A DNA stretch of 64,000 nucleotides, from the NCBI GenBank assembly GCA_963745035.1, contig CAVUVW010000013.1, positions 1,120,001 through 1,184,000 of the forward strand, in the 5' to 3' direction. A program made the position numbers and the translations under genes. Below the pieces are notes generated by a model. It saw only the letters and a program-made list of their open reading frames with translations. It had not been told where the DNA came from and did not search any database. Source of the DNA: an uncultured delta proteobacterium. Lineage in GTDB: Bacteria > Desulfobacterota > Binatia > UBA9968. This document shows positions 1 through 64,000 of this stretch, one piece after another (the stretch's first letter is position 1; every line of letters begins with the position of its first letter).

Positions 1-147
1 CAAGTTATTGGCAAGATGTTACTCTGATCAAACCGTGTTGGCGCGGAAACAATATGGAAACAGGAGCAACGAATAGATTACAACCTGGGGCTCAGCACGA
101 GCAGGGTTCAGCAGGTCCAGAACCAGAGTTGTGCAGCAGCGAGTCAG

Positions 148-285
148 AAGGGTGCTAAGCCGGCTGATCTGCCTGTGGAGCAGAGGAAGACGTTTGAATT
201 TGTCGTTAATCTCAAAACCGCCAAAGGGATCGGGCTCGACATTCCGCAGTCGGTGCTGTTCCGAGCCGACAGGGTGATCAAATGA
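148..285 (+). pseudogene. Orphan 3' tail of an ABC_sub_bind (DUF534-type) solute-binding protein gene
   Basis: Manual translation [45 protein letters not shown] matches the C-terminus of the intact paralog at 2544-3536; the upstream frame is unrelated and has no start. Confidence 0.85.
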
Positions 286-287
286 AG

Positions 288-363
288 CCAGGACTGAATT
301 GAATTCTCCATCAACGCAATCTCGCGTGGCATCACATTGAAGCGTCGTTCAGTTCAATCCTAG
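288..363 (+). repeat. ~75-bp hairpin element, copy 1
   Basis: CCA-GGACTGAATTGAA-TTCTCCATCAA...TTGAAGCGTCG-TTCAGTTCAATCC-TAG; imperfect 13-bp inverted arms. Confidence 0.9.
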
Positions 364-470
364 GTTGAAATTAGCCTTTTTCCCCTCGACGAATCCGGTT
401 TTTGTTCTGCCGTAAACAACCCTTTTTTAAGTCTCCGTGTTCGTGATAAATAAACTCACGAGGTGGGCTG

Positions 471-549
471 GTCAATCTGAAGACGGCCAAGCAGCTCGCC
501 TAACTATTCCGCCCAATGTCCTGGCCAGAGCGGATGGGTGATGAAGTGA
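471..549 (+). pseudogene. Orphan, frameshifted 3' tail of an ABC_sub_bind SBP gene
   Basis: Reads VNLKTAKQL/LTIPPNVLARAD/VMK* across two 1-nt shifts. Confidence 0.75.
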
Positions 550-586
550 ACATAGCCGACATGTCGCAACATACAAAGACTACTCA

Positions 587-1533
587 TGTGTCCTGCGATA
601 TACGCTCTGCTTATTGAAACTGGCTTTCTCGCTAATGCCAGCAGCCGAAAGCGGTATTTAAGATCGGAATGCTCTGGAGGCGTCCGGACTCGGGTTATTC
701 CGTGGAGAGCTGCGTGAGCTTGGCTACGTTGAAGGGAAGAACATAATTTCCGAGTACCGACAGAGTGATGGAAAGCTCGACCGCGTTCCTGCCCTTGTTG
801 ATGAGCTGATTCGCCAGAAAGTTGACGTGCTCGTCGCTTCCTCGACACCCGGCGCCATGCTGCCAAGAACGCTACTTCTACGATCCCGATTGTTTTTTTA
901 ACTGTGCCCGATCCTGTCGGAGCTGGGCTGGTCGATAGTCTCGCACAACCAGGCGGAAACATTACGGGAGTCGCAAACATTACCCCCGATATGGCCGGCA
1001 AACGACTGGAGTTGCTAAAAGAAACTATTCCGAAGATTTCCCGTGTTGCAGTGCTTTGGGACCCACAAATCCCAGGCTCCGCCGAATCCTGGAAAGAAAG
1101 CCGCGTGCCGGCGCAGGAACTGGGTCTACTCCTTCATTCCATGGAAATAAGCAGCGCGGACAATCTCGATGCGAAGTTCGAAGAAACGGTTCAGGCGCGT
1201 AGCTCGGCGCTCATGCTAGCGGGTGGCACATTGGCTACCGCCAATCAAAAAACAATCGCGGATCTCGCCATAAAAAATCGTTTGCCAACGATTTCTACGC
1301 GCACAGATTTCGTGGAAGCGGCGTCTTAATGTCGTATGGCTCTGACTTAAAAGAACCTTACAAGCGCGTGGCATCCATCGTTGATAAGATCCTCAAGGGG
1401 ACGAAGCCCGTCGACATCCCCGTCGAACAACCAACAAAGTTTAAGATGTATATTAACCTCAAAACAGCAAAAGCAGATCGGCCTGACGATTCCGCCGAAT
1501 GTGCTGGCGCGGGCGGATAAGGTGATCAAGTAA
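587..1533 (+). pseudogene. ABC_sub_bind SBP, multiply frameshifted; start approximate
   Basis: Pieces QQPKAVFKIG, LRELGYVEGKN, PDPVGAGLVDSLAQPGGNITG, MSYG...VDKILKGTKPVDIPVEQPTKF and IGLTIPPNVLARADKVIK* occur in order across about five frameshifts. Confidence 0.85.
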
Positions 1534-1546
1534 CCACCCGGCGACG

Positions 1547-1620
1547 CTAGGATTGAACTGAATTCTCCTACAACCAAATCCTGTGGAATTTGTCCGTTGC
1601 GTCGTTGAGTTCAACCCTAC
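1547..1620 (+). repeat. ~75-bp hairpin element, copy 2
   Basis: CTA-GGATTGAACTGAA-TTCTCCTACAA...GCGTCG-TTGAGTTCAACCC-TAC. Confidence 0.88.
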
Positions 1621-1729
1621 CGGCTTTTTTGTGATTGTCTAGCCGAACTAAGCCGCCGATTGTTAGGGAGTATGCGGCCCCGCCGGTCAGCTTTTGGCGG
1701 AAGCCGTTGAGCTGGGTGGCTGATGGATA

Positions 1730-1830
1730 TTGCAACCGATTTGGATTTTATTGTCGGAGCCACCGCTGGAGATAAGCGGACCGGCATTTGTCTCCGCTTA
1801 CGGTGGCTCAATTAAAGATACAAGTTAGGA
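1730..1830 (+). mobile_element. Degenerate attC-like site
   Basis: Imperfect palindrome GCAAC..TTGGATTTTATTG..GAGCCACCG / CGGTGGCTC-AATTAAAGATACAA-GTTAGGA; ends 8 nt before the next ATG, as in gene cassettes; left core is non-canonical. Confidence 0.4.
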
Positions 1831-1838
1831 CACAAAAT

Positions 1839-2264
1839 ATGCGAAATCTGATTACCCTCTCTCTTATCGTCTTGGTTACGGCTTGTGGGACTATGAGTGC
1901 AGACCGCAGTGGGACTGCGAAACAACAGGTGGCTGAAGCAACTGCCGCCTGGGTTGCGGCGTATAATAGCCGTGATCCGGGACGTATCACCTCGTTGTAT
2001 GACCCCGAAGCTGTGTTCTGGGGAACGTCAGCAAAAACAATTTCTGCAAGCCCAGTTGCGATTGCCGATTATTTTAAGGATGCCGGCAAGACCCCCGACG
2101 CGAGAGTTACTCTCGGCGAACAGCATATTCGCGTCTATGGCGATGTGGCCATAAACACGGGCTACTACACATTCAGGAGTCCTGCTCGTTTCACCGTTGT
2201 CTACCGAAATCGGAACGGAAAATGGTTGATCGTTGATCACCACTCATCACGAGTTCCGGGGTAG
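1839..2264 (+). CDS. NTF2-like SgcJ/EcaC/DUF4440-family lipoprotein, cassette-like gene
   Basis: Lipobox LVTAC; WVAAYNSRD...LYDPEAVFWGT...ARFTVVY...WLIVDHHSS signature; bracketed by GTTAGG and an attC-like site. Confidence 0.85.
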   Translation: MRNLITLSLIVLVTACGTMSADRSGTAKQQVAEATAAWVAAYNSRDPGRITSLYDPEAVFWGTSAKTISASPVAIADYFKDAGKTPDARVTLGEQHIRVYGDVAINTGYYTFRSPARFTVVYRNRNGKWLIVDHHSSRVPG

Positions 2265-2281
2265 TTAGTTGTTATTCTCGA

Positions 2282-2370
2282 GTCCAATTCTTCAGGTGGA
2301 GTGTACGGGCCGCAAGCGTTCTGCAACAGTCGGTGTCTGTGCTGGCCCGCCGCTCACCAAGACGTTAGTG
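2282..2370 (+). mobile_element. Integron attC-like site
   Basis: GTCCAAT (R'' with one mismatch)-5 nt-GGTGGAGTG...GGGCC/GGCCC...CGCTCACC-AAGAC-GTTAGTG (R'-like); extrahelical base in the L box; 17 nt after a stop codon. Confidence 0.7.
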
Positions 2371-2446
2371 CCAGGATTGAACTGAATTCTCCATCAAACC
2401 AATCTCCGTGATCATCAAATTGAAGCGTCGTTCAGTTCAATCTCAG
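2371..2446 (+). repeat. ~75-bp hairpin element, copy 3; abuts the attC
   Basis: CCA-GGATTGAACTGAA-TTCTCCATCAA...TTGAAGCGTCG-TTCAGTTCAATCT-CAG. Confidence 0.92.
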
Positions 2447-2543
2447 GCTAAATTTGGTCTTTTTCACTGGCCGATTCACTGTTGCCTTCGGTCGCAAATC
2501 TTAGTTTCCCTCTGATACAGCCCGCGTGATAAACATGTGGGCA

Positions 2544-3536
2544 ATGAGGAAAGCTGGTGTCTTATCTGTCTTGGTAATGCTTGCTGTTGCAGTCGTAGCC
2601 GAGGCGCAGCAGCCAACAAAAATCCCGCGGATCGGATACGTCTCAGGCACGGGCACTGCGACTAATCAAGGTCCGTACGTCGAAGCTCTGCGCCAAGGGC
2701 TGCGCGAAGTAGGTCACGTCGAGGGGAAAACCTTCGTGATCGAGTATCGCGCCGCGGAGGGACAGATAGAGCGCGTACCAAGCCTCGTCGAGGAACTAGT
2801 ACAACAAAAGGTCGATCTAATGATTGCTCCGGTTCCAAACGCCATCCGAGCCGCTAAACAGGCAACCAAGACGATTCCTATTGTTATGGTGGCCAGCATT
2901 GATCCGGTCGCAACCGGAATGATCGATAGCTTGGCACGTCCTGGTGGAAATTTGACTGGCATCTCCACCCTAAACCAAGACCTAAACGGCAAACGGCTAG
3001 AATTGCTCAAGGAGGTGGTCCCGCAGCTATCACGCGTGGGAATTCTTCTGGATAGGGGAAGTTCGAGCACGAGTTCTACGGTAGTGAATTTGAAGCAGTA
3101 TGAGGACGCGGCCAGGGTTCTCAAGATAGAAATCCAATCGCTTGAAGTCCACGGACCGAAGCCCGACCTGGAACCTATGTTTAATACAGCCGCCAAGTTG
3201 CGCATTGGGGGGCTGGTCACAATCACTAATGCCAACCTCTTTATCCAACAAAAGCGGCTCGCCGAACTCGCGATAAAACATAGGCTGCCTTCAATGTTCC
3301 AGGGAAGCACCTGGGTCGATTCAGGCGGCCTTATGTCCTATGCAACCGACGAACTTGGCGCGTTTCGCCGAGCCGCGACTTATGTGGATAAAATACTCAA
3401 GGGCACAAAGCCTGCTGATTTGCCGGTCGAGCAGACAACAAAGTTTGAATTCGTAGTCAACCTCAAAACCGCTAAACAAATCGGTCTCAACATTCCGGAG
3501 TCGGTGCTATTCCGAGCTGACAGAGTAGTCAAATGA
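2544..3536 (+). CDS. ABC transporter substrate-binding protein (ABC_sub_bind/DUF534 type), intact
   Basis: Signal peptide ending AEA-QQP; IPIVM, SLARPGGNLTG, GGLMSY and [23 protein letters not shown] motifs; alternative starts at 2526 and 2535. Confidence 0.93.
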   Translation: MRKAGVLSVLVMLAVAVVAEAQQPTKIPRIGYVSGTGTATNQGPYVEALRQGLREVGHVEGKTFVIEYRAAEGQIERVPSLVEELVQQKVDLMIAPVPNAIRAAKQATKTIPIVMVASIDPVATGMIDSLARPGGNLTGISTLNQDLNGKRLELLKEVVPQLSRVGILLDRGSSSTSSTVVNLKQYEDAARVLKIEIQSLEVHGPKPDLEPMFNTAAKLRIGGLVTITNANLFIQQKRLAELAIKHRLPSMFQGSTWVDSGGLMSYATDELGAFRRAATYVDKILKGTKPADLPVEQTTKFEFVVNLKTAKQIGLNIPESVLFRADRVVK

Positions 3537-3590
3537 TACTGTTCCGTTGCCGTTGCCAGTGGTCAGCGGTTACCAAGAGCGTCTTCGCCA

Positions 3591-3674
3591 TTCGTTAATC
3601 TTAAAACCGCCAAGCAAATCGGCCTGAAAATTCCGGCTAATGTGCTGGCGAGGGCGAATAAGGTGATCAAATAA
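3591..3674 (+). pseudogene. Orphan 3' tail of an ABC_sub_bind SBP gene
   Basis: FVNLKTAKQIGLKIPANVLARANKVIK* in frame, no start. Confidence 0.85.
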
Positions 3675-3686
3675 CGAGGCGGCGTC

Positions 3687-3724
3687 CCAGGATTGAACTG
3701 TATTCTCCATCAATTCAATTTCAG
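3687..3724 (+). repeat. Hairpin element, copy 4, internally deleted
   Basis: CCA-GGATTGAACTGTA-TTCTCCATCAA joined directly to TTCAATTTCAG. Confidence 0.75.
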
Positions 3725-3809
3725 GTCGATGACCCTGGAGTGCTACGGTCCGTGCTGCCCGGCCCTTTTCCTGCGCGGGCGGACAGAGTGATAAAATAAG
3801 GAGCGCATT

Positions 3810-4472
3810 ATGATCGGTGCCAAGGCTCTGTTAGAAGGGATTCGGCAAGATTTGCAGCCCGTCACGGAACAGCTTCTGGGGCATCCTTACGTGAAGGCTC
3901 TGGAGGAAGGGCAGATTGAGCGGGAGAAGCTCCGTCTTTTTGCCGGCGAGCAGTACAGCATCATAGCGAGTGATCTCAAAAGCGTCGCTTATTTGCTTAG
4001 CCGCTTCGGTAGCGCTCCGAGCCGTGATTTCTTTCTCGGAATCCTGCAGGGTGAAAGAGCTGCCTGGGATGGCTTGCTAACGTTCGTCAATGCCCTCGGC
4101 CTAAGCGAAGCTCAACTGAGCAAGCACGAGCCAGCGGCTGGCGCTCATGCCTACACCTGCTACATGGCGTGGCTTGCGCTCTATGCCTCTGACGCCGAGA
4201 TTGCTGCTGCCTACCTGGTCAATTTTCCAGCGTGGGGTCAGAACTGTGGCCGCCTGAGCCGGATTCTGAAAGAGCGTTTCGGTATGGGCGAGAAGGAAGT
4301 CGCTTTTTTTGATCTCTTCGCCTCTCCTCCAACTACATTTGAAGCCGACGCTCTGAAAGTTATTCAGCAGGGACTCGATCGAGGCATCGAGCCGAGCCTG
4401 ATCCAACGGGCGGCTCGGTTACTCCAGGCCTACGAGCTCATGTATTGGGATACCCTCTACGGGGCGTCTTAG
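3810..4472 (+). CDS. TenA/THI-4/PqqC-fold (heme-oxygenase-like) protein
   Basis: HPYVKALEEG, EQYSIIASD and RLLQAYELMYWD motifs; AAGGAG RBS. Confidence 0.8.
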   Translation: MIGAKALLEGIRQDLQPVTEQLLGHPYVKALEEGQIEREKLRLFAGEQYSIIASDLKSVAYLLSRFGSAPSRDFFLGILQGERAAWDGLLTFVNALGLSEAQLSKHEPAAGAHAYTCYMAWLALYASDAEIAAAYLVNFPAWGQNCGRLSRILKERFGMGEKEVAFFDLFASPPTTFEADALKVIQQGLDRGIEPSLIQRAARLLQAYELMYWDTLYGAS

Positions 4473-4474
4473 CC

Positions 4475-4506
4475 GTGCTGGCAGGGCGGATAAAGTGATC
4501 GAGTGA
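4475..4506 (+). pseudogene. Very short SBP 3' tail remnant
   Basis: GTGCTGGCAGGGCGGATAAAGTGATCGAGTGA reads VLA/RADKVIE* with one shift; starts 2 nt after the TenA stop. Confidence 0.65.
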
Positions 4507-4529
4507 GCGAAGAAAACCAAGCGGCAATG

Positions 4530-4600
4530 CTAGGATTGAACTGAATTGTCCATCAATCTTAAACCACATCAAATTGAAGCGTCGTTCAGTTCAATGCTGG
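4530..4600 (+). repeat. ~75-bp hairpin element, copy 5
   Basis: CTA-GGATTGAACTGAA-TTGTCCATCAA...TTGAAGCGTCG-TTCAGTTCAATGC-TGG. Confidence 0.9.
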
Positions 4601-4902
4601 AATATAAATTCAGATCAACCCGGACATTTTGCAGACAGCTTAGGAAAAACTAGCGCCACGAAGCTAGAATAGACGGCCTGCTTAAAAGGCAATCAGAGAG
4701 TACTAACAAGTACCACATCATACTAAAACTCCTCGCATGCTTTCCCGCACGGAAATACTACATCGTACAGAGCCGTTTTGGCGGCAGTTCACGCACAAAA
4801 GGCGCACAAAACACGGCAGCGGTTTGGCCAAAATCATGTCCTTGACAGACTTTAGCGATCTAGGCGATATTTTGCGCGGTTAAACCCGCAAGGTCATCCT
4901 CG

Positions 4903-5355
4903 ATGGATCAATCAGTCGTCAGCGCGTTATCAGCGATCTTGGGTTCACTGGTTGGCGGTTCGGCCACCATTGCAACTGCTTGGATTACACAGAAGACGCA
5001 AAGCAGACGCGAGTTAGTCGGCGCCGAGATTCGAAAGCGAGAACTACTCTATACTGAGTTTATTGACGAGTGCTCGAAGCTGGCCATTGACGCTTTGGAC
5101 CACACGCTCGATGACACCACGAAGGTTTTTCGCGTTTACGCACTTTCAAGTCGCATCAGGCTCACATCGTCCGACATGGTGGTTGCGGCCGCAGATCAGA
5201 CCGTAAAGCATATTCTCACGAGCTATTTCAGGCCTAACATGACGAGGGAAGAGATTCGAGATCTGGCCCTTTCCGGAACTGCTGAAAAAGATCCGCTTAC
5301 GCAATTCAGCGAAGCCTGTCGAAACGAGCTTAAAGCATTGCAATCTGGCTTCTGA
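4903..5355 (+). CDS. Hypothetical protein with N-terminal transmembrane helix
   Basis: 150-aa ORF; hydrophobic N-terminus followed by a helical charged domain. Confidence 0.75.
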   Translation: MDQSVVSALSAILGSLVGGSATIATAWITQKTQSRRELVGAEIRKRELLYTEFIDECSKLAIDALDHTLDDTTKVFRVYALSSRIRLTSSDMVVAAADQTVKHILTSYFRPNMTREEIRDLALSGTAEKDPLTQFSEACRNELKALQSGF

Positions 5356-5511
5356 CGAAGCAGCTCGTCCGTCCACAAGGAAGCCTGTTACGGCAATTCG
5401 TATAATTCAAATCCTTATCAGAATCCCCGCCGCCGATAAATAATTTGCCTGAAACGAGGCGATCAATCACCCGTAGGCAGTGCCACTAAAAACATGGTGC
5501 GGAGGCCGCAA

Positions 5512-5631
5512 ATGAAAACTACTTTGAAATTATTCATTTTGGTCGCCAGCATTTTTGTGATGACGACTATGCCTAACCAGTGCGGGAACCGGACCGCCCA
5601 AGTCGCAGCTGAGAGTTTCTTGGCGGAGTGA
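5512..5631 (+). pseudogene. Truncated cassette-like ORF: signal peptide fused to an attC left half
   Basis: GGAGG RBS; MKTTLKLFILVASIFVMTT runs straight into GCCTAAC (perfect R'' at 5571) and a CCGCCCAAG/CTTGGCGG stem. Confidence 0.45.
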
Positions 5632-5638
5632 GGGTGGT

Positions 5639-5708
5639 GGCTAACCCTTCCATCGAGCAGACGGGCTGCCGGTGCGCGTCTCCAGCCGCCGCTCATCAAA
5701 CGTTAGTG
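5639..5708 (+). mobile_element. Integron attC-like site (70 bp)
   Basis: GGCTAAC-CCTTC-CATCGAGC-AGAC-GGGCTG...CAGCC-GCC-GCTCAT-CAAAC-GTTAGTG: R''/L''/L'/R' layout with an extrahelical base. Confidence 0.8.
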
Positions 5709-5782
5709 TTAGAATTGAACTGAATTCTCCTACAAAATTAATCCAGAGAATCTGCCTGAGGCATCGTTTATTTCAAACGTAC
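5709..5782 (+). repeat. Hairpin element, copy 6; abuts the attC, right arm overlaps the cupin stop
   Basis: TTA-GAATTGAACTGAA-TTCTCCTACAA...GGCATCG-TTTATTTCAAACG-TAC. Confidence 0.75.
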
Positions 5783-6091
5783 GGCGAGCCAAACCGTATT
5801 CGCGCTGGTGCGCGCCACTCGATGGCGCACGCTGCGCGGGATCATTACATAATCGCCTTCGCTCATTTCAACGATTTGACCGTCGGTGAATTCTAGCGCC
5901 GCCGTGCCGCGCAGCACGATCACCCATTCGTCTTCGGCTTGATCGTACCAGAACCCGGCCGGACTGCTGTGCGAGTGCGAGACGATTCGCTCGATCCTGA
6001 CGGCGCCGCTTTCGAACAAGACGAAAAAGTCTTCCGAGCTTGCCGCGTTTCCGGCGGCGTCGAAGATATTTCCCGCATTGGGGCGCGCCAT
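5768..6091 (-). CDS. Cupin domain protein
   Basis: RIERIVSHSHSSPAGFWYDQAEDEWVIVLRG...IPRSVRHRV; real start MARPNAGNIF inside the longer spurious ORF. Confidence 0.88.
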   Translation of the reverse strand: MARPNAGNIFDAAGNAASSEDFFVLFESGAVRIERIVSHSHSSPAGFWYDQAEDEWVIVLRGTAALEFTDGQIVEMSEGDYVMIPRSVRHRVARTSANTVWLAVRLK

Positions 6092-6093
6092 CG

Positions 6094-6757
6094 TTACATC
6101 CGCGCCCGGCGAATCGCCGGCACGTCGACGATGCGGCGCTGGCCCGGCGCCGGCGGGTTTTCCACCGCGCTGACGAGCGCGGTGATCATCTGCTCGATAC
6201 TGATCAGGCCAAGCCGCTCCGCCGTTGCCCGCGTGGCGGGTATCATTTCGGCGAGTCTGTAAAGCGGCTTGATCAGCACCGGCCAGCGACGGCCCGGACC
6301 GAGCACGTACCACGGCCGCAGGATCGTCGCCGCCAAACCGGATTCGCGAATGATCGTTTCTCCGAGAGTGCGCACCCACAAGTAGGCCTGCATGATCGGC
6401 GCCGGCTGGGCGACGCTGACGTAGATCAGATGAGCGGCGCCGATTTTTTTCGCTGCCGCCACGGTGGCGCGAATCGAAACCAGATCGATCTTCTCGAATT
6501 GATCGGCCTTGCTCGGAGTGGGATGGGGCGTGCCGACCAGATGAATCACCGTGTCGTCGGACCGCAACTCCGCCTCGATCGATGTGGCTTCGAGGGCGTC
6601 GCCGATGACCGACGTCGCGCCCGCGGGAACACGGCCCACCGACGCCGCGCGCGCGAGCGCGCGCACCCGATGCCCGCGCGCAAGCAGCACGGGAATCAAT
6701 TGAGCGCCGATGTAGCCGGTGCCGCCGGTGACAAAAATATTGAGTGGTGAGTGCCAT
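6094..6757 (-). CDS. NAD(P)-binding atypical SDR/epimerase (NmrA-like); 1-nt frameshift near start
   Basis: NIFVTGGTGYIG lies upstream in frame with ORF 6094-6699; the ATG at 6757 is one base out of frame. Confidence 0.85.
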
Positions 6758-6897
6758 TTGTTCGTTCAGCGCTGCGAGAAAATACTTCTACGGCGACGGA
6801 GACTGATCATGCCCGACGAATTTCTCTTGCGCCGGGAAAGGACTGAGGTACGGGAGACCGGAAAACTTTCATCTTTCCGCGCCCGCCGCCGATTCGA

Positions 6898-7917
6898 TCA
6901 CTTCAATTTCGCCAAGCCGTTATTCTGCGGCTCGTAGTCGCGGTCTTCCTTGCGCCGGCGCGCAACCGAGTCGTCGACGGTTTCGTTGCCGAAACGGGTG
7001 GCGCCCACCGCGCGGTAGTGCCGGGCATTTTTTCTGGCGTACACCCCGCCTAAAAAGCGCGCGTAGGAATCGGTGGATTCGCCGAGATAATTTTGCGCCC
7101 CGACCGTCACCGGATCGAGCGCCAAGCCGAGCGCCGCGGCCTTGTCCTGCATCCAGCGGAGCGGCATGTCGGAAAGTCTTCGGTCTGTGTAGCCGCCGCC
7201 GACGTCGCAATGGGCGCCCATGAACCAGCGCTGCTCCAGAGCTTGCGCCGGCGCCGACGGCTCCCACAGGCAAACGTCGTAGTCCCGGCGATGCTCGTCG
7301 ACGGCGACGGCGTGGCAGGCGTTTTCGACGAGACCGCACAATTTGGTGTCATGAAACTCGTAGTATTTCATGTTGGCGTCGGCGAGCACGTCCAAGGGAA
7401 TGCCCAGCGCGCCGACCGTGTCCCACACGCCGATAAATTTGATTTTGATCTCGCGGGAAAACGCCCGGCGAAACAACTTCGCCGTCGTGGAATCCGCTTT
7501 GTCGTCGCGCGTCCGGTAGATTCCATAGGCGATCGCCACCCGCAGCGCCAGATGTTTGGGATAGATCAAGCCGCAGTTGCGAATCATGCCGACCAGGCTG
7601 CGCGCCGTGTAGGCGCCGCGGCTGAATCCGAGAATATACACTTCGTCCCCGTCCTCGTACTGGTTGGCGAGATACTCGTAGCCTTGAACGATGTTGCGCT
7701 CCAGGCCGGCGCCGATGGCGCCGCCGATATAGCGATCGTACCAGTGGGCGCCGACGCCTTCGTCGTACCACTTCGCTTGTCGGACGCCGTTCTTGTCGCC
7801 ATCCCGAACCGCCTCGTAGAATCGGCAGACGTTGGTCTCGACCCGCCGGTCCGCCGCCAAGGCTTCATCCGCCGGCTTGTTCCAGGTGCCGTCAAAACAG
7901 ATCACGATGCGCTTCAT
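6898..7917 (-). CDS. DUF2235 alpha/beta-hydrolase-like protein
   Basis: ICFDGTWN, GFSRGAYTARSL, GVWDTVGALG and GAHCDVGGG motifs. Confidence 0.93.
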   Translation of the reverse strand: MKRIVICFDGTWNKPADEALAADRRVETNVCRFYEAVRDGDKNGVRQAKWYDEGVGAHWYDRYIGGAIGAGLERNIVQGYEYLANQYEDGDEVYILGFSRGAYTARSLVGMIRNCGLIYPKHLALRVAIAYGIYRTRDDKADSTTAKLFRRAFSREIKIKFIGVWDTVGALGIPLDVLADANMKYYEFHDTKLCGLVENACHAVAVDEHRRDYDVCLWEPSAPAQALEQRWFMGAHCDVGGGYTDRRLSDMPLRWMQDKAAALGLALDPVTVGAQNYLGESTDSYARFLGGVYARKNARHYRAVGATRFGNETVDDSVARRRKEDRDYEPQNNGLAKLK

Positions 7918-8062
7918 CGCCGCTCCTTATCGAATGGAAAATTGCCAGACAGCGCCACCATTGTAGCGCATTGCCGGCCGCGCGGCGCAAATTCCTCCCG
8001 GCAGGCCGCGCAAAGGCGCGCACAACCTTCGTGGTTAAATCTTATCCGCTCTCGCCGCGGAC

Positions 8063-8656
8063 TTACGTGACGGTCGGATCGAATGGCTTAGGCGAGCGCG
8101 CGCGCCAAGCCTGTTGAAAGCGATCGAGCAATTCGGCGGGATCGTCCTCGACGATCATCAAAGCACGATGCTTGGGTTTGATGAAATCTTTGGCGACGGC
8201 CTGATCGAGGAAGGCGATCAACGAATCGTAATAGCCCGCTACGTTCAAGAGCCCGCACGGCTTTTCGTGCAGCCCGAGCTGCGCCCAGCTCAGCACCTCG
8301 AAGAATTCTTCCATCGTGCCGATGCCGCCGGGCATGGCGATGAAGCCATCCGAGAGCTCGGCCATCAAGGCTTTGCGCTCGTGCATCGAGCCCACCACGC
8401 GCAGCTCCGTGAGCCCGCCATGCGCCACTTCCTTACTCACCAGCGAGTTCGGGATGACGCCGACGACCGTACCGTGAAGGTCGAGAACCGTGTTGGCGAC
8501 GACGTTCATCAAACCGACGTTGCCGCCGCCGTAGACGAGACCGTAGCCGCGCGCGACGAGCTCGCGACCAAGCTGTTGCGCCGCCAAAGCGTATTCGGGC
8601 GATGCGCCCTGGCGCGATCCGGTAAAGACGCAAACTTTTCTTATGCCGTCGTTCAT
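8063..8656 (-). CDS. LOG-family (TIGR00730) nucleotide phosphoribohydrolase
   Basis: LVYGGGNVGLM, MHERKA and PGGIGTMEE motifs. Confidence 0.95.
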   Translation of the reverse strand: MNDGIRKVCVFTGSRQGASPEYALAAQQLGRELVARGYGLVYGGGNVGLMNVVANTVLDLHGTVVGVIPNSLVSKEVAHGGLTELRVVGSMHERKALMAELSDGFIAMPGGIGTMEEFFEVLSWAQLGLHEKPCGLLNVAGYYDSLIAFLDQAVAKDFIKPKHRALMIVEDDPAELLDRFQQAWRARSPKPFDPTVT

Positions 8657-8768
8657 CGCTTTCGATCAAACATTCGCGATCTTCATGTGCTTCGCGGTGA
8701 GATCGAAAATCCCTCCGTGGACCTATTCTGGGTCGTTTGCATCACCCGTGTCGCTCGACGCTCTCGCG

Positions 8769-9768
8769 TCACTTCCAAAGTTTCTGGATAAAGCCTTCCT
8801 TTTCCAGCTCCTGGAAAAACCGTGCGTCGATGAACTGCTCGGGCTTGAGATTGGCGACCCGCGGATCGGTCTCGACCATTTGATCCATGACGGTCTTGAG
8901 CGATTCGGGCGACGGGACGCGGGATGCGCGGGATGTTGCGCACGATGTACATCTCGTACAGCTCGTCGAACATGGCCGCGTCGCTGCTGCGCAGATACTT
9001 CTGCATGATTTTGATGGCGGGCCCGCGCTGGGTCTTGGCGTAGTGCACGCCCTCGACGAAGCCGCGGACGAATTTCCGCACGGTGTTCTCGTTGCGCTTG
9101 ATAAACGAGCGCGTGGTGATGACCGACGAAGTCGGAAAATTGATGCCCATCTTGGACATATCGGCGAGCTCGCGGAAGCCGTCGCGCCGCCCGAGAATCG
9201 CCAATTCGGCGTTGATCACCGCCGCGTCCAACGTGCCCGCGCGCAGCGCATGGTACACGTCGGTCACGCCGCCCAATTGCATTACGGCGAAATCGCGCTG
9301 GCGCTTGACCGGCCACTGCTCTTCGACGTAGCGCAGGCCGAAATCGGTCGCCGAGCCGAAGCGCGAGACGCCGATCCTTTTGCCTTTGAGATCCTCCGGC
9401 CGCCGGATCTCCGGACGGGCCATGACGACGAACGTCATCACATTCATCGAGCTGGCAATCACCACCAAGTCGCCGCCGGCAAGATTGGCGTTGATCACCG
9501 CGCCGCCGGTGAACACGCCGATCGGCACTTCGCCCGACTGCACGACCTGTCCGGCGCGCCCGCCGCCCGCGACGTAGACCAGCTCGGCGTCGAGGCCGTG
9601 TTTGCGAAAAATCCCCGCTTCGTAGGGAATCCAGAACGTAGCTTGCGATCCGCCGATGGCGCTGTAGGCGAGACGGATTTTTTCGAGCGGAGCTTGGGCG
9701 CACACACGCGCGGGAAGAAGCAGGAATGCCAACACCAAGAGCGCTAACAAAGGCGCAAATTTTTTCAC
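8769..9768 (-). CDS. NMT1/SsuA-like ABC substrate-binding protein; frameshift near 8910
   Basis: Signal peptide; GIFRKHGLDAEL and DLKGKRIGVSRFGS; C-terminus PESLKTV...EKEGFIQKLWK* in a shifted frame. Confidence 0.88.
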
Positions 9769-9860
9769 AGTTCTCCTCTTATTATCTTTTATGGCGAATC
9801 TGCCAGGAAGTGCCAGGTCGAATTGCCTCCAAGTCTATCTGCAGCGGCTGGATGCAACGG

Positions 9861-10535
9861 TTACCCGTTTTTATCCGTCCCGCACGCGCGCGACAAGAGG
9901 CGGCGCAGGGGCTCGTCGGCGAGGGATTTGAGGCACAGATCGGCGTGGTCCAAAGAAAGACACTGAGTCATCGGATTGGGCACGGCGGCGCAGAATATGC
10001 CGGCGGCGCGCGCCGCGGCGACGCCATTGGGCGAATCTTCGAAGGCAACGGCTTCGCCGGGCGCGACGCCGACGGCATCGAGCACGGCGAGGTACGGCTC
10101 GGGATTGGGCTTATGCAGTTCGGTGTCTTCGAAACATTTGGTCGCGTGAAAATAGTCGAACAGCTCGAGCCGTTTGAGATGCCCGCGCACGTAATCGCCG
10201 CCCGAGCTCGACGCCAAGCCGATCTTCAAGCCCATCCCGCGCGCTTCGTGCAGATACTCTCGCACGCCGGGCAGCACCGGCTGGCCGAGCACAAGCTCGA
10301 CGACCCGGGCGCGGCGGTCCCGGCGCAGCGCCTCGATATCGGTGCGCGGCCCGTTCAATTCTTTGAAGTGCGCGTACATGTCGAAATAGGCGCGCGGCCG
10401 GCCGATCAGATCCGCCCACAGCTCCGCGCGCAATTCATGGCCATGGGCGGCAAATACCTCCTGCCAGACTTGAAACTCCGGACTTTCGGTGTCGAGAATC
10501 AAACCGTCGAAGTCGAAAATCAGCGCTTTGATCAT
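9861..10535 (-). CDS. HAD-superfamily phosphatase
   Basis: FDFDGLILDTE, KPNPEPY and FEDSPNG motifs. Confidence 0.95.
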   Translation of the reverse strand: MIKALIFDFDGLILDTESPEFQVWQEVFAAHGHELRAELWADLIGRPRAYFDMYAHFKELNGPRTDIEALRRDRRARVVELVLGQPVLPGVREYLHEARGMGLKIGLASSSGGDYVRGHLKRLELFDYFHATKCFEDTELHKPNPEPYLAVLDAVGVAPGEAVAFEDSPNGVAAARAAGIFCAAVPNPMTQCLSLDHADLCLKSLADEPLRRLLSRACGTDKNG

Positions 10536-10641
10536 CCTGCTGCCACGTTTACCAAGGTGAGCGACGACGGCGGGCTGCTGCGCGCTGTTTCCTATTCAGC
10601 GCGCGGGGAAGATGCAAGCCGCCACGCGTATTCCGCAAGCA

Positions 10642-11031
10642 TCATCGGCCGCCCACCGGCACGCTGGTCCCGCTCTTCTTCCGCGCGACCTTCTCGACCA
10701 GACCGCGAAAGGTCGTCAATTCGTCGCAGTTCACCTCGAAGGCGACCACGAACAGCGTGATCAAATCCTTGGCGTGAATCTGATTTGCCGCCCAGGCGGC
10801 GATTTCGCTCAAGTTATGCTCCGGCTTGAGCTCCTTGATCTTCATGCCGACGACCTCGGCCAGTCCGGCGGCGAGTTGCTGCGCGATCACGCGCTGCTCC
10901 GGCGGAAAATCCAGGCGGATAAACGCCACTTCCAGCGCCCAATCGATGCCCTTCGGCGCGGCGCGAAACGCCGTCCGGCCCAGAACCATGAGCAGGAGGA
11001 TCGCCGCGAGCAGCAAATAAAACGCCGTCAT
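10642..11031 (-). CDS. Hypothetical membrane-anchored protein
   Basis: 129-aa ORF, N-terminal hydrophobic helix, operon-like spacing. Confidence 0.7.
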   Translation of the reverse strand: MTAFYLLLAAILLLMVLGRTAFRAAPKGIDWALEVAFIRLDFPPEQRVIAQQLAAGLAEVVGMKIKELKPEHNLSEIAAWAANQIHAKDLITLFVVAFEVNCDELTTFRGLVEKVARKKSGTSVPVGGR

Positions 11032-11034
11032 CGT

Positions 11035-11481
11035 CTAGCTCCGAAAGTTCCCATCGTTGACCAGAACGGCGCGGTAGCGGACGCGATTCTCCCGCAGCCG
11101 TTGCAGCACGTCGTTGATCGCGCTCATGGAGTAAGATTCGATCATCGGCTGAACCGCATGGGCCGCGGCAAATTCCAGCATCGCCCTCATTTCCGCATTC
11201 GATCCGATGGCGCTGCCGCCGATGCTTTTTTGGCCTTCCAGCAGTCCGAACACGGGAACTCTGAGCTCGCCCGGCGAAGCGCCGACGATGCCCAACGCGC
11301 CGTTGGGCTTGAGAACGTTAATGTACTCCGCCCACGGCAAGTCGACCGGAACGGTCGCGTGACCGCGGTATCGACTTCGCAAAAGCGCTCCGAGGGAGTA
11401 ACGGTGCGGCTGCAATGCGCCGCCCGCGCGCGGCGCGGCGAATGCGTCAATAGACAAATTTTCCGTCGATAAGGCGGCCAC
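11035..11481 (-). pseudogene. Zn-dependent alcohol dehydrogenase (YahK/Ahr-like) with large internal deletion
   Basis: N-terminus AFAAPRAGGALQP/EVDTAVT joined to C-terminus GSAIGS...MLEFAAAH...VRYRAVL; catalytic Zn and NAD-binding motifs are missing. Confidence 0.75.
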
Positions 11482-11516
11482 GGCTGTTCTCTCCGATCAC
11501 ACCCCGCGCCGCGCTC

Positions 11517-12155
11517 TTACGACCGGGATTTGTCTTTCACCCACCGGGCGATCGCCGCCGATTCGGCATCGCCGCGCTCGGTCAATCCTTGAACGACGCC
11601 GGCGCGATCGTCGAGAGACCGGTTCTGGCTCACCTTCCATTTGCCGGTCAATTTTGTCAGCGCGATCTCGAGGCCGACAATCGCGCCCAACTGTTTGTCG
11701 ATGAACGGCGCCGGCGCGTCGGTCACATGCCAACGAGCGGCATGGCCGGCCTCAAAGCGCTCGGTGAGCCGCGTGACCAAGCCGCGCAGCCACTCGCGAT
11801 CGTGCACGATCTTTATCGCGCCGTAGCCGTGGACAACCAGATAATTGTACGTCGGCACCACCTCGCCGGTGATTTTTTTCGACGGATACCACGATGGCGA
11901 CACATAGGCCTGCGGTCCCTGAAAAATAACCAGCGCTTCGACGTCCAGCGAAAAATCGCGCCATACGGGATTTGCCTTGGCGACGTGGCCGCGCAGAGTT
12001 CCCAGCGGTGCCGGCGCGGCGTCAAGCTCGAACGGGATATGATTGGCGTTCAGCCCCGCGGCGCTCAGCACAACCAGCGAACCGAGGGGCCGCTCGCGAA
12101 TCAGCTCATGGAGCCGTTCCACCCGTGGCTCATGAAAATGTGCGGGCAAATACAC
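11517..12155 (-). CDS. FMN-binding negative transcriptional regulator (PaiB family)
   Basis: MYLPAHF, GHVAKANP, YVSPSWY, VPTYNY and GKWKVSQN motifs. Confidence 0.95.
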   Translation of the reverse strand: MYLPAHFHEPRVERLHELIRERPLGSLVVLSAAGLNANHIPFELDAAPAPLGTLRGHVAKANPVWRDFSLDVEALVIFQGPQAYVSPSWYPSKKITGEVVPTYNYLVVHGYGAIKIVHDREWLRGLVTRLTERFEAGHAARWHVTDAPAPFIDKQLGAIVGLEIALTKLTGKWKVSQNRSLDDRAGVVQGLTERGDAESAAIARWVKDKSRS

Positions 12156-12372
12156 CTTGGCTTACTCTCGGTAACCTGGCGGATACTGGCGCTGGATGAT
12201 GGAAACTGTCGCTCGACAATAATCGCCCTCACCCAACCGTGTGTCAAGCAGATCGGACGATAGCGGAATCGGTCCGGCGGGCGGAGAATTGCTTTTGTGC
12301 CCACCCGTTGCAAAGAACGCGCAAATCTTTATGATGCAACCGCTGCGGCGCGCCCGCGGCAGAGGAGGAAAA

Positions 12373-13419
12373 ATGAAGATGAGAGCAACCTTTGCAACCG
12401 CGGCCTTGTTTCTGGGCTTTTTCCAGGCGGCCGGCGCTGCTGTTTATGCCCAGGATCAGTTTTTCAAAGGCAAACAGATACGCATCATCGTCGGCCTGAG
12501 CAGCGGCGGCGGCTACGACCGGGCCGCGCGCATGATCGCGCGCCACATCGGGAAATATATCCCCGGTAGTCCCGATCTCGTCGTGCAGAACATGCCCGGC
12601 GCGGGTTCCGTGACAGCGGCCAATTACGTTTGGGGCGTGGCCAAGCCTGACGGTTTGACGCTTCTCGCGCCGCATAACAATTTCTATTTGAGCCAGCTCT
12701 CGGGGCAAAAAGAAGTGCAGTTCGATTTACCGAAGTTTCAGTGGATCGGCTCGTTGGAGAACGACGACATGATGATGTTCTCCCGCGCCGACGCGCCGTT
12801 TAAGTCGATGAGCGAGATCGTGCGGCAAAAGATATCGCCCAAGTGCGGTTCGACGGGGGTGGGCAGCTCCGACTACGTCATGTCGAAGATCTTGGAGGAA
12901 ACCATCGACGCGCAGATCCAACACGTTGTCGGCTATCCCGGCAGCAGCGAAATCGCCATCGCGCTCGAGCGCGGCGAGGTCCAATGCATGGGGCTGACGA
13001 TCTCGACTTATTATGGGCGCGAACCGTTTCTGACATGGCTCAAGAGCAAGTTTGTCCGGTTCCTGGCGCAGAGCGGGCGCAAAAGAGACCCGCGGGTGGG
13101 CGACGCGCCGACCATCTACGAGCTGATGGAGGAATTCAAAACTCCGGCGACCAAGCGTCGCGTCGCGGAAGCCATGCTGCTCGGCGGCGAGTGGGCGCGG
13201 CCATTGATGGCGTCGCCGGGAACGCCGGCCGATCGGGTTGCGGTCCTGCGCGCCGCTTACGAGAAAGTGGTCAAAGACCCCGAGCTCCTTGCCGAGGCCA
13301 AGAAGATGCGCATCGACGTCGTGCCCGTCAGCGGCGAAAAACTCCAGGGCATGGCCAAGGAAGTCATGAACCAGCCGCCCGAGGTCACCGCGCAGATCAA
13401 AAAACTCTTTACGCAATGA
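12373..13419 (+). CDS. Tripartite tricarboxylate transporter substrate-binding protein (TctC/Bug)
   Basis: GGAGG RBS; signal peptide; GGGYD, VQNMPGAG, KPDGLTL and GYPG motifs. Confidence 0.92.
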   Translation: MKMRATFATAALFLGFFQAAGAAVYAQDQFFKGKQIRIIVGLSSGGGYDRAARMIARHIGKYIPGSPDLVVQNMPGAGSVTAANYVWGVAKPDGLTLLAPHNNFYLSQLSGQKEVQFDLPKFQWIGSLENDDMMMFSRADAPFKSMSEIVRQKISPKCGSTGVGSSDYVMSKILEETIDAQIQHVVGYPGSSEIAIALERGEVQCMGLTISTYYGREPFLTWLKSKFVRFLAQSGRKRDPRVGDAPTIYELMEEFKTPATKRRVAEAMLLGGEWARPLMASPGTPADRVAVLRAAYEKVVKDPELLAEAKKMRIDVVPVSGEKLQGMAKEVMNQPPEVTAQIKKLFTQ

Positions 13420-13493
13420 CCGGCAGATTTTTTCCGGTGTAAGAGACTGTGTCAGAATGTCATTGCGCCGGCTTAAAACGAGCCGGCCGCTTT

Positions 13494-13916
13494 TTATTTG
13501 GCGCCCTGCTCCAACTCGGCGATGCGCCGGCGCAACTCCCGCTCTTCGTTCCAGCGCGCGGTCTCGTCGCGCGCGATGGCGGCAATAACTCGACCGTCAG
13601 GCCCATCGAGCAAGCTCACGGTAAATGCAATCGACAACGCCCGCCCGTCTTTATGGGTCGCCGGGACGCGCAGCACGTCTGTGCCGTATTTGGTTTTTCC
13701 TGTGGCCATGACCTGGCGATAGCCGTCCCAGTGGCGCGCGCGAAAGCGTTCCGGAATAATCAGATCGAGGGATTGACCGAGAGCCTCGGCGGCGCTAAAG
13801 CCGAAAATCCGCTCCGCCGCCGGATTCCAGAAAACGATCGCGCCGTCGGCGCGCGCGGCGATGATCGCGTCCGCCGCCGCCTGCGCAAAAATTTCCAGAT
13901 CGAATGACTGGCCCAT
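13494..13916 (-). CDS. Stand-alone PAS domain protein
   Basis: IVFWNPAAERIFG, GQSLDLIIPE and IARDET motifs; AGGAG upstream of MGQSF. Confidence 0.9.
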   Translation of the reverse strand: MGQSFDLEIFAQAAADAIIAARADGAIVFWNPAAERIFGFSAAEALGQSLDLIIPERFRARHWDGYRQVMATGKTKYGTDVLRVPATHKDGRALSIAFTVSLLDGPDGRVIAAIARDETARWNEERELRRRIAELEQGAK

Positions 13917-14059
13917 GGGATGTCGAGCTCCTTCCAAATTCGATGGAGAGTTGCGCCGCGATTGCGGCGGGATCGAATCAATTTTTTCTAGCGCCCGCCC
14001 ATGCCTCGGTCAACACCGGGACGAAATAGAGCGGCAATGCTCTTCGACGATTTCGCGCG

Positions 14060-15265
14060 CTACCAGCGGCCGCGGCCCGCGCCGTAGCGCCGGCTTGACG
14101 AGCGTCCGCCGAAGATCGGCTTGGGATTGGGATCGAGGAGACGGCTGTAGGCGTAGTTGAAGCCTTCGAGCTTGATGCGCGGGATCTTTTGGCCGATGAA
14201 GTGTTCGACGGACGCCACTTCCTGAAGCTCCTCGGCGGTCATGATCGTGAAGGCGTCGCCGACGCTCTGCGCCCTGCCGGTGCGGCCGATGCGGTGGACG
14301 TAGTCTTCCGGATGATGCGGCACGTCGAAATTGATCACGTGGCTGATCTGCTCCACGTCGATGCCGCGCGCGGCGATGTCGGTGGCGACCATCACTTCAT
14401 AGCGGCCGTTGCGAAAGCCGTTGAGCGCGTTTTCCCGCTCGCGCTGGGTTCGGCTCGAATGCAGCACCGCGACCGCGTGGCCCTGCTGCTGGAGCCGGCG
14501 TGCGACGCGATCGGCGCCGTTCTTGGTGCGGCAGAAAATCAGCACCTGATCGTACTCGGTGCGCCGCAGCAGCTCTTCGAGCAGTTCCTGCTTCTGGCCG
14601 ATATCGACCGGATACAACGCATGAGTTACGGTCTCCGCGGGCGAGCGGCGCTGGCCGATCTCGACGGTCTCGGGATTGCGCAAGGCCCATTTGCAAAGCT
14701 GCTCGATCTCCGGCGGGATCGTCGCCGAGAAGAGCATGGTCTGGCGCGTGCGCGGGCAGCGCTCGACGATCTTGCGCACATCGGGCATGAAGCCCATGTC
14801 GAGCATGCGATCGGCTTCATCGAGAACCAGCGTCTCGATCTGATCGAGGCGCAGCATGCGCCGTTGGAGCTGGTCAAGCAGCCGCCCCGGCGTCGCCACC
14901 ACGATATCGGCGCCCTGGCGCAGCGCCTGATCCTGGCGGCCGTAACCCGTGCCGCCGTACAGGACGACCGTGCGCAAGTCGGTGAAGCGCCCATAATCGC
15001 GAATCGCCGTTTCGACCTGCGCCGCCAGCTCGCGCGTGGGCTCGAGCACCAGAGCGCGCAAACGCCCGCGCTGGCCGAGCCGCGAAATCAGCGGCAACGC
15101 GAAGGCCGCGGTTTTGCCCGTGCCGGTCTGCGCCGAGCCGATCACATCCCGGCCCGCGAGAATCAGCGGGATCGCGCGCAGTTGAATCGCCGTGGGTTCG
15201 GCGTAGCCGGCGGCGCGCACGCCTTCGACAGCTTTGGGCGAGAGTCCGAGTTTCGAGAAGGGCAC
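14060..15265 (-). CDS. rhlE: DEAD-box RNA helicase (RhlE-like)
   Basis: AQTGTGKT, PTRELA, DEAD, SAT and HRIGRTGRA motifs. Confidence 0.93.
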   Translation of the reverse strand: MPFSKLGLSPKAVEGVRAAGYAEPTAIQLRAIPLILAGRDVIGSAQTGTGKTAAFALPLISRLGQRGRLRALVLEPTRELAAQVETAIRDYGRFTDLRTVVLYGGTGYGRQDQALRQGADIVVATPGRLLDQLQRRMLRLDQIETLVLDEADRMLDMGFMPDVRKIVERCPRTRQTMLFSATIPPEIEQLCKWALRNPETVEIGQRRSPAETVTHALYPVDIGQKQELLEELLRRTEYDQVLIFCRTKNGADRVARRLQQQGHAVAVLHSSRTQRERENALNGFRNGRYEVMVATDIAARGIDVEQISHVINFDVPHHPEDYVHRIGRTGRAQSVGDAFTIMTAEELQEVASVEHFIGQKIPRIKLEGFNYAYSRLLDPNPKPIFGGRSSSRRYGAGRGRW

Positions 15266-15361
15266 AAATTTTTATTGCACAACCGGCGGGGATTCACAAA
15301 CGTCGTGGATTGTTCACGCGGCGAGGAACCAGGTGGCACTCTGAGGATCGACGGCCGCCGG

Positions 15362-15979
15362 TCAATCCGGCGCGACGTTGCCGAGCGCGCGGCGAATAAA
15401 CACTCCTTTGGCGTTCGAGTATTCCGCGCTCCGTGTGATGCCGCGCGCCAGGATCGCGCGCTTTTCCGCTTCGTAGGCGCGCCGCAGGTCGATGTGGCGG
15501 CGCAGGAGATCGCGAAATCGCACCAAGTCGCGCGCCTCCGCGCAGCCGGCCGCGACCACGTGCGCGTGGATTCTGTAGGTGCGGCCGAAATACTCCACGC
15601 TGCCGACGCGCATCGGGCGCGACTCGGGAAACGGATCTTCTCCGCCTTGCCGCTGAAAGCCGATGCGGTCGAGAGCCTTGCGCGCCGCGTCCAGACGATT
15701 GGGCGCGTAAAGCGCGAGCAGGTCGATGATCCCTTTTCCCCAACACCCGGGAACGGCCGTGCTGCCGATGTGCTCGATTTGCAAGCTGCCGTCGGCGCGC
15801 AGAATGATTTCAGCAACCCACGCCGCCACCCGGCGGCACTGGGAGTCGTAGGGCAGATACTCGACGGCGGAAAATCTGTAGTTGCCGATCGGCATGCGCG
15901 CTATGAATTCGTGGGGAATCGGCAGTTGGGCTCTCGATTCAAAAGATCGATAGGTCATTGGGTCTAAATCGTCGGTCAC
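15362..15979 (-). CDS. GrpB family protein
   Basis: IEHIGSTAVPG..GKGIID and FRDLLR..YEAEK motifs. Confidence 0.9.
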   Translation of the reverse strand: MTDDLDPMTYRSFESRAQLPIPHEFIARMPIGNYRFSAVEYLPYDSQCRRVAAWVAEIILRADGSLQIEHIGSTAVPGCWGKGIIDLLALYAPNRLDAARKALDRIGFQRQGGEDPFPESRPMRVGSVEYFGRTYRIHAHVVAAGCAEARDLVRFRDLLRRHIDLRRAYEAEKRAILARGITRSAEYSNAKGVFIRRALGNVAPD

Positions 15980-16407
15980 GGTGTCTCCTGTGATCTTTCA
16001 TTTCCTCGAGCGAATTTGCCGAATTCATCGCCGCGCTTTTCTTTGCAAGAGATACTTCGCAATATGAATACCACGCGTATCGTCGCACCGCCTTCGAATA
16101 ATGTGCTGGATTTTCCGCCGATATTATCGCGGCGGAGCGCGGGCGGATCGTCCGCAGCGCCTTTGGTTTACATCGGCTGTAACCGATGGTTGCAGCGGTT
16201 GCCGCGCGGCGCTGGGCTGGAGGTGAAACAGGCAGGCGAAAAGACGAGAATGAGAGCTGCGGCTGCTGATGTCGAGGCGGTTCTTTCGAGAGCGAGCTCC
16301 AACCGCCGCAACGCCCGTCACTACCGCGGTCGATCAAAAACCAAACTTTCGAGCGAGCTACGGGATCGAAAAGCGCACGCCACGCCGGATCGCGGCATGC
16401 GCGTCCT

Positions 16408-17623
16408 TCATGCCGGCACGGCGACGCGCTCGACGCGCGGCTCTCGAATCGGCAGATTGAGCAGCGCCGCGACCAGCGCAAACAGCGCATCGGCCCACCA
16501 CATCCACAGGTAATTGCCGGAATAACTGAACGCCAGCCCGCCCAGCCAGGCGCCGAAGAAGCCGCCGATCTGGTGCGACAGCATGGTCATGCCGTAGAGC
16601 GTTGCGAGATAGCGCATGCCGAAAAGCTTGCCGACGACGCCGGCGGTGGGCGGCGCGGTGCCGAGCCAGGAAAAGCCCAAGCCGACGGCGAGCAGATAAA
16701 AGGTCCACTCGGTTTTCGGCGCGACGAGGTAGATTAAAATCAGCAGCGTGCGCGAGCCGTACATCCAAAACAGCACGTCCTTGCCGCGAAAGCGCCCGAG
16801 CAGCCAGCCGGCGGTAAAGCTACCCGCAATGTTGGCCAGGCCGATGATCGCCAGCGACCAGCTCGCCACCGCTGCCGGTAAGCCGCACAGATCGACTTCG
16901 CCGGGCAAATGAGTGATCAGAAACGCGATGTGAAAGCCGCAGGTCAAAAAACTCCCGTGTAAAAGCAAGTAGCTGCGGTCGCGGAAAGCATTGCGCAATG
17001 CCGCGCCCATGCCGCCGTCGTCGTTCGACGCCAGCGTAAGCGCAGCCGCCGCGCGCCCGCCGATCGGTCGCACGAGCGGCAGAGCGAAAAGGGTCATCGC
17101 CGCCAAGGACCACATGGCGCCGGCCCAGCCCCAACTGGTGATCAACCGCTGCGCGACGGGAGCGAAGACGAACTGCCCGAACGAGCCGCCCGCGGTGATG
17201 ATCCCCGCCGCCGTGCCGCGCTGCGCCGCCGGCATGGCGCGGGCCAAAGAGCCGATCAGCACCGAAAAACTGCCGGCCCCCGAGCCTGCCGCCGTGAAAA
17301 TACCGAGAGTGAGCACGAGGCCCGCGCTCGAAGTCAAAAGCGGCGTGAACGCGCTCCCCAGGGCGAGAATCAGCACGCCGCGCGGTGAGCACCCGTGCAG
17401 CGCCGAAGCGGTCCGCCATTGCGCCGGCAATCGGCTGCGCCGCGCCCCAGATAAATTGCCCGACGGCCATGGCGAAGCTAATCGTGACAACGCCGACTCC
17501 GGTGGAACCTGCGATCGGCAGTAAAAACAGCCCCTGCGTCTGCCGAATTCCCATCGTCACCATCAACATCGCCGCCGCTGCGAGCGTCAGAAAGAGCCAG
17601 GAATTGGTTTTGTCTGGAGGCAT
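16408..17623 (-). CDS. MFS transporter; frameshift near 17385
   Basis: N-terminal half GIRQTQGLFL...DRFG and C-terminal half CGFHIAF...HQIGGFFGAW lie in two frames. Confidence 0.9.
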
Positions 17624-17721
17624 GAAGATCGTTCAATCTATCTGCAACTGCGCTGGACAGCATTGCACCGGGACGCGGCGACGCCGTCTTTCTTCAGGCC
17701 GGCTCCGCAACCGCAAACTCG

Positions 17722-18066
17722 TTACTTTCTCGGCTGCGACTTTCCCTCGTCGTCGACGAAATCCGAGAAATCGGACTTGGTGGAAATACTGACCGGAACT
17801 TTGTGCTCGACGATCATCTTGAATACTTCGATCGCTTCCGCCGGCGGCTCCAACCCGCCGCTCTCCCGATAATACCAAACGGTTCGCCTTTTGGTCTTGG
17901 CATTTTCCAATGCTCGCTGCACATCCGCGGGCGTCGCTGCTTTACCGTCTACGATAATTTTTCCGGTCACCAGCACGCTGATTCGCATGATCCGCGAATG
18001 CGGCGCATGCTCCTCGACGGCGTAGCCCAGGAGCCGAGCGATCACGGTTTGCAGCGCTCGTACCAT
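17722..18066 (-). CDS. Hypothetical protein
   Basis: Globular-looking ORF with TVWYYRE...STKSDFSDFVD; start uncertain. Confidence 0.6.
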   Translation of the reverse strand: MVRALQTVIARLLGYAVEEHAPHSRIMRISVLVTGKIIVDGKAATPADVQRALENAKTKRRTVWYYRESGGLEPPAEAIEVFKMIVEHKVPVSISTKSDFSDFVDDEGKSQPRK

Positions 18067-18082
18067 TTGCCCCGCGCCCGCT

Positions 18083-19135
18083 TTAGATCCGCGCCACCAC
18101 TCTGCCGACAATGCCGCCGTCCTTTAACTCATCCAACGTGCGGCTCACCGCCGCAAGCTCCCGCGTCTCGATCGGCAGCGGCCTGATCTCGCCGGCGCGC
18201 GCCAGCGCCACGACTTCCCGCAGCTCGCCGACGCTGCCGAGGTGCGAGCCCCGCACCGTGAGCGCGCGCAGGATCGTCGCGCCGATCGACAGCCCAAGCT
18301 CGCCGCCGAATAGGCCGACCAGGATGAGCTTGCCGCCTTTGCGCAGCGCGCCGAGCGCCAGTTGTGAGGTCGCCGCGGCGCCGACGAAATCGACCGCCCC
18401 ATAAAGCGCGCCCGCGGTGATGGCTTGCAACTTTTTTGCCGCATCGGCAGCGCGTCCGTCGAGCGCCGCCGCCGCGCCCGCGGCGAGCGCCGCCGCCAAT
18501 TTCCGCTCTTCGATATCGACGGCGACGATGTTCTCGTGTCCCAGCGCCCGCACCATGCCGATAGCGGACAACCCGAGCCCGCCGGCGCCGATCACCATGA
18601 CCCACTCCGGGCGCGGAATCGGCTGCAGCTTCGCCACCGCGGAATAGGTGGACAGCCCCGAGCAGGCGAGCGTTGCCGCCCACGCCGGATCGAGACCGCC
18701 GGCGTCAATGAGATAGCGAGGATGGGGCACGATCAAATGGTCGGCATAGCCGCCAGGGCGCTGGATGCCGAGCATGCTCGGCGCCATGCAGTAATTGTCC
18801 AACCCCTCGCGGCAGCGCGCGCAGACGCCGCAGCCGGTCCACGGATAGACCAGCCTGTCGGCGCCGATGACTACATTCGTCGTATCCGGCCCCGCCGCGA
18901 TCACCGTGCCCAACGCTTCGTGGCCGAGAGTCGCCGGCAGCCGCATGCCGCGCTCGCTCATCTGCAAACGTTTGCCGCCGCCGAGATCGAAATAGCCGTC
19001 GCGAATATGCGTGTCGCTGTGGCACACGCCGCAGTATTTGACCTTGACCAGCACTTCCGTGCCACGCGGCTGGGGCGTCTCGCGCTCGATTTTCTGGAGC
19101 GGTGCTCCCCACTCGACGACATCGAAGCTCAGCAT
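18083..19135 (-). CDS. Zn-binding alcohol dehydrogenase
   Basis: CGVCHSD, GHE, CGVCARC..C and GAGGLG motifs. Confidence 0.95.
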   Translation of the reverse strand: MLSFDVVEWGAPLQKIERETPQPRGTEVLVKVKYCGVCHSDTHIRDGYFDLGGGKRLQMSERGMRLPATLGHEALGTVIAAGPDTTNVVIGADRLVYPWTGCGVCARCREGLDNYCMAPSMLGIQRPGGYADHLIVPHPRYLIDAGGLDPAWAATLACSGLSTYSAVAKLQPIPRPEWVMVIGAGGLGLSAIGMVRALGHENIVAVDIEERKLAAALAAGAAAALDGRAADAAKKLQAITAGALYGAVDFVGAAATSQLALGALRKGGKLILVGLFGGELGLSIGATILRALTVRGSHLGSVGELREVVALARAGEIRPLPIETRELAAVSRTLDELKDGGIVGRVVARI

Positions 19136-19368
19136 GGCTCTACTTGTCGAAAAAGTTCATCATAAAGGCCGGAAAATTTGATTTCAACGGGCAACCAAGC
19201 TAGACAGGTAGGTCGCTTTCGGCCTCGGACCGCCGCGAATCGCCCATGGAAGAAGAACAAAGAGTCAACGAACAGCTCGCCAGTGCTGGCCGATCATCTA
19301 TTCGGACGGCGCAACGCGATCTTGGAAAATTGGCGCTGCGCGGTCGAAGGAGACCCGGCGCTCGCTTA

Positions 19369-19833
19369 TCAGCGAATCGCACCGCGTTCCTGCAGCGCTT
19401 CGCGCAAGTTTTCCACCCGCCGGCGATTGACACCGAAGTCACTATAACCGAGGCGCGCCGCCGAGCGCACCGCGATCGCATGTTTTTCCGGCCGCAAGTG
19501 CAGCTCGAGATCATCGACAAAGCCAAAAACCGCGCTGCTGCATTCGGCATGAAGATAGTCAGCGGTCTGCGTGATGATTTTGGTGCGCGGCAGAGCCGAC
19601 ACAGCTGACTGCGCCATCCGCCACGCATCGGCGACCGGCACCGCAAGCTGGAACGGCGCGACCGCATGGTCGCCGGCATCATCGCTCGACACGCAATTGG
19701 GCGACGACGGGCACGCGGCAAGCCGACCATTTTTTACGCCGAGTCCATCCGGGCGGACCCCGGCGCAAGAAAAAAGCGCCATGAGAACTGCGCTCGCGCT
19801 GATGATTCGGGATGAAACGATGAAACCGGGCAA
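19369..19833 (-). CDS. DUF1499 domain protein
   Basis: CPSSPNCVSS, FGFVDDLE and RSAARLGYSDFGVNRRRV motifs. Confidence 0.93.
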   Translation of the reverse strand: MPGFIVSSRIISASAVLMALFSCAGVRPDGLGVKNGRLAACPSSPNCVSSDDAGDHAVAPFQLAVPVADAWRMAQSAVSALPRTKIITQTADYLHAECSSAVFGFVDDLELHLRPEKHAIAVRSAARLGYSDFGVNRRRVENLREALQERGAIR

Positions 19834-20184
19834 CTATTCTTTCTTAGGCTCACCCTGCTGGTCGAAAAATTTGAGCGCCATGGTGCCGTGGGTGGCGGCC
19901 GCTCCGGCGCGTAGCGCGGCGGCAATCAGCGACGCTTCGACGACCTCTTCGCGCGAGGCGCCGGCGGCGTGGGCCGCTTTGGCGTGCGATTCCATGCAGT
20001 ACGGACATTGGGTGGTGGCGGAAACCGCAATGGCGATCAGCTCGCGGTACTTCTTTGGGATTGCGCCGTTCTCTCGGCCGACGGTCTTCTCCAGTGCCAG
20101 CCAGGCGTTGAAATCATCGGGCGCCAGCTTGCGCATGTCGCGCATCAACTTGATATCGTTCTCGTCATGAAAATGTTCCGACAT
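19834..20184 (-). CDS. Carboxymuconolactone decarboxylase/AhpD family protein
   Basis: ELIAIAVS..TQCPYC..H motif; GGAGG RBS. Confidence 0.93.
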   Translation of the reverse strand: MSEHFHDENDIKLMRDMRKLAPDDFNAWLALEKTVGRENGAIPKKYRELIAIAVSATTQCPYCMESHAKAAHAAGASREEVVEASLIAAALRAGAAATHGTMALKFFDQQGEPKKE

Positions 20185-20283
20185 ATCGACAAAACCTCCT
20201 GCGGTGGCCGCATTATTCCTGCATTTAAAATAGGAATGCAATCAAATTGACAGCGCGACCGGCGCTACGCTACTGCTAGGTTC

Positions 20284-21396
20284 ATGCACGCTTCGGTGTC
20301 TTCTCATCTGGCCGCCCAGTGCGGCATCTGCGGCACGATTCTCTCCGGCGCGGCCAGTGTCGTCTATCGCACTTTCGGCATTCGTCGCAGCCCGCGCAAC
20401 CCGAATATCTGCACGCGCTGCAGCACCCACGTCGAAGAGGGCCGCGTGGTCGAAATCACCGTGCTCTTCGCCGACCTGTCGTCTTTCACCGAGCTGACCC
20501 AAGAGCTTGGCGCCGAGAAAACCCACGAAGTGGTCGATGCGTACTTGCGCATGGCCACCGACGTGCTGGTGAAGCATGGCGCCTTCATCGACAAGTACGT
20601 CGGCGACGCGGTAATGGCTCTCTTCAACGTGGCGCTCCGCCACGAGGATCACGCCCGGCGCGCCATCGCGGCGGCGATGGAGTTGGAAAGCGAAATCAAA
20701 AATCTAGGAAACCATTTTGGATTGCCTCTGCAGATTTCGGTGGGGATCGCCACAGGCCATGCGCGGGTGGGTCGGTTGGGGTCCGACGATAGCAAAGATT
20801 TCACCGCGATCGGCGATGTGGTGAATCTCGCGGCTCGCCTGCAAGGGAAGGCCGGCACGGGTGAAATTTTGGTGAGTCGGGAAAGCTATGCGAAGCACGC
20901 CGCCGATTTCCCCGACGCGCGATCGGAATCGGTCATCCTCAAGGGCTTCCGCGAACCGGTGACCGCCTATCGATTGCAAGGCGCGGGAACCCATCGTTTG
21001 GTGAACGACGTTGCCGACGGAAGCGGCCGGCAGAGCACGAGCTTGGGAGCGATCGTCTTCGGGATACTCGGCGCGCCGTGTGCGGTGGCGACGCTCATCG
21101 GCCCGCTGGCGGTGGCTTTAGGTGCAGGAAGTCTCTTCGGTCTCGCCGGCGCGTTGACGTTTCTCGATCAGAGCGCGCTGCGCATTCCGATTCTAGTGCT
21201 CGCCGCGCTTGCGGCGCTGGCAAATCTTTACACGCTTTGGCGCGCCCGGAAGCTCCGAGCGGAATCGAAGATCCCCGAACATCTCAAGACCATGACGAGC
21301 CTGGAGAAGCGCCAGACCATATTCGTGCTCAGCGCAGCGATCGCCACCCTGGGCATCGTAGTTTTCGAAGTCGTCGCCCACGCGCTCATGCATTAA
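20284..21396 (+). CDS. Class III adenylate/guanylate cyclase with N-terminal CxxC pairs and C-terminal membrane domain
   Basis: VLFADL, DKYVGDAVMA and GDVVNLAARLQ motifs; CGIC and CTRC; hydrophobic C-terminus. Confidence 0.92.
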   Translation: MHASVSSHLAAQCGICGTILSGAASVVYRTFGIRRSPRNPNICTRCSTHVEEGRVVEITVLFADLSSFTELTQELGAEKTHEVVDAYLRMATDVLVKHGAFIDKYVGDAVMALFNVALRHEDHARRAIAAAMELESEIKNLGNHFGLPLQISVGIATGHARVGRLGSDDSKDFTAIGDVVNLAARLQGKAGTGEILVSRESYAKHAADFPDARSESVILKGFREPVTAYRLQGAGTHRLVNDVADGSGRQSTSLGAIVFGILGAPCAVATLIGPLAVALGAGSLFGLAGALTFLDQSALRIPILVLAALAALANLYTLWRARKLRAESKIPEHLKTMTSLEKRQTIFVLSAAIATLGIVVFEVVAHALMH

Positions 21397-21453
21397 CCGG
21401 TCGGGGATTCAACGCCCACTTCTTTCAATGCGAGCACGTTTCGGCGCGGCCGA

Positions 21454-21858
21454 TCAATCCGTGCACGGCAGCTCGGATTCGTCGATCTCCACCCAGCTCA
21501 CCCGGCTGCTCCAGTGGCCGTGCGCCGACGGTTTACCCGGCGGTAGATCGTCGAGAGTTCCCGCCGGCACGATCGCCCGCGTGCCGTCGCGCGAGGCGTG
21601 CGGCACCGGGCAGTTGCAAGTGCCGCAGATCTGCCGCGCGAAGCTTTTTGCCTCCGGTAAATCGTAGCGCTTGATCAGTTCTTCGCCCCGGGTCCAGCGA
21701 AACTGTCCGATCGGCACCGCGATATTGGTCGAGCGCACGCCGCCGGTCGCCTTGCGGCAACGGGAACAATAGCAATGACCGAAGCGCATGAACGGCGTGC
21801 TCACTTCGTAGCCTACCGACTTGCAGAGGCAGCTTCCATGCAGAGTCTGTTCGGACAT
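21454..21858 (-). CDS. GFA family protein
   Basis: GSCLC, CYCSRCRK and CGTC motifs. Confidence 0.93.
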   Translation of the reverse strand: MSEQTLHGSCLCKSVGYEVSTPFMRFGHCYCSRCRKATGGVRSTNIAVPIGQFRWTRGEELIKRYDLPEAKSFARQICGTCNCPVPHASRDGTRAIVPAGTLDDLPPGKPSAHGHWSSRVSWVEIDESELPCTD

Positions 21859-22110
21859 GAGTTCCTCCGTAGATCGCTGTAGTTTCGCCGCGCTGGCGCG
21901 ATCACGACGCGAGTCTATTTTGAAACCACAGCTATGGCAAGAAGAACCGGGCGCCGGCTTTCCTGCGCCGCCGCAATTTCAGGGAGGAAGGCCGCCGGCT
22001 TGCCTCAATCCGTGCGGGTCGGCGGACATTCGCCGAAGACTTCCGCCACCGTTGACAAAACTCGGGCGGCTCTTCTAGAGTCGCGTAATCAAAATTCGGA
22101 GGAACTTCCC

Positions 22111-22839
22111 ATGGCGGATGCGGTGCTCCTGCAAAAAGACGGCGAGATCACGACCATCACATTGAACCGGCCCGAAGCCGGGAACCGGCAGACCGACGCC
22201 ACTTGGGCGCAGGTGACGGAGATGCTCAACCAGGCGGGAAAATCGTCGCGGGCAATTCTTTTCAAAGGCGCGGGAGAAGATTTCTGCCTCGGCCGGGAGG
22301 CGATGGGCCAGCAGCCGACGACGCCGCTCGAGGCCTACAGCGTGCGCGATCGCAGCGAAACGATTTTCAATCTCTACGGGGCGTTTCGTAATTCGGCCGC
22401 GCCGATCATCGGCGTCGTGCAGGGACGCGCCGTGGGACTCGGCTGCGCCCTCGCTGCGCTGTGCGACATCACCATCGCAGCCGACAAGGCACGCTTTCAG
22501 TTTCCCGAGACCGCGCACCGCATCATGCCGACCATCGCCTTTTCTGCGCTGGTCGATCGCGTGCCGCGCAAGGCGGCCACTTTCCTAATTTACTCGGCCC
22601 AGGAAATCGACGCGCAGAAGGCATTGACTTTCGGACTGGCGAGCGACGTCGTGCCCGCGCACGAGCTCGACGCCGCGGTCGACAAATTGGTCGAGCATTT
22701 CAATAAAATGCCGCTCGCCGCCGTGCTCGCGGTCAAAGAATATTCGCGCGCCGCCTTCGGCATCGGTACGCAGGCGGCCACCGATTTCGCGCGCAACCTG
22801 CACGCCACCGTGAACAGCTTCTCGGGCATGCGCTCCTGA
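22111..22839 (+). CDS. Enoyl-CoA hydratase/isomerase family protein
   Basis: ITLNRPE, FCLG, GLGCALAALCD and FPE motifs; GGAGG RBS. Confidence 0.92.
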   Translation: MADAVLLQKDGEITTITLNRPEAGNRQTDATWAQVTEMLNQAGKSSRAILFKGAGEDFCLGREAMGQQPTTPLEAYSVRDRSETIFNLYGAFRNSAAPIIGVVQGRAVGLGCALAALCDITIAADKARFQFPETAHRIMPTIAFSALVDRVPRKAATFLIYSAQEIDAQKALTFGLASDVVPAHELDAAVDKLVEHFNKMPLAAVLAVKEYSRAAFGIGTQAATDFARNLHATVNSFSGMRS

Positions 22840-22890
22840 TGGGATGAAACCAAACGGCGCGGCGAGCGCATCCGCCGTTCGTGGGGAAAG

Positions 22891-23208
22891 CTACCGGCGC
22901 GCCGGGGCGGCTTTTTTGCGATAGAGGCGGCGCAGCTCGCTCTTCGCCGCTTCGAGGCGGTCGCGGCGGCGCCGCGGCAGTTTGCGGCCGGCCCGGTTGA
23001 TGTAGAAATTCAGCATCGACATCGCCGAGCGAAACGGATCGGCCTTGCGCCGGCGGCTGCGCTCCGCCGAGCGCTTGAGCGACAAGGCGATCCGGCGCGG
23101 GCTGTCGAGCGAAAACACTCCCTTGTCGAGATCCAAAGCGTCGCTCGTCTCGGTCACCCGGCGCGACCAGCGCTTGGGCTTTCTTGAGGTCCTTTTTGCT
23201 TTCGCCAT
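22891..23208 (-). CDS. DUF3175 domain protein
   Basis: WSRRVTETSDALDL and FRSAMSMLNFYINRAG motifs. Confidence 0.9.
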   Translation of the reverse strand: MAKAKRTSRKPKRWSRRVTETSDALDLDKGVFSLDSPRRIALSLKRSAERSRRRKADPFRSAMSMLNFYINRAGRKLPRRRRDRLEAAKSELRRLYRKKAAPARR

Positions 23209-23248
23209 TGCAGACTCATTGCGATTTCTTGCGCAATCGTTGCGCGAT

Positions 23249-23863
23249 TCACGGATTGCCCAATAACTGCGCATCGCGCCCAATCGCGGCTTGTGGCGGA
23301 GCGCGATGCGCAGCCGATAAATCTCTTTTAAGAATCTCAAGCTCACGCAACCAGTCGGGCTGCCCGTTCAAGCCGGACTCCGCCACCTCGAGAAAGCGCA
23401 GCGAGCGTTGATAGTCGGCAAGCTCGTAGTGGGCGCGCGCGAGATAAAAATGCATGAACGGGCCGGCGTCGACCCCCAGCGCTTTTTCCAGGTAGTAAAC
23501 GGCCCGTTGATGCTCTCCGCTTTGCAGCGAGGTGCGGCCGGTCTCCGCCAGGCGCAAGGCCGCCGCTCGGCGCGGCGGCGTGGCTCGGTTGATCGCCGTC
23601 AAAAGCGAACGGTGGGGCTTGGTGTCGTTCCAGCGCTCCTCGGTGCTGCGCGCCATCGCGTCGCCGCCGGGCGACGTTTTATCCACTGCGCCTCTGCCAG
23701 GCACCCACGTCCGGCCGAACCGGCGATCCAGAAAATCATTGTCCCAGACGACGACTTTGCCGTTTTGATCGCGGCCGACCTTAAACGCACCGACCGGCGT
23801 CGCGGGCATGACCAAGCATGCGACGAATGCGATCGAATAAATGAGTTGTCCGGATCGTGACAT
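23249..23863 (-). CDS. Exported TPR-containing protein
   Basis: Signal peptide; AVYYLEKAL..FYLARAHY TPR-like helices. Confidence 0.75.
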   Translation of the reverse strand: MSRSGQLIYSIAFVACLVMPATPVGAFKVGRDQNGKVVVWDNDFLDRRFGRTWVPGRGAVDKTSPGGDAMARSTEERWNDTKPHRSLLTAINRATPPRRAAALRLAETGRTSLQSGEHQRAVYYLEKALGVDAGPFMHFYLARAHYELADYQRSLRFLEVAESGLNGQPDWLRELEILKRDLSAAHRAPPQAAIGRDAQLLGNP

Positions 23864-23978
23864 GGTTGCCGGCCAATGCGCGCGACTAACTGTTGCGCGC
23901 GCTTGAGATTTCCCACGGCGAGTTATTTGCGCAAAACAGATGCCAGCACACGGCGTCGTTGATAGAGATTTCTCGAAC

Positions 23979-24275
23979 TCAGGAGTCGGGCGGGCGCCAA
24001 TTTCGTCGTGATGCAGCCGGAGTAATCAAGACTCTCGAATCCGCCTCGAGATCATTTTTCTTAGCGCCGCGAATATTTAGCGCCGCGAGACATACCTGAA
24101 GAATGATCAAAGCGTAGGCTCGGGCATACCATCCCCAGACGACCCAGAGGAGATTACTGACAAGAAAAACCCAAAAACCTAGATTGCGCTTGCGCGGCGA
24201 GCGAGAACCGACCAGCCAGGCGGCTGCGACGGTCAGGAGCATCGCGGGCCACTGAGTCAAATTGAGATAATCCAT
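23979..24275 (-). CDS. Small membrane protein
   Basis: QWPAM...GFWVFLVSNLLWVVWG; three hydrophobic segments. Confidence 0.8.
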   Translation of the reverse strand: MDYLNLTQWPAMLLTVAAAWLVGSRSPRKRNLGFWVFLVSNLLWVVWGWYARAYALIILQVCLAALNIRGAKKNDLEADSRVLITPAASRRNWRPPDS

Positions 24276-24385
24276 ACCATGGTCCGACGAACTGTCTTGA
24301 CTATGTGACAAGGCGTCTCAGAAACGCGACGGCTTCTCATCACAATCGCTTGGTTTGCATCGCCGATCGAAGCGACCTGCAATGT

Positions 24386-25120
24386 CTACGGCAGCGGATG
24401 GCGCGCCGCCGCCGCCGCGAGCTCCTTCTCGTTGGTCAAATCCAGGCGCAACGGCGTCATGGAAACATAACCCTGCTCTACCGCCCAGCGATCGGTGCCC
24501 TCTTCCGTGCCTTCGATGGGAAAAACGGCGAACCAGAAATGCTTGCGTCCCATCGGGTCCTCGCCCGGCACGACCTTGCCGTCGTAATGGCGCACCGACT
24601 GCCGCGCCCAGCGCAGGCCCTTCGGCTTGCAGCTTGGAAAATTGACGTTGACGAGCGTTAGCTTTTCATCTTTGAGCAGGATTTCCAGAACCTGGGACAC
24701 AGAAGGCTTCAAAGTCTCGAAATCCGGCTCGCCGGCGGACGACGGCACGCTCAGCGCAACGCCGCGCAGACCGAGCAAGGTTGCCTGCTTCGCCGCCGCG
24801 ACGGTGCCCGAATGCCACATCGAGTTTCCCAGGTTCGAGCCGAGATTGATGCCGGAGAGAACGATGTCCACCTTCTCCCAGTTGTGCGCGCCCAGCGCGA
24901 CGCAATCCGCCGGCGTGCCGTTCACCCGGTAGGCGTCGAAGCCGGCCACCACGGTGCGCTTGTAGGAGAGCGGGCGCAGAGCGGTGATCGAATGCCCCGC
25001 CGAGGAGCGCTCCACGTCAGGCGCGACGATCTGCACGTCGCCGAAGCTTGCCGCCACTTCGGCAAGCGAGAGAATGCCCGGACTGTAAATGCCGTCATCG
25101 TTGGTAATTAAAATGCGCAT
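24386..25120 (-). CDS. surE: 5'/3'-nucleotidase SurE
   Basis: [22 protein letters not shown] and SGT motifs. Confidence 0.96.
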
Positions 25121-25208
25121 CGCTCAAAACCTCCTTGAATCGAGGTGTCACCGCTGCCACTATCTAGTATTTCATATTCGAACGGCTGCTTCAGCGGCAG
25201 GGACAAAA

Positions 25209-26126
25209 ATGAAAGTCACCCTCATCCACAACCCCGCGGCGGGAAGCGAAGAGCAAGCGTCCGGCGAGGATCTGGCGCGGCTGGTTCGCGCCGCCGGACA
25301 TTCGGTGCGCTATCAATCCTCCAAACGCGCCGGTTGGCAAGAAGCGCTCGCCGAGCCCGCCGATCTCGTAGCGGTGGCGGGAGGCGACGGTATTGTCGGC
25401 AACGTGCTCAAAAAGCTGGTCGGTCGCGGGCTTGCCGCAACCATTCTGCCCATGGGCACCGCCAACAACATCGCCGGCGCGCTGGACTTAAGCGGCCGCG
25501 AGCTGAAGGGTTTGATCGCCGGCTGGACGAGCGCGCGCCGGATGAAATTCGACGTCAGTACCGCCAAGGGTCCCTGGGGCTCCAAGTATATCGTCGAAGG
25601 AATCGGCATCGGCGCCTTTGCCGACACCATGTCGAAACTCGACGCGCGAAAAAACATCGATCTGGCGCATCACGACGTGCCCGACAAAAAACTCGAATCG
25701 GTGTTGCACATCATGAGTATTCGCCTGGAAGGTGCTCGATCGCTGCCGCTAAAAATCACTCTCGATGGCGCCGATCTCACCGGCGAATACGTCCTTTTGG
25801 AGGCGATGAATATCCGCTCGATCGGGCCGAATCTGCAGTTGGCAGCGGACGCCGATCCCGGCGACGGGCTCATCGATCTTGTGCTGGTCGCGGATCACGA
25901 GCGGGAAAAGCTCAGTAGGTATCTAGCCGAGCGGATCGCCGGTAAGTCAGGCGTGCCGCAGCTCTCGGTCCGCCGCGGCCGGCATTTGCGTATCGAATCG
26001 GACGAGGTCCGCCTGCACATCGACGACGACATCTGGCCCGAGCACGGCGAGCACCCGCCCTACTCCCCGATGATCATCGACGTGGAGCTCCATTCGGAAA
26101 GTCTGGCGATCCTGGTCCCGTCCTGA
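25209..26126 (+). CDS. Diacylglycerol/lipid kinase family protein
   Basis: HNPAAG, AGGDG and PMGTANNIA motifs. Confidence 0.93.
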   Translation: MKVTLIHNPAAGSEEQASGEDLARLVRAAGHSVRYQSSKRAGWQEALAEPADLVAVAGGDGIVGNVLKKLVGRGLAATILPMGTANNIAGALDLSGRELKGLIAGWTSARRMKFDVSTAKGPWGSKYIVEGIGIGAFADTMSKLDARKNIDLAHHDVPDKKLESVLHIMSIRLEGARSLPLKITLDGADLTGEYVLLEAMNIRSIGPNLQLAADADPGDGLIDLVLVADHEREKLSRYLAERIAGKSGVPQLSVRRGRHLRIESDEVRLHIDDDIWPEHGEHPPYSPMIIDVELHSESLAILVPS

Positions 26127-26141
26127 GCAAAGCTCCCGGTT

Positions 26142-27119
26142 TTACTTCGAACTGAGATCGATGCCGAGCAGCCGCGCCGCGTTGCCCGACTCAATCGCCT
26201 CGCGATCGCCCACGCCGAGCTGCAGATCGTCCAAATCCTTCAATTGCAGATCGATGTCTTCGCGGAACGGTATGTCGGTGCCGAAAAGAATATGATCGAC
26301 GCCGAACATCGAGAGCGCCATGCGCAGCGCGGGGACGTTGCGGCACACCGTGTCATAGTAAAAGCGCTTGAAGTAGGCTTCCGGCGGCGCGCTTAGATTT
26401 TCGCTACACGGGGGAAAGCGCTCGTAGCCCCATTGGATCCGGCCCATGAGATACGGCGCCAGACCGCCCAGGTGCGGAAAAATCATTTGCAGGCGCGGAT
26501 GGCGCTCGAAGACGCCGGCAAACACCAGGCGGGTCGCCGCCAGGGTGGTTTCGAACATGAAACCGACCACGTTCGCCAGATTCATCTCCAGCATGCAGTC
26601 GAGCCCGGGCGGCGAGATCGGATGCAGCAAGAACGGCAGGCCGCGCCGCTCGAGCTCGGCGTAGACGGGCAGAAACGCGGCGTCGTTCAACGGCCGCCCG
26701 CCCGCCGTGCCCATGAGCGCGGCGCCGACGACGCTCGGCTCTTCCGCGAAGCGGTCGAGCACCTCGACCGCCGAGTCGGGAAACTGCAGCGGCAAGGTAA
26801 GCAGCACGCGAAATTTCTCCGGGTGCGCGCGCGCCGGCTCTACGATCATGTCGTTGGCCATCGCGGTCAAATCTGCCGCCGCCTGCTTGTCCCGCACCAG
26901 CGCGCCGTGAAACGGCACGGACAGCACCTGCATGCCGACGCCCCATTTGTCCATTTCCTCCAGCCGTCCATCGACCTCGGTCATGCGCGGGTCGGCGCTC
27001 ATCCACTTGATCAAACGCTGCGCGTCCTGCCCGGCCGGGGAGTTGTCGTTGCCGAAAACCCGCCGCAGCCCCTCGATGTAAGGTTTGGAAAAAATATGAG
27101 CGTGCACGTCGATCCGCAT
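26142..27119 (-). CDS. Amidohydrolase_2 family protein (ACMSD-like)
   Basis: IDVHAH, LHP, PHLGG and FGTDIPF motifs. Confidence 0.93.
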   Translation of the reverse strand: MRIDVHAHIFSKPYIEGLRRVFGNDNSPAGQDAQRLIKWMSADPRMTEVDGRLEEMDKWGVGMQVLSVPFHGALVRDKQAAADLTAMANDMIVEPARAHPEKFRVLLTLPLQFPDSAVEVLDRFAEEPSVVGAALMGTAGGRPLNDAAFLPVYAELERRGLPFLLHPISPPGLDCMLEMNLANVVGFMFETTLAATRLVFAGVFERHPRLQMIFPHLGGLAPYLMGRIQWGYERFPPCSENLSAPPEAYFKRFYYDTVCRNVPALRMALSMFGVDHILFGTDIPFREDIDLQLKDLDDLQLGVGDREAIESGNAARLLGIDLSSK

Positions 27120-27368
27120 AATTACCTCCGAAGTCCCGTGGTCGCGCATCATTGCGCCGTCAAGCCAACGATCCTCCAATTTGTGCCTCGAGATCAAGAT
27201 CCTGAAAGTTGGTCCTATTTGGTTCCATACCCAAACACCCGCCCATCTGCCATACGCATCCTTTACACTAGCGCGCGCATCTAATCAGCCAGATTCTTCC
27301 CTATTCAGCGGAAGACTGTCCGTGATATCGATTTTCAATCGACGAAATTATTTACGGAGGTTTCATCC

Positions 27369-27917
27369 ATGTCTAAGCGCAATATCGTTATCGGCGCGGG
27401 CGTTCTCGCCTTGGCTGTCGGCTGGTACGCGTTTCGGCCGGAGTTGCTGTTTATCAACAAGACGGTCAACGAGGAGTTTCCCGGCGGGGCGGCGATGGCC
27501 CCGATCGAAAAGGGGCCAATGGCAATCACGAAGGGTAATTTCAAATCGTTGGCGCATGAGACCAAAGGGACGGCGTCCATTTATCAGCTCGGCGACGGCA
27601 AGCGCGCTCTGCGCCTGACCGAGTTCGAGACTTCCAACGGGCCGGACGTTCACGTCTACTTGACCGCGGCCGAAGTGGAAAAAGGCAGCGATGCAATCAA
27701 GGAAGCCGGCTTCATCGACCTCGGTTCGATGAAAGGCAACAAAGGCGATCAGAACTACGACCTTCCGGCGGACGTGGACTTGAATAAGTATAAAAACGTC
27801 ACGATCTGGTGCGCACGGTTCGGCGTGAACTTCGGCGAGGCGGCTTTGGCTGCGCCGGTTTCGATGCCGGCCAAAGTCGCTGAAGGTAGCTTCCACGGCG
27901 TGGCCCATGAAACCAAG
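27369..27917 (+). pseudogene. DM13 domain protein, 5' part (domain 1 plus start of domain 2), broken by an inversion
   Basis: FRPELLF, AHETKG, TSNGPDVHVYL, LGSMKGNKGDQNY and IWCARFGVNF; the second repeat stops at GSFHGVAHETK. Confidence 0.88.
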
Positions 27918-27991
27918 CCGAAGGAGCGCACCAAGGACACGAAAAATGAAATAACTTGAGTCTTCCCGTTCTTCGCGTTCCTTCGTGGTGG
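27918..27991. repeat. REP-like palindrome (CACCAAGGACACGAA...TTCGCGTTCCTTCGTGGTG)
   Basis: Imperfect inverted repeat that, once re-inverted, follows the DM13 stop codon. Confidence 0.6.
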
Positions 27992-28006
27992 AGATTTCTT
28001 ATCTCC

Positions 28007-28307
28007 TCAGCTCCTCGCCGAGGAGAGCGGAGCGGTGGCGAAGTTGACGCCGAAGCGGCAGCACCAGATCGTTACGGCGCGATATTTCTTGAGATCAACG
28101 CCGGCGGGGCAGGTGGTAGTTCTGATCGCCCATGTTGCCTTTCAAGTCGGCGACGCTGATGAAGCCGGCCTTGGTCACCGTCTCGTTGTCTTTCGCATCG
28201 GCCGCGGCGATGAGGTAGACCTGCACGTCGGGACCGTTGGAGGTTTCGAAGCCGCTGAAGCGCAGCATCTGTTTGCCGTCGCCGAACCGGTAAATGGCCG
28301 CCACGCC
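28007..28307 (-). pseudogene. DM13 domain 2, inverted 3' part of the gene at 27369
   Basis: GVAAIYRFGDGK...TSNGPDVQVYL...KGNMGDQNY/VDLKKYRAVTIWCCRFGVNF; continues exactly from AHETK; one frameshift near 28107. Confidence 0.88.
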
Positions 28308-28332
28308 CTTTATGGAAACCACGCAGTTGAAG

Positions 28333-28451
28333 AAAGATCTCTCACTTCGTTCGAGATGACAGATGCGTTTATCTGATTGTCATTCCGAGCGGATGCGAGG
28401 AATCTTTCTCCTCTGTGGGTGTGCGTAAGCTCATGAATCACTTCGTGGTGA
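28333..28451. repeat. Composite GTCATT-type REP-like element, copy A
   Basis: ATGACAGATGCGT...TTGTCATTCCGAGCGGATGCGAGGAATCT...GCGTAAGCTCATGAATCAC shared with 43038-43146. Confidence 0.8.
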
Positions 28452-28501
28452 AGCTCTTATCACGATAATCAGGCGATCAGTCCCTACACCAACGGACGCA
28501 C

Positions 28502-28561
28502 ATGTCTGAACAAATCAAAATCCTCATCCTCGGCGGCGGCTTTGGCGGGCTCTACACCGCT
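28502..28561 (+). pseudogene. 20-codon stub of an NDH-2-like FAD oxidoreductase
   Basis: MSEQIKILILGGGFGGLYTA, then similarity ends just before a REP-like palindrome. Confidence 0.65.
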
Positions 28562-28570
28562 CCACCGCCA

Positions 28571-28658
28571 TGTCATTCTGAGGAGCCTCGCGACAAAGAA
28601 TCTGCTTTAGCTTCCCTGCTGGAAAAAGTAGATCTTTCGCCGTTGGCTCAAGATGACA
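28571..28658. repeat. GTCATT-type REP-like palindrome
   Basis: TGTCATTCTGAG...GAATCT / AGATCT...CTCAAGATGACA. Confidence 0.7.
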
Positions 28659-28716
28659 CGCGACAAACATCCGCACCGATTCGAATCGAATCGGCATCTA
28701 ATCTTGGAGCACGGTC

Positions 28717-29362
28717 ATGAAAATCATATCCGTCAACGCCGGCCTGCCGCGGGAGATCTTTCACGAAGGCAGAATGATCCGCACCGGGATTTTCAAAGCG
28801 CCGATCGGCGACCGGGTCCGGGTGAACGCGCTCAACATCGAAGGCGATCAGCAAGCCGACTTGACCGTCCACGGCGGCGTCAGCAAGGCGATTTACGTCT
28901 ACCCGCGGAGCACTATGAATTCTGGCGCAAGGAGCTGCCCGGCATGGAACTTCCCTGGGGAAGCTTCGGCGAAAACCTCACTATAGAGGGAATCGTCGAA
29001 AAAGAAATCCACATCGGCGATCGCCTCTGCGCCGGCTCCGTCGAGCTGATCGTTACCGAGCCGCGCCTGCCGTGCTACAAGCTCAACGCGAAGTTTGCCG
29101 CGACGACATGGTGAAGCGCTTTCTACACAGCCGCCGTACCGGCTTCTATCTGTCCGTGGCGCGCGAAGGCGAGATCGGCGCCGGCGACGCGATCCATTTT
29201 TTGAGCCGCGACGAAAGCCGCGTGAGCGTCGCTGAGATCACCCGCTTGTACGCTTTTGATAGGAACGACTTGGTCGGCATGCGGCGCGCCGCGGCGGTTA
29301 CGGCGTTGCCGGAGAGCTGGCGAGCTTATTTTACCGAGCGCGCCGCCAACAGGAGCGAATGA
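28717..29362 (+). CDS. MOSC domain protein (YiiM-like); two frameshifts
   Basis: GDQQADLTVHGG, FGENLT, PRLPCYKL and RTGFY motifs across three frames. Confidence 0.9.
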
Positions 29363-29386
29363 GTCCAAGCTCCAGGATGTGCTACA

Positions 29387-32066
<2,680 letters not shown>

Positions 32067-32069
32067 ATT

Positions 32070-32108
32070 AGTCACCAGTAGCCAGATGTCAGTTGTCGGT
32101 TGTTGCCA
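32070..32108 (+). repeat. Degenerate heptamer array upstream of the four-helix-bundle gene
   Basis: AGTCACC AGTAGCC AGATGTC AGTTGTC; inverse of 32503-32533. Confidence 0.65.
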
Positions 32109-32145
32109 CAAGGTCCTGGCGGAGAGTTAGGTAGGCGCTCGCACT

Positions 32146-32503
32146 ATGGCTCAGACCTACAAAGACTTGGTGGTATGGCAGAAAGCCATGCGGCTCGTGG
32201 CAAACGTTTATCGGGAGACAGCTCATTTTCCCAGAGAAGAAATCTATGGGCTTACGAGTCAGTTGCGGCGTGCGGCTATTTCGATTCCCTGCAATATTGC
32301 TGAAGGGCAGGGACGGCTAACCGACGGCGAATTCCAACAATTTTGGGCTACGGGCGAGGTTCTCTGCTCGAAGTGGAAACTTTGATTCTGATAGCGAGCG
32401 ATCTTAAGTTCATTGATCCGGATGCTAGAACTGAGACCTTGAGCCTGGCAGCCGAAGTCGAAAAATTCTCAACGGTCTTCTAAACTCGATCTCCAAACGG
32501 TAA
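32146..32503 (+). CDS. Four helix bundle protein (23S rRNA IVP/bAvd-like); two homopolymer frameshifts
   Basis: YKDLVVWQKA, FPREEIYGLTSQLRRAAISIPCNIAEG, RGSLLEVET and ILNGL motifs. Confidence 0.92.
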
Positions 32504-32533
32504 CTGGCGGCTGACTGCCGGTGACTGGCGACT
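32503..32533 (-). repeat. Degenerate heptamer array downstream of the four-helix-bundle gene
   Basis: ACTGGCG GCTGACT GCCGGTG ACTGGCG ACT. Confidence 0.65.
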
Positions 32534-32535
32534 CC

Positions 32536-33855
32536 ATGGACCGCCATCGCACATTTCTTCCCGCCCTCGCTCTCGGGTTGGCCACTCTCGCCTTCATCGT
32601 CGCCAAAACCGGACGAGACGCGCTTTTTTTCCAGGGAAGCGGCGGGTTGCTGCAACTGCCGCTCATCTATATCAACATCGGCGCCGCGGCGCTGCCGCTC
32701 GCTCTGATCTTCGTCAAAGCGATGAAGGCGTGGGGCGCGCGGCCGGCGCGCGTCGGCATCCTCGTGCTCGCGGCATGCGTCATGGCCGGCAGCGCGCCGT
32801 TTTTGCGGCCGGGGGATAATCCGCCGATGCTGGCCATGTTCATGTTCATTCCGGCGATCTTCGGTTTGTTGTTCGCCAGTCTCTGGTTGTTGGCGTCCGA
32901 TCTTTTCGAGAAAACCGACAAGCGGGACGCGGCGCGGGCGTTCAGCAAGATCGGCGCGGCGACCCTGGCCGGCGGCATGACCGGCGGGCTCCTGTCGAAA
33001 GCTCTCGCGCCCCATCTCGCGCCGAAATGGCTGATCCTGCTCGCCGCCGTCGCCGTCTTCGGCGTCGCCGCGCTCGTGCTGCACATCCATCGCCGCTTTC
33101 CGAGCAACGTCCAGGCGAAAAAGGCAAGTGACGGCAAATCCGGCATCGTCGGGGTGGTATCCAACAAGTACGCGTTGACTTTGCTGTTCATCTCGATGAC
33201 CGGCGCTCTCGCCGGGCTGTTCATCGACTTTCAGTTCTATGCAGCCGCCGCGAGCGCGCGCATGAGCGCTGCGGGCAACGCCGATTTCTTCGCCAACTTT
33301 TATATCCTGCTCAACTTCAGCTCACTCATGCTGCAAATTTTTGCTACGCCGAAGATCCAGGACAGGATCGGTGTGCGCGGCGGCCTGATGGTTCTGCCGT
33401 TCGCCCTGGTCGGCGGCGCGGCTTTCGCATCGGCGGCGGCCACCGCGCTCAGCCGATCGGTGCTGCGCGTCACCGAAGGCGGACTGCGCTCGTCCGTGCA
33501 CCGCTCGATTTGGGAGCAAGCGTTTATTCCGGTGGATTCGTCGGATCGATCCACGGTCAAACTGATTGTCGATGGCGTCGCCGCGCGCATCGCGGAGGCG
33601 ATCGGCGCGCTAGCGATTCTGTTTTGGCTCAAGCGAGTCGTGCCCGCCGACAAGTTGGAAATGCCGCTCGACACCCGCTGGATGTCCTGGGTCATTCTTG
33701 CCACGGTTGCGACCTGGCTGATCATCACGCGTAGCCTTCGCACGCAATCGGCGGAAAGTTCCAGCGCCACACCCGCGCCGATGACGGACGTGGAATGCGA
33801 AAGATTCCCCGATCAGTGCCCGTGCACGACGGAGCTCGGCAAAGGAATCCGCTAA
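32536..33855 (+). CDS. MFS-fold transporter, Npt/TLC (ATP/ADP translocase)-like
   Basis: AKTGRDALFF motif, LWLLASDLF, DFQF, about 12 TM helices; Cys-rich tail. Confidence 0.75.
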   Translation: MDRHRTFLPALALGLATLAFIVAKTGRDALFFQGSGGLLQLPLIYINIGAAALPLALIFVKAMKAWGARPARVGILVLAACVMAGSAPFLRPGDNPPMLAMFMFIPAIFGLLFASLWLLASDLFEKTDKRDAARAFSKIGAATLAGGMTGGLLSKALAPHLAPKWLILLAAVAVFGVAALVLHIHRRFPSNVQAKKASDGKSGIVGVVSNKYALTLLFISMTGALAGLFIDFQFYAAAASARMSAAGNADFFANFYILLNFSSLMLQIFATPKIQDRIGVRGGLMVLPFALVGGAAFASAAATALSRSVLRVTEGGLRSSVHRSIWEQAFIPVDSSDRSTVKLIVDGVAARIAEAIGALAILFWLKRVVPADKLEMPLDTRWMSWVILATVATWLIITRSLRTQSAESSSATPAPMTDVECERFPDQCPCTTELGKGIR

Positions 33856-33921
33856 GAGCAGCCTCGTCCCCGTGCCTCGTTTCGATGGCATAACGCCGTC
33901 CGATAGGCTAATCCTACTTGC

Positions 33922-34830
33922 ATGCGCATCTGCTCCCTGCTGCCTGGCGCGACGGAGATCGCCTATCTGCTCGGCCTCGGCGAGCAAATCGTCGGAGTCA
34001 CTCACGAATGCGACTATCCGCCCGACGCCCAATACAAGCCGGTGGTGGTCCGAAGCGCCGTCGATGCAAGCCTCATGTCGAGCGATGAGATCGACCGCAA
34101 AGTCGCTGCGCTGCTGCAGGCAGGTAAAGGGCTTTACACGATCGACGAGGAAAAATTGGCCGAAGCTGCGCCCGACCTGATCCTAACCCAGGGCCTGTGC
34201 GAGGTTTGCGCTCTCGACTACGACACGGTCGTCAAGGCAGCAAAGCGCCTGCCGAGCACACCGGAGATTGTGTCGCTCAATCCGCATTCGCTGGCGGAAA
34301 TTCTCGACGATATCGCGCGCGTGGGCGCCGCGACCCGTCGAGAAACCGCGGCGGCCGACGTCGTGAGTGACCTCCGCGGGCGAATCGAGCGCATCGGGCT
34401 GCGCGAACCCGACTATCGACCGCGGGTGGTCTGTCTCGAATGGTTTGAGCCGCTCTATGTCGCCGGCCACTGGGTACCGGAAATGGTCGCGCTCGCCGGC
34501 GGCTTCGACGCGCTCGGCCGGAAAGGCGAACCGTCGTTTAAAATCGAATGGCAGAAAGTGCTGGCTGCCAAACCGGACGTGATCCTGCTCATGCCCTGCG
34601 GCTTCGACGTGCGCCGCACGGTCAAAGAATCGACGCCGCTGCGCGGTCTTGAAGGATGGAACGATCTGCCCGCGGTGAAATCCGGCAACGTCTACGCGCT
34701 CAACGGCAGCGCCTATTTCAGCCGGCCCGGTCCGAGGCTGGTGAACGGCCTGGAGATTCTCGCCAGAATCATTCATCCGGAGCAGATCACTGAAACGCTA
34801 TTGAGCTCGGATGCCGCGAGATTAAATTAG
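33922..34830 (+). CDS. Cobalamin/iron-binding protein (BtuF-like), no signal peptide
   Basis: RICSLLPGATE, VGVTHECDYP, TQGLCEVCA and FSRPGPRL motifs. Confidence 0.9.
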   Translation: MRICSLLPGATEIAYLLGLGEQIVGVTHECDYPPDAQYKPVVVRSAVDASLMSSDEIDRKVAALLQAGKGLYTIDEEKLAEAAPDLILTQGLCEVCALDYDTVVKAAKRLPSTPEIVSLNPHSLAEILDDIARVGAATRRETAAADVVSDLRGRIERIGLREPDYRPRVVCLEWFEPLYVAGHWVPEMVALAGGFDALGRKGEPSFKIEWQKVLAAKPDVILLMPCGFDVRRTVKESTPLRGLEGWNDLPAVKSGNVYALNGSAYFSRPGPRLVNGLEILARIIHPEQITETLLSSDAARLN

Positions 34831-34985
34831 TGCGGTTCCGAGCGAACGCGAGAAATCTCCTCCCCTGTACGATCCGAAACGAACGCAAACCGAACTACTA
34901 CCCGTTTATTCCACCGGCAAAAGTTGACCGCCAAAATCTCCAGTGATAGCGTCGCCGCAGCATTTCACGTCGTGAGGAGAATCTT

Positions 34986-35717
34986 ATGGGCAAGAGTATC
35001 GTTGTCACCGGTGCCGCCGGTGGGATTTGTTCGGATATCTGCCGTGGGCTGGCGGCCGACGGATTGAACGTCGTCGTCGCGGATTACGCCAAGGCAGCGG
35101 CGGAGAAGGTCGCGGCGGAAATTTGTGACAACAAAGGCAGCGCCATCGCCGTGCAGGTCGATGTCGGCGATCCCAAGAGCGTAGCCGACATGATGCAGCA
35201 GGCGATCGCCAAATACGGCCAAGTCGACTATGCGTTTTGCGGCGCCGGCGTGATGGATCGCGTTCCCGTCGTAGATATGCCGGAAGAAATGTGGGATCGG
35301 CTGATGAGAATCAATCTAAAAGGCGTTTTCCTTTGCGCTCAGGCCGCGGCCAAGCACATGATTCCGCGAAGAGAAGGCCGGATCCTCAGCATCGCCTCGG
35401 GCCGGGGAGTCGCCGGCGCGCCGCGCTCGGCGCATTACGCGGCATCGAAAGCCGGCGTCATCGCGTTTACCAAATCGCTGGCCGCGGAGCTGGCGGCGGA
35501 CAATATCACCGTCAACTGCGTCTGTCCGGGCGCGACGGATACGCCGATGTCGCGCATCGGCTTCACACCGGATCAATTCAAGAAGCGCGAGGAAATCCCG
35601 CCGCTGATGGACGGCCTCACCCACAAATTCGAAATTGTCGGCCTGGTCCGCTACCTGCTCTCCGACGCGACCAAATTTGTCACCGGTCAAACTTTCTTCC
35701 TGCGCACGCCCAAGTAA
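34986..35717 (+). CDS. SDR family oxidoreductase
   Basis: TGAAGGI, YAASK and VCPG motifs; AGGAG RBS. Confidence 0.94.
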   Translation: MGKSIVVTGAAGGICSDICRGLAADGLNVVVADYAKAAAEKVAAEICDNKGSAIAVQVDVGDPKSVADMMQQAIAKYGQVDYAFCGAGVMDRVPVVDMPEEMWDRLMRINLKGVFLCAQAAAKHMIPRREGRILSIASGRGVAGAPRSAHYAASKAGVIAFTKSLAAELAADNITVNCVCPGATDTPMSRIGFTPDQFKKREEIPPLMDGLTHKFEIVGLVRYLLSDATKFVTGQTFFLRTPK

Positions 35718-35976
35718 ACCCACTCACGGTACAACGATAAAGGCAGCGCCGAATTGGCGCGGCCACCGAGCAACTCAGCAGGCTCGGTGCCATATGGATT
35801 ATTTTTCGACACCCATACAATGGCGGGCATTGCGCTTCGCGCCGCCGACTGCTGCCGAGCGTCATTGCGAGGAGCGCGAGCGTGCTAAGGTGTGTAAAAA
35901 ACTGCCGGATACTCGGGTTAGCTCATCATGACGACTGCGCGCCTTCCTTCCGGGCACACAGTCTCACCGGAGCAAG

Positions 35977-36348
35977 TCAGTTGATCAAACCCGTGGAGCT
36001 ATCGAAGGTGAAGCTCGGCTGGCTGCCGCTAGGACGGCTCGCAGTCAAAGTGAAGGTCGACGGCGTGGGCACGCTGATGGCAAGTGTGACACCGAAAGTT
36101 TTTCTGTACCCGACCAGGAGAATCGCTGCTTCGGTGCTTGGATACGCGAGGAACTCTCCGTAGTAGCTTTCCATGGCCAAGGCCGCGTTCTTGAGATCCG
36201 AGCGCATCGATGCGTCGATCGCGCGGGCGCGGTGGAGCTGAAACTGCTGTACGGCGATCGCGACAAGAATGCCTAGAACCGCGACCACGACGATTAACTC
36301 CAGCAACGTGAAACCACTTTCGGAATTGGCGGTCTTTGAGAGCCCCAT
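35977..36348 (-). CDS. Type IV pilin-like protein
   Basis: G|FTLLELIVVVAVLGILVAIA prepilin motif; SDLKNA..AMESYY. Confidence 0.92.
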   Translation of the reverse strand: MGLSKTANSESGFTLLELIVVVAVLGILVAIAVQQFQLHRARAIDASMRSDLKNAALAMESYYGEFLAYPSTEAAILLVGYRKTFGVTLAISVPTPSTFTLTASRPSGSQPSFTFDSSTGLIN

Positions 36349-36505
36349 CTGCGTACACCGAGAAGATCCGAGGTAAATTGGCAGAAAAAATAGCACACCT
36401 TTCTAAAAACTGCCAGTATTTTGTGGGGCAATGAGATAGTACCGCCGGATATGCGACCGCTTGCGTGCGGTCCCACTGCTTGCCGTTCGTGCTTTCGCAG
36501 ATCGA

Positions 36506-37588
36506 TCAAGTGCCGAACATCGGCATACGGGTTTCAGCACCCCGTCGCACGCATTCGGCGGTAAAAATCTTGTGGATTTCGGGATTTTGATCCTCGTATT
36601 CGATCTGCGCGCCACCCTTTTTGACGTCCTCACCGGTATCCTTCAACTCCTCGACTTTGAATTTGAAACCCCAGGGCTTGAGCGCCAGGTACCGCGCCGG
36701 CTCCGGACCCGGATTGAAATGCTGATGCCACCACTGCATGGGCGGCACGAACATGCTCATGCGCCCCCACTCGACCCGCTTCTTGGTGCCGTACTCGCCT
36801 TCCGGCCAGAGAAACGAATAGCCTGAGCCGGTGAGCATGACGATGTGCGCCCCGGCGCCGTGGCGGTGGGCCTTTTTGTATTTGCCGACGGGAAACTCGG
36901 AAATATGGGCGCTCATCGTATTATCGACGAATTCGAACAACGTCGTGCGGTTATCGCCGCCCCGCTCCTTGTAGTCCTTGGGCTGAAACCCCCAGAGATC
37001 GGCGATGAAGTTGGACTCCCACACCCGTCCGCGCTTGACCTCGGGAAGGTATCTTCCGCCTTTGCCCCACTCGTCCGCGCCGCCGCTGTAGCGATCGCCG
37101 AAAATGAAGTTGTTGTTGAACACGTAGTCGAGATTGCGGTACCGGTTGATGATCACCGGCGCGTCGGTCAGAGAAACCATACGCACGGGCGTTTTCCCCT
37201 GGGCGTTGAAGTGCTGGTGCCAGGTATTGAGCGGAGTCGAGAAGAGACTGCCCTTCTGCCATTCGAGTGTGTGCTTCTTACCGCCCTCGTTCCAGATCGT
37301 GGTCGCGCCCTGGCCCTCAAGAACGAAGATCGCCTTCTCATACATGTGGCGCTGTGGCTTGAGCTCGCTGCCGGGCGCTATTTCTTCGATCAAGACGTCG
37401 CAGGTACCGCCGGCGCCGTCCATGTTGGCAAAGGCGGCCTTGCCGCCGTTGCGCGCCCAATCACCGAGCTTCAGCTCCAGCAGATCCGGGAGAATAAAAT
37501 CCTTGTACACCGGTATCTCTTCCCATTCCTGGTAAATCTCGTACGGGCTCTTGCCCGAAAAGGCGGAGGCTTCATTCAAGTTTTTCAT
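36506..37588 (-). CDS. Bicupin (gentisate 1,2-dioxygenase-like fold)
   Basis: Two cupin motifs: QRHMYE...PLNTWHQHFN and AHRHGAGAH...PMQWWHQHFN. Confidence 0.88.
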   Translation of the reverse strand: MKNLNEASAFSGKSPYEIYQEWEEIPVYKDFILPDLLELKLGDWARNGGKAAFANMDGAGGTCDVLIEEIAPGSELKPQRHMYEKAIFVLEGQGATTIWNEGGKKHTLEWQKGSLFSTPLNTWHQHFNAQGKTPVRMVSLTDAPVIINRYRNLDYVFNNNFIFGDRYSGGADEWGKGGRYLPEVKRGRVWESNFIADLWGFQPKDYKERGGDNRTTLFEFVDNTMSAHISEFPVGKYKKAHRHGAGAHIVMLTGSGYSFLWPEGEYGTKKRVEWGRMSMFVPPMQWWHQHFNPGPEPARYLALKPWGFKFKVEELKDTGEDVKKGGAQIEYEDQNPEIHKIFTAECVRRGAETRMPMFGT

Positions 37589-37649
37589 GGCGTTTCCTTC
37601 CTTGGTTTTTCAGACGCTGACGGCCGCGCCGCGTCGCTGCGGACCAATC

Positions 37650-38354
37650 TCAGTGAATCTGCTCCATATAATAACCCAGCGCGCCGCGATAGGCGCGATC
37701 GATCGCCATGGAGTCGCGCGCGCCAAGCAGCACGAGATCGCGATCTTCAGGCGTCTTCACGTAGCGCTCGAACATCTCGGAAATATTTTCCGAGTGTTCG
37801 GTGTCGGCGACCACGTGAACGTCGAGGGAAATCATTCTTTTCAAGTTGATGCCGAGCTCATTTTCGAACTTCTTGCCGACCCGGTACGACATGCCGCCGC
37901 CTTTGACGATCTTGCCGTTGTTGCGCCGCTCGAGCATGTGCGAAGAAGTATAAGCCGTCAGCCAGTGACTGCGCAGCGCGACGTGGTGCCAGGCGTAGAA
38001 ACAGGCGCGCACCATCGCGGGCACCTCGGCTTTCTCGAAATCCTCCGGCGTTAACCCGATGACTTCACCCTGCTTGACCGTCAGCGCGTAATGGTCCATG
38101 CCCGCGCGCGGATCGTTGACCAGCTCGTCGCTCTCGTGCTCCCAAATCACCCGCTTCACCGCCAGCGGCGCGCCGCCTTGCACGTAGCCCCAGCAATCGC
38201 GCCGGTTGCTGGTGTAGAGCGCGTTTTGCAGGACGTAAAACCTTCCCCGTTCCAACGTCAGCGGCACCGCGAGAAAATTCTTGAACTCGACGCTCTCGAA
38301 TTGATCGTTGACCATCTGGTCCAGTGTTTTGAGCAGGTCTCCCACAAGATCCAT
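37650..38354 (-). CDS. Heme-oxygenase-like diiron protein (CADD/PqqC fold)
   Basis: HESDE..DH, LE and HVVADTEH ligand pattern; all-helical. Confidence 0.82.
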   Translation of the reverse strand: MDLVGDLLKTLDQMVNDQFESVEFKNFLAVPLTLERGRFYVLQNALYTSNRRDCWGYVQGGAPLAVKRVIWEHESDELVNDPRAGMDHYALTVKQGEVIGLTPEDFEKAEVPAMVRACFYAWHHVALRSHWLTAYTSSHMLERRNNGKIVKGGGMSYRVGKKFENELGINLKRMISLDVHVVADTEHSENISEMFERYVKTPEDRDLVLLGARDSMAIDRAYRGALGYYMEQIH

Positions 38355-38378
38355 GCTGATCTCCCAGGTCGTTTGGCT

Positions 38379-39092
38379 TTACGGCAGAGCCGCGAGCATG
38401 TCGGCAAGATGGCCGCGATAAACTCGGTCGATCAGCAGGCTCTCGCGCGCGCCGCGCACCAGCGCCCGGCGCGCCGCTTCGGTGGTCGCGTGCCGGCGCG
38501 CCACCTGCATCAATAAATGTGCGTGCTCGACGTCCATCGTCACGTGCTCGGCGTTGTTGATCTGCTTTTTTACCGGGATGCCGAGATCGCGCTCGAGCAT
38601 TCGGCTGATCCGCAAAGACAGCGAACCGCCTTGGATCAGCTCGCTCGAGTTGCGCATTTCGAGGATCGCCGAGCCGGCGAGCGCCTCGAGCCAGGGACGC
38701 TGCGCCAAGCGAATCCAGGCGCTGAAACAGACTTCACCGCCTTCCAGACGCGCCGCGCGCTCGAACGCTTCGGCGCTCAGCCCGAACACAGCCCCTTCCT
38801 GGACGGCCAAAGTGATATGATCGACCTTGCCCTGGGCCTTCCGGCCGATCAGCTCGTCCTCCTCGTGGTGCCAGATCGATTGCTTGACGTCGAGCGGCGC
38901 CGAGCCCTGCACGTAGCCCCAGCAATCGCGCCGGTTTTCCACGTAGTAGGCCATCTGAATCGAATACTGCTGCGCTCTTTTCTGCGAAAACTTCGTGCCG
39001 AGCAGGCGTTGAAACGGCGCCGAGGCGAATTGCTCGTTGACCAATCTGACCAACTCCGCCCAGGTCGTTTCGATACTGTCCGTGATTCCCAT
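38379..39092 (-). CDS. Heme-oxygenase-like diiron protein (CADD/PqqC fold), paralog
   Basis: HEEDE..DH, LE and HVTMDVEH; shares NRRDCWGYVQG with its neighbour. Confidence 0.82.
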   Translation of the reverse strand: MGITDSIETTWAELVRLVNEQFASAPFQRLLGTKFSQKRAQQYSIQMAYYVENRRDCWGYVQGSAPLDVKQSIWHHEEDELIGRKAQGKVDHITLAVQEGAVFGLSAEAFERAARLEGGEVCFSAWIRLAQRPWLEALAGSAILEMRNSSELIQGGSLSLRISRMLERDLGIPVKKQINNAEHVTMDVEHAHLLMQVARRHATTEAARRALVRGARESLLIDRVYRGHLADMLAALP

Positions 39093-39222
39093 CAAACTTC
39101 CTCGACCGCGCTTGCCGCTTCTTAACACAAGCAAGTTTGCCGTGTCCAACCAAGGGGCGCGTTCATTTTCTTTTCGCCGCTGCCGGAAGCTTGCCCCAGC
39201 GGGCGGGGAAACGCGCATGTTC

Positions 39223-40173
39223 TTAACTCGCTTCATCGAGCGAAATAAACAAATCGGCAAGGGTCATCGGCTTGGCGAACAGGCCCTGCTCGCCGGCGTA
39301 GCGCACCAATGCATTGAGCGCCTTTTCGTTGCCCTTGATGCCGAATCTCCACGGATCCGGTCCCAGCACGGCCCGCTGTTCTTCCCATACCTGGCGATTC
39401 CACGCGAAATTGGAATACGTCGCGTCCGCGTCGTCGCGCAACGCCAGATTCTTCGCCTCCACGCAAGCGTCGAACATCTCTTGAGCCGCCGAAGGATGTT
39501 TTTCCAAATATGACGAATGAAACGTAATCGCATGGCTGGTCGGGAAAACACCGCTCCGCCGGAACGATTCCTGCTCGACTGACTTCGAGTCGGGCAACAG
39601 CCGGCGCCAGCCTCTTTCCTCCGGAAAATCCGGCACGATGATCGCGTCGAATTCGCCCTGGAGCATGCGCTTCGTAAGCGAGTGCTCGCTCGGTACGACA
39701 TCGAGACGCGTCCCGACGGGCAGCGATAATTCCACTTTGTTCGGCCGCGGCATCACCCAGTGAATATCCTGCGCCTTTACGCCGTACTCATCGCTGAGAA
39801 TCCCGCGCACCCAGAGGCCGCAGGTATTGAGCCAGCCCGGGATGCCGACTTTCTTGCCCTTCAACTGCGCCGGCTCTTTGAGCGGCGAGTTTTCCGGCAC
39901 GAAAATGTAGGAATGGCGAAACTTGCGATTAGGAAAAGCCGGGATAGCCATATACGGCTTGCCGCGGCTTTTGAGGGCGCAGTAATTCGCCAGCGAGAAT
40001 TCACCCGTATCGTATTTTCCCGCGAGAAATTGCTCGTGGCCCTCGCCGTCGCTCTCGAAAGGCTCAGCCCTGAGCGTGAAACTTTTCAGCTTCACCCGCC
40101 CGTCGCACATGGGCTTCGCGCGTAGATGATAACCAGCCGCCAGCGATAACTCCGGTCTTTGACTGTCGCTCAT
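39223..40173 (-). CDS. 4,5-dihydroxyphthalate decarboxylase-like (PhtD, SBP fold) protein
   Basis: EFSLA, AIPAFPNRKFRHS, WVRGILSDEYG and DPWRFGI..N motifs. Confidence 0.85.
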   Translation of the reverse strand: MSDSQRPELSLAAGYHLRAKPMCDGRVKLKSFTLRAEPFESDGEGHEQFLAGKYDTGEFSLANYCALKSRGKPYMAIPAFPNRKFRHSYIFVPENSPLKEPAQLKGKKVGIPGWLNTCGLWVRGILSDEYGVKAQDIHWVMPRPNKVELSLPVGTRLDVVPSEHSLTKRMLQGEFDAIIVPDFPEERGWRRLLPDSKSVEQESFRRSGVFPTSHAITFHSSYLEKHPSAAQEMFDACVEAKNLALRDDADATYSNFAWNRQVWEEQRAVLGPDPWRFGIKGNEKALNALVRYAGEQGLFAKPMTLADLFISLDEAS

Positions 40174-41105
40174 CGCAAACTCCTTAGGATCGAATAATCG
40201 ACGACTTCGTTTATCGAAAGACTCTTCTCACCTTCGCTCCGCGCATAGGGACCGTCGAGCGCCTTCTTCAAGCGCTCCTCCGGCATGATCATGTCATCGA
40301 GCATCACCTCGCGAATCTCGTTGTAGGAATTCTCCGCGATGCGCTCGTTCACTTTGAAGCTCTGGCGAATATAATCGATGGTGCCGGGACGGTCCTGCTT
40401 GATGCGGCGATAGGATTCGAGCAGCGCTTTGAGGCTTTTGCGAATGCGCTCGGGGCGGCTGCGCAGTTTTTCCTGGCTCGTCGCCATGCCGTTGAACGGC
40501 GACTCGGCCACGTCGCTGGTTTTGGCCAGGACTTTGTAGCCTTGAACGACCATCTCGCCGGTGAATGGCGGGCTCAGCACCGAGGCGTCCAGGGAATTTT
40601 GCTGCAGGCCGATCATGCTGACAATCGTGCTTCCGGTTTGAATGAAGGTCACCTTGCGCACGTCGACGCCGTTTTGCGTCAACATCCACACCGCTCCGTT
40701 GTGGCTTTCGGAACCGATGCGCGAGACGCCGACTTTCTTGCCTTCGAGGTCCTTCGGAGTTTTGACCGCCGCGCCGCTCACGAGCGAAAAGAGCGGCGCG
40801 CGGTAAAGCACCGCCAGCACTTTGAGCGGCGCGCCCTTGCGCATCGCCTCGAACGCCGTGCCCACGCCGGACATGAAGTCGAGTTCGCCGGAAGCGACCC
40901 CAGCCACCTGTAGATTACTGCGGATTTGAATGATCTCGGCGCGCAACCCTTCTCTGTCGAAAAATCCTTTGTCCTTGGCGTAGTAGTACGGCATCAAGAC
41001 CACGTTACGCACCGACAACGCGATCCTTACCGTCTCTTGCGCGTCGGCAAGTGTCACGCAGCATAGGCTCGCGACTAGAACGAAACAATAAACGACTGAT
41101 TTCAT
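40170..41105 (-). CDS. NMT1/SsuA-like ABC substrate-binding protein
   Basis: Signal peptide; AKDKGFFDREGL and DLEGKKVGVSRIGS motifs. Confidence 0.9.
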   Translation of the reverse strand: MKSVVYCFVLVASLCCVTLADAQETVRIALSVRNVVLMPYYYAKDKGFFDREGLRAEIIQIRSNLQVAGVASGELDFMSGVGTAFEAMRKGAPLKVLAVLYRAPLFSLVSGAAVKTPKDLEGKKVGVSRIGSESHNGAVWMLTQNGVDVRKVTFIQTGSTIVSMIGLQQNSLDASVLSPPFTGEMVVQGYKVLAKTSDVAESPFNGMATSQEKLRSRPERIRKSLKALLESYRRIKQDRPGTIDYIRQSFKVNERIAENSYNEIREVMLDDMIMPEERLKKALDGPYARSEGEKSLSINEVVDYSILRSLR

Positions 41106-41108
41106 CGA

Positions 41109-42047
41109 TCACTTCAAGCTGCGCAGCAAAGAGAAGTCGAACATCTCCGAAGCCGCGATCGGCTTGGGCAATTCGCCGCGTTGATGCGATCCGTCCAGAT
41201 ATTCCTGAATCTGCTTGTCACCCAGCATCAGCGAGTCCACCATGACACCGGCGATGTCATCGTAGGAGGAGGCGGCGTTCGCGGCGCTCACCTTGAAGTT
41301 TCTTTCGATGTACGAAACGACCGCCGGCTTCTCACGCCGAATGACCGCCGTCACGTCGCGCATCGAGCGCAGCATACTGCGGACTTGCTCGGGCTGCCGT
41401 TCGGCTTTCTGGCGGTGAACGACTAGTCCCAACCATGGCGCTTCGGCAAGCGAACGGCTGCGCCCGAGAACTTTGAATCCCTTTTCGGCCATAATCCCGG
41501 TAAATGGCGGGCTCAACACCGCGGCGTCGACGGCGCCTTGTTGAATTGCGGTCAGGCTGACGGTCGTGCTGCCGGTTTGGATAAAAGTCACTCTCTTCGG
41601 ATCGGCGCCGCCGTTCTCGATCATCAGCGAGCCATACCGGTGGCTTTCCGAACCGATACGCGAGACCGCGACCTTCTTGCCCTCAAGACTTTTCGCGCTG
41701 GCGAGAGTAGCCGGGGCGACCAAAGAAAAGAGCGGCGCGCGATAGAGAACCGCCAGTGCCCTTACGGGGAGACCGTTGGCGAAGGCGGCGCCCGCCGGCC
41801 CGACCGATGGCGTGTAGTCCACTTCGCCGGAAGCCAACCCGGCGAGTTGAAGATCGCTGCGCATCTGAATGAGCTCGACGTTGAGACCATGCTTGTCAAA
41901 AATCTTGGTGTCTTTGGCATAGTAGAACGGCAAGAACACCACATTGCGCACTGACAAGGCGAGCCGCACGCGCTCCTGCGCCGGTGATTGTAGAACCGTT
42001 CCCAGCCAGACCGTTGCCGAAAGCGCGATTGTAAAGACAACTTTCAT
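41109..42047 (-). CDS. NMT1/SsuA-like ABC substrate-binding protein, tandem paralog
   Basis: Shares ALSVRNVV, YRAPLFSLV, SRIGSESH and LSPPFTG with 40170-41105. Confidence 0.9.
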   Translation of the reverse strand: MKVVFTIALSATVWLGTVLQSPAQERVRLALSVRNVVFLPFYYAKDTKIFDKHGLNVELIQMRSDLQLAGLASGEVDYTPSVGPAGAAFANGLPVRALAVLYRAPLFSLVAPATLASAKSLEGKKVAVSRIGSESHRYGSLMIENGGADPKRVTFIQTGSTTVSLTAIQQGAVDAAVLSPPFTGIMAEKGFKVLGRSRSLAEAPWLGLVVHRQKAERQPEQVRSMLRSMRDVTAVIRREKPAVVSYIERNFKVSAANAASSYDDIAGVMVDSLMLGDKQIQEYLDGSHQRGELPKPIAASEMFDFSLLRSLK

Positions 42048-42082
42048 GCAGTACTGAATCCTTTTCAGAAAAGGCAATGCAG

Positions 42083-43006
42083 TCACGCGCTCTTCGCCTT
42101 GCTTACCGAGCTGAGCAAGTTGAGTTCGGCAAAGAGTTCCCGCAACTCGTCGTAGGCGTCCCGGCTAAGCGGCTTGGACGGCCAGCGCGGATACATTTTC
42201 ACGTCGAACCCGCGCAACCGCATCGCCTCGCAGTAAATCGTTCGGCCGAAGGGACCGGCCAAGCGCAGAAAAATATCGTGGATCCTAATGACCGTCTTTT
42301 GCAACGACAACGCTTTGTGATTCTCGCCGGCGTCGATGGCGCGGACCAGCTCAACGCCAATCTCCGGTGTGACAGCGAGCGGCGGACTGATCGTTCCGGC
42401 GACGCCCACCGACATGGCGGAAACCAGGTTGCTCGCCAGCACATAGGGCGCAAACGAAGCCTTCACAATTTTCATGTAGGCCATCGCTTCGTCGACGCTC
42501 CCCATCGCCAGTTTGGCGCCGAAAATGCGCGGCACGGCGGTGACCAGACGCGCCATGAAATCCGGATGAATGTTGTAACCGGAGTAGCGCGGATTGTTAT
42601 ACACGAGTATCGGCATCCCAACAGCGCGATCCACCATTTTAAAATGCTCGATGATCTCGTACTCCGAACGGTCGGTATAGTAGTACGGACCGACGTGGCC
42701 GATAGCTTCGGCGCCAATGGACTTGGCGTGCTTGCCGAGATCGATAGCGGTATAGGGATCGACGGCACCGATCTGCACGACGACAGGCACGCGATGCTTC
42801 ACTTGTTGAACGACGATCTCGGCGACTTTCTTCCGCTCCTCCGGCGGAAGCGCGGGTCCCTGGCCGTACGAGCCCAAAATAAAGAACGCATGCACGCCGC
42901 AGGCGATAAACCAATCCGTCAGGTCGCGCATGAGCCTCTCATCCACCCTGCCGTCTTCCAAAAACACCGTCGGACTCGGAAGCACGATCCCTCTAATTTG
43001 CTCCAT
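42083..43006 (-). CDS. DHDPS/N-acetylneuraminate lyase family aldolase
   Basis: ILGSYGQ, PYYY, VYNNP and Schiff-base GAK motifs; GAGGAGG RBS. Confidence 0.92.
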   Translation of the reverse strand: MEQIRGIVLPSPTVFLEDGRVDERLMRDLTDWFIACGVHAFFILGSYGQGPALPPEERKKVAEIVVQQVKHRVPVVVQIGAVDPYTAIDLGKHAKSIGAEAIGHVGPYYYTDRSEYEIIEHFKMVDRAVGMPILVYNNPRYSGYNIHPDFMARLVTAVPRIFGAKLAMGSVDEAMAYMKIVKASFAPYVLASNLVSAMSVGVAGTISPPLAVTPEIGVELVRAIDAGENHKALSLQKTVIRIHDIFLRLAGPFGRTIYCEAMRLRGFDVKMYPRWPSKPLSRDAYDELRELFAELNLLSSVSKAKSA

Positions 43007-43037
43007 TATCAAATCCTCCTCGCTTCGGCGTGCGTAA

Positions 43038-43146
43038 ATGACAGATGCGTGTGCCTAATTGTCATTTCGAGCGGATGCGAGAAATCTTTTCCGATGCTTT
43101 CTCATTATCTGTGGCGAGCGTAAGCTCATGAATCACCTTGCGGTGA
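43038..43146. repeat. Composite GTCATT-type REP-like element, copy B
   Basis: Co-linear match to 28356-28451. Confidence 0.8.
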
Positions 43147-43166
43147 CCTTCCTCCGATTTCATAAC

Positions 43167-43203
43167 CCACTACTCCACCACTCCAATACTCCGGCACTCC
43201 ATT
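43167..43203. repeat. Octamer array (CTCCAnYA)n
   Basis: CCACTACTCCACCACTCCAATACTCCGGCACTCCATT; similar array at 61065. Confidence 0.7.
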
Positions 43204-43207
43204 CCCG

Positions 43208-43984
43208 TCATCCTCGCTCCGCCGCTTCCATCGCCGCGCGCAGCATGACGCCGTGCAGATCCACCGAAGTCATGGCGCAATACTCCAGGCCGTAGGTGGG
43301 CCGTTCGTCCGCCATGCCCTTCTCGAGCAACCGCTGCAGCGCCATGCGATTGAAGCTCGCATGGCCCATCACGCCTTCTTCATGCTCGGCCAAATCGGCT
43401 TCGACGTGGGTCGCGAAATACGTCGCCTTGTCGCGATCGAAGCCATAATGCGTCGTCAACGCTTTATAGCAGGCGGCCGACCAGTGACCGATCTGCTCCT
43501 CGGTCGTCACGGCCGAGTACCATTCCGCGGCGGTGCCTTCGTAGACGATGCCGCGCATGAAATCGATCTTGCCGCGGAATTCTGACAGCATCGGGGTGGT
43601 AAAAACTTCCTCCTCGGTTAATCCGAACGCCTGGGCGGTTTGCAGCATGACGAGAAAATGGCCCGGCGGCTTCGGATGAATGAACTCGTCGGCGATCTTC
43701 TCGCCGATAGGCCCCATGAGATCGCGGTTTACTTTTAGAAAAGTGATGTTCTTGTGGTAGGTGCAGGCGGTGAGGGTATTGATCTCGATCGTATAAGCGC
43801 CCCAGTTGCGAAAGAATGTTTGCAGCGTCTTGAGCGGCAGCTTGCCGGCCATGAGCTGCTGCATGAACGGCTTCTGGTTGACCTTTAATTCCCAGCGCTC
43901 GCGCACCATGGAGTAGAGTTGGTCGACGATCGCCTTCGCCTCGTTCGGTGAGTATTTTTCCCCCAGTTGAACCTGTAGCGCCAT
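43208..43984 (-). CDS. Heme-oxygenase-like diiron protein (CADD-like)
   Basis: PFMQQLMAG, DE..PGH, TEEQ and YGF..YFATHVEAD..H motifs. Confidence 0.82.
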   Translation of the reverse strand: MALQVQLGEKYSPNEAKAIVDQLYSMVRERWELKVNQKPFMQQLMAGKLPLKTLQTFFRNWGAYTIEINTLTACTYHKNITFLKVNRDLMGPIGEKIADEFIHPKPPGHFLVMLQTAQAFGLTEEEVFTTPMLSEFRGKIDFMRGIVYEGTAAEWYSAVTTEEQIGHWSAACYKALTTHYGFDRDKATYFATHVEADLAEHEEGVMGHASFNRMALQRLLEKGMADERPTYGLEYCAMTSVDLHGVMLRAAMEAAERG

Positions 43985-44083
43985 AGTGCCTCCGCGTTGA
44001 CTGTTTTTGCGCTGCTTACCCGGAAGACCTTATCTACTACACGAGCCGGGGCAACGTCGAGCATGATCGCGGCGAAGACCGAG

Positions 44084-45196
44084 TCACGCCGCGAAGCGCT
44101 CCGGTGAAAATGGCGCAGACCGCTGTTCCTGACCGCCGATGAGCAACTCCGCCGCCAACTCGCCGACGGCGGGGCTGGTCGTCATGCCATGCCCGCCCAG
44201 GCCGGCAACCCAGAAAAAATTTTTGATCTCGGGATCCCAGCCGATGACGAAACGTCCGTCCGGCGTCAGTGTACGCAAGCCTGCCCAGCCTTTGTTGATG
44301 CTCACCGCGGAGAGCGCCGGCATGAATCGTTCGATTTTCTCGGCGAGCAATTCCTTCACGCTTTCTTCGATCGGCGGATCACACGGAGCTAATTCGGTCT
44401 GATCGCAGGCACAAAGCAGCAACCCCTCGCCTTCGGGTCGGAAATAAATGTCGTGCGCGACATCCCAAACGAACGGCCACTTGGGATCGACCCAATCGAT
44501 CGGCGGCGATACGAAAAGATGCCGCCGGCACGGCCGCAAAGGCAGCTCGCGGGCGCCGGCCATTTGAGCAAGCATGTTTGCCCACGCCCCGCTGGCATTG
44601 ACAAGCGCCTTCGCTCGAATTGTTTCATTGTCGGTCGATACTTCGATCTCATTGCCGGAGAGCGCCCGTAGCGAACGAATTTTGGCGTTGTAGCGAATTT
44701 GCGCGCCGCGATCGCCGGCGAATTTCAGATAGCCCGACAACAAAGCGTGAATGTCGATGATGCCGTCGCTGCCGCACCAGAGCGCGCCTTCGAACTCCGC
44801 CCCTTCCAGCACGGGAACATACCGTATCGCCCTTTCGGGCGTCCAAAACTCGACGTCGATGCCAACCTTGCGGCCGGTTTCACCATCCTGTTTGAGCTTG
44901 TTCCACGAAGCACCGCTGCCCAAGAGCAGCGAACCATGCTGCTTGAAATGAATCGGCTCCGGCCAATCGCTCGGCAGGTTGCGCAGGAAGTCCGCTCCCT
45001 CGCGGGTCAGCCGCGCCAGATCGGGATCGGGCACGCACTGCCGCATCATCGCCGCATTGCGCCCGGAAGCGTGAAACCCCGGGATGCTTTCCTGCTCCAA
45101 AAGAACGATGTCCCTGACGCCTCGCCGGGTGAGCTGGTAAGCGGTTGCGGCGCCGGCGAAGCCTGCGCCGACGATCAAAAATTCGCACCTTTTCAT
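44084..45196 (-). CDS. FAD-dependent oxidoreductase (DAO family)
   Basis: GAGFAG, ASGRNA, WAGLRT and GLGGHG motifs. Confidence 0.94.
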   Translation of the reverse strand: MKRCEFLIVGAGFAGAATAYQLTRRGVRDIVLLEQESIPGFHASGRNAAMMRQCVPDPDLARLTREGADFLRNLPSDWPEPIHFKQHGSLLLGSGASWNKLKQDGETGRKVGIDVEFWTPERAIRYVPVLEGAEFEGALWCGSDGIIDIHALLSGYLKFAGDRGAQIRYNAKIRSLRALSGNEIEVSTDNETIRAKALVNASGAWANMLAQMAGARELPLRPCRRHLFVSPPIDWVDPKWPFVWDVAHDIYFRPEGEGLLLCACDQTELAPCDPPIEESVKELLAEKIERFMPALSAVSINKGWAGLRTLTPDGRFVIGWDPEIKNFFWVAGLGGHGMTTSPAVGELAAELLIGGQEQRSAPFSPERFAA

Positions 45197-45348
45197 AGAT
45201 TACGACCTGTTCTGTAATTTATTATATGAAGTCTTAAACAAAGCCAAAAGGAGCGCGGCGCCGCGCGCGCATGCGCCAAAAAAGTCGCGGGGTTTGCGGA
45301 CTTTTTGGGGTTTGAATCACTACCGAACTGCGCTATAGTCAAAACCAA

Positions 45349-47172
45349 ATGAGAGTCCATCGTTACACTCAATGGGACGGTACGCAACGAGTCGTCTTTC
45401 CCACAACCGACGATCTTCTCAAACATCTCTCCGATCATTTACTGGAAGAAGAAGGCGTGCGGCGCGCCCTGCGCGATTTGATGCGCCGTGGTTTTACCTC
45501 AGAAGACGGCCAGCGCACCGTCAAAGGCATGCGTGATTTTCTCCGCGAGGCGGACGAAAAACGGCGCGAATTGCTCAACAAGTATTCACCCGATTCATTC
45601 AAACTCTCCGCGGAAGAACAGCAAGCCTTGAGCGAAAAGCTCAACAAGCTTTCCGAAAAGCTGGAAGCCTATCACGAGCAAATGCGCAACTTCATGGAGC
45701 GCATGTCGGGCAAGTTCGCCGACCGCATGGACGAGCTCAACGAAAAAATGCGCGAGGCATACCAGCGTTACCAGGAGCTGAAAAATCGCCTGCAGAATCA
45801 GATTTCCGAGCGCGGCATGCAGAAAAACCAGAACATGTCCGGGCAAAATCCCCAATCGCTCATGGACATGCTCGACCGCATGCAGAAGCTCTTGGAAGAC
45901 GAGAATTTCTTGAAGAATCTCCCGAGCATGATGGATGCGGCGGTCAACGATCTGGAGAACATGCTGGAGAATCTCGACTCCATGAGCCAGGAGCAGCTGC
46001 AGCAATTGAGCGACATGATGAGCCAGATGCAGCAGCTCGAGCAATTGATGAACCAGTTTTCTTTTCAAGGCTCCGAGCGCATGGGCATGGGCGACGCGGG
46101 GCAGATTCTCAGCCAGATGCGCGGCCTCGAACGGTTTCTCCGCTGGGGCCAGCGCGGCATGGGCGATCCGTCGGACCTCAACCTTGAAGAGTTGCGCGAG
46201 ATCCTCGGCGAAGAGGCCTACGAGCATCTCAAATATCTAAAAAGCGTCGAGCAGACCCTCGAAGACGAAGGCTACATCGTCCGCACCAACCACGGGCTCC
46301 GGCTCACTCCCAAAGGCATGCGCAAGATCGGCGACAAGGCGCTGCGCGAGATCTTTCAGATGCTCAACAAAGGCCGCTGGGGCAACCACGCAACCTCCCT
46401 GCGCGGCTCCCAGGGCGACCTGATGGAGGAAACCAAGGAATACGAGTACGGCGATCCGCTCAACGTCAATATCGGCGAGACGTTGCTCAACGCGCTGGAG
46501 AAGCGCAAACCGGGCGAGCCGCTGCGCATCGCGCCGGAGGATTTTTCCGTGCATCGGGTGGAATACTCGACGGTGAGCGAAACCGCGCTGCTGATCGACG
46601 TGAGCTACTCGATGTTGATGAACGACGCTCTGCACGCCGGCAAGAAAGTCGCCCTCGCCTTGCATCGCCTGATCCAGACCAAATATCCGCAGGACACGCT
46701 TCACCTGGTCGCGTTTCGGTCCAATGCCAAATTGATTCACGCCGAAGATCTACCGTCGATCGTCTCGCTGACCTACTTCATGGAGCACGGCACGGATATC
46801 AAGGAAGCACTTCGCTACGCGCGCCAGCTTCTCGGATCGAACCGCAGCGCCAACCGTCAGATCATCCTCATCACCGACGGTGAGCCGACGGCGGCGACTC
46901 TGGATCGCGGCGGTCGGCTGCACAGCGGCTGGGGCTCGGCGCTCTTGCACAGCCGCATCGTTCACGAGACTCTCAAAGAGGTAAAGCGCTGCACGCAGAG
47001 CGGCATCAAGATCAACACCTTCATGCTCGGCGCCGACTTTTACCGGCAGGGCTTCATCGACCAGCTCTCACGGCTCAACACTGGCCGCGTCTTTTACACT
47101 ACCCCCGATCAGATGGGCAACTACATCGTCGTCGACTATCTCAACAACAAGCGCAAACGCCTGGGACGCTGA
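45349..47172 (+). CDS. VWA domain protein with long Met/Gln-rich coiled-coil
   Basis: RYTQWDG, LRLTPKG.RKIG, MIDAS DVSYSM, GT and ITDGEPT motifs. Confidence 0.9.
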   Translation: MRVHRYTQWDGTQRVVFPTTDDLLKHLSDHLLEEEGVRRALRDLMRRGFTSEDGQRTVKGMRDFLREADEKRRELLNKYSPDSFKLSAEEQQALSEKLNKLSEKLEAYHEQMRNFMERMSGKFADRMDELNEKMREAYQRYQELKNRLQNQISERGMQKNQNMSGQNPQSLMDMLDRMQKLLEDENFLKNLPSMMDAAVNDLENMLENLDSMSQEQLQQLSDMMSQMQQLEQLMNQFSFQGSERMGMGDAGQILSQMRGLERFLRWGQRGMGDPSDLNLEELREILGEEAYEHLKYLKSVEQTLEDEGYIVRTNHGLRLTPKGMRKIGDKALREIFQMLNKGRWGNHATSLRGSQGDLMEETKEYEYGDPLNVNIGETLLNALEKRKPGEPLRIAPEDFSVHRVEYSTVSETALLIDVSYSMLMNDALHAGKKVALALHRLIQTKYPQDTLHLVAFRSNAKLIHAEDLPSIVSLTYFMEHGTDIKEALRYARQLLGSNRSANRQIILITDGEPTAATLDRGGRLHSGWGSALLHSRIVHETLKEVKRCTQSGIKINTFMLGADFYRQGFIDQLSRLNTGRVFYTTPDQMGNYIVVDYLNNKRKRLGR

Positions 47173-47198
47173 CCTCCACCCCGCTCCGCCGCCGCCCT

Positions 47199-47577
47199 AT
47201 TTTGGATTTTAGATTTTGGATTTGGATTGTCGGATGCTGGTGCCGGTCTTTGCTGGTCAGCCACCACTCGATTTAGATTGTTAATGTTCTCTCGGGATGG
47301 TTGAAATCCCTCGCCTTGGGCACAGTGGAGCTTCGTCTTGCCGGCGAATGCCGGCATCCAGGTTATTTTTCGGTTCAGGAAGCGCCTAGATTCCGGCTGG
47401 AGTTTATCCTGAGTGCGCCGAAGGACCGGAAATGACAGAATTAAGAGTCGAACAAACTCAGAACCCGAAGTTTATAGCCGAGAAAAGCAGTTCTGGACTT
47501 GAGCGGACGGCAGATGTGGGCGCGCGGTTGAACGGCGCCCGAGGCGATCCGACGATCCAAAATCTAAAATTCAAATC
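47199..47577. repeat. Inverted heptamer arrays enclosing a REP-like palindrome
   Basis: ATTTTGGATTTTAGATTTTGG (47199-47229) versus CCAAAATCTAAAATTCAAATC (47554-47577); GTCTTGCCGGCGAATGCCGGCATCCAG...CCGGAAATGAC in between. Confidence 0.7.
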
Positions 47578-47580
47578 GTC

Positions 47581-48765
47581 TCATTCTTTGTCAGCGATCA
47601 GCGCCAGAACTCCTGTGTAGGCGAACAAGTGGTTAGCGCGGCCCAAGGGCGCGAGCTCGTAGCCGCCGAACATGCCGATGAGCGGGAAGTCGCCGAGCGC
47701 CTGGCGGATGTAAGCGGCATCGATGCCGGGGATGCCATAGAGCGAGTTGCCGCGCGCGCAGCAGTTGAAATACAAGCCGAAGGCCGGCTTTCTTCCCCGC
47801 AACTTTTCAACTTGCCGGCGCAGCATCTGATCCAAATCTTCGCGCGCGCGCTGGCCGTCGCGCATGGCGAAGATCATCGACTGGCCTTCGCTGACGTAAT
47901 CCGCCACGCCTAAGATTCCCTTTTCCGCGTCCAAGCCGACGATGTTGCGGACCAGATAATTTCCCGCGGCGACGCTATTTTCTTCGCGACTGGCGGGCAA
48001 GCCGACGAACAGGACCATCAAGGCGCGCCGGATATCTTCGGCCAACGGTCCCTTGAGCAGCTTGGCAAACACTTCGATCGCCGGGCGATCGTCGATTTCG
48101 TAAATGAGGTTGCCCTCGGCCTTGGAGATCGTCATCGGCGGGGAAATCGGCTGGCAACCCTGGGTGATGTCGATATGAACGTCGAATTCGCCGGAAAGAT
48201 AAGCGCCTGCGACCGAATTTGATCCGATCTTGTCGGCGCAAAGTTGAAACGTCGCGCCCACGCCTCCACTCTCCGTAGTCCCGGCGCCGACCACCGGATG
48301 AAAACCGGCGCGGCCGGCCATGGCGCTCAGCAAGGGCTGCGGATTGCCGTTGTAGGTATCCGGCAGCAAGATCATCAACGAATTCTTGTCATCCGTTTTG
48401 GCGAGAAAGTCGCCGAAGCTCCGGCCCAGATTTTCTTCGTTGCCGCGCAGCGGCTCAAAGATAAACGGCCGGCCAACAATCTCTTCGGCCGCGATCACCA
48501 GCACGGCGACACCGGTGCTGCCCTCGATCTCGCCCTCGCCGGTCAACACGCCCGCGCCGCTGCAACCGACCACGCAATCGGTGCCAACGGATTGGATCAG
48601 AGATGACGTGAGCTCACGTGGATGCGAGGCATGGTCCGACGTAAAGAACATCATTGCCAGATCCGCCCGTGCGACTCCCGCTCGCGCCAGCGCCTGGCTC
48701 GCGGCTTCCTTAACCGCTTCCGCCGCTGCCGTTGCCTGGCTTTGCCCTACTCCCGCGCGAATCAT
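47581..48765 (-). CDS. FIST N/C domain signal transduction protein
   Basis: GCSGAG, TQGCQPI, YLVRN, CCARG and GMFGGYELAP motifs. Confidence 0.92.
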   Translation of the reverse strand: MIRAGVGQSQATAAAEAVKEAASQALARAGVARADLAMMFFTSDHASHPRELTSSLIQSVGTDCVVGCSGAGVLTGEGEIEGSTGVAVLVIAAEEIVGRPFIFEPLRGNEENLGRSFGDFLAKTDDKNSLMILLPDTYNGNPQPLLSAMAGRAGFHPVVGAGTTESGGVGATFQLCADKIGSNSVAGAYLSGEFDVHIDITQGCQPISPPMTISKAEGNLIYEIDDRPAIEVFAKLLKGPLAEDIRRALMVLFVGLPASREENSVAAGNYLVRNIVGLDAEKGILGVADYVSEGQSMIFAMRDGQRAREDLDQMLRRQVEKLRGRKPAFGLYFNCCARGNSLYGIPGIDAAYIRQALGDFPLIGMFGGYELAPLGRANHLFAYTGVLALIADKE

Positions 48766-48896
48766 GCGGTCACTATAGAGAACTGTAGATCACGGGGTCA
48801 AGGTCCTTCGATGAGGAATCGCATTTGAAAAGCGAGCGGGTTGAGACTAGTATTAGTGTGGTTAGCCAATTCTCCCATACCCGCTCAAAAACGACT

Positions 48897-49664
48897 ATGA
48901 AAATTTTCCAGATTCCTATGCTGCGCGACAACTACGCCTATCTGCTGGTTTGCGGAAAAACCAAATCCGCAGCCATCATCGATCCCTCCGAGGCGGAGCC
49001 TGCTCTGAATAAAGTCGAGCAGGAAGGCGTTAACCTTGAAGCCATTCTCAATACCCATCACCACCGCGACCATACCGGGGGCAATGAAGGTATACTGACA
49101 AAGAAGAAAGTCGAGGTTTACGGCCACAAGAGCGACAGCGCCAGAATCCATGGCCTTAGTCGAGGCGTCGATGAAAACGACGAAGTTCAAGTCGGCGAGA
49201 TGAGAGGAAAGGTCTTGTTCATTCCCGGCCATACGACCGGCCACATTGCATATCTCTTCGACAACAATCTGTTTTGCGGCGATACTCTCTTCACGGCGGG
49301 ATGCGGCCGGCTCTTCGAGGGCACGCCGGAACAAATGCATGGCTCGCTCAAGAAGTTGATGGGCTTGTGGGACAACACGAAAGTCTACTGCGGTCACGAA
49401 TACACCGAGAGCAATCTTCGCTTCGCCATGTCCGTGGAACCCAAAAACCCCAAGCTCGCGTCGCGCTTCGAACGGGTGCAAGGACTGCGCGCGCGAGGCG
49501 CGTCCACAGTACCCTCGACTCTGGAAGAGGAAAAACAAACCAATCCCTTCTTGCGCTGGGACAGCAAAGAGATTCACGCGTCGCTCAAATCGGCCGATCC
49601 CCATACCCGTCTGGATCCGGTTTCTGTATTTGCCGCCGTCCGAAAGATGAAGGACGCTTTCTGA
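48897..49664 (+). CDS. gloB: Hydroxyacylglutathione hydrolase (glyoxalase II)
   Basis: DNYAY, THHHRDHTGG, GDTLF.AGCGR, CGHEYT and NPFLR motifs. Confidence 0.95.
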   Translation: MKIFQIPMLRDNYAYLLVCGKTKSAAIIDPSEAEPALNKVEQEGVNLEAILNTHHHRDHTGGNEGILTKKKVEVYGHKSDSARIHGLSRGVDENDEVQVGEMRGKVLFIPGHTTGHIAYLFDNNLFCGDTLFTAGCGRLFEGTPEQMHGSLKKLMGLWDNTKVYCGHEYTESNLRFAMSVEPKNPKLASRFERVQGLRARGASTVPSTLEEEKQTNPFLRWDSKEIHASLKSADPHTRLDPVSVFAAVRKMKDAF

Positions 49665-49923
49665 CAGTCGGTTCGTCTTCGATAGCGAAACGACTCTCTA
49701 ACCACTGAGATCTTCGGCCGAGGTTAAACGCCCTGCAACACCCGCCACCGCGGAAATTGCTTGATTCCGCGTCCGCATAAGCGCTATTTTATGGCGATCT
49801 CCGAAGCATCGAAACGACTCCGGCGCCAAGATTTTCCTTCGTTCGAAATGGACTTCAAATAGGCGCCGCAACGGTGGCGGTTGCAGAGCGGCAAACCATC
49901 CGTGTCCAGGCACGCAGTCGGCG

Positions 49924-50400
49924 ATGAATCTAAAAGAACGAACCTATCTCTGGTACATTTCCGTTCTGCGCATCTACATCGGTTATTACCTGTTGAAGCA
50001 AGGCTTGGGAAAATTTCAACGCGACTTTCCCAAAGGCGATTGGGTCGGCCGGCAGATCGGCGACGTGGCCGCGCTCGATCTCTATCCCTGGTACAAAAAC
50101 TTTCTGCTCGGCTATGTGGTGCCACATCAGGAGCTGTTCGGCTATCTCGTCATGGTCGGCGAGCTCGCCGTCGGCGCTTGCTTGCTGCTCGGTTTATTGA
50201 CTCGCTTCAGCGCCGTCGTCGGCCTTTTCATGTTGATCAATTACTATCTCGGCCCCGGCATGGCGCGCGGCGGCGCCCCCATGGCGCAGCAGCAGACATT
50301 TATCGTTGCATTGGCGATTTTCGCGCTGTCCAATCCAGGCCGCACCTTGGGATTGGACGGTTTGTTCTTCGGCGGCGGCAAGGGAAAGGGGGCGCGATGA
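49924..50400 (+). CDS. DoxX/DoxD-like membrane protein
   Basis: LRIYIG, GELAVG..LLLGLLTR and GLD motifs. Confidence 0.88.
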   Translation: MNLKERTYLWYISVLRIYIGYYLLKQGLGKFQRDFPKGDWVGRQIGDVAALDLYPWYKNFLLGYVVPHQELFGYLVMVGELAVGACLLLGLLTRFSAVVGLFMLINYYLGPGMARGGAPMAQQQTFIVALAIFALSNPGRTLGLDGLFFGGGKGKGAR

Positions 50401-51512
50401 AACTCTCCGGAGTCGCGACACCGGAAGGCACGGACCGCTATCAAAAGCGCTTTGCCGGTCGAATACCGCCAGAGCATTTTCGCCAAACCCACGGACTCTG
50501 GGTGTCGTCCATCGGCATTGGCACCTATCTCGGCAATCATGACGAAGCCACCGACGAGCAATACCGCCAGGCGGTCGTCCGCGCCGTCGAGTCGGGCTGC
50601 AACGTCATCGACACGGCGATCAATTATCGTTGCCAGAGAAGCGAGCGCGCCATCGGGGCCGCGCTCAAGGAACTGGCCGCGCGCGGCTTCGATCGCAGCG
50701 AGGTCGTTATCGCAACCAAGGGCGGCTTTCTACCCTTCGACGGCGCGCCGCCCCAAGATCCGCACAGCTATTTCGAGCAGACTTTCGTCGGCACCGGCCT
50801 CGCCACGGCGGCGGAGATTGTCGGCGGATATCACTGCATGACGCCGCGCTACTTGAGCCATCAGCTCGACTGCAGCCTGCGCAATCTCGCGGTCGAAAGC
50901 ATCGACATCTATTACGTGCACAACCCGGAAAGCCAACTGGGGAAAATAGCGCGGGAGGAATTCGACGACCGGCTCTGCCGGGCGTTCGAAGCGCTGGAGC
51001 ACGCCGTCGCGGCGGGTAAGATCCGCATGTACGGCACCGCCACCTGGAACGGTTATCGCAACCCTGCCGACGCGGCCGACTATCTGTCCCTTGCCCACGT
51101 GGTCGCGCTGGCGGAAAAGGTCGGCGGCAAGGACCACCACTTCAAAGTGATCCAGTTGCCGCTCAATCTCGGCATGAGCGAGGCATTGTCGAGTGTAAAT
51201 CAACGAGCGGGTGGCAGGGACGCAACCTTGCTCGAAGCCGCCCAGACGCTCAACATCGCGGTCATGTGCAGCGCTTCCGTGCTACAGGGCCAGTTGACTC
51301 GTAATTTGCCGGAGATGATTCGCGATACGTTCCAGGGTTTGGAAACCGATGGCCAGCGTGCGCTTCAATTCGTTCGTTCCACGCCGGGCGTCACGACGGC
51401 GCTGGTGGGCATGAAGCAGTTGAGCCACGTCGAGGAGAATCTCAAGACCGCGCAAGCGCCGCCCGCGCCATGGGAGCAGTACTCGAAGCTGTTCCAGAGC
51501 GAGGCGCAGTAG
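50397..51512 (+). CDS. Aldo/keto reductase
   Basis: SSIGIGTYLG, IDTAINYR and DIYYVHNPE motifs; ATGA overlap with DoxX gene. Confidence 0.93.
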   Translation: MKLSGVATPEGTDRYQKRFAGRIPPEHFRQTHGLWVSSIGIGTYLGNHDEATDEQYRQAVVRAVESGCNVIDTAINYRCQRSERAIGAALKELAARGFDRSEVVIATKGGFLPFDGAPPQDPHSYFEQTFVGTGLATAAEIVGGYHCMTPRYLSHQLDCSLRNLAVESIDIYYVHNPESQLGKIAREEFDDRLCRAFEALEHAVAAGKIRMYGTATWNGYRNPADAADYLSLAHVVALAEKVGGKDHHFKVIQLPLNLGMSEALSSVNQRAGGRDATLLEAAQTLNIAVMCSASVLQGQLTRNLPEMIRDTFQGLETDGQRALQFVRSTPGVTTALVGMKQLSHVEENLKTAQAPPAPWEQYSKLFQSEAQ

Positions 51513-51646
51513 TTCCCGCGCTTCCTTCGAGCAGCCGCGGGCTATTTGTTTTCGGAACTTTCGTAGGGGTGTATAGCGTACGCCCTCGCAGATGCTGAAC
51601 TTCACAAAACACGAGCGGCGTATTGAATTGACTTCTGAAGTGGAAA

Positions 51647-52591
51647 CTAATTGCCCGTAAGGTGATCCAGATCACCGAAAATCCACTCGAGCTTGTCGAG
51701 CGCGGCTCGAGGCAACGGCGGCTTTAGGATGGCTGCGATATTTTCTTTCAGGTGCGCGGGATTTCCCGTGCCGAAGAGCACAACGTCGATGCCCGGTTCA
51801 TGGCGACAAAAGCGATAGGCCGCCTCGGGTATGGTCCCCGCGCCGGTTTCTTCGAGCAAAAACCCCAAGGGATCGGCGCCTTCGAACGCGTCTTTAGCCA
51901 CCAGCCCCTTGGCGGCCAACTCGGCGCAGATCTCTTTTAATCGCTCCGGCTGGCTGAGGGCTCGGCGCACGGCAAACATGTTGAGCACCCCGGTGCCGTT
52001 GTCTTGGGTGAGCGGGAAAACCGTCTTGCGCCCAGAGGGATTCAGCAGGTTGAAGCCGACCATCACCACATCCCACAAATCTTCCTTGAGCCCGTCCTGC
52101 AAAACCGTGTGGGTCGGGTCGACCACGAATCCTTCCGTGACGCCGATGAAGCGAATCTTTCCTTGCTCCTTCAAGCGGCGCATCGCCGGCAGCAGGCGAT
52201 GTTTGGCGAAGTCATAGTCCTTAGGCTCCACGCCGTGCAGATGATACACGTCGATGTAGTCCGTGCCGATCAATTTCAAGCTTTCCTCGAGCCCTTTGAC
52301 GACTTCAGTTTCCGGATGGGAATGGTCGGCGGTCGGCAAGGTCTTCTTGGTCGAAATCACCAGCCGGTCGCGCGCTATCCCCGCGATCGCCTTGCCGACG
52401 ACCTCTTCGGTGCCGTAGTTTTGCGCGGTGTCTATAAAGTTGACGCCGAGATCGATCGCCTGCCGGATCAGCGCCACGGCGTGGTTTGCCGACTGCGGAT
52501 CATTGCGCATGCCGAGCCGGCTCGGCCCGCCGCAGCCCAGCCCGGCGACGCTGACCCTCAATCCGGTTCGTCCGAGAGTGGTAAATTCCAT
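51647..52591 (-). CDS. Aldo/keto reductase
   Basis: LGRTGLRVS, FIDTAQNYG and DYIDVYHLH motifs. Confidence 0.95.
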   Translation of the reverse strand: MEFTTLGRTGLRVSVAGLGCGGPSRLGMRNDPQSANHAVALIRQAIDLGVNFIDTAQNYGTEEVVGKAIAGIARDRLVISTKKTLPTADHSHPETEVVKGLEESLKLIGTDYIDVYHLHGVEPKDYDFAKHRLLPAMRRLKEQGKIRFIGVTEGFVVDPTHTVLQDGLKEDLWDVVMVGFNLLNPSGRKTVFPLTQDNGTGVLNMFAVRRALSQPERLKEICAELAAKGLVAKDAFEGADPLGFLLEETGAGTIPEAAYRFCRHEPGIDVVLFGTGNPAHLKENIAAILKPPLPRAALDKLEWIFGDLDHLTGN

Positions 52592-52601
52592 AGGCTACCG
52601 A

Positions 52602-52702
52602 TTCCAGTCGTTCAAAACGTTCAAATAGTTCAAGCCGTTCAAAACGTTCCGGAGGTCCTTCTGACGACTTGAAGGTTTTGAACTATTGGAACGGCTTGAA
52701 CG
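52602..52702. repeat. Inverted 9-mer arrays (GTTCAAnnn)n...(TTGAAC)n
   Basis: GTTCAAAAC GTTCAAATA GTTCAAGCC GTTCAAAAC ... TTGAACTAT TGGAACGGC TTGAAC. Confidence 0.8.
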
Positions 52703-52708
52703 CAACTA

Positions 52709-53167
52709 TTATTCCCATTCCACCTTTATACCCAGCACTTCGCCGGTCGCGCACACTTCGCCGCCTGCGCTTAGCGTGCAATTCACCCACGCTTTCCGTC
52801 CTTCGATCCTGGCTATGCGCGCGCGGAAGTGCGATCGCGCTCGCCGATCGGCGTCGGCTTGCGATACGAGACATTCAGGTTCGCCGTCACGTAGCCGATG
52901 CGCGGCGCGCTGCCGATGGGCCGCTGCTCGGCGCGATAGGCTTGCGCGATCGCCAGATTGAGGCTGTGGCAGTCGATCAGCGAAGCGATAATTCCGCCGT
53001 TGAGATTTTCCCGCGTGCCGCCGCAATGATGGGGTTGCGCGCGCCAGGTCGCCACCGCCTCGTCGCCGTCCCAGAAGCTCTTGATCCGCAGACCCCGCTC
53101 GTTGTCCGCGCCGCAGCCGTGGCAATGACTGCACCGCGCCCTGATCTTGGAAGGCGAGCTCGCTCAT
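52709..53167 (-). CDS. PaaI family thioesterase; two compensating frameshifts
   Basis: CHGCG, NGGIIASLIDCHS, YVTANLNVSYRKPTP and EGRKAWV motifs across frames. Confidence 0.85.
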   Translation of the reverse strand: MSELAFQDQGAVQSLPRLRRGQRAGSADQELLGRRRGGGDLARATPSLRRHAGKSQRRNYRFADRLPQPQSGDRASLSRRAAAHRQRAAHRLRDGEPECLVSQADADRRARSHFRARIARIEGRKAWVNCTLSAGGEVCATGEVLGIKVEWE

Positions 53168-53176
53168 GCAGCCGCG

Positions 53177-53572
53177 CTATTTCGCCTTGTCGAAATTCAG
53201 CGAGGCGGAATTGATGCAATAGCGCAAGTTCGTCGGCTTGGGCCCGTCCTCGAAAACGTGGCCGAGATGGGCGCCGCATTTATTGCAGGTGACTTCGGTG
53301 CGCCGCATCATGAAGCTATGGTCGTCTTCGGTGGCGACGTTTTCTTCCGCCACCGGCGCCCAGAAGCTCGGCCAGCCGGTGCCGGAGTCGAACTTGGTAT
53401 CGGAGCTGAACAGCTCGTTGCCGCAGCAGGCGCAGCGGTACATGCCTTTGTCGTGATGGTCCCAATATTTGCCGGTAAAAGCGCGCTCGGTGCCCTTCTG
53501 CCGGCAGACCTGAAACTGCTCGTCGGTCAGCTCCTTGCGCCACTCCTCTTCGGATTTTTTTATTTTTTCCAT
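53177..53572 (-). CDS. msrB: Peptide-methionine (R)-S-oxide reductase
   Basis: [21 protein letters not shown] and RYCINS motifs. Confidence 0.97.
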
Positions 53573-53603
53573 ATCGCGCTCCTTGCGGTTTGCGCGCCGC
53601 GGC

Positions 53604-54095
53604 TCAGCGCTGCATGTTGATGAACTGCAGCGGAATCGGCAGCGGGCTTGCGCGCAGCAGTTGAATGACTTCCTGCAGATCGTCGATTTTTTTGCCCGTG
53701 ACCCGGACTTGGTTCTCCTGAATCGCCGCCTGAACTTTGAGCTTGCGCTCCTTGATCATCTTGACGATGCTGCGCGCGGTGTCCGAATCGACCCCTTCCT
53801 TGATCGCCAGCTCGCGCTGGATCATGCCGTGCGCCGCCGGCTCGGCTGGCTTGGGCTCGAGAAATTTCCGGTCGACCTTGCGTTTGACCAAATTTTCGAT
53901 CAGCGAGTCCTGGACCGCGCGCAGCTTCATATCGTCTTCGGTGGTCACGTGGATTTTCTTTTCCTTCTTGTCCAACGTGATTTCGGTTTTCGAGTTGCGA
54001 AAATCGTAGCGCGAGAGGATGGTTTTCCTGGTGACGTTGACCGCGTTGTCGATTTCCTGGACGTCGACTCGGCTCACGATATCGAATGACGGCAT
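53604..54095 (-). CDS. yajQ: YajQ family cyclic-di-GMP-binding protein
   Basis: [12 protein letters not shown] and [12 protein letters not shown] motifs. Confidence 0.96.
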
Positions 54096-54112
54096 GGTGC
54101 GGCGCTCCGCGG

Positions 54113-54636
54113 TTAGACGCGTCCCCGGCGACTTCGGTTGCGGCTCTTCCGCTTGACCGCGCGCCGCGGCTGGGCCGGACCTTTGGCACGTTTGCCGGCT
54201 GCCGTTCCCACGCAGAACAAAATCGAGAATATCGCTGCGCGTGATGATGCCGACGAGATCTTTGTTTTTCATCACCGGCAGCGAGCCGATCCGATGACGC
54301 CGCAGCAGCGCCACAGCGGTCATCAACGGAGTGTCCGGCTGCACGATGAAAACGTCGTGAGTCATCACCGTCTCAACCGTGACTTTCTCCGCGAACTTAT
54401 CGATCTCCTTCGGTCCGATCGATCATCAGGCTGGTCGGATAGGCGTCGCGGATATCGCGGTCGGTCACGATGCCGACGAGATTGTCGTTATCGAGCACCG
54501 GGAGCTGGTTGACCCGGTGCTTGGCCATCAACTGCCGGGCGACGGCGATGCTATCGAAGGTCTCCACCGCCAGCACGCTTTTGGTCATCCAATCCGACAC
54601 GCGAATAGACTTTTCACTGCTGGTTTTCGCCGCCAT
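54113..54636 (-). CDS. CBS domain pair protein; frameshifted, 3' end uncertain
   Basis: VSDWMT...LPV...VGIVTDRDI and VMT...LPV...VGIITRSDI in two frames. Confidence 0.85.
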
Positions 54637-55557
54637 TACTTCTGCTCCACCCGGTATCCTTTGACTTTCAACATCTCGATCACGCTGTCCTTGCCGACCA
54701 CGTGAGCCGCCCCGATCACGACCATCGCACCGCTCTCCTGGCCGATCAGCTTCTCGATCTCGCCAACCCAGCGGCGGTTGCGCTCGACCAGAACCTTTTC
54801 GTAAAGGTCGGGATATTCCCGCATTCCGGCCAGGAGCAAGGAAGCCAAGCCGTCGGCGTCGCCCTTGAGCCAGGTTGCCACGATGTCGTTGATCTTTTTG
54901 TCCAGCCGCTCCAGCTCTTCGACGGTCTCGCGCAGCATCGACTCCTGCTCTTTGGCGGACAGCCGGTCGAAAACACTCAGTTGCGATTCCAGCGTCTCCA
55001 ATCCGGCGGTCGGCTTGCCGCTGCTTTTGGCGTGCGCCGCCAGATGGCGGTCAACACCCAGTCTCGGTTCCAGTCCCATGCGTTGGAGCTGGATCGCCAT
55101 CATCGTCAAAGCAGCGAACCAAGGCTTCATGGGATTCAAAATGCGCATGTCGAGCCCCAGCTCATTGGCCCGGCGCGCGGCGCAGCTCGTAGGTTTCCGC
55201 GCTGACGTTCTTAGCCAGCGTCGAGCCGTCGCGATAGACGGCTTTCTCCACGGTCACCTTTTGCGCGGATTCCGCCGAGGCGGTGTTGAGATCGATCTCC
55301 AAAATCAACTTTTTGCTTCCATCGAGCGCGTTGAGAATCGTCGCGTGGAGTGGGTAGTGCTCCTGGCGCAGGTAGTGGATGGAGCCCAGGAGATACATGC
55401 TGTTGCCATCGCGGCTCACCTGCCACAGAAGGCTCTTCTCCTGCGCCGGCGCGCTTTCCGCCGTCGCGAGCCACCCCGCGAGCGCCATGAAAACAAAATA
55501 CCGCCCGGCCGAGCGATACAGCCGTCCCGGAGCGATGATCGTGATCAGGGTGCGCAT
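54636..55557 (-). CDS. TraB/GumN family protein; frameshift near 55180
   Basis: YLLGSIH, GVD, GLET, ERNRRW and GAAHVVG motifs. Confidence 0.9.
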
Positions 55558-55742
55558 GTTCAGCGAATCCTCAATGAAAACGGCGGCGGCACGCGAAAAA
55601 ATTTTGAGTGAAATGTACCCTTTCCCGACCGTTTTGACCAGACTTGACGGCAGGAAATCATCTAACCGGCGCGAGCCGCGCGCAGTCAAGCAATCGACCG
55701 AGGCATGAAATCATCGGGAGACGAGCGGGAATGCGGACGAAA

Positions 55743-56066
55743 TCACCACTCGAGGCGGATGCAAATCTCTTCGCCCCGCTCTTCCGCCGGCAGGACGGTC
55801 AGCGGCGCCGCGCCCTTGGGCAAAGTACACTCGCCGGATTTGAGATCGTAGCAGTAACTGTGGTTGTTGCAGCGCAGGAGACCGCCGGCGAGAAGCTGTC
55901 CGGCGGTTTTGAGGTCCGCTTCTTCGTGCGGGCAGGTTCGCGAGAACGCGAAGTACTGTCCCTCGACGAGCGTCAGGAGCACCTGACGCCCGCCGAGATC
56001 GACTTCCTTCATAATGCCGGGGGTTAATTCGCCGACGCGGGCAACCGGAATGTAGCTGACTCCCAT
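55743..56066 (-). CDS. Rieske 2Fe-2S ferredoxin
   Basis: CPH...CNNH motif. Confidence 0.9.
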   Translation of the reverse strand: MGVSYIPVARVGELTPGIMKEVDLGGRQVLLTLVEGQYFAFSRTCPHEEADLKTAGQLLAGGLLRCNNHSYCYDLKSGECTLPKGAAPLTVLPAEERGEEICIRLEW

Positions 56067-56070
56067 CCGA

Positions 56071-57768
56071 TTACGCTGCGGCTTTCTGTTGGCGATAGAG
56101 CGGGCCGCGCAAAACTTGACCGGGCAGATCGCCGGTCATGCGGCCCTGGTCGTTGATCACCGTTCCGTTGACGATCGTGTAATGCATGCCGACGGCGCGC
56201 TGGACCATTCGTTTGGTGTTGGCCGGAAAATCATTCGCCCACTCCGGCTCCTCGGCGTTGACCGTCTGCGGGTCGAAGATCGCGATGTCTGCGGCGTAGC
56301 CGGAGCGCAGCAAGCCGCGGCCTTCCAGTCCGAAAATCGAAGCCGGGTGAAAAGTCAATTTATGGACGGCCTGCTCGAGCGACATCACCTGGCGCTCGCG
56401 CACCCACAACCCAAGCAAAATCGTGCCGTAGCCGAAGTCGGCGCCGAAGAGGACATGCGCGCCGGCATCCGACGTGCCGACCAGCACGTAGGGGCTGCGC
56501 AAAATTTCGCCCATGGCGTTCCAGTCGCCGCCGTTGTTGGCGTTCCAGAAGATCGTCTCCAGATTTTCTTCCAAGGCGAGATCGAGGAAAGCATCGAGCG
56601 GCGCTTGATTGCGCATCGTCGCGAGCTCGGCCAGCGTCTTGCCGGTGTATTTCTGGTTTTCCGGCTTGAACGTCTTTTCGACCTTCGGGATATCCCAGCG
56701 CTTGTGGTAATTGGTCGGCCGCGGATCGTTCAGGTCCGCGAGCAGCTTCTTGCGCGTGTCGGGATCGGCGAGTGCCTGCTTGCGTACTTCCACCGGCAGG
56801 AACATCAGGTTTTTCCAAACCGGGAACTCGTCGAAGATCTGGCAGTCCTTTAAAGTGAAATGGCGAACCAGCGGCACGGTGTGCGACAAGCCGTAGGCCT
56901 GATAGCCGGCTTTGAAGATCGGCTCGACGGCGCTCAGCTGCTCACGCCAGAGATTGGGCTCGGCCCAGCGATGCTGCAAGCTTTGCCAGAGAATCGGCCG
57001 CTGGGTGCGTTTGGCGAGCTCGTGATACCACTCGAAGTGCTCGACCTTGTTGCGCCCGAGGATGGTTTCGATCACGCCGGCGTTGCGCTCGGCCAAGACA
57101 TCGCACAACGCAAAAAATTCTTCATCGTCGGCGAGCCGGCTCGCCACCGGCTTGCCGTCCTCGCGCATGTGGCGGTCGTTCCGGTTGGTCGACATCCCCA
57201 GTGCGCCGCCTTCCATCGCTTCCAACACCAAGCCGCGCATCTTTTGCACTTCCGCGCCGGTGGCTTTGCGCTCGACGGCGTCTTCGCCCATGACGTTGTG
57301 GCGCACGGCGATATGTCCGACCAGGCCGCCGACGTTGATGCCGACCTTGCCTTCGAAGTTATCGAGATACTCGCCATAGCTCTGCCAGTTCCACTTGACG
57401 CCTTGCTCCAAGGCGACTCGCGGCATCGCTTCGACGCGCACAAAACTCTTGACGATCGCGTCTTCGATGCCGGTTCTGCGCGGCGCCAGGGACAGACCGC
57501 AGTTGCCCATCACGACCGAGGTGATGCCGTGCTGCGGCTCGCAAGTGCCGTAAGGGTCCCAGAGCATCTGCGCGTCCAGATGAGTGTGATGGTCGATGAA
57601 GCCCGGCGCCACCGCCAAGCCGGCGGCGTCGATGGTGCGCGCCGCGCTGTCTTTCAGCCGTCCCACTTCGGCGATTTTGCCGTCTTTCACTCCAACGTCG
57701 GCAACATAAGAAGGCAAACCCGAGCCGTCGACGACACGCCCGCCGCGAATGATCAGATCGTAAGCCAT
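56071..57768 (-). CDS. N-acyl-D-amino-acid deacylase family amidohydrolase
   Basis: PGFIDHHTHLD, MGNCG and SDAGAH motifs. Confidence 0.94.
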   Translation of the reverse strand: MAYDLIIRGGRVVDGSGLPSYVADVGVKDGKIAEVGRLKDSAARTIDAAGLAVAPGFIDHHTHLDAQMLWDPYGTCEPQHGITSVVMGNCGLSLAPRRTGIEDAIVKSFVRVEAMPRVALEQGVKWNWQSYGEYLDNFEGKVGINVGGLVGHIAVRHNVMGEDAVERKATGAEVQKMRGLVLEAMEGGALGMSTNRNDRHMREDGKPVASRLADDEEFFALCDVLAERNAGVIETILGRNKVEHFEWYHELAKRTQRPILWQSLQHRWAEPNLWREQLSAVEPIFKAGYQAYGLSHTVPLVRHFTLKDCQIFDEFPVWKNLMFLPVEVRKQALADPDTRKKLLADLNDPRPTNYHKRWDIPKVEKTFKPENQKYTGKTLAELATMRNQAPLDAFLDLALEENLETIFWNANNGGDWNAMGEILRSPYVLVGTSDAGAHVLFGADFGYGTILLGLWVRERQVMSLEQAVHKLTFHPASIFGLEGRGLLRSGYAADIAIFDPQTVNAEEPEWANDFPANTKRMVQRAVGMHYTIVNGTVINDQGRMTGDLPGQVLRGPLYRQQKAAA

Positions 57769-57901
57769 GTGCATTTCCTCCCGTGAAGTTAGCGCGCTCG
57801 TGTGGGACTTTCTTTATTATTCAACGCAACATACGCAATGACAAGAAGCCCGTCAATCGCAGCCGCGATCTGAAACCGCAGCGCCGGCAGCATCGTGCAG
57901 T

Positions 57902-58135
57902 TCAATGCAAGAAAATCCGCGCGTAAGTTTCCAGGCCCAGCCCAAGCAAAACGAGAGAAAGACCGCGCAGAAATGCCTTCAGCGCCGGATTCTCCGGTTC
58001 ACGGCCGATCATTTTAAGCTCCGCCGGTGGCTGGTAGTCGCGTATGAGGTTCATCGAACTTTTCATCCAGATCGCGCCGATGAGACCGATCACAAAGCCG
58101 GTTCCTTCGATGTCCACGCTTCGCTCCTCGCGCAA
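57902..58135 (-). CDS. Small two-TM hypothetical protein
   Basis: Two hydrophobic segments; directly follows the GFA gene. Confidence 0.55.
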   Translation of the reverse strand: MREERSVDIEGTGFVIGLIGAIWMKSSMNLIRDYQPPAELKMIGREPENPALKAFLRGLSLVLLGLGLETYARIFLH

Positions 58136-58138
58136 GTT

Positions 58139-58543
58139 CTATTCGCTGGAAAGATGGGCCAATTCGGTCCCGTGTTGCTCCCAGTTTTGGCCGTCGAATT
58201 GGACGATCCGCAAGGACTTCACCGTGCCCGGGTCGAGACAGCGCGCGTTAACGCTGTAACCGTTGGGGTTGGAGCGCGGCACGTAAAACGATTTGATGCC
58301 GCAAACTTTGCAGAACAGATGCTTGGCGACACCGGTGTTGAAGGTGTACTGCGCCAGCTCGTCTGCGCCTTGCAACAGCCGAAAGCGCGACTTGGGAACA
58401 ATGAGATGAAGAAATCCGGTCTTGCCGCACATCGAGCAGTTGCACTCGCGCGCTTCGATCTCGGCCGGCGCCTCGACTTCGAACCGCACCCGGCCGCAAT
58501 GACAGCCGCCGGCGTGCTTCACGCGAGGAGTTGGATCAGTCAT
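58139..58543 (-). CDS. GFA/CENP-V family protein
   Basis: GGCHCG, CNCSMC and FCKVCG motifs. Confidence 0.95.
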   Translation of the reverse strand: MTDPTPRVKHAGGCHCGRVRFEVEAPAEIEARECNCSMCGKTGFLHLIVPKSRFRLLQGADELAQYTFNTGVAKHLFCKVCGIKSFYVPRSNPNGYSVNARCLDPGTVKSLRIVQFDGQNWEQHGTELAHLSSE

Positions 58544-58603
58544 CGCGCGGCTACTCTGCTAGGGATAAGAATCGGATAAAACGAGCCAAAGTAATCTGTT
58601 TCG

Positions 58604-59623
58604 CTAAGCCGCGGCTTCCATTTCCTTACTGTAGGCGCCGCTTCGAGCGGCGCTGTTCATTTTGGCCCGATGATAGAAGATCTTCTGCGCCGCCGCGACG
58701 TTGCCCGCCTCGCCCTTCCAGGCTTTGAGCGCCGGATCTTGAAGCGCGCGCGCGTACGAGAACGTTACTTCCCACGGATGCGGACCGAGCTTGTTCATCG
58801 CATTTAAATGTTCGGTGGCGCTGACCGCGCTTTGGCCGCCGGATAAAAAAGCGATGCCGGGGACCGCCGCGGGAACGGCGCTCTTGAGACAGCGCATCGT
58901 CCTCTCGGCCACTTCGTCGACACCGGCTTGGCGCGGATTGTCCTTGCCGGAAACCACCATGCTCGGTTTGAGGACCATGCCTTCGAGATGGATGCGCTGC
59001 TCGGCCAACTCCGCGAAAGTGATGCGCAGCGTTTCTTCGGTAACATCCTGGCAGCGCTCGATGCTGTGGTTGCCGTCGAGCAAGACTTCCGGCTCCACGA
59101 TCGGAACGATGCCCGCCTCCTGGCACAGCGCCGCGTAGCGCGCCAGGGCGTGAGCGTTGGCCTTGAGGCAGGTGAAAGTAGGGATGGCGTCGCCGATCGT
59201 GATGACCGCGCGCCATTTGGCGAATTTGGCGCCGAGCTCTTTATATTCTTTCAGCCGCCCGCGCAATCCGTCCAAGCCTTCCGTGACGACCTCGCCGGGA
59301 AACCCGGGAATATCCACGGGCCCCTTGTCTACTTTGATGCCCGGCAGGATGCCTTTTTTCTCCAACAGCCTGGGAAAGGGCGTGCCGTCATTGGCGTCGG
59401 TGCGCAGGGTTTCATCGAAAAGAATCACGCCGCTGATCGCCTCCTCGACGCCGCGCGTGGTGAAAAGCATGTCGCGGTACGCCCGCCGATTGATCTCGTT
59501 CGATTCTATCTTGATGCTGTCGAACCGCCGCTTGATCGTGCCCATGCTTTCATCCGCGGCGAGAATCCCTTTGCCCTTCGCCACCATCGCCCGAGCGACG
59601 TTTTCCAATTCTTGCTTCGACAT
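58604..59623 (-). CDS. Class I fructose-bisphosphate aldolase
   Basis: GKGILAADES, KWRAV, PIVEPEV, LKPSMV and FSYARALQ motifs. Confidence 0.96.
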   Translation of the reverse strand: MSKQELENVARAMVAKGKGILAADESMGTIKRRFDSIKIESNEINRRAYRDMLFTTRGVEEAISGVILFDETLRTDANDGTPFPRLLEKKGILPGIKVDKGPVDIPGFPGEVVTEGLDGLRGRLKEYKELGAKFAKWRAVITIGDAIPTFTCLKANAHALARYAALCQEAGIVPIVEPEVLLDGNHSIERCQDVTEETLRITFAELAEQRIHLEGMVLKPSMVVSGKDNPRQAGVDEVAERTMRCLKSAVPAAVPGIAFLSGGQSAVSATEHLNAMNKLGPHPWEVTFSYARALQDPALKAWKGEAGNVAAAQKIFYHRAKMNSAARSGAYSKEMEAAA

Positions 59624-59740
59624 AGCGTTCACTCCTTCTCGCTTTTTTGAACGATGAAATTGCCTTCATCTTTGCATTCCGTCAAAACCCGCGCAAGCCT
59701 CTTCCCTGCCCATCGCCGCTTTGATAGCCTACTTAGAAGG

Positions 59741-60076
59741 ATGTTCGACCTGCTCATTCATTGGTTTCTCAGCTCCGCGAGCCTCCTGATCGTCGCGTTT
59801 CTGTTTCAAGGCATCGAAGTGAGCGGTCTCGGCGCGGCGCTGATCGCGCCAATTGTCATCGGCCTTATCAACGCGACGCTTGGCCTCGTGCTGAAAATTA
59901 TTACCCTGCCTCTTACCCTGCTCACGTTGGGAATTTTCTGGCTGATCATCAACGCGCTCATGCTGCAGCTTGCCGCCGCCGTGGTGCCGGGATTTTACGT
60001 TGCCGGTTTTCTTTCGGCGTTTTTCGGCGCCATCGTGTTGAGCATCATCAATATGCTGCTGCGCTCGCTGGTCTGA
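59741..60076 (+). CDS. YvlD/DUF360 (phage holin family) membrane protein
   Basis: ITLPLTLLTLGIF.LIINA motif. Confidence 0.9.
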   Translation: MFDLLIHWFLSSASLLIVAFLFQGIEVSGLGAALIAPIVIGLINATLGLVLKIITLPLTLLTLGIFWLIINALMLQLAAAVVPGFYVAGFLSAFFGAIVLSIINMLLRSLV

Positions 60077-60089
60077 AGCGTTCTTAAGT

Positions 60090-60974
60090 TCATTTCGCCG
60101 GCAGACCGGTCGCCTCGGACCAGTAGCTCGGATCGTAGAACCGCTCCGGCGGATCGAGCGGCGGCCGGTAAACGCCCATCTCTTTGCGCAGCTCGATCAC
60201 TGTCCGGAGCGCCTGCGGATTGATGCGCGCCTTGGGCACCACTTTCCGGTAGGCGTCCTCGGAGCCTGCGCGCGTGAGCTTTTCCTTCTCCATCACCAGC
60301 GCGATGGTCTCCTCGCGATTGTCCGGCGCCAGCAACCAATCCGTCGCCGCCGCCCAGGCGCGGATAAAGCGCACCACAAGCTCCCGGTGCTCGACCAGCC
60401 ACGGGCGCAGGGTCCAGCCGCAGTTGAGCGGCCAGCCCGGCACATACTTTTCCGCATTGGCCAGCAGCACGCCGCCGGCGGCCAACGCCTTGTCCGAAGC
60501 CGGCGGGGTCAGCATGGCGGCAGCCACGCGGCCCTGCAAAAACGCTTCGAGCCGCACCGGCGAGCTGCCGATGATTTCGATTGCGTACTCGTTGTCGTCC
60601 ATGCCGTGGGTGCGCAGGATCTTTTTGCGAATGAGATCGAGATTGGAATCGCCGGGGTCGCCGGCCAGCGTTTTGCCGCGCAGCTTCTCGATCGCATCGA
60701 CGCCGGGCTGGCCGATCAGATAGGCGCTCAGGCCCTCTTCGGACTGCATGAACAGCATATAGTCGACGCCGTCGGTGGTGGTGCGCGCAATCATCGTATC
60801 GGCGCTGCTCAAAGTAAAATCCCAACGCCCTTCGGCCATGCCGCGATTGTGATCCGGCGCGTACGTGGTGTGATGAAACCTCACTTCGAGATTCTCCTTG
60901 GCGAAAAACCCCTTGTGCTCCGCGATCACATGGGGTGTTCGCCGCTGATAACCGGTCACGCTCAGTACGTCCAT
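60090..60974 (-). CDS. NMT1-like SBP-fold protein without signal peptide
   Basis: AEHKGFFAKENLEV, LRGKTLA and AAMLTPP motifs; GGAGG RBS before MDVLSV. Confidence 0.85.
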   Translation of the reverse strand: MDVLSVTGYQRRTPHVIAEHKGFFAKENLEVRFHHTTYAPDHNRGMAEGRWDFTLSSADTMIARTTTDGVDYMLFMQSEEGLSAYLIGQPGVDAIEKLRGKTLAGDPGDSNLDLIRKKILRTHGMDDNEYAIEIIGSSPVRLEAFLQGRVAAAMLTPPASDKALAAGGVLLANAEKYVPGWPLNCGWTLRPWLVEHRELVVRFIRAWAAATDWLLAPDNREETIALVMEKEKLTRAGSEDAYRKVVPKARINPQALRTVIELRKEMGVYRPPLDPPERFYDPSYWSEATGLPAK

Positions 60975-61064
60975 ACAGCCTCCCGATTTGCTCCTTCTAT
61001 CGCCCCGCAGAGTCTCACTCAAGCCCAATCGGTTGGGTTTACAGCCAAATCCGGATAACCTAAC

Positions 61065-61102
61065 CCAATACTCCAACACTCCACTGCTCCATCACTCCAA
61101 TC
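61065..61102. repeat. Octamer array (CTCCAnYA)n
   Basis: CCAATACTCCAACACTCCACTGCTCCATCACTCCAATC. Confidence 0.7.
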
Positions 61103-61120
61103 CTGTAAAGGAGTTCCTGC

Positions 61121-61822
61121 ATGACACTCAAAGACAAGGTTGCCTTGATCACCGGCGGCGGCAGAGGCATCGGCAAGGCGGTCGCCGCCGCTTACGCCCG
61201 CGCGGGCGCGAAGTTGGCGTTGTGCGCCCGGACGGCGAGCGAGTTGGATCAAGCGGTTGCCGAGCTGAGCTCTTTCAAGGTCGACGTGGCAGGCTGGCCC
61301 TGCGACGTATCGCAGGAAGCCCCGGTGAAAGAATTTGTCGCCGCCGCGCACAAGAAATTCGGCCGCATCGATGTTCTGGTGAACAACGCCGGCGTCATGA
61401 CCCGGCCAGTGCCGATGATCGATCTCGACGTGAAGAAATGGGATTACACGATGGCGGTCAACCTGCGCGGCCCATTTCTCATCACCCAGGCCGTGTTGCC
61501 GATCATGATTGAGCAGAAAAGCGGCTCGATCATCAATGTGTCATCGATGATCGGCCGCGGCGCCTACGCCAACTTTCTCGCCTACGCGACTTCGAAGTGG
61601 GGCTTGGAGGGATTCACCCAGACGCTTGCCGCCGAGGCGCGGCCGTCGAACATCCGGGTCAATTCGGTCGAACCCGGCTACGTCGCCACTAAGCTCACCG
61701 GCTATAGCGGCAGCAAACCGGAGTCCGTGACCGATGTCTTCGTCTATCTCGCCTCGGACGAGTCCAAAGCCGTCACCGGCAAAATGCTCAGCTCGTCGGG
61801 CTGGAAATCGCAGGTGAAATGA
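61121..61822 (+). CDS. SDR family oxidoreductase
   Basis: TGGGRGIG, NNAG and YATSK motifs. Confidence 0.95.
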   Translation: MTLKDKVALITGGGRGIGKAVAAAYARAGAKLALCARTASELDQAVAELSSFKVDVAGWPCDVSQEAPVKEFVAAAHKKFGRIDVLVNNAGVMTRPVPMIDLDVKKWDYTMAVNLRGPFLITQAVLPIMIEQKSGSIINVSSMIGRGAYANFLAYATSKWGLEGFTQTLAAEARPSNIRVNSVEPGYVATKLTGYSGSKPESVTDVFVYLASDESKAVTGKMLSSSGWKSQVK

Positions 61823-61928
61823 TCGGATAGGCGAATATCGCCCCTACGGCTTGGTGCGAACAAAGCGCAGGGGCTTATCGATGCCTTTGGAATAATCGCG
61901 CGGCTGTGGCGTCCAGCTTGAAGACAAC

Positions 61929-62221
61929 TTATGGGATCGGCCGCGAAAGTTGCGCCGGGAGTAGAGCACCAAATGCCAGTCCGGCGGCACCCGGATGGAG
62001 CGAATTCGATGCGGCCTGCCCGCCTAGTTGGAATGACCTGAAAAGTCGCGCTCTATTGCGCGCGTCGGACCTTGCAGATTGGGCTGCGCGTAGATCATCG
62101 GAACCCCTCCCAACTTTGTGGGAGGCGGCATTTGGCCGCCCTCGAGACGAGCGCCGTTCCAGGTTTCCGTTCCAACCAGCAGGCAAATCAGCGCGAGCAG
62201 AACCGCAATGATCGGTTTCAT
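61929..62221 (-). CDS. Possible small exported protein; frameshifted or ending at 62024
   Basis: AGGAG-like upstream context; MKPIIAVLLALICLLVG signal-like N-terminus. Confidence 0.35.
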
Positions 62222-62322
62222 GGAGTTCTTCTCACGGATTGCCAAAGCCGGTACTCGGGCTTTCAGTCTACGAGCAGTCCATTGTCGCCGCATGTTCAGA
62301 AGTCCGGGCCGCCAGTAAATGG

Positions 62323-63021
62323 TTATTTTCTCTCTGCAAATGCCGCGTCCGCGGCACCGCGAAAATCAACCGGCTCCGGCTGCTTCTTCTTACGCGCGCT
62401 GTCGCGAGTTTTTTGATGATTCATATCGGCGGGAATGAAGCGGACTTTTTTGCCGAGCCGCTTGGCCTCAATCAGCTCATCGCGGGCCACTTCTCCACCG
62501 CCGACACCGACGACGATGTCGCTATTCTCCACCATCGCTTTGGAAGTCGGCGAGAGCTGCTTGGTCCCGGTAAGAAAACCGCCCCAAGTCGCATCTGTCA
62601 CGTAAAACACGTGATCCACATGCGGCGACAGCGCGACGTTGTATTCCTTCGCCTGGGAAGAAACGATTCCCGTGGTGACAAAACCCTTGCGCTTAGCAAT
62701 TTCGTAAATTGCCCCGATACCATCCGGCGTAGCGCCGATATTGACGATGGTTTTCGCCGGGCTGAATTCGCCAAGCACAGCCTCCGCGTGCTTGCGCAGC
62801 GAATTTTCGTCTTCGTATCCGGCACCCGAATATCCGATGAAGGTGAGCACGGTCTTTCCCGTGCCTTTAAAAAACGCGCGAATGTCTTGTTGGCCAGCGT
62901 TTTTAACCGAGGCGCCCCGCCCCGGGCTCGACGCGCCGAAAGCAACAACGCAGAGATCACAAACGAGGAGAACCAACGCGCCGGATAACCGCGCTGATCG
63001 GACGTGCTTCAATATCGTCAT
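62323..63021 (-). CDS. Exported hypothetical protein, SLOG/LOG-like Rossmann fold
   Basis: GGAGG RBS; signal-like N-terminus; TFIGYSG, IGATPDGIG and SDIVVGVGGGEVARDE motifs. Confidence 0.7.
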   Translation of the reverse strand: MTILKHVRSARLSGALVLLVCDLCVVAFGASSPGRGASVKNAGQQDIRAFFKGTGKTVLTFIGYSGAGYEDENSLRKHAEAVLGEFSPAKTIVNIGATPDGIGAIYEIAKRKGFVTTGIVSSQAKEYNVALSPHVDHVFYVTDATWGGFLTGTKQLSPTSKAMVENSDIVVGVGGGEVARDELIEAKRLGKKVRFIPADMNHQKTRDSARKKKQPEPVDFRGAADAAFAERK

Positions 63022-63080
63022 GCGATTTCCTCCCTCATCGAACAGTCAACACAAGGTCCTGGGCAGACCCGCAAGCCACC

Positions 63081-63475
63081 CTACTTCGACATCGGCGGAG
63101 ACCCGGCCGGCACCAAGGTCGTCTCAACCGGCTGCCCTGGGTTGTTGCTTTTGATCCTAAACTCGGTCGCGCTCAAGTGAAGGATATCGGTCTTGTACGG
63201 GATTCCTTCCTCTATCAGCGTCAACGTTCCGTCATCATGCTTCCATGTCCCGAGCGCGCGGGTTTGCGGTTGGGCGAAGCGATGAGCAGCGTTCCCTCCG
63301 ACAGAAACACGTACAGCGTACCCGGCGCGACGCCGGTGGAGCCGCTCACCTGCCACGCTTTGTTGGCGAAACCGGCGGCAGCGTCGCCGCCTTCGGGCGC
63401 AGAGCCTCTCGTGGAGCAGCTGACCAAAAGGAACGCATGAAAGGACGACAGCGAGCTTGCGAACGGTGGCATCAA
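63081..63475 (-). CDS. Hypothetical lipoprotein; frameshift near 63258
   Basis: LLVSC lipobox; LYVFLSEGTLLIAS joined to LGTWK..LTLIEEGIPY. Confidence 0.6.
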
Positions 63476-63702
63476 AGCACCACAACTTCGCGGTGCTAAC
63501 GCCGCGGCTCGGTCTCATAGACTCACGCTAGTTGAATCCGGCGCGCTCCGTCAAGAAATTTAGTATGAGATCAAGGGGTCTGCGCCTTCTTGGCGCAAGA
63601 GAATTGGCGGGAACTGATCGCACCGCAGCGCGGGCACAAAGAATGGGAAGAACTCCGCCGACGCCGCGAGGAGATTGGAAAAACAACGCCGGGCGGCTCG
63701 CG

Positions 63703-63736
63703 GCGTAGGGCTTCGCGCTCGGCAAAGCCTCTACGC
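63703..63736. repeat. GTAG-type palindrome, possible terminator of the glutaredoxin gene
   Basis: GCGTAGGGCTT...AAGCCTCTACGC just downstream of the stop. Confidence 0.5.
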
Positions 63737-63748
63737 AGCCTGGAAATT

Positions 63749-63982
63749 TCACAATCCCAGCAGCTTGAGGATCTTGTCCTGATCGAAGCCCACCACTGAC
63801 TGACCGTCGATGATGGTGACAGGCGTGGATTGAAAACCCAGATCGAGCAGTTCTTTTAACGCGGCCTTATCGGCGCGAACATTCTTTTCGACGAACTGAA
63901 CGCCCTTTTGAGATAGAAACTCTACCTCTTTGTGGCAGGGCCCTCAGCCGGGCTGGGTGTACACGACAACGGAAGTCGCCAT
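63749..63982 (-). CDS. Selenocysteine-containing glutaredoxin/NrdH-like protein (UxxC)
   Basis: AGGAG RBS; MATSVVVYTQPG-TGA-GPC...STPV.IIDG..VVGFD; TGA (63944-63946) occupies the first Cys position of CxxC; 77 aa. Confidence 0.88.
63902..63943 (-). promoter_or_regulatory. Bacterial SECIS-like hairpin
   Basis: After UGA: GCCCU...GAGGUAGA-GUU-UCUAUCUC...AGGGC, with G first in the apical loop about 23 nt from UGA. Confidence 0.65.
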
Positions 63983-64000
63983 GAAAATCTCCTTTTGAAT

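Follow-up and report, generated by a model that had tools for sequence, protein, structure and literature searches.

The genome of a soil Binatia carries a co-oriented, low-GC island of about 7 kb that is best read as a cassette island of the CALIN type with a recombination element that is new and either attC-like or a double core site. CALINs are clusters of attC sites without an integron integrase (Cury et al. 2016, PMC4889954), and the island is CALIN-like because it has no integrase of its own. The new part of the finding is the element itself, here called hairpin H. Coordinates refer to the window, the whole 64,000-nt stretch of contig C13 that was analyzed; negative positions lie to the left of its start, and a slash within a sequence or between two positions marks a junction.

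A low-GC island between two chromosomal genes

The + strand array covers positions 1 to 5783 and extends left to about −1165. GC content is 0.48 to 0.57 over positions 1 to 5800 and 0.60 to 0.67 beyond, the block being 10 points lower than its flanks, and it recovers leftward at about C13:1118800 (window −1200). The left end, at C13:~1118835, is a bare right half of H, after which comes a 201-aa ORF without a family on the − strand. The site is polymorphic: in all six congeners examined, the MFS and cupin genes adjoin each other, 0 to 125 nt apart, and the island is missing. The features of the island are as follows.

1–147, no strand assigned: right part of the island's first module, which begins ~1165 nt left of the window
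148–285, +: SBP (ABC_sub_bind) 3' fragment of 138 nt, stop TGA at 283–285
287–364, +: hairpin H1, with TTCTCC at 304–309, GCGTCG at 342–347 and a proposed crossover at 347/348
696–1533, +: SBP pseudogene, frameshifted, 3' end intact; ABC_sub_bind fragment in Pfam at 904–1329
1545–1620, +: hairpin H2, GCGTCG at 1599–1604
1621–1824, +: attI relic ("leader c"), a degenerate copy; conservation among copies stops at G/TTAGG (1824/1825)
1825–2370, +: canonical integron cassette, DUF4440/SnoaL lipoprotein ORF at 1839–2264 and imperfect attC at ~2295–2370, G/TT at 2364/2365
2371–2446, +: hairpin H3, GCGTCG at 2425–2430
2526–3536, +: intact SBP gene (ABC_sub_bind, 336 aa), with a 5' leader as found after H in other SBP modules
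3590–3674, +: SBP 3' tail fragment of 85 nt
3686–3766, +: long H variant, left half (3686–3728: arm, TTCTCC, second arm), then the left part of repeat "Y"; right half missing
3773–4506, +: TenA module, with a 27-nt SBP tail remnant at 3773–3799, the TenA ORF (TENA_THI-4) at 3810–4472 and a second tail remnant at 4476–4506
4528–4603, +: hairpin H4, GCGTCG at 4579–4584; the junction of the TenA module with the next module falls within 4573–4598
4604–5509, +: module with a 150-aa ORF without a family at 4903–5355 and a promoter-like site at 4842–4871; 98% identical to C6:4013–4951
5512–5708, +: small cassette, 39-aa signal-peptide-like ORF at 5512–5631 and canonical attC at 5639–5708, G/TT at 5702/5703
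5709–5783, +: last hairpin, H5, with GCATCG at 5761–5766; island–chromosome junction at 5766/5767
5765–5779, no strand assigned: chromosomal terminator-like palindrome

An earlier note, made from the sequence of the window, is confirmed in what it observed and partly supported in its overall interpretation. It had described a lower-GC array with every gene on the + strand, and all copies of H and all Pfam-assigned cargo do lie on that strand. The array also continues past the left edge as it had stated, but only for ~1.17 kb. Its cargo identities agree with the Pfam families listed above, none being found for the ORF at 4903–5355. The note had seen no recombinase; likewise, a whole-genome search with the integron-integrase model and Y1_Tnp gave no match in the window or in the 12 kb leftward of it.

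A genus-wide hairpin between the modules

H is an imperfect palindrome of ~76 nt, whose window copies were found by a repeat finder and by reading of the sequence. Its predicted fold consists of a stem, an internal loop and a stem; the outer stem has 14 bp, the inner one is short, and the spacer varies in length. The internal loop is formed by the hexamers TTCTCC and GCGTCG, and 21 of 97 alignment columns are invariant, including most of both hexamers. The genome holds 46 non-overlapping copies (nhmmer, E < 0.01), 43 of which fall in 10 clusters with a single strand within each, a pattern far beyond chance. H is not dispersed; it is restricted to low-GC arrays, on the same strand as the cargo, and these arrays have a bare right half of H at their start and a bare left half at their end. 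Of 24 further genomes of the genus searched with the hairpin model, 17 contain H, as do two of five from a sister family.

H closely follows either an SBP end or an attC. The SBP stops at 285 and 1533 precede copies starting at 287 and 1545, the tail ending at 3674 precedes the half H at 3686, and the tail remnant ending at 4506 precedes the copy at 4528. The canonical attC ending ...ACGTTAGTG at 2370 is followed by H from 2371, and the attC ending at 5708 by H from 5709. These measured copy positions give gaps of 0 to 21 nt, so the note's distance of 0 to 25 nt between tail or attC and hairpin was correct. Across the genome, 13 of the 35 left-arm-bearing copies stand directly after an attC end, ...G/TTA (classified by eye).

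Only 10 of 88 SBP 3' ends in the genome precede H (tblastn), and the tandem arrays on C2, C14 and C17, with 24 to 26 SBP copies each, contain none. Because the other 78 ends are without H, H does not account for the SBP family expansion, as the note had suggested it might. The note had also joined tail and hairpin into one recombination unit. Only the hairpin half of this stands, as it lies at the borders of modules and has the behaviour of a recombination site; the SBP tails (138, 85 and ~27 to 33 nt) are not parts of the site but what decay has left of SBP modules or of SBP genes nearby. In G018:C5, the TenA gene has a full SBP 3' end on one side and another SBP 3' fragment, of 170 nt, on the other.

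Modules are shared between arrays and species. The TenA and 150-aa ORF modules recur elsewhere at 85 to 98% identity versus 71 to 76% for core genes: the TenA module is 85 to 94% identical in G045, G018 and G012, where the flanking core genes show the lower values, and the 150-aa module is 98% identical on C6. Upstream of the latter, H has a different spacer in contigs of all four soil or rhizosphere runs (four studies). The note's reading is supported in that canonical integron cassettes do adjoin H and that modules move from array to array and from species to species. The attC of the small cassette (5639–5708) is also present on C12, there without H.

A complete integron elsewhere and an attI relic in the island

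A complete integron lies on contig C6, where intI reaches 445 bits (cut-off 265). A lexA-like gene stands directly upstream, the junction CACTTAATAG/TTAG falls 146 nt past the intI stop, and the same strand then carries at least four cassettes, each with a canonical attC. Window positions 1621–1824 align with the last ~35 nt of this intI and with its intI–attI spacer. On this homology, the segment is identified as a relic of the C6 integron's attI, followed by one canonical cassette (DUF4440 and attC). The genome has 13 copies of the relic (nhmmer), in which conservation stops exactly at ...AATAG/TTAG and variable ORFs follow. Its 14-mer occurs 13 times (≤1 mismatch) versus ~2.4 expected, and lies ~150 to 200 nt downstream of intI in three of the 10 relatives' integrase-locus records scanned, some of which overlap.

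No H was found in the cassette array beside C6 intI, within 20 to 40 kb of intI in G014, or on the intI-bearing 10.5-kb contig of G012. Nor does its number track IntI: G018, 80% complete, has 53 copies but lacks an IntI match at E ≤ 1e-30, G003 and G004 carry H and no IntI, and G005 and G006 have IntI with one H each.

Junctions within H

Junctions lie directly after the hexamer, at G/TT, both at the right end of the island (...GCATCG/TTTATTTC) and in insertions of an IS91-like element in relatives. The left end of the island reads ...CATTCG/TT, and H variants on C11 have foreign sequence after ...CG/TT. The IS91-like element encodes an IS91-type transposase together with a recombinase resembling IntI (29% identity) and has a hairpin at its own end; four of the five copies examined in relatives are inserted in H directly after GCGTCGTT or GGAGAATT. 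No copy was detected in the window's genome at E ≤ 1e-40, and on the present data the element invades H but did not build the arrays. The left island end has 16 additional H bases (TTGATTTGAAGCGTCG) that a single G/TT crossover does not account for.

Proposed origin and alternatives

We regard it as moderately probable that the island consists of integron-kind modules built in trans, and that H is an attC-like site on which a tyrosine recombinase of the integrase family acts. The island would have been made and inserted in trans into the short intergenic palindrome between the MFS gene and the cupin gene. It would combine three kinds of recombination sequence: two canonical attC, each closing an ordinary cassette; the relic of the genome's own attI, with the last intI bases and a promoter-like motif, after which a canonical cassette was inserted at G/TTAGG; and the 76-nt H between all modules. 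Strand exchange at H would occur just 3' of the hexamer, at GCGTCG/TTCAGTTCAAT. The modules that have H at their borders (SBP genes, TenA, the 150-aa ORF, the attI relic with its cassette) may be excised and re-inserted, or exchanged, at H, which would account for the same modules in other arrays and other species; SBP tails would be leftovers of decayed SBP modules. Directly observed are the layout of the island, its presence or absence at the site, the modules in common with other arrays, the homology to attI and the positions of the junctions. We infer that some recombinase acts on H, either folded or duplex, and the C6 IntI is one candidate. Several observations count against an attC-like H. 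Its R boxes (ATTGAAC/GTTCAAT, or GTTCAGT) deviate from the canonical motif, and the predicted fold has no extrahelical bases. The hexamers, though unpaired, do not vary, and conservation extends to parts of the "loop", neither of which an attC fold needs. Covariation is weak, with both-sided changes in two of 18 pairs and 23 of 500 shuffles reaching the observed score. The lack of H beside C6 intI, the independence of H number from IntI, the half-H array ends and the 16 extra bases at the left island end are counted on the same side.

Some of these features would be expected if H were instead two inverted duplex core sites (11-6-11) of a Xer-like or other tyrosine recombinase, a possibility that we take seriously but consider unlikely. 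The layout would be arm ATTGAACTGAA, TTCTCC, arm ATCAAnnCAAT, a ~10-nt spacer, arm ATCnnAyTGAA, GCGTCG and arm TTCAGTTCAAT. Each cargo module would lie between two inversely oriented sites with unlike central hexamers, two crossovers would swap modules between arrays, as in pdif modules or laboratory heterospecific-site cassette exchange, and the integron parts would be mere cargo. The non-complementary hexamers and the conserved CAAT...ATC fit central regions and outer arm ends, and the variable part is exactly the spacer between the predicted sites, including in long variants with repeat Y. Eight of the 12 right-half-only matches in the genome start within ~5 positions of the predicted inner arm's first base (model positions 42 to 53), right halves open arrays and left halves close them, and two TenA modules, 98% identical, diverge from directly after TTCTCC. 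Independence from IntI and an outer stem without compensatory change agree with this, and the outer arm equals eight of 11 positions of what we take to be the conserved XerD arm of dif. However, a crude scan for a chromosomal dif-like site resembling H yielded 18 candidates, none convincing, and no recombinase gene is consistently linked to H; for a split one in the C11 array, 30 congeners yielded no close relative. The element that inserts in H has an IntI-like recombinase and its own end hairpin, not a Xer-like enzyme, and inner stem pairing is kept through different sequences in a few copies (TCAA/TTGA, CAAC/GTTG, CTAC/GTAG; by eye), which favours a fold.

It is improbable that H belongs to the small non-autonomous palindromic repeats (MITE-, REPIN- or IS200/IS605-derived), inserting beside attC ends and gene ends while ordinary homologous recombination, both between copies of H and between SBP tails, shuffles the modules. 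Terminal inverted repeats of 14 bp, a high copy number and the occurrence of half copies and internally deleted ones would suit such a repeat, but no consistent target-site duplication was seen, and copies are confined to low-GC arrays in strict co-orientation with cargo. The 13 copies exactly after attC ...GTTA resemble attC-targeting elements, of which IS1111-attC and group IIC-attC introns are known, and neighbouring spacers are alike in one array (C11:148040 and 149350), as from gene conversion; yet junctions cluster at hexamer/TT, and cargo between a right half and a left half is the reverse of a transposon with such ends. The genome does have five Y1_Tnp matches and 154 GTTCAA-repeat clusters in which the arm motif recurs. 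One such cluster lies at ~2.8 kb from one of the five and none within 3 kb of the other four, and none of the genome's H matches is near them. Less credible still, and already contradicted, is a decayed tandem SBP duplication with a terminator hairpin per gene and a few inserted foreign genes. Large tandem SBP arrays do exist in the genome and the block contains SBP fragments of all lengths, but those arrays lack H, the whole block is missing at the site in the six congeners and its GC lies 10 points under that of the flanks. Furthermore, H is not terminator-like (none of the five terminator-like sites in 1–6000 coincides with an H), non-SBP modules recur elsewhere at 85 to 98% identity, and canonical attC sites and the attI relic are present.

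Comparison with known systems

The earlier note knew of no named system with this layout, which is nevertheless that of an integron cassette cluster without integrase, a CALIN as characterized in PMC4889954, where insertion at a secondary chromosomal site is the proposed origin; a true integron lies elsewhere in the genome and the attI relic inside the array. As in CALINs, the island's cassettes are co-oriented with attC, no intI is nearby and IntI is encoded elsewhere, and a secondary-site origin fits the G/TT junctions. In contrast to CALINs, only two module boundaries in the window are canonical attC, the others being H; the array also has an attI relic, and many modules comprise an entire gene together with a leader and a promoter-like site of its own.

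H is one highly homogeneous, lineage-restricted palindrome of variable spacer length between co-oriented cassettes. In this it recalls sedentary chromosomal integrons, which have species-specific homogeneous attC repeats such as those of Vibrio. Unlike these, H was not found in the array beside intI, has invariant unpaired hexamers and a 14-bp outer stem, often directly follows another attC, and is spread over many small arrays instead of forming a single large one. In Acinetobacter plasmids, pdif modules are gene modules flanked by inversely oriented XerC/XerD sites; they share with the island discrete modules with inverted 28-bp-type sites and the same module in different contexts. In contrast to them, the H arrays are chromosomal and in a different phylum, no link to host dif/Xer was found, and two back-to-back sites with different central hexamers lie between every module pair.

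ISfinder/TnPedia and reviews describe IS91-family elements that have an additional tyrosine recombinase gene, as well as ISCR elements next to class 1 integrons. The window's genome differs in lacking a copy at the threshold given above, whereas relatives' arrays hold the similar element that targets H. In "inverted integrase" integrons, intI points the same way as the cassettes. The island, with no integrase and with the integron on another contig, is unlike this group, but intI, attI and cassettes of the C6 integron do share one strand.

The island is an insertion

The low-GC, co-oriented array at the left end of the window (about −1165 to 5783) is an insertion in the Binatia genome under study (G000; 7.4 Mb in 28 contigs). 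The MFS and cupin genes that flank it are adjacent in all six congener loci fetched (G044, G014, G019, G045, G004, and G003), where the gap between them holds just a palindrome rich in GTTCAA, a small terminator-like hairpin, or both. GC content is 0.48 to 0.57 across window 1-5800 versus 0.60 to 0.67 past it, and the low GC reaches leftward to about C13:1118800. By Pfam, the cargo comprises a fragment, a frameshifted copy, and an intact copy of ABC_sub_bind binding-protein genes (SBPs), together with a DUF4440/SnoaL protein and a TenA protein; a further open reading frame (ORF) of 150 amino acids has no family in Pfam. Between these genes recurs H, a hairpin of ~76 nt with the hexamers TTCTCC and GCGTCG.

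Hairpin H and attC sites of the island (window positions; H located with a repeat finder, the sequence, and an nhmmer profile)
about 1150 nt left of the window: right half of H
287-364: H
1545-1620: H
~2295-2370: attC 1, canonical-looking, an imperfect palindrome in an AAC...GTT frame (by eye and folding)
2371-2446: H
3686-3728: left half of H
4528-4603: H
5639-5708: attC 2, canonical-looking, an imperfect palindrome in an AAC...GTT frame (by eye and folding)
5709-5783: last H copy

The layout described in the earlier note, in which either an SBP tail or an attC leads into the same hairpin, is correct. SBP stops or tail remnants precede H by 1, 11, 11, and 21 nt, and two attC-like ends (...ACGTTAGTG) abut it with a gap of 0 nt. 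Compared with the empty sites of relatives, the right island junction reads ...CTGAGGCATCG|TTTATTTCAAACG, that is, GCATCG|TTTATTTC, and the bases 3' of the bar belong to CGTTTATTTCAAACG, a perfect palindrome of the chromosome. At the left junction, the sequence is ...AAACATTCG|TT.... The two junctions thus give TCG|TT at both island ends, which is also the 3' border of the conserved H hexamer (GCGTCG|TTCAG). Before TTCAGTTCAATC at the left end stand 16 extra H bases (TTGATTTGAAGCGTCG), for which a single G|TT crossover does not account. In a second array (C2:62.5-65 kb), one flank only is conserved in relatives, and therefore no junction can be defined there by empty-site analysis.

Integron parts within the island

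We class the locus as a cassette island of the integron type without an integrase, a CALIN (attC cluster lacking an integron integrase) as PMC4889954 defines it: two or more attC sites on the same strand and no intI close by, represented here by two canonical-looking attC sites judged by eye and folding. No intI adjoins the island, so it is not a complete integron, and the leftward search for a recombinase proposed in the earlier note gave no match to the integron integrase model TIGR02249 in the window or the 12 kb to its left. The attC at 5639-5708 shares 79% identity with one on C12, where the next cassette follows instead of H. An attC finder of our own, based on the AAC...GTT frame and on folding energy, was too noisy and missed the window's two imperfect sites; its use was confined to spotting a few clean attC sites near intI in G014. 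The single TIGR02249 match above cut-off in G000 (445 bits; cut-off 265) lies at C6:42134-43036, and C6:35500-44000 is a complete integron whose intI, attI, and cassettes share the − strand.

Features of the C6 integron
C6:43291-43974: lexA-like gene, upstream of intI
between the lexA-like gene and intI: GTTCAA palindrome
C6:42038-43168, − strand: intI gene (integron model, 445 bits)
~C6:41892, same strand as intI: attI junction, ...TTCACTTAATAG|TTAGAGC, downstream of the intI stop
after the attI junction, − strand: at least four ORFs, each closed by a canonical attC
C6:35568: second attI relic

The 204 nt that follow the H copy at 1545-1620 (window 1621-1824) belong to a family with 13 copies in G000 (nhmmer). 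Conservation of this family stops at ...CACTTAATAG|TTAG (AATAG|TTAG), with unrelated ORFs next; in alignment, the family matches the 3'-terminal ~35 nt of intI together with the spacer that leads to the C6 junction. An attI 14-mer occurs 13 times in G000 with at most one mismatch, versus about 2.4 expected. It lies ~150 to 200 nt downstream of intI in G000 and in the relatives G012:C48, G024:C290, and G015:C4, the last three being 3 of 10 integrase-locus records of relatives scanned, some of which overlap. Window 1621-2370 is therefore an attI relic plus one canonical cassette (DUF4440 and attC), the window's own relic being a degenerate copy. Six relic copies start at H, and in each of them the order is H, relic, ORF(s), canonical attC, H. 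TTGACA-17-GATATT is present in the copy on C11. Two other relics (C22:2504-2600 and C14:1058059-1058150) have in front of them a duplicated 3' tail (~80 nt) from another binding-protein gene, perhaps of a TTT/Bug-like family, at a guess from sequence. Tails beside cassette parts are thus not peculiar to the ABC_sub_bind family.

Distribution of H

What sets this locus apart is H, a putative recombination element: a palindrome spread across the genus, with invariant hexamers, that forms the boundary of entire modules, attI relics included. An nhmmer search of G000 gave 60 matches with E ≤ 1; at E < 0.01 there are 46 copies that do not overlap, 43 of which are grouped in 10 clusters (one each on C1, C2, C6, and C11, the last with 12 copies, and two each on C13, C14, and C26). 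Within every cluster, all copies share a single strand. We classified by eye the left flanks of the 35 copies that have a left arm: 14 come after an SBP 3' end (in three cases just a remnant of 27 to 33 nt), 13 after the ...GTTA terminus of a canonical attC, and 8 after other sequence.

A covariance model built from 17 full copies detected H in 17 of the 24 further congeneric genomes, in two of five sister-family genomes, and in none of 11 from a third family. Copy number in relatives ranges from 1 to 53 per genome, and arrays are co-oriented there too. H and the attI relic belong to no Rfam family (window 1-6500, E ≤ 1); the sole match, to a mammalian lncRNA at E = 0.6, was dismissed as chance. 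A literature search found no description of H and no papers joining attC, integron, and Binatia, although so narrow a search lends thin support to novelty. Short contigs assigned to Pyrinomonadaceae, Verrucomicrobiia, and Pseudolabrys bins (L061, L063, L065, L069, and L071) also contain exact matches to H, and one of them (L071) carries the attI relic besides H. These are either mis-binned Binatia contigs or cases of transfer between phyla.

Anatomy of H

Single-strand folding of H predicts an outer stem of 12 to 14 bp (AGGATTGAACTGAA/TTCAGTTCAATCCT), an internal loop of ~6 to 7 nt per side (6 × 6-7), a 4-bp inner stem, and a spacer of ~22 nt. In the 17-copy alignment, the two sides of the internal loop, TTCTCC and GCGTCG, vary hardly or not at all, and conservation extends to CAAT...ATC within the 'loop'. 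Covariation is weak: 88% of cells pair, changes on both sides are seen in 2 of 18 pairs, and the covariation score was reached by 23 of 500 shuffles. The R''/R' consensus of attC sites is RYYYAAC/GTTRRRY; the R-box candidates of H, ATTGAAC/GTTCAAT and (A)CTGAAT/GTTCAGT, are present and paired, each one position off this consensus. The spacer is variable, giving 76-nt and ~130-nt variants of H, and the fold predicts no extrahelical bases. Another structured repeat, Y (GGAGYGCYACGGTCCGTGCTGCCCGGCCCTCTCC...), sits in the spacer of the long variants and within long attC-like sites; it is seen at window 3729-3766, C6:5626-5700, and C13:1955800-1959600.

H fits several other classes of repeat poorly. 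H has the inverted repeats of a MITE, but its flanks lack the consistent direct repeats of a target-site duplication. The clustered, co-oriented copies are unlike the dispersed intergenic doublets of REPIN/RAYT systems, in which the RAYT gene has the repeat on either side, and no nhmmer H match lies near any of five Y1_Tnp matches. None of the five terminator-like sites in window 1-6000 coincides with H, which argues against an intrinsic terminator.

Apparent exchange points and candidate recombinases

An element of ~2.5 kb has inserted into H in relatives. It carries genes for a 299-amino acid IntI-like tyrosine recombinase (29% identical to IntI) and a 396-amino acid IS91-type transposase, and has inverted repeats TTGGACTAAACCGC and an 80-nt terminal hairpin. 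In G043:C54 and L052, it lies exactly after GCGTCGTT; twice in G018:C23, it lies after GGAGAATT on the other strand. TT is found on both sides in all these cases. Four of the five copies examined are in H, and the fifth (G018:C5) is outside it.

Copies of the ~2.5-kb element in H (each directly behind hexamer+TT)
L129, G018:C23:251600-254200
L129, G018:C23:259500-262000
L125, G043:C54:45000-47600
L052

In C11 copies of H, foreign sequence begins after ...CG|TT. The sequence directly 3' of GTTCAAT sorts by the class of the downstream module, and two 98%-identical TenA modules (C13 and C11) diverge from just after TTCTCC onward. Together with the island junctions and the element insertions, these observations make both hexamer borders look like exchange points.

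No recombinase gene is consistently tied to these arrays. Of 31 genomes in the genus, 15 have IntI matches at E ≤ 1e-30 (nine of these above cut-off); IntI presence does not track H counts, and the arrays adjoining intI that we examined hold no H. The IS91-linked recombinase has 10 matches in G018, which has 53 copies of H, but none in G000 at E ≤ 1e-40. A split tyrosine recombinase (C11:129973-130875; L014:3973-4875), with an N-terminal SAM-like ORF of 94 amino acids and a catalytic ORF of 198, lies within the largest H array, and its end is 1 nt short of a right half of H; a search of 30 congeners gave no close homologue, just ~40% relatives, one per genome.

What kind of site H is

We consider H probably an attC-like site of the integrase family. 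Its geometry resembles that of an attC as PMC4889954 describes it (R box, unpaired spacer, L box, and variable end), with R' = G|TTCAGT. Junctions between the G and TT of R', the crossover point of an attC, are seen at the right end of the island and in the element insertions of relatives. H differs in that its spacer hexamers are invariant, whereas the UCS of attC sites is poorly conserved (PMC4889954). The L' boxes of canonical attC sites in G000 could not be aligned by MAFFT.

H can equally be read as two inverted 11-6-11 core sites with a variable spacer between them, and a double core-site of the dif-module kind is the alternative to which we give some, albeit low, credence. On inspection of the sequence, both halves fit a 28-bp 11-6-11 site with related arms, and modules have a right half of H before them and a left half behind them, as inverse-orientation Xer/dif-type sites would give. 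However, a crude scan of the chromosome returned 18 weak dif-like candidates, none convincingly like H. Similarly tentative is a broader proposal: that H may be a chromosomal gene-shuffling site of a new kind, consisting of back-to-back heterospecific tyrosine-recombinase core sites with invariant centres TTCTCC and GCGTCG, at which whole gene modules, including 'attI plus cassette' mini-platforms, would be exchanged between arrays and species. Were this so, it would be a second-order cassette system that captured integron pieces, and H itself would be where an IS91-like element bearing an IntI-like recombinase lands. The small share of probability left beside the attC-like and double-site readings falls to plain decay or a passive repeat.

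Integron biology has two site types, attI and attC, and the origin of cassettes and the rise of integrase-less arrays remain an open question. The locus, from an uncultured soil Binatia, bears on this question: the island is datable as an insertion and has canonical cassettes, 13 dispersed copies of the genome's own attI each have a different cassette behind them, and a third, very homogeneous palindromic site bounds whole genes and their leaders. If an integrase-family enzyme processes H, then the range of attC-like substrates is wider and attI sites travel as cargo. If H is an Xer-like double site, then the 'dif module' idea extends from Acinetobacter plasmids to the chromosomes of a distant phylum. 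Under either reading, hexamer|TT gives precise, testable junctions.

Module mobility and SBP tails

Modules of the island recur elsewhere. Window 3646-4598 (TenA) is 96.6% identical to C11:147168-148115, and window 4573-5509 is 98% identical to C6:4013-4951. TenA is 94 and 92% identical in G045, 88 and 86% in G018, and 85% in G012, relatives whose flanking core genes are only 71 to 76% identical. In G018:C5, TenA sits between a full SBP 3' end and a 170-nt SBP 3' fragment followed by H; the 27-nt 'tails' beside the window's TenA are thus shortened SBP remnants. Metagenome contigs came from four soil or rhizosphere runs of four studies; they break at H and the SBP tail, and the parts they do not cover are uninformative. 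In all four runs, a full H whose spacer differs again precedes the module of the 150-amino acid ORF (window 4604-5509), at joint 3708→4573. These contigs gave no evidence for the circular junctions that the earlier note suggested looking for.

Nor does H explain the expansion of the SBP family, as had been suggested: only 10 of 88 SBP 3' ends (tblastn) precede H. The expansion lies in tandem ABC_sub_bind arrays without H and with ~1-kb spacing, at C2:1-26500 (24 genes), C14:386000-414000 (26), and C17:177000-204000 (24). The last 60 to 80 nt of the SBP family are common to very many soil genes and organisms. Summed contig depth over the SBP tail (window 1450-1656) is 20 to 200 times that of neighbouring bins in four metagenome runs.

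GTTCAA repeats

Across G000, we observed 154 clusters of at least four GTTCAA/TTGAAC hexamers at 9-bp spacing (e.g., C2:49472, C5:167130, and C6:36114). They form a REP-like family that has the TTGAAC motif in common with the H arms. One cluster lies ~2.8 kb from one of the five Y1_Tnp matches, and none within 3 kb of the other four. Often, the clusters make up long palindromes that separate convergent genes or precede intI, and the repeat is also found at the relatives' intergenic site homologous to window −1235 to −1165.

What the first reader, a model, noticed from the sequence alone, without database searches (positions are those of the whole stretch)
288..5782. Six co-oriented copies of a ~75-bp hairpin with a conserved asymmetric internal loop
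Copies start at 288, 1547, 2371, 3687 (deleted), 4530 and 5709. Consensus is YYA-GGATTGAACTGAA-TTCTCCW-WCAA-(variable 17-25 nt)-TTGA-AGCGTCG-TTCAGTTCAATCC-TAG. The outer stem carries AAC/GTT, the unpaired TTCTCC/GCGTCG region is sequence-conserved, and the apex varies. This stem / unpaired spacer / stem / variable-tip layout parallels attC but is unrelated in sequence. All copies share one orientation, and I saw none in the other 58 kb. Alternatives are a CTAG- or TA-targeting MITE, a structured RNA, or an operator.
Basis: partly seen in the sequence, partly recalled or inferred. Interest (0 to 1): 0.75.

Follow-up and report, generated by a model that had tools for sequence, protein, structure and literature searches.

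The report
Hairpin repeats punctuating a gene-cassette array
Six copies of a 75-base palindromic DNA repeat separate single genes in a foreign-looking 5.8-kb stretch that also carries classic integron recombination sites, so the repeat is probably an unusual, lineage-specific version of the site at which bacteria shuffle gene cassettes.

Summary
There are exactly six co-oriented copies (288, 1547, 2371, 3687 truncated, 4530, 5709 degenerate) and none elsewhere in the 64 kb (covariance-model scan).

The region 1-5.8 kb is about 51% GC against about 62% downstream. It consists of + strand single-gene units, each followed by a hairpin. The same repeat forms co-oriented arrays in 26 loci of uncultured soil MAGs, mostly Binatia.

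These arrays also hold canonical integron attC sites. Window 5639-5708 is one, and 2290-2370 is a degenerate one. Such sites are enriched on the array strand (12, against 4 opposite and 2.8 in shuffles). The context is therefore an integron-type cassette array with no integrase in the DNA held (CALIN-like).

The hairpin has attC architecture: two 13-6-13 "simple sites" around a variable centre, 71-78 nt. Its core sequences are not canonical. It shows sequence conservation, not covariation. It often lies 12 nt after a canonical attC. No chimeras with canonical attCs were found.

My best reading is a lineage-specific attC-like recombination or junction site (about 0.4). The rivals are a selfish palindromic repeat that colonises cassette junctions, or an RNA-level element. 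An IS91-family element inserts into the hairpin's GTTC. No Rfam match, no TSD, no RAYT link.

The parts
288..363 (+). hairpin copy 1 (full; 5' arm variant GGACTGAATTGAA)
   Evidence: CM 78.1 bits; sequence; follows the ABC_sub_bind C-terminal remnant ending at 285
1547..1620 (+). hairpin copy 2 (full; 3' arm variant TTGAGTTCAACCC)
   Evidence: CM 71.4 bits; 14 nt after the stop of the ABC_sub_bind pseudogene
2371..2446 (+). hairpin copy 3 (full, consensus arms)
   Evidence: CM 77.8 bits; ssDNA fold -9.6 kcal/mol, z -2.56; directly preceded by ...GACGTTAGTG-CCA
3687..3724 (+). hairpin copy 4, short form (A1-TTCTCC joined to the 3' arm; internal deletion)
   Evidence: CM 29.8 bits; same short form at L013:10001, L009, L002, L006, L019
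4530..4600 (+). hairpin copy 5 (full; TTGTCC variant)
   Evidence: CM 67.2 bits; fold -11.3 kcal/mol, z -3.39; homologous unit in L006
5709..5782 (+). hairpin copy 6 (good 5' half, decayed 3' arm); last element before the GC-rich chromosome
   Evidence: CM 39.3 bits; GC step at about 5.8-6 kb
5639..5708 (+). canonical attC-like site (GGCTAAC ... CATCAAAC-GTTAGTG), ending 3 nt before copy 6
   Evidence: own attC-geometry scan, 13 L-box pairs with 3 bulges; bottom-strand fold shows R box, internal loops and L stem, though the energy is no better than shuffles (z 0.66)
2290..2370 (+). attC-like palindrome with canonical 3' end (..CACCAAGAC-GTTAGTG) but degenerate R''
   Evidence: shares its 3' end with 5639-5708; fold -16.8 kcal/mol, z -1.73; not called by my scanner
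640..1532 (+). ABC_sub_bind (PF04392) pseudogene, frame-shifted
   Evidence: Pfam on two ORF pieces, 1.3e-16 and 1.3e-06
1839..2264 (+). DUF4440/SnoaL-like cassette ORF
   Evidence: Pfam PF14534 5.7e-14
2526..3536 (+). intact ABC_sub_bind gene
   Evidence: Pfam PF04392 1.7e-43
3590..3674 (+). orphan ABC_sub_bind C-terminal fragment (..NLKTAKQIGL..ANKVIK*) before copy 4
   Evidence: direct-repeat families D3 and D5; sequence
3810..4472 (+). TenA/THI-4-like ORF, flanked by short ABC C-terminal remnants (3773-3799 and 4472-4506)
   Evidence: Pfam PF03070 6.9e-21; D5 repeats; same unit in L006 (90.6% over 1033 nt) and L011
4903..5355 (+). hypothetical 150-aa ORF (no Pfam hit); a 45-aa ORF follows at 5494-5631

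Best explanation
The hairpin is the junction repeat of an integron-type gene-cassette array. It is a DNA site built like an attC (59-base element). It has a left simple site (GGATTGAACTGAA-TTCTCC-wTCAAnnCAATCy), a variable centre, and a right simple site (rATCrAAyTGAA-GCGTCG-TTCAGTTCAATCC). Folded as single-stranded DNA it would present a 13-16-bp outer stem (R-box position), a 6x6-nt unpaired spacer, a short variable inner stem and a variable tip. I propose that a tyrosine recombinase encoded elsewhere in the genome recognises the conserved arms and spacers and exchanges the flanking gene units there, and that general recombination between the conserved blocks adds to the shuffling. Shown: the anatomy, the array context, the co-orientation, the presence of canonical attC sites in the same arrays, and mosaic homology breakpoints at the edges of the hairpin's conserved blocks. 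Inferred: that it is a recombination site at all, which enzyme acts on it, and the crossover point (by analogy GCGTCG|TTCAGT). The lone 'half' sites seen in relatives, and window copy 3687, are explained as slippage deletions between the element's internal direct repeats.
For: Array context: region 1-5.8 kb is 47-57% GC per 500 nt (mostly about 51%) against 58-65% downstream. All annotated units are on the + strand and each is followed by a hairpin at 0.8-1.3 kb spacing. The content is cassette-like: DUF4440/SnoaL, TenA, hypotheticals, ABC_sub_bind. Relatives: 26 loci hold co-oriented arrays, and 121 of 123 half-sites lie on the locus's majority strand. Canonical attC architecture is enriched on the array strand: 38 against 19 on the opposite strand, with a mean of 17.8 and maximum of 22 in 20 shuffles; at the stricter threshold 12 against 4 against 2.8, maximum 7. 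The examples include textbook sites such as L001:11156-11213. Architecture: 71-78 nt; two inverted-pair simple sites with 6-nt centres (68% of cells paired against 21-41% when slid); long-hairpin fold 74.5% paired, outer helix 84%. This matches the published attC plan (passages of PMC3053210). The arms and spacers are conserved in sequence while the centre varies, as expected of a protein-recognised site. Breakpoints: window c4530 and L006 are identical up to ..CCwTCAA and then differ. L014 and L009 are identical through a canonical attC plus the whole hairpin and diverge right after ..CAATC. ABC_sub_bind and TenA units have no other palindrome at their 3' ends.
Against: No integron integrase was found in anything I hold. 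Of 289 locus ORFs and 67 window ORFs scanned with Pfam, the only tyrosine recombinases (5 ORFs) lie inside IS91-family elements, and the three of them scanned with NCBIfam score 156-164 bits against a cut-off of 265 for integron integrase. The cores are not canonical. With ATTGAAC/GTTCAAT as the R box, the 'spacer' TGAA/TTCA is paired. With ACTGAAT/GTTCAGT, R'' has AAT instead of AAC. My scanner does not call the hairpins. Seventeen of 69 5' halves sit directly after a canonical attC (12-nt offset in 10 of 18 distinct cases). A pair of functional attCs only 66 nt apart should be unstable. There are no chimeras between canonical attC left parts and the hairpin's 3' arm, apart from an IS end. 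The breakpoints are not at one fixed point, so homologous recombination could explain them. Covariation is no better than shuffles (61 of 500 for the long hairpin). Extra-helical bases were not demonstrated. Many separate arrays per genome (10 loci from one MAG) is unlike a single integron platform.
Confidence: 0.4

Rival explanations
1. It is a selfish, non-autonomous palindromic repeat (REPIN/MITE/PATE-like) that colonises cassette junctions. It would be copied as a discrete unit of about 70 nt, perhaps by a single-strand (HUH) transposase or by gene conversion, and inserted at a fixed offset after stem-loops such as attC sites. Uniform orientation would then reflect strand-specific insertion (replication direction), not array polarity.
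For: Hairpin-only identity with both flanks different: L003:778 against a second L011 copy, 97% over 70 nt; L013:8115 against L026:19453, 92% over 76 nt. There is a fixed 12-nt offset from the G of a canonical R' in 10 of 18 cases. There are many copies per genome on many contigs. Decayed and deleted forms are frequent: 38 lone 5' and 24 lone 3' halves against 31 full copies. No recombinase is adjacent. HUH transposases occur in the same MAGs: IS91 TnpA and a RAYT.
Against: There is no target-site duplication; the flanking YYRG motifs are conserved parts of the element. No empty site was found among 123 flanks searched against all held DNA; the 2 hits were uninformative. The element is confined to arrays: 0 copies in the window's other 58 kb. 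The RAYT in L026 is not flanked by it. The resemblance of its arms to the IS91 end palindrome is at chance level: edit distance 3 or better in 151 of 300 shuffles. It does not explain why ABC_sub_bind and TenA units carry it exactly where other cassettes carry an attC.
Confidence: 0.25
2. It acts at the RNA level as a 3'-UTR or intercistronic stem-loop (a transcript stabiliser, processing site or weak terminator). It would have been duplicated along with the expanding ABC_sub_bind paralogues and retained between cassettes.
For: It always lies downstream of, and in the same orientation as, the preceding ORF. About 52% of 5' halves (36 of 69) follow an ABC_sub_bind stop codon with a conserved 16-26-nt linker. 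A conserved leader follows many 3' halves before the next ABC gene.
Against: No Rfam family matches. The simple scan finds no intrinsic-terminator or promoter pattern at any copy. Covariation is no better than shuffles, and the supposedly unpaired hexamers are among the best-conserved positions. The element also follows canonical attCs and non-ABC genes. The arms are near-identical while the adjoining coding DNA is only 65-75% identical, which points to recognition of sequence, not structure.
Confidence: 0.12
3. It is a pair of Xer/dif-like double-stranded core sites (13-6-13, one good arm and one poor arm each, in inverted orientation). These would bound 'modules' that a Xer-type recombinase moves, as proposed for pdif modules in Acinetobacter plasmids (recalled, not read here).
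For: Each half has the arm-6 nt-arm layout of tyrosine-recombinase core sites, with one conserved and one degenerate arm. The two halves are inverted relative to each other. The halves can travel with different neighbours: window against L006. Xer-like recombinases are encoded in the same MAGs inside IS91 elements.
Against: L and R sites do not alternate strictly along the arrays; R..R and L..L occur. Most lone halves are explained by slippage deletions. The two centres (TTCTCC, GCGTCG) share no homology, so L x R exchange is not expected. No chromosomal Xer gene or dif site was examined. The comparison with pdif rests on recall.
Confidence: 0.08
4. It is an operator: a palindromic binding site for a transcription factor that controls the ABC_sub_bind genes.
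For: It is a sequence-conserved palindrome placed upstream of a conserved leader in about a third of cases (19 of 54 3' halves precede an ABC gene).
Against: Most copies do not precede ABC genes. No regulator gene is linked. It also stands at array ends between convergent genes (copy 5709). 76 nt with a variable centre is atypical for an operator.
Confidence: 0.04

Closest known systems
Integron attC sites (59-base elements), especially the homogeneous attC families of sedentary chromosomal integrons, and CALINs (clusters of attC sites lacking an integrase)
   Same: Imperfect palindrome of 71-78 nt at the 3' side of single co-oriented ORFs. Two simple sites around a variable centre. Unpaired spacers in the folded form. 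Conserved ends and a variable middle. Low-GC array of small, diverse and often unannotated genes. No integrase nearby, as in CALINs (definition read in PMC4889954; attC plan in PMC3053210).
   Different: The core sequences next to the spacers are not RYYYAAC/GTTRRRY. The outer stem is 13-16 bp, not 7. The spacer hexamers are sequence-conserved. Extra-helical bases were not shown. The element often stands 12 nt after a canonical attC. No chimeras with canonical attCs. There are many arrays per genome. IntegronFinder's model could not be run.
REP / REPIN elements and their RAYT transposases
   Same: A doublet of short palindromes in inverted orientation that can fold into one long hairpin; intergenic; many copies; decayed singlets occur.
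   Different: Not dispersed: 0 copies in 58 kb of ordinary chromosome. Strictly co-oriented in arrays. The one RAYT found (L026, NCBIfam 87.5 bits) is not flanked by the element. The features of REPINs are recalled, not read here.
attC-targeting parasites (IS1111-attC insertion sequences, group IIC-attC introns)
   Same: An IS91-family element (TnpA NF033538, 430.6 bits) sits at one precise position of the hairpin in 3 of 4 copies. This echoes mobile elements that home to cassette recombination sites (titles and abstracts seen in the search listing).
   Different: It belongs to a different IS family and mechanism: rolling-circle, HUH. Its target is explained by the family's GTTC-type tetranucleotide rule (passages of PMC13181058), not by recognition of attC as such.
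MITEs / Correia-like elements
   Same: Short, non-coding, with terminal inverted repeats.
   Different: No target-site duplication, one orientation only, no empty sites found, confined to arrays.

Membership tests
integron attC site | Imperfect palindrome of 57-141 bp at the 3' end of a (usually single-ORF) cassette, in co-oriented arrays | tested here: met
   71-78 nt; six + strand copies, each after a + strand ORF at 0.8-1.3 kb spacing; size range from PMC3053210
integron attC site | Two simple sites (1L-2L and 2R-1R), each a pair of inversely oriented binding sites, separated by a variable segment with an inverted repeat | tested here: met
   A1-TTCTCC-A'* and A2*-GCGTCG-A'; 68.3% of cells paired against 21-41% when slid; variable centre; inner helix 60% paired
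integron attC site | Core sites RYYYAAC (R'') and GTTRRRY (R') directly next to the 5-6-nt unpaired spacers | tested here: not met
   ATTGAAC/GTTCAAT are 4 paired bp away from the loop. The cores next to the loop are ACTGAAT/GTTCAGT (AAT, not AAC). My geometry scanner calls canonical sites in the same arrays but not the hairpins.
integron attC site | Extra-helical bases on the folded bottom strand that set strand choice | tested here: inconclusive
   The element is directional (CM 67-78 bits on + against 26-32 on -) and the two spacers differ, but no conserved bulged bases were identified in the folds.
integron attC site | Crossover at G|TT of R', visible as chimeric junctions between sites | tested here: not met
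   Of the 30 3' arms (out of 78) not preceded by GCGTCG, none is a fusion of a canonical attC to the arm, apart from an IS91 end. Homology breakpoints fall at the left edge, the middle and the right edge of the hairpin.
integron attC site | Match to the IntegronFinder attC covariance model | not testable with these tools
   The model is not in Rfam (0 Rfam hits), and I did not bring in its alignment because sequences from outside the session were not to be typed.
complete integron | Integron integrase (IntI, with the extra domain near patch III) next to the array | tested here: not met
   No IntI among 289 locus ORFs or 67 window ORFs. The IS-borne recombinases score 156-164 bits against a cut-off of 265 on TIGR02249, with the match split in two. 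The window starts inside the array, so its upstream side is unseen.
CALIN | At least two attC sites close together and no intI nearby (definition in PMC4889954) | tested here: inconclusive
   By my own scanner the window has one strong canonical site (5639-5708) and one degenerate site (2290-2370). The loci have several per array (for example L011, L007). It meets the definition only if the hairpins or the degenerate site count as attC; IntegronFinder was not run.
REP / REPIN | Dispersed through intergenic regions genome-wide; cognate RAYT flanked by the repeat | tested here: not met
   0 copies in 58 kb of the window; the RAYT at L026:17419-18102 has no copy in its flanks.
MITE | Terminal inverted repeats plus target-site duplication; both orientations; empty sites | tested here: not met
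   TIR-like arms are present, but there is no TSD, 121 of 123 half-sites share the local strand, and no empty site was found.
Rfam RNA families | Score at or above a family's gathering threshold | tested here: not met
   0 matches in 64 kb, both strands.

The most novel reading that the evidence does not exclude
The hairpin may be the recombination site of a cassette system distinct from classical integrons. A different tyrosine recombinase, not IntI, would recognise a 13-6-13 / 13-6-13 composite site. It would build many dispersed arrays per genome in Binatia, mobilise ABC-type substrate-binding genes among others, and sit next to captured integron cassettes at a fixed 12-nt offset, making it a second, orthogonal gene-cassette platform.
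Probability: 0.12. Interest if true: 0.85.

Novelty: new variant of a known kind. Interest (0 to 1): 0.55.

Why it matters
Integron cassette arrays are the best-understood bacterial device for stockpiling and shuffling genes. Their recombination sites are defined mainly from Proteobacteria. Here an uncultured soil lineage (Binatia-like MAGs) carries many arrays without a nearby integrase. In these arrays a homogeneous site with attC architecture but non-canonical cores alternates with, and abuts, canonical attC sites. If the repeat is a working recombination site, it widens the sequence definition of attC, and tools tuned to RYYYAAC/GTTRRRY may miss such arrays. It also points to a recombinase with a different specificity. 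If instead it is a selfish repeat that homes to cassette junctions, it is a new kind of integron parasite. Either way it explains why these MAG contigs break at such arrays, and it gives a simple marker, the 24-nt motif, for finding them. Searches of the held paper library for Binatia plus integron found nothing.

Tried and rejected
1. Known RNA family: Rfam gathering scan of the whole window, 0 hits.

2. Structured RNA by covariation. Two candidate folds were counted on 29 copies. Neither exceeds the shuffles convincingly: long hairpin score reached by 61 of 500 shuffles, two sub-hairpins by 7 of 500, and both controls are known to be lenient.

3. MITE with TSD. The flanks are conserved motifs, not duplications, and the empty-site search gave only two uninformative hits, an internal repeat in L005 and an IS end in L026.

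4. REP/RAYT. The RAYT in L026 is not flanked by the element.

5. The recombinase next to the hairpins as the integron integrase. It lies inside an IS91-family element and is Xer-like, below the IntI cut-off. The element's junctions fit IS91 rules: no duplication, and GTTC, ATTC, ATTC or GTTA next to the right end.

6. Hairpin arms as mimics or derivatives of the IS91 end palindrome. The similarity is at chance level and is absent in the L011 copy.

7. A simple 3'-UTR element of ABC_sub_bind genes. Only 27 of 69 5' halves (tblastn) or 36 of 69 (DNA motif) follow such a gene.

8. Terminator or promoter: no hit at any copy.

9. Annotated plasmids: no match.

10. My first attC scanner was too strict and missed a textbook site. 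It was relaxed and given controls.

11. Cross-phylum spread. Hits in bins labelled Acidobacteriota, Verrucomicrobiia and Actinomycetes are short contigs or share flanks with Binatia-type bins (L016/L023), so I do not claim transfer between phyla.

Full report
OBSERVATION. The 13-base core occurs 14 times (both arms, up to 2 mismatches) against 1.23 expected, and 0 of 100 shuffles reach that number. A covariance model built from 29 distinct full copies was run over all 64 kb with filters off. It finds 288-363, 1547-1620, 2371-2446 and 4530-4600 at 67-78 bits, 5709-5782 at 39 bits and 3687-3724 at 30 bits, all on the + strand. Nothing else has E below 5. The reverse strand of the same sites scores only 26-32 bits, so the element has a direction. 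As single-stranded DNA the copies fold modestly, at -8.0 to -11.3 kcal/mol with z -1.2 to -3.4.

CONTEXT IN THE WINDOW. The first 5.8 kb are about 51% GC and the rest about 62%. The units between hairpins are single + strand ORFs:
- a frame-shifted ABC_sub_bind (PF04392) gene;
- a DUF4440/SnoaL-like gene;
- an intact ABC_sub_bind gene;
- a TenA-like gene;
- two unannotated ORFs.
Short orphan copies of the ABC_sub_bind C-terminal coding end (..ADKVIK*) lie directly before several hairpins. The other 58 kb hold ordinary metabolic and transport genes and no recombinase or transposase. Rfam has no match anywhere in the window.

RELATIVES. A degenerate 24-letter motif that 5 of the 6 window copies satisfy hits 26 loci in species-representative genomes. 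Most are MAGs titled Candidatus Binatia or 'uncultured delta proteobacterium', and 10 loci come from one bin. A few short contigs come from bins labelled Acidobacteriota, Pyrinomonadaceae, Verrucomicrobiia, Actinomycetes or Syntrophobacteraceae. L016 and L023, from differently labelled bins, share the same flanks, so I make no claim of spread between phyla. Many hits lie at contig ends.

Allowing up to 3 mismatches, the loci plus the window hold 31 full hairpins, 38 lone 5' halves and 24 lone 3' halves. They are arranged in arrays, and 121 of 123 half-sites lie on the majority strand of their locus. L009/L025 overlap on one contig, and L003/L011 share near-identical segments, so some sites are counted twice.

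ANATOMY. The 5' half is itself a 13-6-13 palindrome, GGATTGAACTGAA-TTCTCC-wTCAAnnCAATCy, whose second arm is a degenerate copy of the 3' arm. The 3' half is rATCrAAyTGAA-GCGTCG-TTCAGTTCAATCC. On the 29-copy alignment:
- the two-sub-hairpin fold pairs 68.3% of cells;
- the single long hairpin pairs 74.5% (outer helix 84%, inner helix 60%).
Both fall to 16-43% when the partners are slid. Covariation does not clearly beat shuffles. What is conserved is primary sequence (arms and both hexamers), while the centre varies. That suits a protein-recognised DNA site better than an RNA.

The layout equals the published plan of attC sites: 57-141 bp, two simple sites of inversely oriented binding sites, and a variable segment between them (passages of PMC3053210).

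The lone halves are explained simply. A1 and A2* are direct repeats, as are A'* and A'. Deletion between them leaves A1-GCGTCG-A' (for example L017) or A1-TTCTCC-A'. The latter form is seen in window copy 3687 and at L013:10001, L009, L002, L006 and L019.

CANONICAL attC SITES IN THE SAME ARRAYS. Of 69 5' halves, 36 follow an ABC_sub_bind end with a conserved linker. At least 17 follow a palindrome ending in ..AAC-GTTRRRY. Some of these are textbook attCs, for example L001:11156-11213, GCCTAAC-CTTTC-GTTCcAGCGgACTGCC-TTCG-GGCAGTCGCTGAAC-TCAAAC-GTTAACA.

I wrote a scanner for attC geometry: RYYYAAC, a 4-8-nt spacer, an L stem with bulges, a spacer, then GTT.
- At the loose threshold it finds 38 sites on the array strand, 19 on the opposite strand, and a mean of 17.8 (maximum 22) in 20 locally shuffled sets.
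- At the stricter threshold it finds 12, 4 and 2.8 (maximum 7).
Two of the 12 strict hits are artefacts: one spans a hairpin (L018) and one is an IS end (L019).

In the window, 5639-5708 is such a site. 2290-2370 shares its 3' end but has a degenerate R''. Both stop 3 nt before a hairpin. Across the loci the distance from the G of R' to ATTGAAC is 12 nt in 10 of 18 distinct cases. Canonical sites without a following hairpin also exist (L012:10910, L011:6098, L001:14018, in array-strand coordinates). So the arrays are integron-type cassette arrays. With no integrase in the DNA I hold, they resemble CALINs (definition read in PMC4889954).

WHERE DO UNITS BREAK? The evidence comes from three comparisons.
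- Window 4440-4640 and L006 are identical through TenA, the linker and the 5' simple site. They differ in the variable centre and again downstream.
- L014 and L009 are identical through a canonical attC and the whole hairpin, and diverge just after ..CAATC.
- Two pairs share only the hairpin of about 70 nt, with both flanks different (97% and 92% identity).
Breakpoints therefore sit at the edges of the conserved blocks, not at one nucleotide. No fusion of a canonical attC to the hairpin's 3' arm was found, and no empty site.

A PARASITE OF THE HAIRPIN. In L009 (twice; one copy is also in L025) and in L019, an element of about 2.5 kb interrupts the hairpin exactly between a hexamer and the 3' arm. 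It encodes a Xer-like tyrosine recombinase and an IS91-family transposase (NF033538, 430.6 bits). It sits on the top strand in L019 and on the bottom strand in L009, and the displaced arm is intact at its far end. A fourth copy (L011/L003) lies elsewhere. The tetranucleotide next to its right end is GTTC, ATTC, ATTC or GTTA. This fits the IS91-family rule of a GTTC/CTTG-type target next to oriIS, with no duplication (passages of PMC13181058). The recombinase scores 156-164 bits on the integron-integrase model against a cut-off of 265. I read this as an ordinary IS91 insertion that exploits the hairpin's GTTC, not as the hairpin's own machinery. The resemblance between its end palindrome and the hairpin arms is at chance level.

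INTERPRETATION. My best reading (0.4) is that the repeat is a lineage-specific site of attC architecture at which gene units of these arrays are joined and exchanged, acted on by a recombinase encoded elsewhere. The weak points are:
- the non-canonical cores;
- the tandem arrangement with canonical attCs;
- the absence of chimeras;
- the absence of an integrase.
The rivals are a selfish palindromic repeat that homes to cassette junctions (0.25), an RNA-level element (0.12), Xer/dif-like module sites (0.08) and an operator (0.04).

LIMITS.
- The window begins inside the array, so its upstream side is unseen.
- IntegronFinder's model could not be run.
- Features of REPINs, pdif modules and VCR-type attCs are recalled, not read here.
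- Paper-library searches: Binatia plus integron gave 0 papers. Searches supplied the papers cited, of which I read passages only.

Noticed in passing
L009:11177-13704 (+), L019 about 1690-4160 (-), L025 about 1770-4295 (+), L011 about 2565-5085 (-): A 2.4-2.5-kb IS91-family element carries a Xer-like tyrosine recombinase upstream of the Y2 transposase. Three of its four copies are inserted at one precise position of the hairpin, on either strand.
   Followed up: yes
window 148-285, 481-547, 3590-3674, 3773-3799, 4472-4506: There are orphan fragments of the ABC_sub_bind C-terminal coding end. Some begin at the same point (CCGTGCTG..) and flank the TenA-like gene on both sides. The same TenA unit recurs in L006 and L011. 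How these duplications arise is unexplained.
   Followed up: partly
L026:17419-18102 (-): This ORF is a REP-associated tyrosine transposase (RAYT; NCBIfam 87.5 bits, cut-off 80) in a MAG rich in the hairpin. Its flanks lack the hairpin, and its own REPs were not identified.
   Followed up: partly
L026:10072-11800: A DDE_5 insertion sequence abuts the 3' end of a full hairpin. A second copy of its end lies at L026:3177-3382.
   Followed up: no
window 6898-7917 (-): This ORF has a T6SS Tle1-like phospholipase catalytic domain (PF09994, 7.1e-81), just outside the array. A LOG-family (lysine-decarboxylase-like) gene follows at 8063-8656.
   Followed up: no
window 37653-39260 and 43211-43984 (-): The ordinary chromosome carries several Haem_oxygenas_2 / TenA-like paralogues next to NMT1-like binding proteins. 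They belong to the same broad family as the TenA-like cassette gene at 3810-4472.
   Followed up: no
L016 and L023; L003 and L011: Contigs from bins with different taxonomic labels (a 'delta proteobacterium' bin and an Actinomycetes bin) share identical flanks around a hairpin half. Two contigs of one bin share segments of about 870 nt at 97-98% identity. This suggests mis-binning or very recent duplication or transfer.
   Followed up: no
downstream of many hairpins, e.g. window 364-400, 2447-2480; L013, L017, L019: A conserved leader (..AGGCTAAAAATCTGGTTTTTCCCACTCGACGAATC..) lies between the hairpin and the next ABC_sub_bind gene. It may be that gene's promoter or 5' UTR. The simple promoter scan did not flag it.
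   Followed up: partly

Follow-up and report, generated by a model that had tools for sequence, protein, structure and literature searches.

The question that this locus raises is why two different attC sites run, at one and the same register, into the same hairpin. In the window, by which we mean the whole 64,000-nt stretch of DNA that was analysed, direct reading finds that the GTTAGTG of 2364-2370 runs into CCAGGATTGAACTG and that of 5702-5708 into TTAGAATTGAACTG. A search of the window with the pattern GTTAGTGNNAGRATTGAACTG gave two exact matches (2364 and 5702) and one match with three mismatches (4523), with a chance expectation of 0.02, and three matches were reached in 0 of 100 shuffles. 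The initial annotation had taken both attC sites to be well formed and to abut the hairpin with no spacer. The second site (5639..5708, + strand) is canonical, reading GGCTAAC / CCTTCC / ATCGAGC ... GCTCAT / CAAAC / GTTAGTG; GGCTAAC and GTTAGTG are complementary at 5 of 7 bases, the L stem ATCGAGC / GCTCAT carries one additional C in its 5' arm, and the spacers are 6 nt and 5 nt. The part of PMC2727003 that we draw on gives, as defining features of attC, an R''-L'' arm with an additional base and unpaired spacers of unequal length. The first site (2282..2370, + strand), by direct reading and folding, has a mutated R'' GTCCAAT, which ends in AAT instead of AAC, L'' GGTGGAGTG, L' CGCTCACC and R' GTTAGTG, and it looks like a decayed attC. 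The folding energies of the two window sites were no better than those of shuffles (z -1.58 and -0.04). As to the spacer, the junctions at 2364 and 5702 are real but only nearly spacer-free; the conserved arm ATTGAAC begins 5 nt past the 7-bp core, that is 12 nt past the crossover G.

The same register was found well beyond the window. This genome has 12 core-hairpin junctions, and the offset from the G to ATTGAAC is 12 nt in eight of them, 11 nt in three and 13 nt in one. In relatives, the offset was 12 nt in 27 and 11-13 nt in 32 of the 41 zero-mismatch matches listed, which were tallied by hand, and the same search gave 141 further matches. Counting such junctions and their offsets in relatives had been proposed as a check in the initial annotation, and it brought out further fusions with the 12-nt offset dominant. 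To the left of the junctions stand canonical attCs that differ from one another and measure 55-93 nt, and the central inference made in the initial annotation, that different attCs have one context in common rightward of G|TT, is borne out by the 12 junctions and alike in relatives. On its right side the hairpin is followed by one of a small set of conserved leaders or core genes, and not by arbitrary cassette starts. In four genomes (G014, G032, G034 and G048) GTTAGSC is followed directly by GTTAACC, 5 nt and the hairpin, and these double cores are not what a single G|TT exchange would predict. No usable junction came from the metagenome contigs.

The left arm of the hairpin occurs six times in the window (290, 1549, 2373, 3689, 4532 and 5711), each time on the + strand and within the low-GC first 5.8 kb. 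When folded as DNA, the hairpin beats its shuffles (z -3.24, 0 of 200), and it consists of two stems separated by an internal loop and capped by a variable loop, with 10 nt from ATTGAAC to the inner stem, of which 4 are paired and the rest belong to the internal loop, which is symmetric (about 6 x 6). Single-base bulges and one-sided extrahelical bases were absent from the folds, and in the internal loop TTCTCC and GCGTCG do not vary from copy to copy. The hairpin is not a canonical attC and not a known RNA; it matches no Rfam family, the arms show no compensatory changes, and at no copy was there a T-run or a terminator call. Longer copies explain what it is. In these copies a recombinase gene is flanked by the two conserved ends of the hairpin, the left end ATTGAAYTGAWTTCTCC and the right end GCGTCGTTCAGTTCAAT, whose outermost 11 nt are inverted repeats, and thus, judged by its ends, the ~75-nt hairpin is a MITE-like non-autonomous miniature of a ~1.05-kb element, which we named HE.

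The autonomous HE has a gene for a 307-aa XerC/D-like tyrosine recombinase between its ends and was found in 4 of 90 genomes from the family, and also in contigs of soil metagenomes. Both ends flank the gene in 5 of the 6 family copies, and among metagenome recombinase loci with enough flank 12 of 23 have the left end and 19 of 30 have the right one. In this genome the recombinase gene has an in-frame stop. The HE recombinase (P0121) scored best against the models for XerD (199 bits, cut-off 330) and XerC (198 bits, cut-off 335), and it is a generic Xer-like tyrosine recombinase below the XerC/XerD equivalog cut-offs. It was rejected as an IntI, the score against TIGR02249 being 59.8 bits over the C-terminal part only (cut-off 265 bits), and BLASTP aligned just 38 residues with the IntI of this genome. 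Hairpins are present in 43 of the 90 family genomes and show no association with IntI across genomes, both being present in 19 when 20 were expected. When the 31 left arms of this genome were classified by reading, 13 were found after the ends of genes for ABC substrate-binding proteins (SBP), 11 after core sites and 7 in other contexts. The SBP-end context had been absent from the initial annotation, and none of these 13 copies has a GTT core at that register. Half-copies and hairpin copies at island ends adjoin unrelated genes. The 5-6 nt flanking the hairpin (for example CCAGG / CTCAGG) are near-palindromic and therefore direct and inverted repeats are indistinguishable there, which bears on the question of a target-site duplication.

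What lies upstream of the cassettes is a second component. HE copies are followed by a "P-module" of ~210 nt with a TTGACA/GATATT promoter, and the homology among P-modules breaks exactly at CACTTAATAG|TTAG, the motif beside the only intI of this genome (TIGR02249, 445 bits; the adjoining reference attI core is at C6:41894). In this genome six copies can be aligned along ~250 nt up to ...TTAATAG|TTAG, after which each has a different ORF, and the 5' part of the module aligns with the 3' end of intI. These similarities suggest that P-modules are orphan attI sites at which IntI probably recombined. By eye, the alignment also contains what look like three ATARGCCG-like repeats. With up to one mismatch there are 11 attI-like cores in this genome, and 10 of them are not beside intI. 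An HE right arm lies 196-210 nt upstream of 5 of the 11, and all five have an HE left arm 1.0-1.8 kb downstream with an attC core before that arm; of the six cores that lack an upstream HE none has an attC-HE junction, and there is no HE within 6 kb of them. The degenerate P-module copy of the window makes a sixth HE-attI-cassette-HE unit. For four of the 12 junctions in this genome no attI core could be recognised upstream, and the two in the window have upstream only a degenerate core (1824) or only a promoter (4842-4871). An empty HE-attI-HE unit was not found in this genome, and only three or four attI-hairpin adjacencies were found in the 90 genomes: in G056 the attI core abuts a full hairpin at 12 nt and is preceded by a remnant of the intI N-terminus, in G041, an unpublished single example, an attI core is followed by the left arm only at the same offset beside an intact IntI, and in G057 the adjacency is degenerate.

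The left end of the window is made up of these components, all on the + strand up to the island end. It begins with the C-terminal fragment of a PF04392-type SBP (130..285), which ends in ...RADRVIK* as does the intact SBP at 2526-3536, followed by a full hairpin copy (290..364, nhmmer E 2.8e-23), a frameshifted SBP pseudogene with broken frames and BLASTN similarity to other SBP units (365..1533, ending RADKVIK*), and a second hairpin with its right arm diverged to GTTCAAC (1549..1620). The orphan attI-like P-module (1621..1824), with the degenerate core ...CAATTAAAGATACAAG|TTAGGAC and its G at 1824, can be aligned to the attI beside intI and to five further P-modules of this genome. Cassette 1 (1825..2364) consists of a DUF4440/SnoaL-like ORF (ATG 1839, stop 2264; Pfam PF14534/PF13474) and the first attC, and in the third hairpin (2373..2447) ATTGAAC lies 12 nt past the G at 2364. 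Then come the intact SBP gene of 336 aa (2526..3536, PF04392 E 1.7e-43) with a conserved 'type 1' leader upstream, a second SBP C-terminal fragment (3594..3674, ...RANKVIK*, direct read), a fourth hairpin with an internal deletion and its left arm fused to TTCAATTTCAGG (3689..3725, model positions 2-43), and an ORF of the TENA/THI-4/PqqC family by Pfam (3810..4472). A 30-nt SBP gene-end remnant (4475..4506, ...RADKVIE*, direct read) precedes the fifth hairpin (4532..4600); the unit 3687-4595 has a duplicate at C11:147199-148112 with 98.4% identity by BLASTN, and the remnant is there as well. The promoter-like TTGACA-18-GATATT (4842..4871), which has the P-module hexamers and lies in a diverged P-module-like leader, is the top promoter-like site within 1-6000 (10 of 12). 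It is followed by a 150-aa ORF with no Pfam family (4903..5355), a 39-aa ORF with a predicted signal-peptide-like N-terminus (5512..5631, direct read) and the second attC, and 4573-5509 has a duplicate at C6:4013-4951 with 98.2% identity. The sixth hairpin (5711..5785, E 5.2e-08), whose ATTGAAC is 12 nt past the G at 5702, ends the island; the view that it is truncated was rejected, as it is full-length but decayed (model positions 2-80). To the right of the island, the core genome of 60% GC begins with a cupin-domain gene on the - strand (5768..6757). The attI-like promoter module upstream of each window cassette had been absent from the initial annotation.

The best reading, to which we give a probability of about 0.5, is that IntI put cassettes into attI sites that already carried HE on their right flank. 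One lineage of integron platforms in this family of soil bacteria, in which the proteins of relatives bear the name Candidatus Binatia, would have lost intI, leaving a platform made of HE, an attI module of ~210 nt that has an outward promoter and ends in CACTTAATAG|TTAG, and a second HE 12 nt past the G. The single IntI of the genome would act in trans and insert cassettes at G|TT, so that the last attC of each small array ends in G|TTARNN followed by 5 nt and the hairpin, these bases being derived from the flank of the recipient attI and not from the attC. On this reading the window would contain two of these modules (1621-2447 and ~4604-5785), alternating with SBP-gene units in which HE copies are present as well. 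TTAGTG and the hairpin are thus best read as recipient-derived, in agreement with the initial annotation, and the option raised there that the left flank of the hairpin is attI-like fits, as TTARNN, 5 nt and the hairpin stand directly after an attI core in relatives.

The main rival, which we consider unlikely, is that the XerC/D-like recombinase of HE integrates the element 5 nt past the GTTRRRY cores of attC and attI, the core mimicking the HE right arm GTTCAAT and the offset being a target register as in IS1111-attC elements and group IIC-attC introns. The option of an attC-targeting element had been named in the initial annotation, and of it the hairpin has turned out to be a miniature of a recombinase-bearing element, while targeting stays a rival reading. 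Full-length HE copies directly after attC-like ends (GTTAACC+CTAGA in L070, GTTGGCC+GTAAG in L071, and L075), of which L070 and L071 have the same register, fit targeting equally well, and the junction is seen after attI and many unrelated attCs. Moreover, the HE ends joined, GTTCAATCCT + AGGATTGAAC, would form a perfect palindrome with 13 nt from G to ATTGAAC, against the 12 observed. However, the 13 SBP-end copies and the 7 in other contexts do not fit such a target, what follows on the right is one of a few conserved leaders and not an interrupted next cassette, and the recombinase is confined to 4 of 90 genomes against 43 with hairpins and has a stop here. A joined-end or dif-like site (arm, short spacer, arm) was not found above background. 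Independent insertions also do not predict the pairing of HE around attI in 5 of 5 cases against 0 of 6.

Somewhat more doubtful still is a further reading, in which HE captured the attI-plus-promoter end of an integron and spreads a mobile integrase-less platform, HE - attI/Pc - cassettes - HE; if so, one chromosomal IntI would serve about ten scattered arrays in trans. In a bolder version the HE recombinase itself may work the platforms with the hairpins as attC equivalents for SBP gene arrays, and this would be a second, Xer-like integron system.

It is quite improbable that the hairpin is an attC-type site for IntI, with pairs forming gene-less mini-cassettes (TTARNN, 5 nt and the hairpin) and SBP genes being cassettes, and the gene-less cassette was the least supported option of the initial annotation. 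The arms ATTGAAC ... GTTCAAT do have inverse-core/core shapes with AAC/GTT triplets, the order of stems and loops is right, each SBP gene has a single hairpin on its 3' side in gene orientation, and the unit starts directly past G|TT. But the R-to-L spacing of 10 nt is not the unpaired 5-6-nt spacer, and the extrahelical bases on one arm are lacking, when judged by the features in the part of PMC2727003 cited above. The invariant loop sequences are also unlike attCs, as is a recombinase gene inside the 'site' in full-length copies, and the association with IntI expected at the genome level is missing. In this genome TTAG follows 0 of 332 loose right-arm matches, whereas TTCAAT follows 25, and in the loci of relatives it follows 1 of 49 (L058:9122). 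That the hairpin acts as RNA, as a terminator, stabiliser or 5'-leader of SBP transcripts with the attC adjacency incidental, is very improbable, since its constant orientation with the flanking genes, its place between SBP genes with conserved leaders on the right and its conserved unpaired loop bases, including CUCC, are outweighed by the lack of T-runs, terminator calls, an Rfam family and compensatory arm changes, by the half-copies and island-end copies beside unrelated genes, by the recombinase gene between the arms and IS91-like insertions at one right-arm point, and by the 12-nt register to G|TT that it leaves unexplained.

Compared with known systems, the arrangement resembles attI x attC insertion in integrons, for which CALIN and In0 categories are described in the portion of PMC4889954 that we used, in having IntI, classical attCs, a homology break at G|TT and a promoter upstream of the insertion point. 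It differs in that this genome has one intI for 11 attI-like cores, 10 of them without intI, that five attI (six with the window copy) are bracketed by recombinase-derived hairpin copies, and that intI is co-directional with its cassettes. MITEs are miniature inverted-repeat transposable elements with a DDE-transposase parent; the hairpin is likewise short, non-coding and high-copy, with terminal inverted repeats common to a longer enzyme-encoding relative, but its parent encodes a tyrosine recombinase, no clear target-site duplication is seen at the near-palindromic flanks, and the sub-terminal TTCTCC and GCGTCG are more conserved than the loop. In Xer/dif sites the arms are separated by a 6-8-bp spacer. 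The HE recombinase scores best against XerD/XerC and the arms are 11-nt inverted repeats, but the scores fall well short of the equivalog thresholds, the arms are 50 nt or 1 kb apart, and no dif-like joined HE site was found. IS1111-attC elements have a DEDD transposase and group IIC-attC introns are reverse-transcriptase ribozymes, and both are found at a fixed register in one orientation. Like these attC-targeting mobile elements (PMC3001079), HE-derived sequence stands at a fixed register of integron sites in one orientation, but HE has neither enzyme and instead a XerC/D-like tyrosine recombinase, lies just outside the attC, past R', and not within it, is mostly found as 75-nt miniatures, and has more copies outside core-site contexts than within. 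Gene-less, promoter-bearing cassettes are reported from Vibrio superintegrons (PMC11014356, in the part drawn on), and to these the P-module is similar in being non-coding with an outward promoter within cassette arrays; it differs from the cassettes described there in being homologous to the attI region and the intI 3' end, in ending in an attI core and not in attC, and in travelling with HE.

HE has itself been a target in relatives, where IS91-like insertions are found at one point of the hairpin right arm. These elements have PF04986 (190 bits) and PF14319 (113 bits), a Y2 HUH transposase and a zinc-binding domain, and they adjoin a 278-aa ORF of the phage-integrase family.

The two junctions at which the initial annotation described GTTAGTG running into the hairpin, a ~75-nt element with left arm ATTGAAC and right arm GTTCAAT, are both present as described. 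When read from the sequence, GTTAGTG at window position 2364 is followed by CCAGGATTGAACTG and that at 5702 by TTAGAATTGAACTG, and the combined pattern gave 2 exact matches compared to 0.02 expected. The attC that ends at the second junction (5639-5708) is canonical; in the one that ends at the first (2282-2370) a mutation has changed the inverse core to GTCCAAT. Six left arms of the hairpin lie in the window (at 290, 1549, 2373, 3689, 4532, and 5711), always on the plus strand and always within the first 5.8 kb, where the GC content is 51-52% compared to about 60% in the remainder. Extended into the contig upstream, this island spans C13:1118765-1125785, with an MFS transporter gene on one side and a cupin gene on the other; homologues of this cupin gene, at most 51% identical and confined to 3 of 30 genomes within the genus, were too distant and too few for an empty-site comparison. 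Folded as single-stranded DNA, the hairpin was better than its shuffles (z -3.24) and the attC stretches of the window were no better than theirs.

In the host genome (7.4 Mb, 28 contigs) the left arm was found in 31 copies at up to 5 substitutions, and a profile search at E <= 1 returned 59 matches, some of them partial copies or echoes on the opposite strand; the copies sit in about twelve islands. When the left flanks of the 31 copies were classified by reading, 13 were the end (...RADKVIK-stop) of a PF04392 ABC substrate-binding-protein (SBP) gene, 11 were an attC-type core, 5 belonged to two other repeated contexts, and 2 were of other kinds. By a stricter scan there are 12 core-hairpin junctions in this genome, whose offset, from the core G of the G|TT crossover to the ATTGAAC of the hairpin, is 12 nt eight times, 11 nt three times, and 13 nt once, and their left partners are differing canonical attCs of 55-93 nt. 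The hairpin pattern was found in 43 of the 90 genomes of the family, representing 12 of 23 genera, and the reversed control pattern matched in two genomes, once each. A sample of the class had the hairpin pattern in 14 of the 63 genomes that belong to this family and in 2 of the 337 from 19 other families, and both of the latter matches look like chance. The relatives were searched with GTTA, 2-16 nt, and the left arm, and the offsets were counted by hand: among the 41 zero-mismatch junctions listed, beyond which there were 141 further matches, the offset is 12 in 27, 11 in two, and 13 in three, and in the other nine it is 6 (three), 9, 10, and 19-20 (four). Counting junctions and offsets in related genomes, the check proposed in the initial annotation, thus turned up further fusions, and since they recur with a mostly fixed offset in the host genome and in its relatives, neither a lack of fusions elsewhere nor variable offsets describes the data.

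In an alignment of 17 full copies of the hairpin the arms (ATTGAAyTGAA / TTCAGTTCAAT) do not vary, nor do the unpaired stretches TTCTCC and GCGTCG of the internal loop; the hairpin loop is variable. RNAalifold found no compensatory changes in the arms, and the search for an Rfam family gave none, with one chance match at E 0.65. On contig C23 of the relative G014, which also encodes the integron integrase IntI there, two copies of the gene for a 307-aa tyrosine recombinase are each enclosed exactly by a left end ATTGAACTGAWTTCTCC and a right end GCGTCGWTCRATTCAAT. This protein scores 199 bits to XerD (cut-off 330) and 198 bits to XerC (cut-off 335), both below cut-off, and only 60 bits to the integron-integrase model (cut-off 265), and it has just a 38-residue stretch in common with the IntI of the host genome. 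Its gene is present in 4 of the 90 family genomes, with two copies in G014, two in G015 (one split), one in G010, and one in the host genome (C11:129958-130866, with one in-frame TGA), and in 5 of these 6 copies both ends surround it. Metagenomes hold more than 100 close recombinase clusters, whose only annotation is XerC or XerD; among 33 metagenome loci that carry the gene, 12 of the 23 with enough flank have the left end and 19 of the 30 with enough flank have the right end, and the loci without the ends include five relatives at about 50% identity. Since the same two ends enclose the recombinase gene, decisively in G014 and also in most other copies and many of the metagenome loci, the 75-nt hairpins are MITE-like miniatures of an element of ~1.05 kb that carries this recombinase; we call the element HE. 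A recombinase class of 278 aa, which scores about 100 bits to TIGR02249, was also considered as the enzyme of the hairpin and was dropped, as it belongs to IS91-like elements inserted in hairpins (L050:7065-9577 in G044, L051:2583-4719 in G016, and L049:2903-5378 and L056 in G048), each of which consists of a 278-aa phage-integrase-family ORF and a 391-aa Y2_Tnp/Zn_Tnp_IS91 transposase. In two genomes such an element breaks the hairpin at one shared point, after GCGTCGTT and before GGACTAAACCGCTTCGCGGTGG, which suggests the GTTC-rich right arm as the target of these elements.

Behind six HE copies of the host genome (window 1588-1825 and on C10, C11, C14, C17, and C26) there is a conserved module of ~210 nt, or ~250 nt when aligned with the HE right arm, and the homology of the six stops exactly at ...CTCACTTAATAG|TTAG, after which a different ORF follows in each. 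Within the module there are TTGACA-17-GATATT and three repeats that resemble ATARGCCG, and the module aligns with the segment between the stop of the only intI of this genome (C6:42038-43087, 445 bits) and the first cassette, with the core TTCACTTAATAG|TTAG in common. Judging from this alignment, which includes the same core, the module is an attI region to which the terminal few dozen bases of intI are still attached, the integrase having been lost; the predicted IntI crossover on its core is CACTTAATAG|TT. At up to one mismatch to CTCACTTAATAG|TTAG the genome has eleven attI-type cores (C3:14826, C6:35570, C6:41894, C10:18440, C11:148323, C14:612950, C14:1048262, C17:1539, C19:202520, C26:81063, and C27:53016), each followed by a different sequence, and upstream of seven there is a matching promoter, TTGACA-N16-18-GATATT. 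Upstream of five of the eleven, at 196-210 nt, lies an HE right arm, and all five of these have an attC core and an HE left arm 1.0-1.8 kb downstream, whereas the six without an upstream HE, the intI-linked core among them, have no HE within 6 kb. The copy of the module at window 1621-1824, whose core is degenerate, belongs to a sixth unit of HE, attI, cassette, attC, and HE, and upstream of the window junction at 5702 there is a diverged leader that has kept its promoter, TTGACA-18-GATATT, at 4842-4871. Forms that are empty of cassettes were found in relatives: in G056 an attI module ending CACTTAATGG|TTAACCCTGAA, with an intI N-terminal remnant upstream, continues directly into a full hairpin, and in G041, a single example from an unpublished genome, an intact IntI and attI core have the hairpin left arm at 12 nt; G057 has a degenerate attI-hairpin case.

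The most economical reading of these sequences is that the junctions would result from IntI insertion at an HE-flanked attI. In one platform lineage the crossover G of attI would have had an HE 12 nt to its right and IntI would then have inserted cassettes at G|TT, so that the last attC of each small array would adjoin TTARNN, 5 nt, and the hairpin, all of it recipient sequence. This reading is supported by the same register at the attI-hairpin adjacencies, by the pairing of upstream and downstream HE in 5/5 compared to 0/6 cores, and by the right flanks of HE, where a small set of conserved leaders or core genes is found and not interrupted cassettes. It agrees with the crossover logic of the initial annotation, by which whatever lies to the right of G|TT derives from the recipient. 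The reading is weakened by 4 of the 12 junctions, which have no recognisable upstream attI, and by the two degenerate cases of the window. It is also weakened by tandem double cores that precede some hairpins, in which a complete GTTAGSC is directly followed by GTTAACC, 5 nt, and the hairpin (G014:C261:13890, G032:C172:51447, L049:8688 in G048, and L042:102 in G034), and which a single G|TT exchange does not explain. Finally, full-length HE copies directly follow attC-like ends, which equally favours the main rival explanation, that the recombinase of HE itself sets the element beside GTTRRRY cores, these resembling the arm GTTCAAT. The ends of the element, if joined, would form a perfect palindrome with a spacing of 13, but such a joined site was not found: a dif-like search with CAGTTCAAT, N0-30, and ATTGAAYTG matched in 19 of the 90 genomes with heterogeneous spacers, and its reversed control in 10. 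Moreover, the recombinase is rare (4 of 90 genomes) and most hairpin copies are in contexts without a core. It is unlikely that the hairpin serves IntI as an attC, since its R-L spacing is 10 nt, its internal loop is symmetric, and extrahelical bases on one side are absent, judged by criteria taken from PMC2727003. The hybrid junction of hairpin and TTAG that this would leave is absent from the host genome, and hairpin and IntI are independent across genomes (19 co-occurrences compared to 20 expected). A role purely at the RNA level leaves the register, the half-copies, and the enclosed recombinase gene without explanation.

Integrons usually consist of one integrase, one attI, and one array, or are found as attC clusters without the first two. 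The host genome, in contrast, pairs a single intI with 11 attI-type cores, of which 7 have a matching promoter and about half are bracketed by a recombinase-derived, family-specific hairpin, so that integron parts (IntI, attI, attC, and Pc) are combined with a MITE-like element. What is new is an inverted-repeat-bounded element with an Xer-like tyrosine recombinase inside and abundant hairpin miniatures, which is confined to one family, its proteins being labelled Candidatus Binatia, stands at a fixed register to integron cores, and brackets multiple orphan attI/promoter platforms. In the literature searched, that available without subscription, we found nothing on integrons and Binatia together, no use of the term 'orphan attI', and no description of such a hairpin. 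If the hairpin-flanked units move, they would show how cassette-capture sites, and not cassettes alone, are dispersed in genomes. With its fixed length of 12 nt, the register allows exact predictions to be tested for both IntI and the Xer-like recombinase. The hairpin and attI core also serve as simple sequence markers by which platforms of this kind can be recognised in soil metagenomes; integron finders in present use would report them only as attCs without integrase.

Some minor observations concern the surroundings of the hairpins. In relatives, SBP genes occur in tandem arrays of tens of kb with one hairpin behind each gene (L057 and L058, from G016 C85 and C50), and non-SBP genes of the window are trailed by 30-80-nt remnants of SBP gene ends (130-285, 3594-3674, and 4475-4506); it looks as if these genes replaced SBP bodies and the SBP end and hairpin were retained. 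Window 3687-4595 and 4573-5509 are each 98% identical to a unit in another island (C11:147199-148112 and C6:4013-4951, respectively), and in both the homology begins and stops inside hairpins. The homology to C6 stops at 5509, just short of a 39-aa ORF with a signal-peptide-like start (5512-5631) that lies between a 150-aa ORF and the second attC. The 3' half of a putative tRNA gene, judged by sequence look, is on the minus strand of the island just left of the window (L016:9891-9941, which is C13:1119890-1119940). In four soil, rhizosphere, and winery metagenome runs the summed contig depth over window 1450-1656 is 74 to 2049 compared to single digits nearby; in these metagenomes the SBP gene end joined to the left arm of the hairpin is repeated at very high copy number. 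A joint from 3708 to 4573 with 24 other letters between was seen in 4/4 runs and was rejected, because its sides are only 22 letters within repeat arms, for which any hairpin copy is a possible source; the assembled contigs of the public runs gave no usable junction.

In the complete integron of the host genome (L012, C6:38900-43087) intI is co-directional with its four cassettes, its stop codon is inside the attI repeat region, and a hairpin is behind none of the four cassette ends (three parsed attCs, one uncertain); attCs without a hairpin were counted only at these four ends and at a few others by eye. A home-made attC grammar scan (176 genome-wide matches, no clustering) and a relaxed L'-R' regular expression (124 matches, mostly noise) were excluded from the counts, and classical attCs aligned too poorly in MAFFT for a covariance model. 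Between intI and a LexA-like gene, at about 10250-10350 of L012 (C6:43250-43350), there is an inverted array of GTTCAA-containing octamers (GTTCAAACCGTTCAAGAGTTCAAGGTTCAAC ... mirrored), and elsewhere similar repeats give spurious ORFs of the type LNGLNDLN. The GTTCAA motif is common to this array and the arms of the hairpin.
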